The notes under the pieces were generated by a model. The model was not told the DNA's origin and searched no databases. It saw only the letters and a program-made list of their open reading frames with translations. The translations under genes and the position numbers were made by a program. From positions 68,014,001 to 68,078,000 of the forward strand of contig OZ287750.1 in the NCBI GenBank assembly GCA_965649765.1: a DNA stretch of 64,000 bases, read 5' to 3'. Shown in pieces: positions 1-64,000 of this stretch. Within the stretch, counting starts at the first letter, position 1, and the number at the start of each line of letters is the position of its first letter. The DNA is from Bispira polyomma. Taxonomy: Eukaryota.

Positions 1-929
1 ATTTTTTTTTGTAGAGAACAATAATTAACAAATTTATTCATAACATGATAATGTAGAAAACATATATTAGTCAGGCTATTCAAAATATTTGCAGGTTAAT
101 CTTCTCCAAAATGACTGAAGGATCAGTCTGAAATTTTGCAAATGTATACTTTACCACATAGATATCAAAAACACTTTATGGCATTTTGCTCAGATTTTAA
201 ATTTTGGATATTTTTTTTAAATTTTTTTGTTTAAATCTATGAAACATGAATAACTATAATTAATTATTGCATTTTGACACTTTGAATGTATTATAAACAT
301 ATAGAAAACCAGGTCAGAGAAGCTAATGCACTGGTCAAATTTGACCTATGACCTTGAAATCAAGGAGTTTGTGTCTTCTCTTTAATTGGTTACTTACAAT
401 GCCACCAAACTTTCTGGTATATTATTTTAACGATCAGCAGCCTTACTGGTAAAGGTTTTAAAAAACGGATCTGTCAAGGTCCCTTTTCTGGCCCCAAAAA
501 GGCCAATTTTTATGTTTTTGCTTTATATCTTATTAACAAGAGTTTTTAAACTTGGAATGTAATCAATGTATTGTGAGCCTATACAAAACCAGAGATTTGA
601 ACTACGACCTTAGGATCAAGGTCAAGTTGATGTCATGAAGGTCATAAATCAGAAGGAAACTGACGATATGCCCATTCAGGCATTCACATCTTGTTGTTCG
701 TTTGCTTGAACAATTTTTAATCTCTGACCGCTACAGTGGTCACTACATTCTTGTTTAAATGGTGGTTCCACTATGCCAATTTGGCCCTCAACCTTGCCGA
801 TTTTAAGGGGTGAAAACGGGGTTGTCGCGGTAGTTTGGAAGGATATTCAACAGGTTTGATATTTTCTAAAAGTACCCCAACTTACCTCCCCGACCTCTAA
901 AAACAGAAAGGTTGACATCGTCGAATAAG

Positions 930-1614
930 TTTGATGCTATTGTCATTACGTTCTGTCTGATAGGTCTTTTCTTATTCCAGGCCTGTCTTAACACACATAG
1001 GCAGGCTATGAAAACTTTTCACAAATTTTATGATTTTGGCGGCCATCTTGAATTTCCACGTCTTTTCCAGAAAAATGTCTTCTATATCATGAATGGTGCG
1101 AGATGGAGCGATTTTGACCTCATTTTTGGGCTATCAGGCATCTGGTTGAGGGGCTATGAAAACTTTTCACAAATTTTATGATTTTGGCGGCCAGCTTGAA
1201 ATTCTGGTTCTTCTTCGGAAATGTCCGCTATCTCCTAAACGGTGCGAGATAGATTGATTTCGACCTCATTTTTGACCCACAGGGCATCTTTTTCGAAGTC
1301 TGACAACTTTTCACAAATTTTAGAATTTTAGCGGCCTCCTGAATTTCCGCATCTTTTCCGGAAAAATGTCTGCTATCTCCTAAACAGTGCGAGATAGAGC
1401 GATTTCGACCTGATTTTTGGCCCACAGGGTATCTTGTTCAGAGTCTGACAACTTTTCACAAATTTTATGATTTTGGCTACAACTACAACCTACCCTTACA
1501 AAATCATACATACCTCACATTTTTATCAAGCTAACACCTTCATCTAATACAAACATCTATCAAACATTCTCCTGATCATCTGCCGAAGTGGCCCCCTGGG
1601 CCACTCTTATCTTG
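930..1614. mobile_element. Helitron/Helentron-like non-autonomous element with internal ~147-bp tandem repeat and terminal hairpin
   Basis: aacttttcacaaattttatgattttggc recurs at ~1012, 1161, 1305, 1451. Hairpin gtggccccctgggccac-tcttatcttgtt at ~1588-1616; the same terminus occurs at ~13384-13412. Confidence 0.55.
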
Positions 1615-2153
1615 TTTAGAGTAGTATGACTTTCCTTTCTTTAGAGTAGTATGGCTTTCCTTTATTCAGAGTAGTATTGCTTTCCTTTATTTAGAGTAGT
1701 ATGACTTTCCTTTATTCAGAGTAGTATGACTTTCCTTTATTCAGAGTAGTATGGCTTTAGTTTATTTAGAGTAGTATGACTTTCCTTTCTTTAGAGTAGT
1801 ATGGCTTTCCTTTATTAAGAGTAGTAGTAGTATGGCTTTCCTTTATTCAGAGTAGTATGGCTTTCCTTTATTCAGAGTAGTATGGGTTTCCTTTATATAG
1901 AGTAGTATGACTTTTCTTTATTTAGAGTAGTATGACTTTCCTTTATTCAGAGTAGTATGGCTTTCCTTTATTCAGAGTAGTATGGCTTTCCTTTATTTAG
2001 AGTAGTATGACTTTCCTTTCTTTAGAGTAGTATGGCTTTCCTTTATTTAGAGTAGTATGACTTTCCTTTATTTAGAGTAGTATGACTTTCCTTTCTTTAG
2101 AGTAGTATGGCTTTCCTTTATTCAGAGTAGTATGACTTTCCTTTATTCAGAGT
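1615..2153 (+). repeat. 25-bp minisatellite (~21 copies, AGTAGTATGACTTTCCTTTATTCAG) ending in the EIPR1 acceptor
   Basis: Directly visible; the last unit supplies the acceptor at 2150 and the first exon bases AGT. Confidence 0.97.
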
Positions 2154-2250
2154 CCTCTGGCAGCCTTCAGGAGAGAGCAATGAAGTAATAACAGTCACTG
2201 ACAACCAGCTTATTTTGTGGGACCTACAAGTGTCTGAAACCAGTGTCAAG
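2151..2250 (+). CDS. EIPR1: EIPR1/TSSC1 internal coding exon (VLWQPSGESNEVITVTDNQLILWDLQVSETSVK)
   Basis: ttcag acceptor at 2150, gtgact donor at 2251. Translation resembles EIPR1 segment VVWEP...ILLWDLQ. Phase 0 joins the next exon. Upstream exons lie outside the window. Confidence 0.9.
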
Positions 2251-4326
2251 GTGACTAGTATCATCATATTTGTGAGGAATAAGGCAGAGTAGTAGTACAG
2301 TGGCTCTATGCTGACAGACTTTTTTGTGTACATTTACTAGGTTTAGTAAGCGTCAATGATTTTTGCATGATTATGCCAATGCTTATTGGCATAATCATGC
2401 TTTCCTGGAGAAAGGGGATAGTGGAAGAACTTTGGTTACGGATGGTTACAACGTGTCCACAGGGTAATCTATGAACCTGTAGGGAGTTGTGCTCTTAAAT
2501 TTGGTATATATATATATATTCACTTTTTTGTCTTTAGTTGGTCCAAAATTAATTTGGTGTGATTATATGCAGTATAGTAGAAGTTTTCAAGTTTTATATA
2601 TTGGGATCCTCAGATTTGATTGAAGGGTTCATTACAGCCCCTTTCAAATGGTTTCAAAAGGAATTTATAATTTACATGACAAACATTAGGTTTGGGAAGA
2701 TATATACTATATATATATACATACTTTGGTTAATGGGTGGTTGTGGATGTAAGGAATATAAAATTTGCCACCATATGAAATTTGCAACCTAGAAAATGTT
2801 GTGTTTTGGGTAGAATTGTGGTAAATATTTGCTTAAATTGATATTTTTGTGACTAATTTGCCTTCCTTACCAGTTATGTTTTGCCAGTTTTAAGTTATTT
2901 GGCTTAAATTTTAGGGGTGACGAAGTTTAGATACAGGAGCAAATTTTAGATTCCTTATCAAGCTGAAAAAAAAAATATATATAGTGAACCCAATATATTG
3001 CATACAGGTTAACTGGAGTATTTTAAAGGATAAAAATTACAGAAGCTATATGTGTCAAAATAGGAATAAACTATATGGGGTCAGAAATGGATGGTTTTTG
3101 ATGGCAGGAAATATTTTTTTTCGTTTAGTAACAATTATAATTGAACTAAGTGTACCAGTGTAGCGCTAAAAAAAGTGTGTGGGGATACAAAATATGGCAA
3201 GGGGGCTTGCCAAATTTTTGTATCCCCTTGCAAAATAATGTATCCCGTGGAAACAAATAAATTTATTCTCTGACTACTTATATATGTGTATTATTTTAAA
3301 ACTTATAAGCCATTTTAGCTGAGTGCTATTTTATTTACCTTTTGTGATTTAGATTATTAAAGGATTCAAGTAAGTGTGACTAAAATAATGAATCTATGTA
3401 TACCTTTTGTGATTTGTAAAATGTTTGTGCATAGAGCAGCGACAGTTTAGCAAAAAAAAAATCTGTAATTGGATTAAACATGGGCTTTGATTAGCAAGGA
3501 ATTAATTTAAGTGATAGATTTGTTTGGGGTGCTATAGTGGCTTCTGTACTGATGATTAGTACTTTCTTTTGTCTATAGGGATAGTAACTAGTGGTTCACT
3601 ATCTTCGGACTAATTTTGGACGTTTTGCAAGCTATAACAGCTAAAAATGAAAATATTAAAATTGGAAAATAAATTATGGTTTGGTCGTTTCGAGAGCTGT
3701 CAAAAAACCCAATAATTTTGTAGGTAAACAAACTAACTTTTGTGAGCAACCAAAATATATAAAAAATTGTTTTTGTCAGGTTCTAAAGCAAACTTATGTG
3801 AAAAATAAATTATCAAAACATTTTTTAAGGCGATTCGGTTGTTCATACATATGTTTCTGATTTTACTTTGAATTTTGTCTTTGGTTTACCTAACTGGGTA
3901 CCCACAGTAGATAGTTCTCGAAATCCATTTTGATCGCTGACTAGTGACTGGTTTATTATTTCCAGACTTGTCAGTAACTTGCTTTGTAGCGGCATTATTA
4001 TGATATGGCCGCCAGGCCATTCTCCTCTTGTTGTAGAAAAGCTACTAAATATTGACAGATTAAATACTAACTATATCTTTGCTTCATATTCATAACGATA
4101 CAGAAGTAAATGTTATGTGGTTGAGATAAGCAATGTATCCGGATTTTGGGTAGATTTAGGTCTTGCACAATTTCCCTGTCCAAATTGTCTGCACAATAAA
4201 AAAAAATAAAGCAAGAGTAAACATTTTTTCTTGTATATTTATTATATATTTTACAAATTTTGATACTTTTAAAACGGAAGCACTAGGATTAGGATAACCT
4301 TCAGTTTTGCTATCACTGTTCTACAG

Positions 4327-4463
4327 CAAGTGTCCTCCGCATGTGTGGAAGGTAAAGGTCAGCCCAAACTGACCACTGGTGCGTGGAGTCCTCACCACAA
4401 CTGTACACAAGTAGCTACAGCCAATGGTACCTGTGTGAGAGGCTGGGACCTTAGATCTATGAA
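4327..4463 (+). CDS. EIPR1: EIPR1/TSSC1 coding exon ([46 protein letters not shown])
   Basis: ctacag acceptor, AA|gtaagt donor. [23 protein letters not shown] motif typical of EIPR1. Confidence 0.95.
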
Positions 4464-5006
4464 GTAAGTCTGTCTCAGTACCTGTGTGAGAGGCTGGGAC
4501 CTTAGATCTATGAAGTAAGTGTGTGTCAGTACCTGTGTGAGAGGCTGAGACCTTAGATCTATGAAGTAAGTGTGTGTCAGTACCTGTGTGAGAGGCTGGG
4601 ACCTTAGATCTATAAAGTAAGTGTGTGTCAGTACCTGTGTGAGAGGCTGGGACCTTAGATCTATGAAGTAAGTCTGTCTCAGTACCTGTGTGGGAGGCTG
4701 GGACCTTAGATCTATGAAGTAAGTGTGTCTCAGTACCTGTGTGAGAGGCTGGGACCTTAGATCTATGAAGTAAGTGTGTCTTAGTACCTGTGTGAGAGGC
4801 TGGGACCTTAGATCTATGAAGTAAGTGTGTCTCAGTACCTGTGTGAGAGGCTGGGACCTTAGATCTATGAAGTAAGTGTGTCTCAGTACCTGTGTGAGAG
4901 GCTGGGACCTTAGATCTATGAAGTAAGTCAGTCTCAGTACCTGTGTGAGAGGCTGGGACCTTAGATCTATGAAGTAAGTGTGTCTTAGTACCTGTGTGAG
5001 AGGCTG
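4427..5006 (+). repeat. 51-bp minisatellite (11.4 copies): last 37 nt of the EIPR1 exon plus GTAAGT donor and intron start
   Basis: Directly visible; explains the spurious minus-strand ORF 4392..5066. Confidence 0.98.
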
Positions 5007-5273
5007 AATAATATTTTTGGTTGGTTTGTAGCTGTAGGGTTTACATTCAAAGTCATAAGTATACAACTGTCCTAAGCGATGTAAAATGTGTAATAATGAA
5101 AGTGATCAAGTCTGCCACCTTTGTTGTACAACTTCATGAAATGAAATAAAAAGAAGAAGTTTAGAATGAATAACTTATGAAGAGTAGAGGATACACTGAT
5201 CTGTAGTGTTTGTGTGGCTATTACCTTGTGTCAGATTATTTATCCAGCACTTATTATATTTCCTATGTTTCAG

Positions 5274-5441
5274 ACAAGCTTTTACTATAGAGAATGCACA
5301 TGGTCAGCTTGTTCGAGATCTGGATTTCAATCCCAATAAACAGTATTACGTGGCAACGTGTGGAGACGACTGTAAAGCCAAGTTTTGGGACATCCGTAAA
5401 GCCAGCACACCTCTTAAAGTCCTGTCAGATCACTCACACTG
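5274..5441 (+). CDS. EIPR1: EIPR1/TSSC1 coding exon ([56 protein letters not shown])
   Basis: tttcag acceptor, TG|gtgagt donor. Highly conserved WD40 repeat, in ORF 5206..5445. Confidence 0.96.
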
Positions 5442-6924
5442 GTGAGTCGAAAAGTAGTATGAACCTGATTGTAGAAAGCTAACTAGCAAGTAGGAGCATT
5501 GGAACCGAAGCAATTTACACATCATTTATAAGTCAGGGGCCTGAGTATAAATATATGCATGTATTATATATTTATATCTGTATTTATCTACAGTTTGTAT
5601 TATCACTGTTCAACTATTTCTTGTACCGTACTTTCCGCCGCATTTCCCTTATCATCTATTACCCGCAGTCAGCCAATATAACATGTTTTGGAAATTATCC
5701 CTGTCATATAACCCGCATCACCTTATTACCCACACCTAACTTGAAGTAGTTTTTTTTAACAATACATCTTGATGCATATAGTAAGTTTGCAAGGCTTTGG
5801 TTTAGTTTTTTAAGTAAATTTGCAATCAGCAAATTTACTTTATAACATAGAAAAGGTGATCCCCCATCAGATATTTGAGGACAAGCTGGAATCGCTCATT
5901 TTTGGGACTTTTTCACTAAAACTTTTTGTGTGTGTGTGTCTCATATGTTGGAGATGGGGCAAATTTTTTTTTATGTCTTTGCCTGTCTTTTTCAGGGAGC
6001 TATGGCCCTTTTAATGTCATTTAGGGGTATTCCCCCCTCATTTGCTAAAGCAAAGATGATTGATGGGTTTTTTTCCTTATAAAAGTCTGTCCAGTGTTTC
6101 CCACTCTTTCTTTGAATGGGGCCTTGGGGAAATAATAATGAGGTAAATAAATAGACTCCCCCCTTTCTTCCTGCTATACAAGTAACTGCCTCACTCCTTC
6201 TTCACTGGTGGAAAAATCAATACTAGTCTTTTGTGTGATCTTATACAAGTGAGTGTCCCCCTCTCCCCTTTTGGCTACATACACAAACAATATAGTCATT
6301 TTCTGTTTTTTGTGTGTGAGTATGTGTGAATATTTGGCTATATGTATGCTTGTATATCAATGGAGCTTTGGGGGGGCTTATCATCTATAGCCTTTAATGT
6401 CTTTTTCCTCTCTAATTAAGGAACAGTATTTTTTTTTGACTGGTGTGCTTCTATATCAATGAAAGTTATATTTATTCAAAATTTGTTTGTTTGTTTTTCT
6501 TTTTTCTTTTTTTTTTTTTTTTTTTTGGTGGGGGGGGGGGGGGGGTGAAATTTGTCTTGGGGGGAGAGGGTGAACTCTTTTTTTTTTGGTGGGGGGAAAA
6601 ATTTTTTTACACACACAGGATACTCTCACTATTTGTGTGTGGTGGGGGCCCTAATTTATACACACACACAGGAAACTCTGGGGTGGGGGGAGCTTTGTAT
6701 TTATTGAATCATCCATTGTCAGTCTGATATTCCCTCTGCATGGCAATACCAAGGTGTGAAACAAGAGTACTAAAGGGTAGATCTAATTTTGGCCATTTCA
6801 TTTACTACCTTGTGACATAGAAACATGACATCGCATAGCATATTAGTATGTTTGTATTATTAACCACATTAATATAATTTTATACACTTGGTAGAAATAA
6901 AAGGGGCTGATCCCTACATATATA

Positions 6925-7944
6925 TGTTACACCCAATTGGTGAAATTGCCCATTTCATGAAATGGGCAATTTTGCTCAAAAACTCTTGCCCATTTCATGA
7001 AATGGGCAACCTTATGTACGGTAAATTATTTTTCGTACACAGAGAGGAAAAATGTAAGATATGAATTGTACTAGCTGTCATTTGATTTTATATTTTTAAA
7101 TATAATAATGTTTTAAATCCTTTTAGTTGTACAAACTATTACTTTATGATTCTAGCATAATTTTTTTAATATACTAGCCAAACTATTAAAAAAAGTAAAC
7201 GTTGTAGTAGTATTAGTCGTAAATTTTTGTAGCTGCATGCTAATAACATTTTAAAAGTTTAGATGACCTAGTATAAGGCATATTAACTGAGCTTCTTCAA
7301 ATATTTGTAATCTTTTGTATTCTTTTTAAAGAATAAATTTTCCTCATAGCTAATAGCTTGACATTAAAAGTTTAATTACAGGGAATTTAACTATTTTTAC
7401 TTGTTAATTTCAAAATAAACCACTATTACACAGTGACACCTTGTACCATAATACTGACTTAATTTCAAAAGAAACCAAAATGTGAGTAAGGTTTAAATGG
7501 CCCATGTTTTTTACATCCTTGAACTGAGCAAAACATTTGCCCAAATCCTGACTAATAATAACTTTACATAGAGCCAGACTAGCAGAGTCTGACAACACCT
7601 GTTTATGCTTGGAGCATGTTAAAAATTCAATGAACCACACCCCTAATACAAATTATGGTGATATATTGCAAACTGACTAACTAATATAAGAAATAAAAAT
7701 TATATTACTATATAGAAGTGGTTATATTTTGTATGCATAAGTTGTATAAATGTTAAAAAATAAAATAAAGTTAAAAAATCCCATTAGTCACATGTTTGAA
7801 TTACTGTATGTACAAAAGTTAAAATTTCGTACATTTACTTACCCATTTCGTGAAATGGGCAGAGAATTTATTGCCCACTTTGTGAAATGGGCAAGTATTT
7901 TGCTCATTTCACGAAATGGGCAATTTCATGGATTAGGTGTAACA
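6925..7944. mobile_element. MITE with TGTTACACC...GGTGTAACA termini and subterminal 24-bp palindromes
   Basis: Inverted ends in a (TA)n context; TTGCCCATTTCATGAAATGGGCAA at 6946-6969 and 6986-7009, variants at ~7840-7925. Confidence 0.8.
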
Positions 7945-8099
7945 TATATACCAACTTAAACACTACAACACTAAAACAATTATAAAGGTTGAGGGGGGGA
8001 GGGAAAAGGATACCAATGTGAGGTTATATCAGCCCTCATAAAAGCATCAGCATTGGTATCAAATTTAAAACTGAAGTTTGACACAAGATTCTCAGTTTT

Positions 8100-8630
8100 T
8101 TGTTTAAACATATTTTATTCACAATTAAGCAACAATCGCAAAAATACAATTATACAAAGCCTTCTTACAATGAGATATTTACAAAAAGAAGACAATGAAT
8201 GAAAAACACTGACAAGAATGAATAATGATAGAATGCTGGTGTGTGGTCAAAAACAGTCTCATTTAAAAGCGTTTTGATTTGTGTAAAAAAGTGTGGACTG
8301 CTTCAAATATTTTAATGTTTGTTTCATGATTTAGGTCACAACTACCGGATAAGATTAAATCTAATGTTAAACATTGAGTATTGACTGAAGTCATAACAGA
8401 ATTTATAAGCTCATATCAAATGTTGCTATATAATGGACAAGTAAAGAAGTAATGTTCAGGATCTTTGATAGGGTAACCGCAAGCACATGATTCATCGTCT
8501 GCTACATGAAGGTTGTGTTTTAAGTGAGTGTTCAGCTTACTGCATCCTAACCTTAAACAGGTATGTGTGATATTGGTGGATCTGACTCCAAAGCTGTAGA
8601 GTCGATTCTCAGTTTTTATACACAAGCCCT
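8100..8630 (-). mobile_element. LINE 3' fragment (ORF2 C-terminal CCHC-like region)
   Basis: ORF 8416..8625 LRLGCSKLNTHL...SCACGYPIKDPEHYFFTCPLY is typical of invertebrate non-LTR ORF2 C-termini. Confidence 0.75.
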
Positions 8631-8791
8631 GTTTGGGCCAAAGATCTGCGAGTTATATTTTTTAATTGGACCATAGCTTGAATTAAATAGCTGTCCAATT
8701 CAGACAGTTCACCCTCAACCTTTTTACACCTATTTTTAAGCTGCTACTGTAAACCTGCAGCACATGCTGAAATACTAATCTGCTGCCCATA

Positions 8792-11764
8792 GAAGCGTTT
8801 ATCAAATGATGATCCTAATTTAGGCATATTTTGGACTTTGAACCTCTATAACTCCACCAGTTTTCAACATTTTTAAAATGTTAGTGGCTCAACTAATAGG
8901 TATGGCATGCATTTATGATTCCACCAAATATTATGGCCATTGTATATATAGAAATATTTAATATGTTTATTTTTCCTTCTGTGATTGGGCTTAACCCAGT
9001 GATCAAACTATGATCCTATTTGTGGCCAAGTGACAGTGTGAACTTTTCACTGCTTGCATTTTATATGTTATGCCAAATATGAGACAAATATTGCCAATTC
9101 AGTATTATACGTAATATTTTATGTACGGAAAGGTGGGGGAAGAGAGGCAAAAATGGAAAAAACACATGTATTCTAAATAATTCTACTATTTATTTATACA
9201 TAGCATATTATATTCAATGGCTGATCTATTTTGTTCATTGTAAATGTTGTAGCCCAACTTACAATTTGGCCAACCTTAACATGAGCTATAGCCCAACTTA
9301 GGATCATAAGTTTGTCAGCCTATCTTAAGTTGGACCACCAGCCCATCTTACTAGCCAATCTTAAGATTGGCCAGGAAAACTAGCAAAACTTGAGATTGGA
9401 TTAAGATTGAAAACTAGCCCAACTTGAGATTTAATACGCAAGCCGTTCTGTCCCTTTTCGTGAGTCCATCAACATATCAGCAAGGAATCTCACTAAATAG
9501 GGACAGATTATTTGATCTATGAATTGTGGTAAAGTCCAATAAAGAAATTGAATTATAATTGCTGATCGGTGGATACTTTGGCTTAGCGTTGGCTAGGCCG
9601 CCGCCGCCGTAGAGAGATTTTTGTCGTTAACACTCTCAGCGGAATACTAGACCAGTTAGCTTAGCCAAATTTACAGGATATCTTTATTGGGAGGTAAGCT
9701 TCTCTGCGACTGAAATTAGCCTCATTCTGAAAAACAAGACGGCCGCCATTGGCATTTCTTTTAAAATTATCCACCTTTTTAGAGAGATTTTGGCCGTTAA
9801 CACTCTTAGCAGAAAACTAGACCAGCTAGCTTCACCAAATTTGCAGGATATCTTCATTGGCAGGTAAGCTTCTCTGCGACTGAAATTAGCCTCATTTTGA
9901 AAAACAAGATGGCCGCCATCGGCATTTCTTTGAAAACTACCCACCTTTTTCTACTGGCTGGTTCTCGTAACTAGAAGGTTAAATCTCTTCATAGGTGATA
10001 TGTGTAATAGATATATATGTCCTCTACAAGCATGCAGACACTTTACCTTGAAGCTCTTCATTGAAGGTCATTCACGGAGCGCCAAAGTACCCCATATAGC
10101 AAACTTTAAAAGTGCCTATATCTCCCTTATTATTGGTCCTAGAGGTTTGGTATGCGAAGCCTACCTATAGGAAATCATAGGCTAGGAATCTTCTGACGTG
10201 GTCAGATTTGACCTTAGATTCCTCATTCTAGGTCAAACAAGATATCCAAACTTAAAAATGCTTATAACTTGCTTATTATTGGTTCTAGAGGTTTGGCATG
10301 TGAAGCCTACCTATAGGAAATCATAGGCTGGGAATCTTCTGACGTGGTCAGATTTAACCTTAGATTCCTCATTCTAGGTCAAACAAGATATCCAAACTTA
10401 AATGTGCTTATAACTTGCTTATTATTGGTCCTAAAGCTTTGGCATGTGAAGCCTACCTATAGAAAATCATGGGCTGGAAATCTTCTGATGTGGTCATGTT
10501 TGACCTTTGGCCCCTCATTTAAGGTCAAACAAGGTATCCAAACTTAAAAGTCCTTATAACTCGCTTATTATTGGTCCTAGAGGTTTGCATTGTGAAACCA
10601 ACTTGTAGGTAATCATGGGCTGGGAATCTTCTGTTGTGGTCAGATTTGACCTTGGGCCCCTCCATCAAGGTCAGACGAGGGTAGTTAAACTTAGAGTGCT
10701 TATAACTCGCTTATTATTTGTCCTACAGTTTTGAGATGTAAAAGCAACCTATAGGAAATCATGGGCTAGTAGTCTTCTCATGTGGTCAGGTTTGACCTTG
10801 GGCCCCTCCTTCAAGGTCAAATGACAATAGCCAAACTTAAAAGTGCTTATAACTCGCTTATTATTGATCCTACAGGTTTCAAATGTAAAACCAACTTATA
10901 GGTAATCATGGGCTGAGAATCTTTTGATGTGGTCAGATTTGACCTTGGGCCCCTCCTTCAAGGTCAGACGAGGGTAGCCATAGCTTGGGTGCTTCCTACC
11001 TAGGGTGTTCTGTCTTTCTGGTGGATACAAATATGCATCGGTTTTCCTATGCGCTAGGTCTAGTTGTAATTATGACTTTATGCTGTCTATATAAATCAAA
11101 CCCTACAGTGTCATACCCTATAAGTCAAGATGGCTACTTGTAAAGTTAAAAACTATTTTTCTATGATATGTTCCTGCGTATTATGTTCCAATCTCAACTT
11201 TTGCTAGTTTTCCTGGCTGGTGGTCCATCTTAAGATAGGCTGGTAAACTTATAATCCTAAGTTGGGCTACAGCTCATCTTAAGGTTAGCCAAATTGTAAG
11301 TTGGGCTACAATATTTACAATGAAAAAAAATAGATCAGCCATTGAATACAATATGTTATATGTAAATAAATAGTAGAATTATTTAGAATACATGTGTTTT
11401 TTCCATTTTTGCCTTTCTTCCCTCACCTTTGTGTACATATAATATTACGTATAATACTGAATTGGCAATATTGTCCCATATTTGGCATAACATATAACAT
11501 GCAAGCAGTGAAAAGTTCACACTGTCACTTGGCCATAAATAGGATCATAGTTTGATCACTGGGTTTAGCCCAATCACAGAAGGAAAAATAAACATTAAAT
11601 ATTTCTATACATACAATGGCCATAATATTTGGTGGAATCATAAATAAATCCCAAACCTATTAGTTGAGCCACTGACATTTAAAAAATATTGAAAACTGGT
11701 GGAGTTATAGAGGTTCAAAGTCCAAAATATGCCTAAATTAGGATCATCATTTGATAAACGCTTC
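8792..11764. mobile_element. Foldback/MITE-like element with ~600-bp inverted arms (8792-~9400 and ~11187-11764), TA flanks
   Basis: gaagcgtttatcaaatgatgatcctaatttaggc... is the reverse complement of ...gcctaaattaggatcatcatttgataaacgcttc; arms align over hundreds of bp. Confidence 0.88.
9560..11065 (+). mobile_element. Helitron/Helentron-like element with ~146-147 bp internal satellite (~6 copies), nested in the foldback element
   Basis: aaacttaaaagtgcttataac period 146-147 from 10101 to 10980; 3' end gcatcgg...atgcgctaggtctagtt shared with the copy at 20885-21928. Confidence 0.75.
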
Positions 11765-12045
11765 TATAACAAGACCATACACAATTATATTATAAGAGGC
11801 ACATTTTCTTGATACATAATTTACACACAAGACTAACTCACACATATACTATTTATGTCCTAAACATGAAGCCACTACCGTAATACCACAATTTATGGCA
11901 AGGGCAGGAGTATTTTATTGAGCTTGACCTGGCAGCTTAATTACCTTAATCTGTGAAATTAAAGTTAGCCATGATCTGTCATACAACTAAACTTGATTGA
12001 AACCACTCAAGCCACAGTCTGATATTCCCTCTGCATGGCAATACT

Positions 12046-12346
12046 ATATAAACACCAAGTGGCACTACATTATGTAAACTTAATGTTGTACGAAGGCCTT
12101 CAGGCCTGAGTACCCATTAATTTTACATAATGTAAGTGCCCCGAGGTGTTTATCTATTATAAAACCCAACCCTACTAAAACAACATTTTTGAATGAAAAT
12201 TAAAATTAAATTAAGAATGCATTTTTTAAATATTTACTTTATTAAATGCTAGAAAAACACTACCACTACATTATTTTCTACCACTACGTTATTAAAAAAT
12301 AATGTAGTGACACTTCAATGGCAATGCATACAGCTTGGGTTTTATA
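12046..12346. mobile_element. ~300-bp MITE-like insertion interrupting a copy of sequence 6720-6910
   Basis: Imperfect inverted ends tataaacaccaag / cttgggtttttata; flanks are contiguous in the paralogous copy at 6720-6910. Confidence 0.6.
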
Positions 12347-15208
12347 AAGGTTTGAAATAAGTGTAATAAAAGATAGATATAATTTGGGTCATTTTATTTA
12401 CTACCTTATGAGATAGAAACATGACATCACATGACATATTAGTATTATTAAGTTTATTAACCACAGTAGTATAATTTTATACATTTGGTAGCAATCAAAG
12501 GGGCTGACCACAGTGGTTGAGGACAAAAATACTGTAGATTTGAAAAACTGTTATTAATGAAACTTTTACTGTATGGTGACCTTAAACTCCTAAGAGTTAA
12601 AATTTTATGACAAATTTAAGGTTACAGCATGTTTCAGTCATTCCGGACTCTACCTCCAAAACTGATTGATGGATTTCATTCATATTTGATGGATTTCATT
12701 CATATTTGATACACAGATGTATATGGACCTGAGGAGGAACCCATTGTATGGTGACCTTACACTCATAACAGTAAAAGTACTATAATGAGTTTAATTAGTT
12801 TAAAGACTGTATAATAAAACCTGCTTGGTGGATTTCACTTACATTTGTATACTAATGTAAAATTCTCAGACATCAAAAATGGAAAATTTTCTTTTTTTTT
12901 CAAATTTTAATGTTAGTAGACAAAGTTCCTGAAAATGCAACATTTATTTAAGTAAGTGAAGGGAACTTAAGCAAAAAAGGGAACTTAAGCAAAAAAAAAA
13001 CTGTATAATAAAAGTACGATACCTCTCTGCTTTCTTACAATTTTTTCTCTCTCCAACTTGCCTAAGAGCAGGTGACACAGTAACAGTCAAATGATTTTTT
13101 GTTGGTGTTCAAGTTTAGATTATGCTAGCTTTCAGAAACTTCACCAAGCATAAAATAACACCATCAACTAGACAATATTTTAAAATGTAGGAAAAAATAT
13201 GATATTTGAGAATTAGGTGGGACTTCGAAATTTAGACTTAGGCTCTGGATGGACACTGGATTGGGGACAAACTTTCTGCTGTACCTTGCCTGACTTGTAA
13301 GGCTATTGCAACATATACCTCCACATTTATTTATAAATAATTGACGATATGATCAACATTCACTTAAATGCCAAATTTACTGTGTGGCCCCATGGGCCAC
13401 TCTTATCATGTTGTTTGTTTATTCCAAGCAGGAAGTGTTAAATTTTGCCGACAATTTACCTCTCTGTTCAGGGAGGTCACTTTCAATAGAACTAACGTAT
13501 GATTGTAGTGTACACTTTTTTATGTTTATAGTATTTAAGTAAAGTTTTAAACAGTGAAAAGGATATTAAGATAAAAAGAAGAGGGATATATAAAGAGAGC
13601 TACAGAGCCTCTGCCATAACCATAGCCTTGATAAAGGAGTCCCACCGACTCTCTTCTGTGTAAACCAAGTGTACATAGCCTTGTCCAAGTCTGTATTTTG
13701 AGCGATCTTTTGAGATTTTGTTGACATGAAGTCTTATCTGATACAACTCTTGTATTTACAAACTGTGTTAATTTACCCTTGTCTCTTTTTATATCATTTT
13801 TATGTGTATATATATTTTATATAGTCTTTCCTGTACCATACTCCTAGTTCAATTTTTGTCTCTATCTCTAGCTAAGTTGTTTCAAGTGTTAATACAATTC
13901 TCTCACGTTTTACAACTTTTTGAACAGACATGATGATTTCCAAATACTAATTGTACACAAAGTAAAACTTAATCTTGTAATAAAAACTGTTCATAATGTG
14001 GCTGTATTTATACAAAAATTTAAAGAACAACATTAACACTTAACCAATAAACATGAAACTTTAAAGGACTTCAATTTTATCTCAAGAAATCCCCTTCATT
14101 GTGATCCTAAAGTTAATCTTACTTTATAAACCTCATTATATTTAAAAGGTTCTCACTTTACATTTGTACACTAAGCCAGTCAAACTTATTTAAAAGGCTA
14201 GATGTGGCTAGAGGTGGATTGCAATCACAGCACAATAAACTTGTCCAGCATGTTCCTCCATATATAAACTAAACGCACTGTGTTTGTTGTAACTTTTATC
14301 AGCTGTCACTTTTGATTATAAACAGACCCAGAAGTTGAGGAAGAGAGGGTATTACTTCAAAAAGACGATATAAATACAATTAAAGGAACCTTTTCTGTTT
14401 TTAGTGTGTGGTGGCTCATGTTTTCAGTGGCTCAAAATCACTGAAGTGTTGTTATAAATATAATAGTGGTTTAATTTCTTTATGGTTTAATTCCTTTACG
14501 TAGTGACACACCCCCCCCTTGTCCCCTGTAAAAAGCCATTTCAGAACCCACTGTTGGCAGTCACAGCAAGAAAATATAAACAATGTACACGCACTGTGAT
14601 GATTTGTTTAAGGATTACCTTTTGTTCTGACTTGTGTTTTACAAGGTGGGTGTATGTTTCGTAGGATTTTGTGTCTGCTTATCAAATAAAATAACAAGAT
14701 AACAGATTAACCGCTCTGGTTTATTACCCGCACCTTCTACTTTTAGACACTTAAAAAAATCAGATATCCCGCGGTTTTTCTACCGAAAAGTACGGTACTC
14801 TGAGTACAAATAAATGAATAAGTAAAATTAAAATATTTGCAAAAGCAGACCAGCTCTAGTTATACACAGGGCCCATTCCGAAAAACAAGATGGCCACTAC
14901 AAAATAATAAACTTGAAATTTGTTGCTGGACCCTATAAATAAAACCAATTGCAAAACCTGCCGTTTGGGGGGTCTATAACCCCACTTGTTAATTAAAGGA
15001 ATCCTTTCTATATTAAACAGTTTTTGTTTGACTGGTTATGCACGCAGATTCACGGAACACTTGCAGTATTAGATTATTTTAGACTTCACACACTTATAAC
15101 CCCATTATAGTAAGCTTTCCGAGGTCAAAAGATGCTTTGTTTTCCTGTATTCAGAATTAGGAGTGAGAACAAGCCCCATGTAGTGCCACCTGTATTGTGT
15201 ACTTGCAG

Positions 15209-15361
15209 GATTTGGAGTGTGCGTTACAACCACTTCCATGACCAGTTGGTGTTGACGTCCAGTAGTGACAGTCGTGTGGTGCTGACCAATGCCATGTCCA
15301 TCTCTTCAGAGCCATACGGTCACCTAGTGGAGGATGAGGAGGGGGACCAAGACAAGTCGGG
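15209..15361 (+). CDS. EIPR1: EIPR1/TSSC1 coding exon ([51 protein letters not shown])
   Basis: ttgcag acceptor, GG|gtatga donor. Phase 2 on both sides is consistent with neighbouring exons. ORF 15132..15374. Confidence 0.94.
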
Positions 15362-15610
15362 GTATGAGGACTAACCGTCTTTTTGTACACCAAAATTTCA
15401 AAATTTAACTGACAAAGTCAGACTTCCTTATTCTTGGGTCAATTACCAATATTTTGAGTCACTCAACATTATTACTTGGAATGCTATTAAAGTTGGTAGG
15501 GTATCTCTATAACGATCAACAAGCAAATGTTATGATGTCGGACAGCTGTTTCTGACATTTTCTAAACAGAGAATAGACATAAACACATGCACATGTGTAC
15601 ATTTCTTACA

Positions 15611-16048
15611 ACAGAAATATGTCTCATTTCTGATAGTCTACACAGACACATGTCTCGTTTCTGATAGTCTACACAAACACATGTCTCGTTTCTGATAGCC
15701 TACACAGACACATGTCTCGTTTCTGATAGCCTGCATAGACACATGTCTTGTTTCTGATAGCCTACACAGACACATGTCTCGTTTCTGATAGCCTACACAG
15801 ACACATCTCCCGTTTCTGATAGCCTGCACAGACACATGTCCTATTTTCTGATAGCCTGCACAGACACATGTCTCGTTTCTGATACCCTGCACAGACACAT
15901 GTTCCATTTCTGATAGCCTTCACAGACACATGTCCCTTTTCTGATAGCCTGCACAGACACATGTCCTGTTTCTAATAGCCTGCACAGACACATGTCCCAT
16001 TTCTGATAACCTTTACAGAAACATGTCCTGTTTCTAATAGCCTGCACA
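15611..16048 (+). repeat. 31/32-bp minisatellite (~14 copies, ACAGACACATGTCTCGTTTCTGATAGCCTGC)
   Basis: Directly visible. Confidence 0.96.
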
Positions 16049-16137
16049 AAAGTAAGTCCAGTTTGTGATGGTCTGTGTCAAAATGGCAGGTGTACCTGGT
16101 ATGTGTCAGCGACTCTGTGTTCTAGATGTCATTGGAC

Positions 16138-16836
16138 TCTGTTTAAGGTGTATATAAGTGTATGTCACTGGTCACTCTCTGTTGTAGGTGTATATAAGTG
16201 TATGTCACTGGGCTCTGTCTGTTGTAGGTGTATATAAGTGTATGTCACTGGTCACTCACTGTTGTAGGTGTATATAAGTGTATGTCACTGGTCACTCACT
16301 GTTGTAGGTGTATATAAGTGTATGTCACTGGTCACTCACTGTTGTAGGTGTATATAAGTGTATGTCACTGGTCACTCACTGTTACAGATATATATATATA
16401 TATAAGTGTAAGTCACTGGTCACTCTCTGTTACAGATATATATAAGTGCATGTCACTGATCTCTCTCAGTTACAGATATATATAAGTGTATATCACTGGT
16501 CACTCTTTGTTCTAGGTGTATATGAGTGTATGTCACTGGTCACTCTCTGTTCTAGGTGTATATGAGTGAATGTCACTGGTCACTCTCCGTTCTAGGTGTA
16601 TATGAGTGAATGTCACTGGTCACTCTCTGTTTAAGGTGTATATAAGTGTATGTCACTGGTCACTCTCTGTTCCAGGTGTATATAAGTGTATGTTACTGTC
16701 ACTCTCTGTTCCAGGTGTATAAGTGTATGTCACTGGTCACTCTCTGTTCCAGGTGTATATAAGTGTATGTCACTGGTCACTCTCTGTTCCAGGTGTATAT
16801 AAGTGTATGTCACTGGTCACTCTCTGTTCCAGGTGT
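16138..16836 (+). repeat. 40-bp minisatellite (~17 copies, GTGTATATAAGTGTATGTCACTGGTCACTCTCTGTTCCAG) ending in the acceptor of the last EIPR1 exon
   Basis: Directly visible. Confidence 0.97.
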
Positions 16837-17007
16837 GGTGAGCCTCTTAAGGACGGAGTGGTAGGGACGTATGAAGAACATGAAGACTCGGTATACTCAG
16901 TGGCCTGGTCTGCCGCTGACCCCTGGCTATTTGCATCACTCAGCTATGACGGCAGACTGGTCATCAACAGAGTGCCCAGACAGACCAAGTACAAGATACT
17001 TCTCTAG
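16833..17007 (+). CDS. EIPR1: EIPR1/TSSC1 last coding exon ([57 protein letters not shown])
   Basis: ttccag acceptor, TAG stop 17005-17007. C-terminus matches the EIPR1 family; AATAAA-like signals near 17120-17190. Confidence 0.96.
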
Positions 17008-20000
17008 CATTCCTCTCCGTTCTAGTCAGTTTGATGGTGTTGGCAGTAATTGGTATAGCTGCTACAAGTAGTTGTTTCCTTGTGGTGGATTTCAACTATC
17101 AGCTTACCACTGTTAGTAGTTAAAATAAAATAACTTTATTTTCTACTTGTTAGGTAAATGGTGATGTTGTTTAGTAAATAAATAAAGGTTAAAATAGTTT
17201 ATAGTTCTTGAAAGTTTTCTAGTCTATTGAAACATGTCAAGAAAAAAGTGTACTTTGCCCACTTTGAAAGTTTAAATACAAGTATCACTTATACCACACA
17301 AGGTGAGGGACCATCACCAGAACTGTGAAGTCAGCATTGCTATTGATAAAGCATCAGAATGTGTGCAGCATTTGCATTTTTGTTGTAACTTGTAAAAATG
17401 TAGTTGCACAGAGGCATTTATTAGCATGTCTTCCTGCCAGGGAAAGTGTGCAATATTTTGTCAATACAGATAGCTGTACTTTTGGGCTGTCAATCTCTGC
17501 CATTGTTTACCATTGTCAAACTCTGTGTGCCACTTAAGTGTCCTGTGGGTCTGTCAGATGATGTTAGTGAGACGCGTATTGTTATTGCTGTGTTAAATCC
17601 ACTTCAGATTTTTCTTGTCCAGTGGCTTGTTTTATTCCTGATGATAAGAAATGCATGTATAATGTGTACAAATTATGAACATGTTTTGCAAATTTAATAT
17701 ATGTATTTTCTTTTTATTTATGACTATCATCCAGTAATGTATTATTGGTCTTTTTCATATTGTAAAGGCATTTTGATGTTTGTTTCTAGCTCAGTATTCA
17801 GCTCAAAAGAATGGTAACTTTATTTACACCACATACATACGTGGATGTCTGGGTATTGATGTTTCTCCCGTCAGCTAGGTGGCAGGCATGTTCCTTGTGT
17901 GGACAAGATATCACAAAATATCTACACTGAAGTTTTACTTGGTACAAATATTCATCCAGGGCTACAGTTGTGTCATACCAGAGTCTGTTTTTATTTTGTC
18001 CTAAAAGTTATGACCGTGGCCGTAAAATCTTGTCCAGCCTCTATCTCAGAAAGTTGATTTATAGCACAAATACTGTAGTTACAAGAATGTTTCACCAAAT
18101 TGAATGTAAAAGTCCTGAAAAAGTCACTGAAGTTAATTTCCACTATTCACCTAAAATATAATTGAAAATTTAAGTTTTCAATCAGAATTTTCACTGCCAA
18201 TGCTCATTAGAACCCTCAGTGTTTACACTTAAATTGCCCTTTGCCTTTGACACATGGAAACCTGAAATAGCTTGTCCGGATTGTCTCTCAATATCTGCCT
18301 TTCAAAGTAAGTTGATATTTTGGACAGTTGTTCATTAGGCCATGTACATTTGTTTGCCTTGACTTATTCAGAGGTTGACTCTTTTTACACCTTGATTCAT
18401 ATTTTAGTCGTGGGTGATTCATGAAGTGTAACCAGTGTGTGGATGTAATTTCTACAAAGTAAATAAATTTATTATGTTGTGACGCAAGTTTGTGCGACTT
18501 GTTACAGAATTACACAAAGTAAAGTTGCTGTAATGTGTACTTCTATGGCAATAAACAATTTGTTGATTTATTTTTTGTTTGACGTCTGTTTGGTGTTCTT
18601 TAATGACAGTTTTCACATATATATTAAGCTTTTTTGACTTGCCATATGGTAATTTGCCACTCTTGAATTTGCCATTATTTATTTTCTTTCCATTTAGTGG
18701 GACAAAGGTGTAAGGAAAAAAATTGAGTTCTGTATCTAGAGCAAATCGTACAATAAAGTGTTTTAATGTGGGACAGTTTAGCAAGGCTCGTATTATAGGA
18801 GTTATATGACTTTAAAAGAGTTTCAGTGTTCATGTTTTGCCTTGGGGAATAATCATAATCGTATCATCCTTGACCACATCAGTTGCAGTAATTTATTGGG
18901 CAGATTGATTTACACACTTTCAATTTGATCTCTGTACAGACAGTGACCTACACAAACCTGGTTGAGGATACATTTTGTTGTGATCTCTGAATGTTCCAGA
19001 TGTTTTAATCTGGAGAATTTTAAACGTATTCAATGTTCTGACACTTCAGGCCATTTCTGAACTGCAAGTACTTTGTGCTTTTACTGCTCCTGGATTACAT
19101 AGAAATTCTACTGGTGTCCGTTTAGTTTGGCAGCAAAACCAACACTCACATAAACTGTTTAAAATTATGGGGGTAACAAGAAAGTGTTTTGGCAAAAACC
19201 TAGGTTTGCCTACAGTGGGTAGGTAATATAGACCACCACATAGAGCCACATATACATTAGAATAGAGTTATTATAGTGTCCTGTTTGTTTACAAGAAGTA
19301 GTGATAAAAGTAGTACATACAACAAACCCAACCTCAGGTAGGCTTATAAGTCACTTTTGTTCTAATTTGGAATTAGTGACATTTTATTAGAAAATTATAC
19401 ACTTTATATTACTCTACTAAAAGAAGAAAGAAAGAAATTCAATAAAAAATGTAATAATAGCGAAAGTTTTAACATGTTTTATACAGTAAGGTACTTCATT
19501 TATGCCATGCTTTACCTATATAAACACTTAAGAATAAACTTTATTAGTTGACAGAAACAAATCATCACTACATATACTATAGTCTGAATTTAAGGTACTA
19601 CTTTTATGCCATGCTTTTCCTACATAAGAAGCTAAATAATAAATTGTATTAGTTGACAACAATTTTAAACAAATCCTCACTACATATACATTGTACTATA
19701 GTCTAAATAAAAAATTTGTTCTTAGTCATTATACACATTACCAACACAAATAAAATGTGTTTTTTCTTTGATAAAATTAGTATTACATACAATACAATCT
19801 ATCTTTGATTGGGATTTTATGGAATCCTCCAGTTTGAATAGAAAGAGGCAATGTACCGGTCCTTATTTGCAATCAATGCACGCTACTATCTACCTAAAGG
19901 TTGGCAGCTAAATTCTTTTCACTTTCAATATCTGTTTTAAATAAGTTATATGATCTAAGTTTTGGTTTTTCATTTATAGTTTGCTGAAACTCTTCCATCC

Positions 20001-20884
20001 TTTATTTGGATGTACTTCTATATTTAACACATATTTAGAGTCTTTGTACATGGTAATATTTAAAATAACTTAATTAATATTCCATGAATTTTTATTCTGT
20101 CAGAAATGCTGAAATATAGAATTATCCAACCCTTAAAACATGGAACCAGAACTTTTACAGCACTTAAAACTTTAAAGGTCTTTTAACAATGTCTCGTCAT
20201 AACAAATCTGATTTTATTAGAAATTTTAAATAAACCCTTATTTCAAAAAGTAATATTTCAGTCAATATTGAATATATTTTTATTTTTCAAAGAACATTTT
20301 AAATTAAAGCGTTGCCTTAATACTATATATGTGTTATATCTTTATTACTATTTTATTAAAATTGGTGAAACCTGTCTATCTGTATTATCTGTTGGTAATG
20401 CAATAAGAAATCTTAAAAAGTTTCAATGGTTCTGTCTTTTGTGAATCATGTCTTGACAGGGCCCTAGGGGCGTCCGTTTCCCAGGTAACCAACAGATTAT
20501 ACTTTGGTGGTGACCTGGCTTGATATTCAGAAAGATTCTTATTCTTAGAAGTTTTAGTTATCAGCTTAAAAAATTCTTTCAGGAACATCCTAACAAGTTT
20601 GGTGAACAGGACCCATAAATTCAAACCTCAGGAATTGTGTCTGAGGACATTTCAGTAAATATATACAGTAGTCTTTAATACCTAAATGTTGATATAAAAA
20701 AAAGCTATAGTTGTATTACCAATAAATTCATCAGTCTGTATTTTAAATGAGCATTGGCATATGTTATGGGGATGTACCTCTAATTTGAATATCTTTTGAA
20801 CTTATGTGTTGATGAACTCTAATCTATTGAGATGATAGAAGTTCATACAGTAGAGCTTCTGTTGTAAACTCTCCTCATAGTATC

Positions 20885-21928
20885 CACCAGAGTTTTTCGG
20901 TGAATACTATGGATTAGTCATCGTTACTCCGCTGCGTCAGTGTGTGTAGAAAATTTTACCGTTACCGCTCTTCTAGGAAAACTTTTACACTTAGACTCTT
21001 GAAATTTACAGGAAATGTCTTTATTACAAAAGCTTGCCTAGGAGTAATTTTGGCCTCATTTTGAAAAAACTAGATGGCCGCCACGGGCGTTTCTTTGAAA
21101 ATAATCAGGCTTTTAACTGTGTTTCTCAGCTGTAGAAGGTTGAATCTCTTTGTGGGTGATATGTTTAACAGATATACATGTCCTGTATAAGCATGCAGAC
21201 ATTTGACCTTGAATCTTCTCATTCAAGGTCATCAACAGAGTGCCAAAGTACCCCAAGTGACCGATTTGGGCCAAACTTAAAAGTGCCTATATCTCGCTTA
21301 ATATTGGTCCTACAGGTTCAGGATCTGCAACCATTCAATAGGAAATCATGAGCAGGGAATCTCTTGATGTGCCGTGATTTGACCTTGGGCCTCTCCTTCA
21401 AGGTCAAACAGAGATGACCAAACCTAAAAGTGCCTATATCTCGCTTATTTTGGGTCAAACAGGTTTTGGATGTCAAACCAACCTATAATAGAAAATCATG
21501 GCATGGGAATCTTTTGATGTGGTTCGATTTGACCTTGGGCCCCTCGTTCAAGGTCAAATTCGGATAGCCAAACTTAAAAGTGCCTATATCTCGCTTATTA
21601 TTGGCCCAGAGGTTTGGAGTGCCAAACCAACCTATAGAAAATAATAGGCTGGGAATCTATTTATGTGCTCAGATTTGACCTTGGGGCCCCTCGTTCAAGG
21701 TCAAATGCGCATGGCCAAACTTAAAAGTGCCTATATCTCACTTATTATTGGTCCCACAGGTTTACAATGTCAAACTCACTTGTACCATTTAAGGCTTTAG
21801 CATAAATGCCCAATAGGAAATCATAGGCTTCTAGCTTGGGTGCTAGATAGGGTGCTTGCTACCTAGGGTGCTTTGTCTTTTTGGTGGATACAAAAATGCA
21901 TCGGTTCTCTGATGCGCTAGGTCTAGTT
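20885..21928 (+). mobile_element. Second copy of the Helitron/Helentron-like family with ~147-150 bp internal satellite (~4 copies)
   Basis: Colinear with 9560-11065; 3' hairpin GCATC-ggttctct-GATGC followed by CTAG. Confidence 0.78.
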
Positions 21929-23129
21929 ATTCTTTTTCTGGTTTGTCTTTTTTTAGTCCCAGCCAGTGTCTCACATCAGTAAAGTCCCAAACATGATATG
22001 CGAGGACTGTTGTTTCTAATCATAACTGTGTTGAATGTACAGGACCAACTATACCACAATATATCACTGTAATATACATGAGGAGGTGGCAATCAAATCA
22101 TCCACGTAAACCCAAACTATCATAACTTGTGCAAATAAGACATAGAAACTGAAACAGTTGTAAAATCATATTCCAAAGCAAAAGTTTTGTTGTTGTATCA
22201 ACAGGGAATTGATATCTTGCCACTTGAAATTGAAATACTATTCAGGCAGATACATCTGACTAAGCTTATAAAAGGCTTTGTAAGCTTTAATGTAGATGTA
22301 GGGGATGAAGTTAATTTTCTTTGTTTGTGGCTAGATTTAGAAAACATTCAGTAGACATTTTTAATATGGTTGAAATCCTAATCATTTTAACACATTTAAG
22401 TGTAAATTTGACAATGGATTTTGTTCATGAGTTGTGGCTTGTGAGAAACCATAAAGTGTGTGTCAAAATGTAAGGCCATTTTCATAGTGACTTAAAAGCC
22501 CATATAGTGCTGAGTATTTCTGTATAGTTTTTGTTAATTGTTTACTATTATTGTAAACATACAAGTCACCAAAATAAATCATAAAATAATTGTACTTTTG
22601 ACCATTTCTGCAATTGATCAGATTTGTATTAGAAATACTGTATAGAGTTCAAGGTCATGCAGCATAAACTAACAATTTATCTTCACATCAAATCACAATA
22701 GAACCTTTTATCTAAATATGACTCTGATTTTGTTAGGATAATGGAATGTTAATTATTTTAGTAGAAAACCATAGGACAATGTAAATTTGACAGTGATGGA
22801 GGGTTCATAAAATAAAATATTTGGATAATAGAAGTTTGGGTAACAGAGGTTGTATTGTACTGATGACATCATATGTAATATATTGTGAATGTAACGTACT
22901 TAAGTGAGAAGTGTATTGCTGCATATTAGGTGACTATTTAATCAGAAGTTTTTCTTTCCATCTTGTGGGAAGTTTGTTCAGGTTATATCTTGATAGCTAT
23001 AAATAGCAGGAGATGCAGTTCTGACCTTGTAGTGGACGTTGTTGTGTAGGTGTGTCATGGCTTTGTCCAGGGTGGGCAAGGCAATTGGGTAAGGCGGGCA
23101 AGTAAACATTAACCAATATAGGGCTCCTT

Positions 23130-23870
23130 TTTGTTGCTTGGAATGTGGAGCTAGACGAAGGAAGGTTATATTTCGCAGAATTTTTCAAGCTACTTTGGCG
23201 GCTGTGGCAGGCATAAATGTTTTGGGTGTCCCACAGGCAAAACCCATGCATGGATTTTCACCAAATTTTTAGGATATATTTACCGTAACAGGATCTAGAG
23301 CTGATTAGGTTTTGGGTGGCATCTGGCAACAACTGTTGCCATGACAATGCTTTTAAGATTTTTGGGGTCTTAAACTATATGGGTGTTATAAAGGCTAAAA
23401 CCAATGCATGGATTTTTACCAAATTTCTGAGATATGTTTATCCCAAGAGGATCTACAGCTGATTAGGTTTTGGGGGTTAACTGGCAACAATTGTTGTCAT
23501 GGCAACGCTTTTAAAATTTTGGGATCCTAAACTTTGTAAGTGTTTCACAGGCTAAATCCATCCATGGATTTTCACTAAATTTTTAGGATATGTTTACCCC
23601 AAAAGGATCTAGCGCTCATTAGGTTTTGGGGGTATCTGGCAACAACTGTTGTCATGGCAACACTTTTAAGATTTTGGAGTCTTAAACTGGGTGGGTGTTA
23701 CACAGTCCTAAACAATGGATGGATTTTCACCAAATTTCATGATAGCTTTGGGTTCTGTATACTTCCAACGTTTAAACTTACTCCTTACATTTTACCAAAT
23801 CTCAATGTTGTTGCCCATTTAGTTGTACCTGCGGGCTGGTCTTCCTTCCTGCCGAGGCTGGCTATTTTTA
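23130..23870 (+). mobile_element. Interspersed element with 157-bp internal tandem repeat (~3.5 copies), Helentron-associated-like
   Basis: catggattttcaccaaattt recurs at ~23249, 23406, 23563, 23718; GC-rich terminal segments. Confidence 0.6.
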
Positions 23871-25490
23871 TGTACATATAACAGAACAAAAGCATGTTTT
23901 TTTCTGCTTAAGCATGATTTTTAGTTCCCAGAGTAATTTTAAGTATGATTTTTATACACTGTTCAGGACGAAGTTGGAACAAAGATAGACTTACATCAGA
24001 CAGGTGTCCTTAGATTAAGGTGAATGATTGATTAAGGTGAATGAGAATTCCTAGGTTACGGTGAGAATCCCTTGATTAAGAAAACCTTCAAGTCATACAT
24101 TAAGCGAATGACAGCCACTTTAAGGTTAACAAAATTTACAGACGACAATCCCTAGCTTAAGGTTACATCAACCTCCTACCTTAAGTGAGTGATAACCAAT
24201 TTATGATTGCAAGATGAATACTTTATCAGCTAAGAGGGGTCTTGCTTAGTACATGCAACTGTGTCAGAAATCTATCAGTCATGTTTAATTCTACATAAAC
24301 TCCAAGAGAGAGGTAATATGAACATATTTAAGTTTAGGTGATTTAGATTAGCTGCAACATAAACTTAGAGTAGTAGGGTGTCATGTCTTTTATCTTAAAT
24401 TCAGCCATTCAACTTTAAGCTGTACATTGTTTGTTTTTTAGAGTTTAAATAGGTTGGACTAGTTGCTAAATCTTATGGATAAGGTTTGTCCTGACTTGGT
24501 TACAAGTTTGAATTCGAGAATATTGAAAACTGATAGAAATTACATTAATAGAGTTGTCATTGTGACTTATATGCCCAAATGATGTATAGAAGAATGTTGT
24601 TTTTACCTCCTATCCATTAATAGGCTGTATTACTAGGTGTAATGTTCCCGTTGTGGGCAGATGTCTTCCTTGTCTGAAGAAGATCTTGGACACCACTTGT
24701 CACATGAAAGTAATGTTTTAGACAAATGTTTATTATGGGGTACAGTTTTGCAATGTCATGGACTGACCTCTTGTTGGCCTTTAAACTATTAAGTGATTAC
24801 CTTGACCTTAAATCAGTGTCTGAAATAGATCACAGGAACTAAAACTTCACAGGAAGTTCACATTTGATATATATTCCAAGGGCATGTAGACACGAAGTAT
24901 CACAGTGTAATGTCATTTTGACCTTTGCTCTTAGGATGATAACCTTAACCTCAAGATCTTATGTACACTATATTTAATGAATTACTTAATACTTGTGACA
25001 GGTTAAGAGTGTCTAAAAATATTCATTAGTTGTGTGTGGTCATAAATTCACCTTGGTTTGACCTCTGTTCTTGGAGTTATAACCTTGACCTTCAAATTGT
25101 TTTCCAGGACTACATCTTTGTTAATTTTAACAATTTGTCCAATATTCATCAGAGGCTGTAGATATTCTGCTTCCTGTTCTTACCTCATTTTGAGCCTTGA
25201 CCTAAACATATTTCCGGACTATATCTCAGTAACTACATATAGAAAGTTAATATTTGGTACCAGGAGGTGTAGAAAATAGAACATCCTTTACCTCATTTTG
25301 ACATTGGAGTAATAACCTTGACCCTTTCATGACTACATATCATTAACTACTCACACTAAGTTTATATTGCCTAATAAACATGTTTCCTATGAACTGTAGA
25401 TGTGCATCTTCCTGCTCTGATCTCATTTTTGACATAGGACATTGTAGTAATGTATGTCAATTATACAATTTGTAGTCACAGAATATGAAA

Positions 25491-25680
25491 TACAGTAGAA
25501 ACTCTATTATCCGACCCTCTATTATCTGAACATTTGATTTTACGGACTCAAGTTCACTCTCCCAAAAGAATTTTTTGCTATCTTTCATACTAAAATGCCA
25601 CTTCTATTTTATAGACCTTCTATTATCCAAACACATTCTTTACTCTCCCAAGAAGTCCGTAAAATACAGGTTCTACTGTA
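25491..25680. mobile_element. Short Tc1/mariner-type MITE (TA-CAGTAGAAC...GTTCTACTG-TA); related copies near 48897-49058, 50684, 51385-51561, 52255-52426, 58192-58347, 61720-61853
   Basis: Inverted termini with TA flanks; recurrent agaacctctattatccaaac motif. Confidence 0.75.
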
Positions 25681-26689
25681 CATGAAAGAAGAGGCACACT
25701 AGAAGTTAACAAAAAACATGATTGTTACTTATTAACTTTTCAACAAAGTTTGAGATAGAAAAAAATAGTTTCCAGTCTCTATGTCAATAACTGATGGGAA
25801 CTTCAAATTTTGTACAGATATAGATAGACTAGGGGATTTAGATACTTCCCCTTCACTTAATTATTGTTTAACTGTTTCACCCCAAGCCTGTGGGGTTGTA
25901 TTATTCTGTGACAGCTATTGGTTTGTACTTTTTTGGTAAATAGATTTTAGATATTGATTGTGACTCAGGATCTATCTTATCATTGGCAGCTTTATATCTT
26001 CAGAAAATAAATGTTCTGTTTGACTATAAAAGAACTATGTTATTAAAAATAATTAAGATGAATTATTTAAGACAGCAAGCCACTGATTTTTAACTATTCG
26101 GAAAACAGTTACAAGTTCTTTCCATCAAACCTTAGAACTAAATGGTCTTGTCAGGTTAATTAGTAACAACCATACTATGTGTCTGTTAAGTCTAAGTACA
26201 CTTTGTCTTTGAAGTACTCCTTAATCTGTGACTGCAGATTGTGTAATGGATGCTGACATACAGTCTTAACAGGGCACGAAGTTCATGTGACAGAAAAATC
26301 CCTTAGAACTGTAACTCCTAACTGCTGTAAAACTAGTTTATCCCACCAAACTAGCTATTGATTATTCTCTGCAACTTGGTCTGCTGATCAATACTTTACT
26401 GTCTAGAAGTGCTACTTTTACGGGAAGTCATTTTCCATTACTGTTTACTCAGAGGAGCTTCACAGTTACAACTTTGTGTTTGTCTTTCTTTGAACTTCAA
26501 TAATTTACTGCAGGAGTTTAAAAACAGAAATCTGGTACCTCTATATGTTCTTACACATATTGATCATTGGAGCTGGAAATCAAGTGTTCTTAAATGAGTG
26601 TCTTCTGAAACAGTCTACCGGAGAAGCTTGAAATTTATTATGCTAACGCTCTTGTGACTGTAGTATTGCGCACTGTAATTACATGTTGA

Positions 26690-26848
26690 CACAGACATTG
26701 CGGCAAGAAAAGTTGTGTGAGAGCCAATCAGGAGATCCATCTGCCTGGAAGTGTATTTGTCAAACTTCTGGGCATGCTCACTTCACTTTAACTGTGGCTA
26801 AACTCAATATATGAGGGAAGGAAGAGGGATTTAGTTCACTGTAAACAG
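26690..26848 (+). promoter_or_regulatory. Possible promoter and first non-coding exon of the MYT1-family gene
   Basis: AGCCAATCAG CCAAT box at ~26722-26731, strong CAG|gtatgt donor at 26848/26849, no obvious upstream acceptor or open ATG frame. Confidence 0.3.
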
Positions 26849-27229
26849 GTATGTTTGATCATCATTCAATGGTTTTAAAGGAAGTTCAAAAGTTAGGAGA
26901 AATACTATATACATAGTATAAGACAAGGCAAGTATATTTGGGTGAACTTCAGCCATCTAGCCTAGAAGTAATATCAAGTAAAATGACTTTTTAGTGCAGC
27001 ATCCGTAACTGGGAGAAATAGTTCCATCATTCTGTTTTATAAAACCATAACACAGCAATACTGGGGAAATAAATGCACAGAAATTAAAGGCCTGATTGGA
27101 GTTGTTTCTTGGGTGAGCAATATTGTATTGGTGATTAGTGGTGGTTTAGAAGTGACACAAGGCCTGGGGAGGGAGGGAGTGCATGCCACATAATTGGGCT
27201 GGAGTGTGGTAAAGAAATAATTAGTGGCT

Positions 27230-27256
27230 CACACACACACACACACACACACACAC
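27230..27256. repeat. (CA)n microsatellite
   Basis: Directly visible. Confidence 0.95.
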
Positions 27257-28224
27257 GCGCCCTATAAGGCTTGGGGAAGACAGCTGTGTTGACATGTCCC
27301 TTGAGCTATCTCTCTCCTCTAACAACCCACAATAATCAATACTTTATGATAATGAGCTAGTGTAACTCAACTTTCAATACAGCCCATCAATAATGGCTGT
27401 GGTGGGTTTAATCTCTGCCACAGCTGTATTAAACTGGGTTACAGTAGAATTTCTACGTTGAAACTAGTGGGAAAAAAACACACTAAAGTTGCTAAAAGTT
27501 ATCTTGATCAACAAATATTTTATGGCTTATGGTATTTTATTATCAATTGATTTTATCTTACAGTTAATTTTTAAAACCCTATGAAGTTAATTGAAACATT
27601 AACACTGGAGAATAATGTGTCTGTCTATTATTTGTCAAATATTACACTTTGTTCTAGGATTGCTGTGTATTTCCGGAATATTCTGAGTTTGTTTGCATAC
27701 CTATTTTATAACTACTGTAGCGTTTGAAAAGCTGTACACCTCAGTTCTAAGTATAAAGTGTTTTTGCGTATGAGTATTTGTGACAACAGTTCATTACAGG
27801 GATATATTTTATCATAAGTGTGTGATTTCACTAGGTGACAACTAATCAGTGAGTAGTGTACTTCTAAGATCAAATGTCTTTGAAAAATCTTTTCAGGTAG
27901 CTTGATCTTTAATACGATGGAAAAGCCACAGGTTCACCTCTAAAAGACAAGGTTTGCAAGGCCATCTAATTGTTGGTTGTCAGGTAAAGTTTGCTACATT
28001 TTACTACCAAATTTAAAGTATAGTTACTTTGTGTTTTAACATGTTATTTTAGAGTTACCTAAATGAAGTAATTGTACCTAAATGTCCTAGTTGTTTGATT
28101 CATTTGTAAACTCCACTTTCTACATACACATGTGTCCAGATCAATTTACCGACAGATCTTTTTACACTATAATGTGTTTCTGTTTTGTAATTAGTTATTT
28201 CAAAGTTTTCAGTAGCAGAGTTAG

Positions 28225-28473
28225 TTTTGTATCAGTAGCCTGACATGGATCTGATGTCTATGTACATGTAGTTCACTTTGTATCAGTAGCCTGACATGGA
28301 TCTGATGTCTGTGTACATGTGGTTCACTTTGTATCTGTAGCCTGACCTGGATCTGATGTCTGTGTACATATAGTTCGCTTTGTATCAGTAGCCTGACCTG
28401 GATCTGATGTTTTTGTACATGTGAGGATGTTCTGTGTACATCTAGTTCTCTTTGTATCGGCAGGTTGAGATGG
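28225..28473 (+). repeat. 51-bp minisatellite (4 copies plus diverged terminal copy containing acceptor 28463)
   Basis: tttgtatcagtagcctgacatgg units align to the terminal tttgtatcggcag|gttgagatgg. Confidence 0.9.
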
Positions 28474-28544
28474 GAGTGGCAGGAGGAAGAAGACTCAAAG
28501 CCAGGGCTGCGTCCCTGCAGTACTTGTCTACTATGCTACGTTCT
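28464..28544 (+). other. Candidate upstream exon of the MYT1-family transcript with ATG at 28470 (MGVAGGRRLKARAASLQYLSTMLRS)
   Basis: ctctttgtatcggcag acceptor, T|gtaagt donor, GC-rich, GAG ATG G context. Preceded by a junction-derived array. Confidence 0.55.
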
Positions 28545-31049
28545 GTAAGTCCACAGATATCTGTGCTCTGAGTATTTTAACCCTTATTGTAACCTCAGTG
28601 AGTTATCTCTGGCTTGCGGGGGATAGTTATTCCCCAAATCAGGTGGCCGGGCACTGATGCAAGATTTTGTATCCCTCAATATGTGTGTGGGAAGATACAA
28701 AATATCCTAAAGAGGGTTGTGCCATTCTATATTACTTTTCCATATGTAGTACACCCTGTGTATCCTTAGTGTAACTATGTTATGTGGGATTCACACTAGG
28801 ACGGTATGAGACATTATGAAAATGGCCTTGTGGCAAGGGGAACTTTAAATAAACTTCCCTTAACTTCAGCTTCCTTCACGAACCTTCTAGTGTTGGCCAT
28901 GCTCACCAAGGTGGAAAAGTCTTTTCGAGTATTTCCATGTCCCTACTGTAAGTCCTCCATGCCAGTAATCCTCTGTTTCCACCAAGGTTTGATTTAACAG
29001 GGTGGGCTTTATGTTAACTGTAAACTGCAGGGCCCGTATTCAATGAAAGGTCTTGAGCCCAAACGTAGGCTAAGTCCAGGCTTAAATCTAAGACTTTTGT
29101 CTCAGCTACGTTTCAGGCCTAAATGGTATTTACAAAAGGAAGCTTAGCTCAGTATGTGTTAAGACAAAAGTCTTAACTTTATATTGTTTTATTTACAATA
29201 TTACACAATATTATTTACATTTTTACATACACTAATATACTGTATAATTATTCAGGCCTATATGAACATCCCAAAGTTTAAAAAAAAGAATATCAATTCA
29301 CAAATTTTTAATTCGTTAGACTTTGACTTAAGACTGACTAAGCCCCTTCAGATAATATATGATTCAATATGCCAGAAATTATACGACATTTTGTTTGATT
29401 AATGACAGGTTGTTTAATATTTAATATCATACTAGGTTAAATGTTTATAATTTATTATACATTGCAAAGGTACAATGCTTTATTTGTAGAAGTTAAGTAG
29501 AAAAGCTGGAGATTTTTTACTGTAAAGTTAAGCCCAGCAACTTCTTGTATTAAAGTTAAGCCCTTGGCTAAGCCAAAACTTATGCTTAGCAACTTTGTGA
29601 ATATTGCCATTTCTAAGTCTTAGCCATTTTTTCCCAAAAGTTAAGACAAAAGTCTTAACTTTAAGCCTAAGTCCCAGAATGAAGGCCGCCCAGAAGTCCT
29701 GCTCCTGCTTGATGCTATTTTGTAAGTTGTTGTTATATGGCTAGGTTTTTGAGCTTTAGGTTTGTAGCTAAATCAGTAATGAGTATGCATACATTTTGTA
29801 AATTTCACTTCTAACTCAAATCAAAGGTTGAAAAACTAGTATTTTGTCGGCTCCTTTCCCTGTTACTTTAGGACTACAAACAACACTTAAGAACTTGTGA
29901 AATTAGTCAAAGTTAGATTGCCATATTCCACTTACCTATCTTACTGGTATGTTGGTAAAATGCTGTTGTTAACTATTTACTGTATTGTACCATGTACAAT
30001 ACACCATTTCTTCAGAACTCTTGTTTTTGTGGTATTTTTTGGCCAACAAAGGACCCACATGACTTCATTTAAAACCATTTTATGTTTGCCTGTCAACTTA
30101 TCTCTTATTTCCAAAAGGTAATACATTACAATTTTATAGTGTAAAGTTAACATTAGCTTCAGAAATGTATGGAACAAATAATAAAGATGTTGTAATTATT
30201 CTTGTAGGGAAAAATCCGCAAAAAGCCAGTGGTAGTAAAACGTAAACTGACACACACTCAAGTTACCAGTGGTAAAAGTTCCAGAAAAAGAAACAACACA
30301 AAGGACAAACATGTGACAGGTAAGAAATTACTTAGGGAATAATTAGTTACATTTATGTGAACTAGGCTGATGCTCACTGAGAGTGATTGTGTGATGATGC
30401 AATACAGATTTAGATGGAGACTCACTAAGGTCTTATGAGATGCCATGAAGAAATAATAAGATTAATTGGATGCATTAGCGTGAAATTAGTTTTTGTGTCC
30501 CCTACACTGTAATAGAAATGACTGTGTTTGTTTGATATTAGTTTTGTTAAACTTGTTGTATCTTAATAATTGTAAGTCAGTAGACTACAGCAGTTGGTCC
30601 AAGGTATCATGAGGCCTAAGGAGTAAGGAGCATACAGTTCTGGTTTAAGCCCAAATTTACCTTTGAGCTTATGCAGTGACCATTGTATTAAACGTTTTGT
30701 CAGGCTTATTAGTGTTATTGAATGTCTTAGAAGTCCTAGAAGTCCATGAAAAGATGTCATTCTCACTTTGGTATCTTTGAGGTGTAAAGAATCTTTAGAT
30801 AGGCTTTGTAGAAATATGCCAACATTGAAATTTTGGAGGTCATCTTAAATTTTTCCAATGGTAAAAGTTTAAACGTCAAATATCAAAATTTTACTGAAAA
30901 TACAAAATAAAGAAAACCACATACAATAATAAACACCTAATAAAACAATGATATATTTAATATCATTATTTCCCATTACACTGCGTGGAATATAAATATA
31001 TATATATATCACATTCTAAAAATGTCAAGGACTAAGGTGTTAACATTTG

Positions 31050-31290
31050 ACATTATGAAGTATGCCACTCTTGTTACTTCTTACATTAAAACAATTATAC
31101 TGGCTCCATATTCACTCTTCAATTATCTTTAAAATCCATGTCACTGTCTTCAAGGCTTTGGTTCTTTACCAGCCTTCTTACATAGCTGCTCTTTTGTCTT
31201 TCAACAAACTCGAAACAGGTAATAGACTCATTAGAGTCTGTTTGCTCTGCCAGACCTACCAGAAGGGTCAGATCTAGGGCTTTCCTATTT
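31050..31290 (+). mobile_element. Degraded L2-clade LINE ORF2 fragment
   Basis: LKQLYWL..IIFKI..VFKAL...PSYI..LL resembles the L2 LHWLP..RI.FK motif. Confidence 0.6.
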
Positions 31291-32113
31291 TATAGAATAA
31301 GTTGTTGAGCTAAGATCACTTTTTGGCTTCAGGAGAAAATTATAGTTCCAACTTTTTAAATTTTGTGATGTCTGTGGATCAAATAAGCTTATTTTAGTAG
31401 CTAAAAGTTCCATACTGATAAAAGCTTTAAAACAAATTGTTTTAGTTTCTGATGTTTTTACTAAAATAAAATGCAATCAAAATTAGTATATCTCCTTTAC
31501 TGTAAATGCAACAATGTCCAAAATGTCCACAGGTCATTGTAATTTATCCCAGTAGCTAAAAGTTTAAAACTTATATATTCCCAAACACAAATTATTATAG
31601 TTTCTGCCAGTCTTTATATGTAAAAATATTTAATCCAGGTGTTTTTTTTTTTTGTAAAATTAAACTGTATGTCTCCATCAATATTTAAAAATTCACACAT
31701 CACATTTTTGTTTTTGACAAATCAAACATTTTCAAGGACTTTCAATTCAGTACCACAATTATATATCAGCTGTCATAAATGCTGTCTAATGATTACCCAA
31801 TGACCTTTAGGGTGTTGTTACCAGAAATCGAACCAGAGACTTTTTGATCAACCCCCTAACCATTAGACCATGGGAGACCACTTATGGTCTCTATATATGT
31901 TATATGACCTTTTGGAAGTCAAGGTTATGGTCAATACTCTTAGATCTATGGACCCAATATAATGGCACACAAGTTTGTTTGTGGCAAGATATGAATTTTC
32001 TGAGCCACAATGACTGTGTACATTATATAAAACATTTTATCTGTCAGTGCTAACAGGTTTTATCTGAACAAAACAGTAGTATTGTATAAAAAAAGGTTAT
32101 TCCCAGCCCAGCC

Positions 32114-33364
32114 TAGATGCTCCCTACTGCATAGGAGTAAGGGTTATAGATGCTCTCTACTGCACAGGAGTAAGATTCATAGATGCTTCCTACTACACAG
32201 GAGTAAGAGTTATAGATGCTCCCTACCACACTGGAGTAAGGGTTACAGATGCTCCCTACTGCAGGAGTAAGAGTTATAGATGCTCCCTACTACAGGAGTA
32301 AGGATTATAGATGCTCCTTACTACACAGGAGTAAGGGTTATAGATGCTCTCTACTGCACAGGAGTAAGATTCATAGATGCTTCCTACTACACAGGAGTAA
32401 GAGTTATAGATGCTCCCTACTACAGGAGTAAGGGTTATAGATGCTCGTTACTACACAGGAGTAAGGGTTATAGATGCTCCTTACTACACAGGAGTAAGAT
32501 TCATAGATGCTCCCTACTACACAGGAGTAAGAGTTATAGATGCTCCCTACTGCACAGGAGTATGAGTTATAAATGCTCCCTACTGCACAGGAGTAAGAGT
32601 TATAAATGCTCCCTACTACACAGAAGTAAGGGTTATAGATGCTCCCTACTACACAGGAGTAAGGGTTATAGATGCTCCCTACTACAGGAGTAAGGATTAT
32701 AGATGCTCCCTACTACAGGAGTAAGAGTTATAGATCCTCCCTACTACAGGAGTAAGAGTTATCGATGTTCCCTACCACACAGGAGTAAGAGTTATAGATG
32801 TTCCCTACTACATAGAAGTAAGGGTTATAGATGCTCCTTACTACACAGAAGTAAGGGTTATAGATGCTCCCTACTACAGGACTAAGAGTTATAGATGCTC
32901 CCTACTGCACAGGAGTAAGGGCTATAGATGCTCCCTACTACACAGGAGTAGGAGTTATAGATGCTCCCTACTACAGGAGTAAGGGTTATAGATGCTCCCT
33001 ACTACACAGTAGTAAGGCTTATAGATGCTCCCTACTACACAGGAGTAAGAGTTATAAATGCTCACTACTACACAGAAGTAAGGGTTATAATTGCTCCCTA
33101 CGACAGGAGTAAGGGTTATAGATGCTCCTTACTACACAGGAGTAAGAGTTATAGATGCTCCTTACTACACAGAAGTAAGGGTTATAGATGCTCCTTACTA
33201 CACAGAAGTAAGGGTTATAAATCCTCCCTACTGCACAGAAGTAACGGTTATAGATGCTCCCTACTACAGGAGTAAGAGTTATAAATGCTCTCTACTACAC
33301 AGAAGTAAGGGTTATAAATGCTCCCTACTGCACAGGAGTAAGGGTTATAGCTGCTCCCTACTGC
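32114..33364 (+). repeat. 33/31-bp minisatellite (~38 copies, TAGATGCTCCCTACTACACAGGAGTAAGGGTTA)
   Basis: Directly visible; source of many spurious ORFs. Confidence 0.97.
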
Positions 33365-33380
33365 CTTTGTGGTCCTACAG

Positions 33381-33446
33381 TCCAAATCTCTTGATAAAGA
33401 ACTAATTCGGTTTGAGTTTGATTCCTTCAAGAACGATTGTTTAGAG
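33381..33446 (+). other. Candidate 66-nt exon (SKSLDKELIRFEFDSFKNDCLE, phase 0-0)
   Basis: cctttgtggtcctacag acceptor right after the 33-bp array, GAG|gttagg donor, open frame. Confidence 0.45.
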
Positions 33447-36076
33447 GTTAGGTTTTTTTAACATGTGGGTACTTTAAAAAAGTACTCTTTTTATCTTAGT
33501 TCTACAGACTAAATATTTATTAAACATGCATACAGCAATGCTGAGCAGGTCAGAAAGATGTTGGTGTACTCCTCAGGCCTCAGATCTGGATTTAATCTTG
33601 CTCATACAGGAATGTGCAAACTAAATTTAAATAATTGCCTGTGATTCATTTGTTGTATTTGACCTTTGACACCTGATTCAAAATCACATATGAATACTGA
33701 TACTTAATCTCTTAAAAGTTTAGCTATATTTGATTGTGGAGGTTACACATTTTATAAGTATTTGTACATCTTTATGGCCTGAAATTCTATAACCTTATCA
33801 CATTTGAGGGTAATATTTTAAAATGTGGCAAATTTTCTTACCACTTCTGTCCTTATTTGTGTGACCTTGCTATAAAAACAATTCAACAGTTAACCTATTT
33901 TTTGTGAAAATTAAAAGTTTTTATAGTTTCTAGGCCATGTATAGAATCTATACAATGTGCTATTGTAGGAGTACATTAGACAGTTTTTTGAAACACTTTT
34001 ATGCCTACCTGACACTAATGGTGCTGCATACTTATAACATTTAGGAGGGGCTGCAGTAGCCTGGTTGTCGGATGGACTTGCATCACAATTCCTTTCCTAT
34101 CTCCTCTCCGGACCGTGGTTCCATTCCCACAGCTTCCCTCATATGGGAAAATATGTTAGGAAGTATCCTTGGGGTTAGTGGTTCACAGGACAAATATGGA
34201 TCTCTGTATGATAATAATTACCTCCCCCATAAATTTGGCAATTGCGATATTATCTAAGCTGTTTAAAATTACATAAAATCCAAGTAAAATTTGAGAGGTT
34301 CCTTTCTAAGGTACAACAATCATAGGGAACAAGCAAGAGTCAGAAAGCCAAAGATCATCAAAAGAACAACTGCTTGGTTTATGTTATGTAATGAGGAAAA
34401 GACTTATTGTGCTTTGTTAAGTTTTAACCAAGGTGAACTTCTGTAACTCTTTCTTGTAGAAGTTCATGCTTGCATTTGTATTCTTGTGAGCCAAGCAAAA
34501 AAAAAAAAAACTTTTGGAACTCATTGTACATTTGCATTAATGATTGACAAGTTACAAAACTTTCTGGGGTTGGTTTTTTTAGCAAGAATCTAATTCAGTG
34601 TTTTAGTTAATCTTTTTCCTTGGCAAATAAGTTACATCTAAACAGAAAATCATACTAAATTCAAAATTGTATTTGACTAACAAAACGATGAACCTTGTAT
34701 TTTCTTGTTCAATAATTAAGCTATATTAGAGCCACAGCACAGAAAGAACATTTTTATTTGCAATATGGGTGTGAGTTTGTTGTGTTAAATAATTCAGGAA
34801 CATGTCAGCATTATTCAGTTCAAAATGCCAGTGGCGGATAAAAGGACTAAAAACTCTGGTATACATCTGTATGTACATTAGGATTAGTCATGAACAATAT
34901 CAGGCCATCATAGGGCAACCGCGTTCGTGCCCTTGTCTAGAAAATTAAACGGCAATACGGAGGGTAGACTGCTATAAATCCCGAGCATCACTGCATACCA
35001 TTGTACAGAGCTTGTGTCTTGGTAAAAAAAATGGAACTTTGTTTGGCAGTGAGTAATCCATAAACTTGCAGAAGTTGGTGTGTGTATTGATTGGTGGGGT
35101 TAGCAGTGGCTGGTATGTGTGGGGCAGATTGCAGCCATTGCCTGGAGTGAGGGTAAAACTCTCCACCACACACACACATACCTTACAAGGGGAGGCCACA
35201 AACTTCACAGCAACTCCTTAGCTGCAAATCTGCAGCTGGGTCTCTTAGCAGTGTGTGCTGTATATATGTAGTAAACTGGATATATGTATGTATATTGTTC
35301 TGTATAACAGCAGATTGGAGCCGTCACTGCAAACCTCTCAACACATCTTTGATTAAAATAGTCGTTTTTTGAAAAAAGAGAAACATGCAATTTTGTTGTT
35401 AAATGGATCAGTTGACTAATTGCACAGAGTGTTTACTTGCTTTTCTGGTGATAACAAATGTAAAATTTTATCAAAATTGAGCCTTGATGAATGAATGTTA
35501 TAAAGTCACTACAGAATTATATTTCTTCCATATATAGCAGAAAATCAATATATTTCAAGTAATTTCTAGTTTAAAAATAAGTTTTGATGCTAAGGGATTT
35601 CATTACCATCAGTGAAGACTGGCAAAGTCAAATTGATCTTACAATATCGAGTGGAGTTTAAGGTACAACCTTTATGAATTCAGATATACTGATAACAGGC
35701 AAACAGAATATCAAGGTATGGAATTCTCATTTGCTTGTATTTTTTTTAGTAAGTTTTGACAACTTGTACTTTGTATTAATTATATTTTTAAATAAATACA
35801 AAGTAGGGTAGAACTTCTATTATCTGAATATGTTGGGAGAGCCAGATTTTGTTGGTATAATAGTAGTATTCAGATAATAGTAGTTTGGTAGTAGAGGTGA
35901 TATTGTATATTTATATAATCGAAAATATAACAAATTCAACAGGTACTACATGCACATTTATTTTAACTTTTTTGTCAAGTGTAAAGTAATGTATGCTTTT
36001 TCTTTATTCTTGTGGTGTAAGGTCTGACAATTAATTTTAAAAGTCATATACTTCTTGTGTAAATTTTACTTTGTAG

Positions 36077-36146
36077 GGAACTGAAACTGCTTCAGCATTA
36101 TTATCACTATTTCATAAGTAGAAACTTAAAGTAAAACATTGAACCT
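36077..36146 (+). other. Candidate 70-nt exon (GTETASALLSLFHK* then untranslated)
   Basis: ttttactttgtag acceptor; CCT|gtgagt donor is the first unit of the 41-bp array. Stops occur in all three frames. Confidence 0.45.
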
Positions 36147-36762
36147 GTGAGTGGCTTCTGTGGTGTAGTGCTAACTTGTTTGAACCTGTGAGTGGCCTCT
36201 GTGGTGTAGTGCTAACTTGCTTGAACCTGTGAGTGGCCTCTGTGGTGTAGTGCTAACTTGCTTGAACCTGTGAGTGGGCTCTGTGGTGTAGTGCTAACTT
36301 GCTTGAACCTGTGAGTGGCTTCTGTGGTGTAGTGGTAACTTGCTTGAACCTGTGAGTGGCCTCTGTGGTGTAGTGCTAACTTGCTTGAACCTGTGAGTGG
36401 CCTCTGTAGTGTAGTGGTAACTTGCTTGAACCTGTGAGTGGCATCTGTGGTGTAGTGGTAACTTGCTTGAATCTGTGTGGGGCCTCTGTGGTGTAGTGGT
36501 AACTTGCTTGAACCTGTGAGTGGCCTCTGTGGTGTAGTGGTAACTTGCTTGAATCTGTGTAGGGCCTCTGTGGTGTAGTGGTAACCTGCTTGAACCTGTG
36601 AGTGGCCTCTGTGGTGTAGTGGTAACTTGCTTTAATCTGTGTGGGGCCTCTGTGGTGTAGTGGTAACTTGCTCTAACCTGTGAGTGGCATCTGTGGTGTA
36701 GTGGTAACTTGCTTTAACCTGTGAGGGGCCTCTGTGGTGTAGTGAGCCTCTGTGGTGTAGTG
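36139..36762 (+). repeat. 41-bp minisatellite (~15 copies, GAACCTGTGAGTGGCCTCTGTGGTGTAGTGCTAACTTGCTT)
   Basis: Directly visible; each unit carries GTGAGT or a decayed variant. Confidence 0.96.
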
Positions 36763-39700
36763 AACTGCCCTTTATTAATACGACACAAAACATGTTAAAA
36801 GTGACCTGAACCCAAACTAAGCCAAACATTTTAAATTAGTATAATGGTTTGTTTAAAAATTAAAAGCTGATGTAAAATGATTTCATTAGCTTTAAGTCAT
36901 GAGTCAGTCTCACTTAAAAAAGAGTATCAGGAAAATGTAATTATATATCAAAAGTTGTTTCACCAATTCACCATAAAGAAATGCACTCCAGTAAATTTTA
37001 TCTTTCAATATAACAATGCTACATTGTAGCAAGTCTTTTCTTCCTTGTGGAAAAAAAGTTGGGTGTAAGTCCTGTTGAATTGCACTGATGAAAGACCATC
37101 ACTTGATGGAGTGGAAAAAGTTGGCAGAGTATTGATTGGGAGATGTTGATTTGGTGAATAATTGATGGCTTCAAACTCTAAGCATCTCTGGTAGAATGGC
37201 ATTCCAGTTGGTCACCAACTCTAACTGGTGTTTAATATGGTTTATTTACGCATTGTCTAATTGCTCACTAGCTTTTCGTTCACATTCAAGCTAAGAAATC
37301 TCTCCCTTTACCAGGTAATATTGTCTGGACTACAATATAATGTCCTCCTGTAAGATCTTAAGTCAAACTAATGGCTGGACTAAAGCACATTAACTGAACA
37401 ATGTTTACATCTTGTTTGGTTTATACATGTATTTCTTGTCATCTGTAAAGCTTGTAGTTTACTACTACTGTTTGTTTATATTTTTAATCCCTTAGGAGTT
37501 ATATTAGATCAGATCTGGTATAAAGATATTTAACCTAAAATAATATCTAGTATTAAATAATACCTTTATAAACTATTTTTCATTGTTCCACCTATAAATT
37601 GGACAAACATTTCCTAGAATACTTTATTTATGGGAAGAGGAACTTTTGTGTTTGAAATCTTTGATACTTCAAACTTTTTATAAAAATTTCCCCAGTCTGT
37701 TTTATCTATAACACCTGGTTGAAGATCAAAACGTTAATAATAAAAGTATATAGTATTGCAATGTTCATTCTATAACAGAATATCTATTTTTAACTACACA
37801 AGTGTTCATTACAGCCTCTAGTATTGCTTTTAGAAAATAGACATATATTGGGAGAAGAAATATCTATATAATTACCTACAGTCCAAGTGGACCTTAGACA
37901 TGATGAGGCTTACTGATTTTTTAAGACTTTTTAGACATTTAGATGATCTGACTTTAATTCTACGATCAATAAAACTACAATGTTTTCATAAAAGGTTTTA
38001 CCACTAGTTCAACTTTAGTGGACACCCAAATGGGCTTGAATAAATTATAAGGTGTTGTGCAATATTCAATATATAATATCAGGCAATCCAATTTTAAGGA
38101 CACTGTGTCAAATTTTAATTAATTGTTTTGACGAAATACTTAAATGCAGCTATTTAAGCAGTTATCACTGAAAATGTTATGAAAATAGTTCAATGAAAAG
38201 TTTAAGTTGGCAATGTATTGTGTCCAGAGATTGTAGACTTCAAGTGGCTGGTACTGTTGACTGTTGGTAGTAAAGATTCTGCAATACACAAAAGCTTAAC
38301 ATGAAGAACTTGCCTCCTACAGTTCTTGTAAACAAGTGAAGTCTACAGATCTGGATGTTTCCCAGAGGTTTCATGTAACAATGTAGTGACAGTTCCCTTC
38401 CTGGAGTCGGTAACTGTTGTAGACCCTTCCAAGTACCACTGTAACAGCCTCTTAGTTATTGATTCTTTTTTTTGCAATCTTACCCTTCTCGTTAATGTCT
38501 AACTTTTACTTTGATGTGTCAGCCAAAAGCAAAGTAACATCATAAAAAATTAACCTACTTTTGTTTTTGTTCAACTGGTTTGAGATTCTTGTAAAATAAT
38601 TGGTTGATCTCAGAAAGGTACAATTTTTACTGATGTTATGTGTATTTGTTTAACTTTTTATTTAGTCATTCTTGTGTTGCTTTTAAAGCATCTTGCATTG
38701 TGACCAACTTTATAATCAAGACTCCAGATTCTGAGTATATGGTGTAAAAACATTGTACTGCTTCTGTGCTGTCGGAATCGTGTGTAATCAGAACAACGAG
38801 TAGAACATCTAATAGTTTTTCATGTCTCACTTCAGACTGACTCTTTTTTTATCCCACAGACATTAATGACTCTTGGGAGTATTGTTATTCCACTTGTCTG
38901 GACTAGATCTCACAAAAAACTTACCTCCAGGAGTTCAGATTGGGTATAAATATTTGCATGTACGGTTCTGCAAAATCATAGTCTAACATCAATAGTATAT
39001 TTTGGTGTGTGTTTTACCACAGCTGTTTGAATATTGTCACTCTAGGTATTCATATCAATGTGCCTCTTGTATTCAGTGTTTTATACAATGTTTTTGATAG
39101 TTTTTTATAGCAAGTTACATCATTCTCATTATGGGATATCTGAAAAAACACCATCCTTATTAATGGGATAGCTGGAAAAAGACCACCCCAAAAACTTTTG
39201 AACAAAATAAAGATTTTAGATTTCCACAAAAAGTATGGCTTTGATCTGACAAAAGGTCAACGTTAGTCTCACTCGAGATCTCAAGCTTTTGAGACTCCTC
39301 TTGGGCATATTTCAGAAATTTTTGAACAGTTCTTGTTTGCTACAAATAGTCGTCAGGGAGATTTCTGACAGGAGATTGATGACCTCAAAACTACTGTTTG
39401 ATTAAGACACATTTTAGGCACTAAATACCTGTATGTATTCAGGTTGTATATATTACACAAAATGATGATACATGTTACATGTAACTTTCAGGAATACAAA
39501 TGCTTAAATGTTGTTTGATCTGGACTTGAACTTTTACCCTGAATGTCTTTTGAATGTACTTTTTCTGTTGACACTTTATTAAACTGTATTTTCATGTGTA
39601 TATTGTAATTTGATGTGCTCTTTTTCATTAGTAGATGTGTCAGATCAAGAAAAGCCAGGTAACAGTCAGCAGTACAAGAAGACTGTGAAAGCTTCTGCAA

Positions 39701-39997
39701 AAAAATCAAAGGTAACATTTATTGTCAAAGGACTCACTTAGTTAATTAGTTTTGCCTCGGTGCTGACTGAACATAAGTACTTTTTGCATTAATAGCACCA
39801 GGGCTTTTGCATCTTTACCTAAGGGGGGGGGGGGGGGGGGGGGAGACTATTGAAGAAAACAATGTTGATGTATTGGAGTGTAACATAATGGCTAAAAGTT
39901 ATGGTAATATGTATTAAAAAATTAAACTACCCACAAAATATCTGGATGCTGATATGTGGTCTAATTACAACTCTATCATGTTTTTCTGTTACCTTAG

Positions 39998-40049
39998 GAA
40001 ATGGGAACAGCTTCTGAAATGAAGAAAATTGCACTCCGATCTTCATCAG
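39998..40049 (+). CDS. Probable first coding exon of MYT1-family gene (ATG 40001: MGTASEMKKIALRSSS)
   Basis: tttttctgttaccttag acceptor, CAG|gttggt donor, GAA ATG G context. Ends phase 1, matching the ZF1 exon. Gives an N-terminus of similar length to vertebrate MYT1L. Confidence 0.55.
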
Positions 40050-40414
40050 GTTGGTCTTGTAGAATGTATTATTATCACGAGTGTACCAACTGAACATGAA
40101 TCAAATAGGAAATTATACAATGTATGCTTTAAAGCGTTGTCTTCTATATCTGAACTAACTGAAGATAGTGAAATATGAAGTCCTTACTTTAGACTTATGT
40201 TAGAAACAAAACCTTGGGAGTAACATTCTGCATGGTGTTTAATTACTCTTTTCACCATAATAAAATGCTATTTCAATATACATTTTATGAGAATACACAT
40301 ATTTAAGTTACTTATAATGTTTGGCAATTGTTTGCCATTTAACGAGTTAACCAGATCTTGTAGTTTATAAATGCAACTTATGTAAGTGTAAAGGTATATA
40401 GTCTAATATCACCC

Positions 40415-40700
40415 CTAGCGATGTATCATCCCACTTTACAATTTACACCCCAGCCTGGGTTCTTCCACATATCAACCAATGGTTCTGTCTCAGCTCCCTC
40501 AAGAAGCATACTAGCCATGCTGCCACATAGAGCACAAAGACTAACACCATTAGTGGCTAGGTACCCATTTATACACCTAGGAGGAGAGGGATAACTTTGT
40601 GTAAAGTACCTTGACCAAGGGTACAATTTTCAGGCCTGGAGCAAGGTTCGAACCTGGGACCCTCTGATCCAAAGCCAAACACATTGACCAGGGGGCCACA
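40415..40700 (-). mobile_element. tRNA-derived SINE with CORE-like central domain
   Basis: Minus strand shows a B-box-like GGTTCGAACC head and the cttggtcaaggtactttac...ctaggtgtataaatgggtacc body. Confidence 0.7.
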
Positions 40701-40847
40701 ATAGATTGAATACACTATTGCATACTCCTGTGGCATGGTGTTGAGGGAATTAGTCTGGTGATCATTATTTTGGAGGTATATTATTAAAAACTAAAATCAA
40801 TGAAATCTGATGTACTTGCCATTATAAGAGTTTGTGCATTTGACTAG

Positions 40848-40941
40848 GTTCAGGCCCATCTGTAGTTGATGGAAATGGATGTCCTGTGAAAGGATGTGAT
40901 GGGACAGGACATGTCAACAACAGATACAGCTCCCACAGATC
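40848..40941 (+). CDS. MYT1L: MYT1/MYT1L/ST18-like exon, first half of C2HC zinc finger 1 (..GCPVKGCDGTGHVNNRYSSHRS)
   Basis: CPxxGCDGxGH..HRS motif; TC|gtaaat donor. Acceptor at 40847 (tag) or 40853 (cag), both phase 1. Symbol denotes the family pro-ortholog. Confidence 0.85.
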
Positions 40942-41698
40942 GTAAATATCAGTTATCCTTGTCATTACTTAGACGTAGTTTCATTTTATATGTTTCCATG
41001 GTTACAGCATACGTGTATGTGTGAACAATTGCTGGCAGTCTAAATACTGACTTGGTACATTGTATAATCCACTTCTGTAGTAACTAGTCTCAGTTTTATG
41101 TTTCTATATGAAAAAGTAATTTTAATTTTTTGTGATAACATAAATAAGATGATGGAAACAGTGCATTAATTTGCATAAAAATGCATTAATGACTTATGAC
41201 TAAACAGAATTTTTAAATGTTTCTTCTCTGATCAACTCAGGGTGATGTCATTTCTAGTCTGTTTACTAATAATGCAAAGAAATATGGTCTGGATTTGCTA
41301 TATCATACATGTGAGATAAACTACCAAAACATTTGCTTTACTTTTGTTCTGATTTTATATTTATGCCACATTACCAAGAAAACTTTGTGACAAAACACCA
41401 AGATATTTGTACAAGTCAAGTTGTTTACTATTGAACTTGTGTGATTTGAGGATTTTCATCAAAAATCACATTTGAGTAAAACTTAAACATTTTGTGTGAT
41501 AAATGTAAAGCACTAGCTTTATTCACTTTTGGTACTTTCTGAAGAGTAACCATAACTTTATTAAACTATTGTGTTTGTTAGTACTTCCTCAGGCTTAAAT
41601 CTCAATTATATTATGATAAGGGACATGAATATTGCAATGCAGGTGTTACATTTCACTGGAATGATAGTCCTCTTCATTGTCCTCACTATGTTTTCCAG

Positions 41699-44600
41699 AG
41701 TCATGTCCTGTCCTGTTGCACTAAAACGGAAAAGGGAGTTTGAATCAGTTGTGGAACAAAATAGCCATACAGCTATATCTGAACCTCCAACTAAAAGAAC
41801 ATGCAAGGATGCAGACTCGAGAAACTCTAAAACTACTGAAGTCAAAGAGCTGCTAAAGGTAAAGAGAAGAGTTCTTTTCAGAGACAGTGCAGGTTTGAAA
41901 GTAACTTCCGAGAGCACTGGCGATAGAACAATAAAAGAAACCCCAGTATCTGAATCCAGTATAACACCTGTAAAAGACTCCAGACAGTGTAAACCAGCTC
42001 CTCAGAGTGTGGTAAACAAAAAGTCATACTCACAAAACAAATGTAAATCAGACCCAAAACAAGATAGAGTGGATTCCCAAAAAGTTTCCAGTAGAAATGG
42101 GCATGGCAGACGTTCAACAAAATCATTAGTAATGCTCACTCATAAAGATATAAAGTTGAAACCAGAACTAAAGGTGAATCAGCAAAAAATGAAACTCAAA
42201 GCTGGAAGCATTAAGACAGCAGTTCATTGTAAAAACAAAGCTATCACCCAATCTGATGGCATCAAATCAAAATGCATAAACAGCGGAAAACTGAAAACAT
42301 TAGCAGTCACAAGGTTATCATCCAGGTCCGCATCCGGGGGTAAAGGTCAAACTGTAAAGACAATCAATGCTATCAAAGTCAGTAGGAGTAGTGAAAACAG
42401 GAAATCCAATCAAACCAGCTCCTTATCTACAGCTCATGTATCATCAGTACATAATCACATAACAGAAAAGGTTTTGTCAGTTTCTTCATCTGATGATCTA
42501 CTGAAAAGAGAGGCAGAGACAAAAGCATTTAGAAATCAGGTGCAAAGAGGTAATTCTATTAATGTAAATCAAACAGGTAGTAGTTACCAACCTTCTCAGA
42601 AGAGTGTAGAAAGTGCATGGAAAGATCAAATTAAAAGTGAAGGCAAAGCAGATGTTGTCGTTGAAGGAAGATTCCCTAAACAGAATGTAGAAAAGAATAG
42701 TATACCAAAGCAGGGTACAGAAGATACAGTTACAAAAGTAGTACATCTGAAACAAAGTAATACTGATGATGATAATAGAAGATTTAATCAGTCATATACC
42801 AATCTTGAACCTAGTCAACAAGTTGCTCAACATCCAGAATTACAAGATGATCAAGAAAAATGTCTTACATCATTAAACACAAAAATAGAAACCCAGATGA
42901 CCATTGACCTGGAAAATACTTCACCTGAAGAAACCAACAGTCCATTGTCAGCACAGTCTGTTGTAAGTAATGACGCAGAGCAAGAAATAAGAGAATCTGA
43001 AACTAAATTGGCAGCATCTATAGAAGGAGATGTGAAGTCTGCTATAGGTGTGATCCATGTTAAACAGCAGACCATTTCTGAAAAGGAAAATGAGAAGCTA
43101 GAACAGAGTGAAGGTCAGGAAAACAAGACTTTACTTAGAAGTGATGAAAATTTCACCTGTGAAGATCAAAATGAAGCTCGAAAATGTACAAGTATTAACA
43201 ATGACATGTCTCTGATACAAGAACAAGGTGATGCAATTGATGGTGTCTTGTCTCAGCTGAAGTATTTAACACAAGGGGGTGTCACTGTAAAAGAAAAGTA
43301 TATCACTGAAGAGGTAGTTTCAATTAAACACTCCCCATTACAGAGAAATGTGGAGAAAAATGATTCAAGTAAAGATCTATCTTTAACAAGAGATTCACAG
43401 TCACAGGTTACACTCAAAACAGTGGAAACTAACTCTGGTAGTGAAGGTGTGCCAGATAAGTGTCAAAATCCAGCAGACACTAAAAGCAAATCTGTGACAA
43501 CTAGAGAAAGACTTGTAAATATGCCAAATATTGTAAAGACATCAGACAATGTGTGTAAAGGCAACTTTACTATCACGCGGCCCGAAAAGGGTGAGAATTC
43601 TACTTCAGTCATTCCAAGCAGTTCTAAGAGTACTCCTGTCAGAAGTAAGCCAGCACCTGGTGAAATAACTCAGACTGAGTGTCAAGTTACTGACACCAGT
43701 ACAACAGATTCTAGTCAATCCAACTCAAGTTTGCTGGTTACCAAACTAAAGGATGAATGTATATCTAGTCAAGATAATAACCCAATTTGCTCAAATGATC
43801 ATGGTAACAGTAAACAGATGTCAAGTAGCTCTGACATTAGTGAACAAAACAAGTGTGTATCTTGTCAGCCAACAAGTATTAACAACACAGAAGTCATGCA
43901 TAGCAAAGCAAGATATTGCAAAGACAAACTTCTAAAGGTTGAGTGTATATTTAGTCAATTGTCACAAGACTGTTTAAACCAAAAAGGTGTAAACCAAACA
44001 GACATACAGGAAAATTCCTGTGATGTGTCAGACATTAACAAGTTAAATTGTGTGATACAAAGGGATGAATGTATAACTGGTAAGATACTCTTATCTAATA
44101 TTTCAAATGTTACAGACAAAAGAAATGGTAATTTGGATTCAGGTATTCCCAATGGTATATCTGAAACTGATGAGGTTCTACATATTAAGAACATTCCTGA
44201 CACTTACAGTGGTACAGGTTGCAAGCAAAATGATGGTATAGCTGTTTCTTCTGATTCTGTCTTGAAAGAGGCCAGTGAACAATTCTCTCCACAAACAAGC
44301 CATGATAAAATTACTACCCCAGAACTAGTACAAGACAACAAAAATATGACAGGAAGAAACAGAAATGATACGTTCACTAACAATGTGCCAAGTTTAACCA
44401 CAGCACATGAATCCGGCAATGATTTGAAAGAAGTGAAGTATACTGACACAGATGTTGTGCATGTTCTGTCAGAGCACAGAAACAATGATCAGCTAAAATT
44501 TACAAAATTAAATATTCCAAATTGCCCTACTAAAGAAAGAGTCAGTCATATGAATCTGCAGGTTAAATCTTCTTCTCACAGAGTTGTAAGTGTGGATAAA

Positions 44601-46413
44601 GATGAAAACAAAATGATTGGAAGTGAAAACACATGTAGGGAAGGCGGTAGAACTACTGACTCTGGTGAACCTGATAGACCAGAAATCAAGGTGCAACACC
44701 AAGAACAGAAAAGCAGTCAAACATCTGCAAATATAAATGGAGGTCTAACAGTGTCTAACACAAGTTTACATAGAGGTGTAGAGTCTAACACGAGTACACA
44801 AGGTGGTGTCCAGTCTAACACAAGTACATGGGGAGGTGTAGAGTCTATCACAAGTACACAAGGTGGTGTAGAGTCTAACACAAGTACATGGGGAGGTGTA
44901 GAGTTGAACACAAGTACACACGGCAGTGTAGAGTCGAACACAAGTACACACGGCAGTGTAGAGTCGAACACAAGTACACACGGCAATGTAGAGTCGAACA
45001 CAAGTTCACACGGCAGTGTAGAGTCGAACACAAGTACACACGGCAGTGTAGAGTCGAACACAAGTACACAAGGCAGTGTAGAGTCGAACACAAGTACACA
45101 AGGCAGTGTAGAGTCAAACACAAGTACACACGGCAGTGTAGAGTCGAACACAAGTTCACACGGCAGTGTAAAGTCGAATACAAATACACACGGCAGTGTA
45201 GAGTCGAACACAAGTACACACGGCAGTGTAGAGTCGAACACAAGCACACAAGGTGGTGTAGAGTCGAACACAAGTACACAAGGCAGTGTAGAGTCGAACA
45301 TAAGTACAAAAGGTGGTGTAGGGTCTAACTCAAGCTCAAGGGGAGGTGTAGAGTCTTTCACAAGTACATGGGGAGGTGTAGAGTCTAACACAATTACACA
45401 TGGATCAGCACTTGTATTTGTCACTGCAGAAAAGCAGCAAGCTGATACTGCTTCAGGGGGATGCATTATAACATCCACCACTACACCAGTAGGTATGAAG
45501 AGCACAGCCACAACCTTAAGGGGTAAAGACACATCAGTCAATGAAGGGTTGGCTGTAGAAACCTGTCAGAGTATGCAGGAAATTAAAGAAGTCTCGGAAA
45601 GCTCAGTCGATGCATGCAGAGATAAAGAAGAACTCACTACTGAGGTTGGTGTAGAAGAAGAGAAAGAAAATAAGGACATCATTCCTCAGAGTACACCACC
45701 TGAACAAATAACCACACAACTTATGTCTCCCTCACAGTCTGACTCTGAACCATCAGTGAGTTTACGACAAAGAGATGGTTCTGTATCAGAAGTTGAAGTT
45801 GGTTCTGCATTGAAAGTAGATGAAGCTCAAACTATTTCAACAAGTAAAATAAATGAAAACATAGTACAGAGGCTGAATTTCAGTGACTTAGGTAAGAGTG
45901 AAAACATCCCCTTTCAGTTTAAGCCTGTACCAGAAATTAGTCGTGAAGAAATATTATTTGATAATGAAAAGCTTTCTCCAATAATGGCCAAGAAAGAAAT
46001 TGAAGCTTTAAAGGTAACTGATGGTAATCCTTTATTGTGCAGCTTAACAAAGGATAATGGAAATGCAGAGCCAAAGGAGATTGTTCATTATAAAGAGATT
46101 GAGATTGTAAAGGACAGAGAGGTTCATAAAGAGGCAGGAACCATGGCTGAAGTGCCAGCAGACTGGACTAAGTCTTGTAGTCAACTACAGCAGCGTGAGG
46201 CAGAATCAGCTCGGACACTCTTAGAACTGGCCAATCAACTGTCACTCTCAGATTACAGCTACTTAGTGCAGTCAGGACAGACGGGAGGAGACAAGGCTAT
46301 ACTGGTCCAAACTGGCTCACAGACTGTGGCAGAAGGCAGGTTACCCACATCTACTGCTGGCCTGCTTACTCCAGGAAACATACGAGCTGCTCTGGCAGAA
46401 CTGACAAAGAAAG
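41699..46413 (+). CDS. MYT1L: MYT1-family giant exon (4715 bp): end of ZF1 (VMSCPVALKRK) plus ~1560 aa low-complexity S/T/E/K/N-rich region
   Basis: ttttccag acceptor completes the Ser codon and ZF1. Uninterrupted ORF 41571..46544; AAAG|gtgagt donor, phase 1 matches the next exon (KK-ESKCP). Confidence 0.9.
44752..45401 (+). repeat. Coding 30-bp minisatellite (~21 copies; SNTSTHGSVE-like decapeptide)
   Basis: In frame within the giant exon. Confidence 0.96.
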
Positions 46414-46743
46414 GTGAGTCTTACGTGTCATTTATACGAGTAGTACTGTTCAGAAGACGAAATATGGACATTTACATGCTCAATTCTCAAAAAGATAAAA
46501 AAGACTGCTATGTTCTTATACTCAACACCACAGGGTGTAACTGAAATGTATGCATTGTATTAGAAGTATTGTCATGTATTAATGTATTGCCTAAATTGTA
46601 GACTGTCGTCAGTTATGAACATTCAGGCATTTTAATGTACTATAATGTTTCTATGATCTAGTAACATTTTTGTGACCAAGTGAAACACAATATTTTCAGG
46701 TTAAGATTCAAAAAATGTTATCAAAATTTGATTAAAAAAGTGA

Positions 46744-48701
46744 TGTTACAGAGAGTAAGTGTCCCTCTCTATTGTATCCTGTCCTCTGTTTACAGAGAGT
46801 AAGTGCCCCTCTCTATTGTATACTGTCCTCTGTTTACAGAGAGTAAGTGTCCCTCTCTATTGTATACTGTCCCCTGTTTACAGAGAGTAAGTGTCACTCT
46901 CTATTGTATACTCTCCCCTGTTTACAGAGAGTAAGTGTCCCTCTCTATTGTATCCTGTCCTCTGTTTACAGAGAGTAAGTGTCCTTTTCTATTGTATACT
47001 GTCCTTTGTATACTGTCCCCTGTTTACAGAGAGTAAGTGTCCCTCTCTATTGTATACTGTCCTCTGTTTACAGAGAGTTAGTGTCCCTCTCTATTGTATA
47101 CTGTCCTCTGTTTACAGAGAGTAAGTGTCCCTCTCTATTGTATACTGTCCCTTGTATACTGTCCTCTGTTTACAGAGAGTAAGTGTCCCTCTCTATTGTA
47201 TACTGTCCCCTGTTTACAGAGAGTAAGTGTCCCTCTCTATTGGATACTGTCCCCTGTTTACAGAGAGTAAGTGTCCCTCTCTATTGTATCCTGTCCTCTG
47301 TTTACAGAGAGTAAGTGTCCTTTTCTATTGTATACTGTCCTTTGTATACTGTCCCCTGTTTACAGAGAGTAAGTGTCCCTCTCTATTGTATACTGTCCTC
47401 TGTTTACAGAGAGTTAGTGTCCCTCTCTATTGTATACTGTCCTCTGTTTACAGAGAGTAAGTGTCCCTCTCTATTGTATACTGTCCCTTGTATACTGTCC
47501 TCTGTTTACAGAGAGTAAGTGTCCCTCTCTATTGTATACTGTCCCCTGTTTACAGAGAGTAAGTGTCACTCTCTATTGGATACTGTCCCCTGTTTACAGA
47601 GAGTAAGTGTCCCTCTCTATTGTATACTGTCCCCTGTTTACAGAGAGTAAGTGTCTCTCTCTATTGTATACTGTCTCCTGTTTACAGAGAGTAAGTGTCT
47701 CTCTCTATTGTATACTGTCCCCTGTTTACAGAGAGTAAGTGTCCCTCTCTATTGTATCCTGTCCCCTGTTTACAGAGAGCAAGTGTCCCTCTCTAGTGTA
47801 TACTGTCCCCTGTTTACAGAGAGTAAGTGTCCCTCTCTATTGTATACTGTCCCCTGTTTACAGAGAGTAAGTGTCCCTCTCTATTGTATACTGTCTCCTG
47901 TTTACAGAGAGTAAGTGTCTCTCTCTATTGTATACTGTCCTCTGTTTACAAAGAGTAAGTGCCCCTCTCTATTGTATTCTGTCCTCTGTTTACAGAGAGT
48001 AAGTGCCCCTCTCTATTGTATACTGTCCTCTGTTTACAGAGAGTAAGTGTCCCTCTCTATTGGATACTGTCCCCTGTTTACAGAGAGTAAGTGTCACTCT
48101 CTATTGGATACTGTCCCCTGTTTACAGAGAGTAAGTCTCCCTCTCTATTGTATACTGTCCCTTGTATACTGTCCCCTGTTTCCAGAGAGTAAGTGTCCCT
48201 CTCTATTGTATACTGTCCCCTGTTTCCAGAGAGTAAGTGTCCCTCTCTATTGTATACTGTCCCTTGTTTACAGAGAGTAAGTCTCCCTCTCTATTGTATC
48301 CTGTCCCCTGTTTACAGAGAGTAAGTGCCCCTCTCTATTGTATCCTGTCCCCTGTTTACAGAGAGTAAGTGTCCCTCTCTATTGTATACTGTCCCCTGTT
48401 TACAGGGAGTAAGTGTCCCTCTCTATTGTATACTGTCCCCTGTTTACAGAGAGTAAGTGTCCCTCTCAATTGTATATTGTATAATGTCCCCTGTTTACAG
48501 AGAGTAAGTGTCCCTCTCTATTGTATACTGTCCCCTGTTTACAGAGAGTAAGTGTCCTCTCTATTGTATACTGTCCTCTGTTTACAGAGAGTAAGTGCCC
48601 CTCTCTATTGTATACATATTGTCTCCTGTTTACAGAGAGTAAGTGTCCCTCTCTATTGGATACATGTTGTCCCCTGTTTACAGAGAGTAAGTGCCCCTCT
48701 C
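46744..48701 (+). repeat. 44-bp minisatellite (~42-44 copies, AGAGTAAGTGTCCCTCTCTATTGTATACTGTCCCCTGTTTACAG) ending in the ZF2 exon acceptor
   Basis: Directly visible; the unit includes the first 18 exon nt; contains a 336-bp higher-order duplication. Confidence 0.98.
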
Positions 48702-48794
48702 CAGGCTGTGACGGGACAGGACATATTACAGGCCTGTACTCACACCACCGCAGCCTGTCAGGCTGTCCACGCAAAGATAAACTCACTTCAGATG
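48684..48794 (+). CDS. MYT1L: MYT1-family exon, zinc finger 2 ([37 protein letters not shown])
   Basis: tttacag acceptor (last unit of 44-bp array), G|gtaagt donor. Near-identical to the MYT1L finger [29 protein letters not shown]. Confidence 0.95.
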
Positions 48795-49859
48795 GTAAGT
48801 CAACAACTCACTTCTCTACACCAAATACTCTGGTAGATCTGTGTGTGAAACACAGGGGATGACGCATTTTTAAAAACCCAACATTACGATGGACATATAC
48901 AGTAAAACCTTGTAGAGCAAGATTTGTTCAGATAATAGAATCTTCATAAAATAGAAGAGGGTGTTTCTGTATGAAACAAAAGGTAAACACAAATTTTTAG
49001 GGTTCATAAAATCAAATATTCTGATCATAAAAGTTTGGATAATAGAAGTGCTACTGTACTTTTATTAATTACGATGCACAGGCATACTGAGATGTATATT
49101 TGATTTTTTTCTTTTTTGTGACATCACAGACTAGACAGGTGGTTTAACTATGACATCATCACCCAAACCAGGTGATGCAATTTGATTTCATTGGTCAGGG
49201 GATTATTAATGCTCAGTAACCAAGGTTTGACCACAACAAGTCATTCATAACATGGTCACGCAACTAGTTACACGTAAGGGAACTCGGAGCAACATAGCCT
49301 CGTTTACTACATATTTGAGATGTATATTTGATGGACAGATTTCAAAAAGAAACAATATTTTGGGTGTTTCTTTCCACTATTATTGTAAATTGTAATTTTA
49401 GAATTTAGTTAAAATCCCTAGTTTCTGGCTTTATTCCTTATTTATAGTCGAGCAGTTTTTTACCCACTGATGAGGTTAGAACTTAGAAATCTTGGAGTTA
49501 TTATTGACTCTTGGTGGTCATATTTGAGATATGTATTGTACTTGCTATGACCACATCAGGAACCTGTGCAGGATCAGTAATTGTTAATCTGGTTAGTAGC
49601 CATCTGGACTTACATAACTGCTGTGTGGTGTTAGTAAAGCTTTAGAGGGTCCAAAATACTGTTGTACTGTCTATCAGCCACTTTAATGCCATTGACAGTA
49701 GAACCTCTATTATCCAAACATGTTGGGGGAGCAAGATTTTGATCGAATAATAGCAGTTTAATACCAACATTTTGGTATAAAACACTAGGAAAATGATAAT
49801 TTGAGAGGGAGTAATCATAAAATCAAATACTTATAAGGTACAGCTGTCTTATCTTGAAG

Positions 49860-50270
49860 GTAGTTCACATCAGTCATATCTCATCTTATCCGAGTTATCC
49901 AACAGCCCTCCTACCTCGCTTCCCTTCTCCCTGTCAGTAACCTGAAGAGAGGCAATGGACTCTTTGTTTCTTCTTTTCGACCCACCAGCAAGGCAGGATC
50001 CAGAGCTTTCTCCATTGCAGCTCCCTTGTTATGGAACAGTCTCCCAGTTGACCCCAGATCAGTAGATACACTTATTGGTTTTAGGAAAAAGCTCAAAACC
50101 TGTCTTTTTACCCTTGCCTTCCACCCTTGTTCTCTTCTGTACATCCCAACATCTTTCTTTATGACCTTGCTATGCACATGGACTTAACGATTGGATCACT
50201 GATTCTGTTGATGCGCTTTAGAAGATGCCTATTATCAACAAGGCACGTTTAAAATGCATAATAATAATAA
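49860..50270 (+). mobile_element. L2-clade LINE 3' end
   Basis: RAFSIAAPLLWNSLP...FRKKLKTCLF, followed by a 3' UTR and (AAT)n tail. Confidence 0.8.
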
Positions 50271-63200: not shown

Positions 63201-63522
63201 GTAAGGAAACCAGCCAAATATCCCCACATTGCAAATTTGAATAATTTTATTTGAAAATTATTATCATAAACATCTGTGACATGTTAGCATAATACCAGAT
63301 CTTCAAACATCTGTTATTTGAATCTAATTCATGTGAGAAGGGCAAGAGTAAACTAGAACAATAAGATTACATTGAAATTATTATTCTGTTTCAATCAATT
63401 GCTGTAATTTAAATAGTGGTATGTGTAAATGATTGGGCTTTTGACGAATGCATTTACCGGGGGGTAATTGCTGTACACTTTCTTATGACTAGCTTTGTCC
63501 ATAGAAGATAAGACAGAAGTGT

Positions 63523-63771
63523 TGCTCACATATAGAGTACACAGGACCTGTTTCTTATTTCAGTGCTCACATATAGAGGACACAGGACCTGTTTCTTATT
63601 TCAGTGCTCACATATAGACTACACAGGACCTGTTTCTTATTTCAGTGCTCACATATAGAGTACACAGGACCTGTTTCTTATTTCAGTGCTCACATATAGA
63701 GTACACAGGACCTGTTTCTTATTTCAGTGCTCACATATAGAGTACACAGGACCTGTTTCTTATTTCAGTGC
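63523..63771 (+). repeat. 41-bp minisatellite (6 copies + TGC, TGCTCACATATAGAGTACACAGGACCTGTTTCTTATTTCAG) ending in acceptor 63768
   Basis: Directly visible; near-identical copies. Confidence 0.98.
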
Positions 63772-63867
63772 ATCTGGCTGCCCAGTGGCAAACAAGCAAA
63801 GAATGGCCAGATCCCAAATGTTGTTAGATTGTCCGGATGAGGAGGTGCAACCAGTCACACTGACTAG
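63769..63867 (+). CDS. MYT1L: MYT1-family exon, end of zinc finger 6 (SASGCPVANKQRMARSQMLLDCPDEEVQPVTLT); gene continues beyond window
   Basis: tttcag acceptor (last unit of 41-bp array), AG|gtaaga donor; ASGCP completes the finger. Confidence 0.92.
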
Positions 63868-64000
63868 GTAAGATAGCTCACAGAATCCTACCTTATGCTG
63901 ACTACAGTCTATATAGTATATATCAGAGAGTATATTATGAGGAGACCACAGTCTATAGAGTCTATACCAGAGAGCAGATTATCTCTGTCACCGAGTGAGT

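What the first reader, a model, noticed from the sequence alone, without database searches (positions are those of the whole stretch)
4427..5006. Donor-side array: 11 copies of exon end + GTAAGT, each a potential in-frame 36-nt pseudo-exon
The unit is the last 37 coding nt plus 14 intron nt. Simple exon extension to a later donor reads ATG AAG TAA (stop). The unit junction also creates ...(c/t)AG|TACCTG...ATGAA|GTAAGT, a 36-nt phase-2/2 cassette encoding [12 protein letters not shown], a duplicate of the WD40 strand. Coding DNA is the main content of this satellite, showing that the array derives from the gene and not vice versa.
Basis: partly seen in the sequence, partly recalled or inferred. 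Interest (0 to 1): 0.75.

Follow-up and report, generated by a model that had tools for sequence, protein, structure and literature searches.

The report
Splice-donor "mirage" minisatellite in EIPR1
In an invertebrate EIPR1 gene, the end of one exon plus its splice signal is copied eleven times in a row into the intron, a known kind of repeat ("mirage") whose extra copies are likely ignored by the splicing machinery and are unlikely to act as mini-exons.

Summary
The array is real: 11 copies of a 51-nt unit plus a 19-nt partial copy (4427-5006), built from the last 37 nt of an EIPR1 exon and the first 14 nt of its intron. The exon part is conserved EIPR1 coding sequence, so the array came from the gene. 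The 36-nt pseudo-exon idea is poorly supported. Only 10 cassettes exist, the first lies 15 nt from the donor, and the second has a stop. The junction AG scores like a random intronic AG, and 102 of 103 homologues have no insertion there. No RNA run was available, so donor use is inferred, not shown. The array is one of six in the window that straddle a modelled splice site (6 of 15 arrays; 0.42 expected under a strict, post-hoc null); the other five are acceptor-side. This architecture is known as amphioxus "mirages" and the human F7 intron-7 VNTR, where normal splicing is reported. This scan has noted it before in other genomes (urchin, annelids). Verdict: a new member of a known kind. Why such repeats cluster on exon edges remains open.

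The parts
4327..4463 (+). EIPR1/TSSC1 coding exon B (137 nt, ends in phase 2)
   Evidence: tblastn of homologues; Pfam PF23609 E 0.00096, below the curated cut-off as a fragment; open five-exon frame
4427..4477 (+). Unit 1: last 37 nt of exon B + first 14 nt of the intron, with the inferred authentic donor GT at 4464
   Evidence: in-frame join to 5274
4478..4987 (+). Units 2-11: ten intronic copies, each with an intact GTAAGT pseudo-donor and a junction AG; mean pairwise identity of the 11 units 96.2%; 7 of 51 columns vary
4988..5006 (+). Partial 12th copy (19 nt, all exon-derived), ending before its donor
4465..4467 (+). In-frame TAA met by any extension of exon B to a later donor
5274..5441 (+). 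EIPR1 exon C (168 nt), the partner acceptor
1615..2153 (+). Sister array: 25-nt unit x21 over the acceptor of EIPR1 exon A (starts 2151; about 3 exon nt per unit)
16137..16836 (+). Sister array: 40-nt unit x17 over the acceptor of the last EIPR1 exon (starts 16833; about 4 exon nt)
46746..48701 (+). Sister array: 44-nt unit, about 44 periods, over the acceptor of a MYT1-like zinc-finger exon (starts 48684; about 18 exon nt)
60159..60465 (+). Sister array: 54-nt unit x5.7 over the acceptor of a MYT1-like exon (starts 60440); units are in frame and stop-free
   Evidence: this exon's start rests on frame continuity, not on a homology hit at the edge
63523..63771 (+). Sister array: 41-nt unit x6 over the acceptor of a MYT1-like exon (starts 63769; about 3 exon nt)

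Best explanation
This is a minisatellite made of the EIPR1 exon end plus its splice donor (a "mirage"), which likely arose by a local DNA duplication across the exon/intron edge and likely grew by slippage or unequal exchange, while the spliceosome probably uses only the first donor and removes the other copies as intron. Shown: the anatomy, the origin from the exon, the stop on any exon extension, and the weak junction acceptor. Inferred: a seeding event that put a short copy of exon sequence 14 nt into the intron (or a longer array later trimmed), leaving the 19-nt partial copy; expansion by ordinary minisatellite turnover; choice of the donor nearest the exon's own acceptor; and removal of leaky products from later donors by nonsense-mediated decay. 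The array would be tolerated, not selected, and is one case of a locus-wide tendency to form such repeats on exon edges.
For: Unit anatomy and in-frame join 4463|5274. Shared variants cluster in neighbouring units (column 48 in units 2-4), as in local turnover. The junction acceptor is no better than random intronic AGs. All 3 exon-part substitutions in the copies are non-synonymous, one a stop. Motif spacing across this junction is 13 residues in 102 of 103 scorable homologues (17 of 120 not scorable). Six of 15 TRF arrays (period >=20, >=3 copies) have a modelled splice site in their exon-side terminal unit, against 0.42 expected (P 1.4e-6). Without the focal array and with only tolerated placements, it is 5 of 8 against 0.44 (P 1.6e-5). 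Precedents: in human F7 IVS7 only the most upstream of 5-9 identical donors is used (PMC1557585); amphioxus mirages are reported not to disturb splicing (PMC3087553 section 16; PMC3902484 passages).
Against: No transcript was seen, so first-donor use rests on homology and precedent. The F7 paper's introduction reports that later pseudo-donors are used in human 6-16 and CBS, so leakage is plausible. All 11 GTAAGT and all 11 junction AGs are intact, although with only 7 of 51 variable columns this is expected by chance. The strict enrichment criterion was chosen after seeing the data; a loose any-overlap null gives P 0.036, and 0.061 without the focal array. The acceptor model was trained on only 16 sites. 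The 19-nt partial copy is too long for chance microhomology, so a one-step duplication does not explain it.
Confidence: 0.8

Rival explanations
1. One reading: junction AG plus the next GTAAGT define 36-nt cassette exons that add a second [11 protein letters not shown] strand to a fraction of EIPR1 proteins.
For: The frame works: phase 2/2, and 8 of 10 cassettes (units 4-11) are stop-free and at least 117 nt from donor 1. All AGs and donors are intact. Tandem repeats can be spliced internally (UBC, PMC10809524, abstract only), and exonisation of mirage units was proposed as a hypothetical model (PMC3087553).
Against: Acceptor at the 30th-47th percentile of decoys, with poor pyrimidine content and an AG 6-10 nt upstream. 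Its tract overlaps the preceding GTAAGT. Adjacent cassettes are 15 nt apart. A stop sits in unit 3. The spacing is invariant in 102 of 103 homologues. The junction is AG|TA, not the AGGT of dual-specific sites.
Confidence: 0.05
2. The pseudo-donors act as a length-dependent dial: some transcripts use a later donor, hit the TAA and are degraded, so copy number tunes EIPR1 level.
For: Every later donor yields a premature stop. The donors are identical at -2..+6. Use of second or third pseudo-donors is reported for human 6-16 and CBS (as cited in PMC1557585).
Against: F7 data show strong preference for the first donor. No sign of selection on the array. Neither copy-number variation nor expression could be measured here.
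Confidence: 0.1
3. The array is an assembly artefact or a dispersed repeat that happened to land at the exon edge.
For: No read or contig spanning the whole array was examined (one search covered unit 1 only).
Against: Units carry private and shared variants. Contig ends and depth in X2/X3 fit a real repeat starting at 4427. The unit is mostly conserved EIPR1 coding sequence and is unique in the window.
Confidence: 0.03

Closest known systems
Amphioxus 'mirage' minisatellites (globins BflGb6/BflGb9, Adh3, troponin C, PGBD5). Read: PMC3087553 section 16, passages and reference list; PMC3902484 passages. The original Adh3 paper (Canestro 2002, PMC117041) was not held and is cited second-hand.
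   Same: Tandem copies of an exon/intron boundary on either the 5' or the 3' side; several per locus; unit 51 nt, within the 10-72 bp range given for Adh3; splice signals kept in the copies.
   Different: A different animal (phylum unresolved). Normal splicing, length polymorphism and somatic instability, reported for mirages, could not be tested here.
Human F7 intron-7 37-bp VNTR (Borensztajn 2006, PMC1557585; abstract, introduction, discussion and passages read); also 6-16, CBS, lamin B2 and PDGF as cited there
   Same: The first unit spans the exon/intron edge, so the donor is repeated identically downstream.
   Different: The F7 unit has 4 exon nt + 33 intron nt; this one has 37 exon nt + 14 intron nt, is a multiple of 3, and has a junction AG. 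F7 donor choice was tested experimentally; this one was not.
UBC tandem dual-specific (AGGT) splice sites (Duan 2024, PMC10809524; abstract and outline only)
   Same: A tandem repeat with both AG and GT signals per unit.
   Different: Here the AG and GT are 36 nt apart, not one AGGT site; the acceptor context is poor; and the copies lie in an intron behind a stop codon.

Membership tests
Mirage minisatellite | Head-to-tail minisatellite-size units | tested here: met
   51 nt x 11.4, 96% matches
Mirage minisatellite | Unit spans an exon/intron boundary of the host gene, with the terminal unit being the real boundary | tested here: met
   37 exon + 14 intron nt; boundary fixed by homology and frame
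Mirage minisatellite | Unit is locus-specific, not a dispersed repeat | tested here: inconclusive
   Unique within the 64-kb window and mostly EIPR1 coding sequence; no whole genome held
Mirage minisatellite | Several independent arrays on exon edges of the same locus | tested here: met
   6 of 31 modelled splice sites, 3 in EIPR1 and 3 in the MYT1-like gene
Mirage minisatellite | Normal mRNA splicing is preserved | not testable with these tools
   No RNA run was listed
Mirage minisatellite | Copy-number polymorphism or somatic instability | tested here: inconclusive
   Depth ratio about 10.5 in X2/X3 and 3.7 in X1, but contig depth is no copy number
Cassette (pseudo-)exon array | A usable 3' splice site ahead of each cassette | tested here: not met
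   Score, pyrimidine count and AG spacing all fall outside the range of the 16 modelled acceptors; small in-window model
Cassette (pseudo-)exon array | Frame-preserving, stop-free cassette | tested here: met
   9 of 10 cassettes are stop-free and phase 2/2
Dual-specific splice-site array (UBC type) | AGGT motif at unit boundaries | tested here: not met
   Junctions read AG|TA

The most novel reading that the evidence does not exclude
Mirages are not just tolerated: a process tied to exon edges (splice-site-coupled pausing or R-loops, or repair that slips where allelic homology ends) makes them, and they can write back into the gene. The first base of this array is the very base that gives Gly where 97 of 102 homologues have Asp (4 Glu, 1 Asn, no Gly), and it equals the G of the junction AG. 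In the neighbouring MYT1-like gene a stop-free 54-nt acceptor array could add 1-5 Cys-rich 18-residue repeats.
Probability: 0.15. Interest if true: 0.65.

Novelty: new member of a known kind. Interest (0 to 1): 0.2.

Why it matters
By itself, little: it is a clean extra example of a named repeat type. Such arrays mislead gene predictors and short-read aligners. They are also natural test beds for splice-site choice among identical sites: 11 donors here, and about 40 acceptors in the MYT1-like intron. The open question is why repeats form on exon edges; PMC3087553 (2010) calls the mechanism unclear. My library searches listed no genome-wide study of it, but most subscription papers are not in that library. 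A genome with arrays on about one in five splice sites (6 of 31 here) would suit that question.

Tried and rejected
RNA test: no RNA holder listed; this is no evidence either way. Whole-genome survey: no genome held. DNA contigs laid on 2127-4477: no 4477-to-4427 joint among the 15 joints shown (110 more hidden, output dominated by a high-copy intronic repeat); the stretch ended at unit 1, so copy number and the far flank were not tested. RNA structure hiding the pseudo-donors: z-scores 0.53, 0.71 and -0.46, no better than shuffles, although the unit holds an 8-nt palindrome. Selection on splice signals in the copies: 0 of 8 signal columns vary against 7 of 43 others, too few to tell. Skipping from exon A into a cassette: exon A ends in phase 0 and the cassette starts in phase 2, so a frameshift. 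An 11-nt microexon after the 31-mer array (15611-16048): does not fit the phase-2/phase-2 join of exons D and E. Placing the organism: best EIPR1 identity about 70% (Lingula); a quick tree of 47 of the 120 homologues plus the window left it unplaced, and the careful search was not finished. One homologue with spacing 38 (P0065) looks like intron read-through, not a strand duplication. Earlier scan notes by place and by sequence: nothing.

Full report
Setting. The window is animal DNA holding the 3' part of EIPR1/TSSC1 followed by a MYT1-like zinc-finger gene, both on the + strand. A five-exon EIPR1 model (2151-2250, 4327-4463, 5274-5441, 15209-15361, 16833-17007) reads open to its stop, and an eleven-exon MYT1-like model (40848-63867) gives 2,187 residues with no stop. 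All modelled sites are AG/GT. One MYT1 exon (58526-58621) is optional: the frame is open with or without it. The models rest on homology and frame, not on transcripts. The animal could not be placed: best identity about 70% (Lingula), unresolved in a quick tree. No whole genome is held.

The observation. The array is 11 full 51-nt units plus a 19-nt partial copy, 4427-5006. Unit 1 is the last 37 nt of exon B and the first 14 nt of the intron. Joining 4463 to 5274 gives ...[17 protein letters not shown]..., matching homologues; reading on gives ATG AAG TAA. The units are 96.2% identical on average; 7 of 51 columns vary, 3 in the exon-derived part and 4 in the intron-derived part. Three DNA contig runs from one study were laid on 2127-4477. 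In X2 and X3 a contig identical to 4008-4456 stops 30 nt after the last unique base, and summed depth over unit 1 is about 10.5 times the flank; in X1 it is 3.7 times. This fits a real repeat starting at 4427, but it is no copy number and the runs may be the window's own source.

Origin. The exon part is conserved EIPR1 sequence, unit 1's exon part equals the consensus and the three exon-part changes are private to single copies, and the unit has no real match elsewhere in the window. The partial last copy is 19 nt of exon sequence, too long for chance microhomology. So the seed was likely a short templated copy placed 14 nt into the intron, or the far end was trimmed later (inference). Variants shared by neighbouring units (column 48 in units 2-4) fit local slippage or unequal exchange.

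The pseudo-exon idea. The geometry is right, but the case is weak. There are 10 cassettes, not 11. Unit 2's AG is 15 nt from donor 1, far below spliceosomal intron size (general knowledge; the shortest of 14 modelled introns here is 385 nt), and adjacent cassettes are also 15 nt apart. Unit 3 has an in-frame TGA, unit 4 M>I, unit 6 R>G: 3 of 3 changes alter the protein, which is neutral-looking but too few to prove anything. On a matrix from the 16 modelled acceptors, the 11 junction AGs fall at the 30th-47th percentile of 1,342 intronic decoys; the real sites, scored leave-one-out, are all at or above the 85th. Junctions have 7-9 pyrimidines in 18 nt (real 10-15) and another AG 6-10 nt upstream (real 14-65). 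The spacing across this junction is 13 residues in 102 of 103 scorable homologues (17 of 120 not scorable). Against my reading: every GTAAGT and junction AG is intact, the model is small, and no RNA could be examined.

The wider pattern. Of 15 TRF arrays with period >=20 and >=3 copies, 6 have a modelled splice site inside their exon-side terminal unit: this donor and five acceptors. Expected under random placement is 0.42 (P 1.4e-6). With only placements that spare exons, and leaving out the focal array, it is 5 of 8 against 0.44 (P 1.6e-5; the coding repeat at 44776 and arrays outside the modelled genes were left out of that count). The strict criterion is post hoc, and a loose any-overlap null gives only P 0.036. 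The six units are unrelated to each other, so these are independent local events. Four more minisatellites (15611, 28226, 32114, 36139) sit beside or contain splice-like motifs but have no verified exon.

How it most likely works. The copies lie in the intron and are likely removed with it, the donor next to the exon being chosen. Any later donor leads to the stop at 4465 and would likely feed nonsense-mediated decay. RNA folding offers no special masking. Precedent supports this: in human F7 the first of 5-9 identical donors is the only one used, though the others work when it is mutated (PMC1557585). The same paper cites use of later donors in 6-16 and CBS, so low leakage cannot be excluded.

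What is known. Tandem copies of exon/intron boundaries were named mirages in amphioxus and reported not to disturb splicing, with the mechanism called unclear (PMC3087553 section 16; PMC3902484 passages). The original Adh3 paper was not held; no supplements were read. The anatomical tests for membership are met; normal splicing and length instability are untested. It is not a UBC-type AGGT array (PMC10809524 abstract). Earlier notes of this scan describe the same thing in other genomes (16 notes match, 8 shown); these are unchecked leads and I do not count them as support.

A loose end. The array's first base (4427) is the middle base of a Gly codon where 97 of 102 homologues have Asp and none has Gly; from memory of WD40 structure this Asp is the conserved turn residue. 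That base equals the G of the junction AG. It may be a chance substitution that gave one base of microhomology, or a change made when the array formed. One base cannot decide it.

Verdict. Real, gene-derived, and a new member of a known kind; cassette function unlikely (about 5%). Interest 0.2. The bolder reading, a mutational process aimed at exon edges that can alter the exon, has probability about 0.15 and would deserve about 0.65.

Noticed in passing
window 4426-4428: Gly codon where 97 of 102 EIPR1 homologues have Asp (4 Glu, 1 Asn); the changed base is the first base of the array and is present in contigs of X2 and X3.
   Followed up: partly
window 60159-60465: 54-nt acceptor array is in frame and stop-free; upstream acceptors would add 1-5 repeats of 18 residues to the MYT1-like protein. 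Each copy also has AG, 12 nt, then GTGAGT, where the real exon has GTGAGC. A better candidate for functional use than the focal array.
   Followed up: partly
window 46746-48701: About 2 kb of acceptor copies (41 matched, 40 with AG); each unit reads AG, 3 nt, then GTAAGT, which also stands in the real exon.
   Followed up: partly
window 2360-4032: About 1.7 kb of very high-copy dispersed repeat in EIPR1 intron A-B (summed depth mostly 1e5-1e6 against 10-170 in the flanks; loose ends at both edges), likely a transposable element.
   Followed up: no
window 15611-16048, 28226-28422, 32114-33362, 36139-36744: Four more minisatellites with splice-like motifs in or beside them; they may mark unverified (for example 5') exons. 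A candidate exon with ATG lies at about 28464-28545.
   Followed up: partly
window 52949-53167 and 63897-63984: Two-copy intronic duplications just behind MYT1-like donors (111 nt and 44 nt) that do not repeat the GT.
   Followed up: no
window 41699-46413: A 4.7-kb coding exon in the MYT1-like model, with a 30-nt coding repeat at 44776-45400 and no convincing Pfam match.
   Followed up: no
window 2151-63867: EIPR1 lies next to a MYT1-like gene; I recall EIPR1/TSSC1 and MYT1L being neighbours in human too (from memory, not checked), which would be old microsynteny.
   Followed up: no
window 1009-1477, 9610-10966, 21269-21775, 23223-23737: 145-170-nt satellite-like repeats, none on a modelled splice site among those tested.
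   Followed up: no
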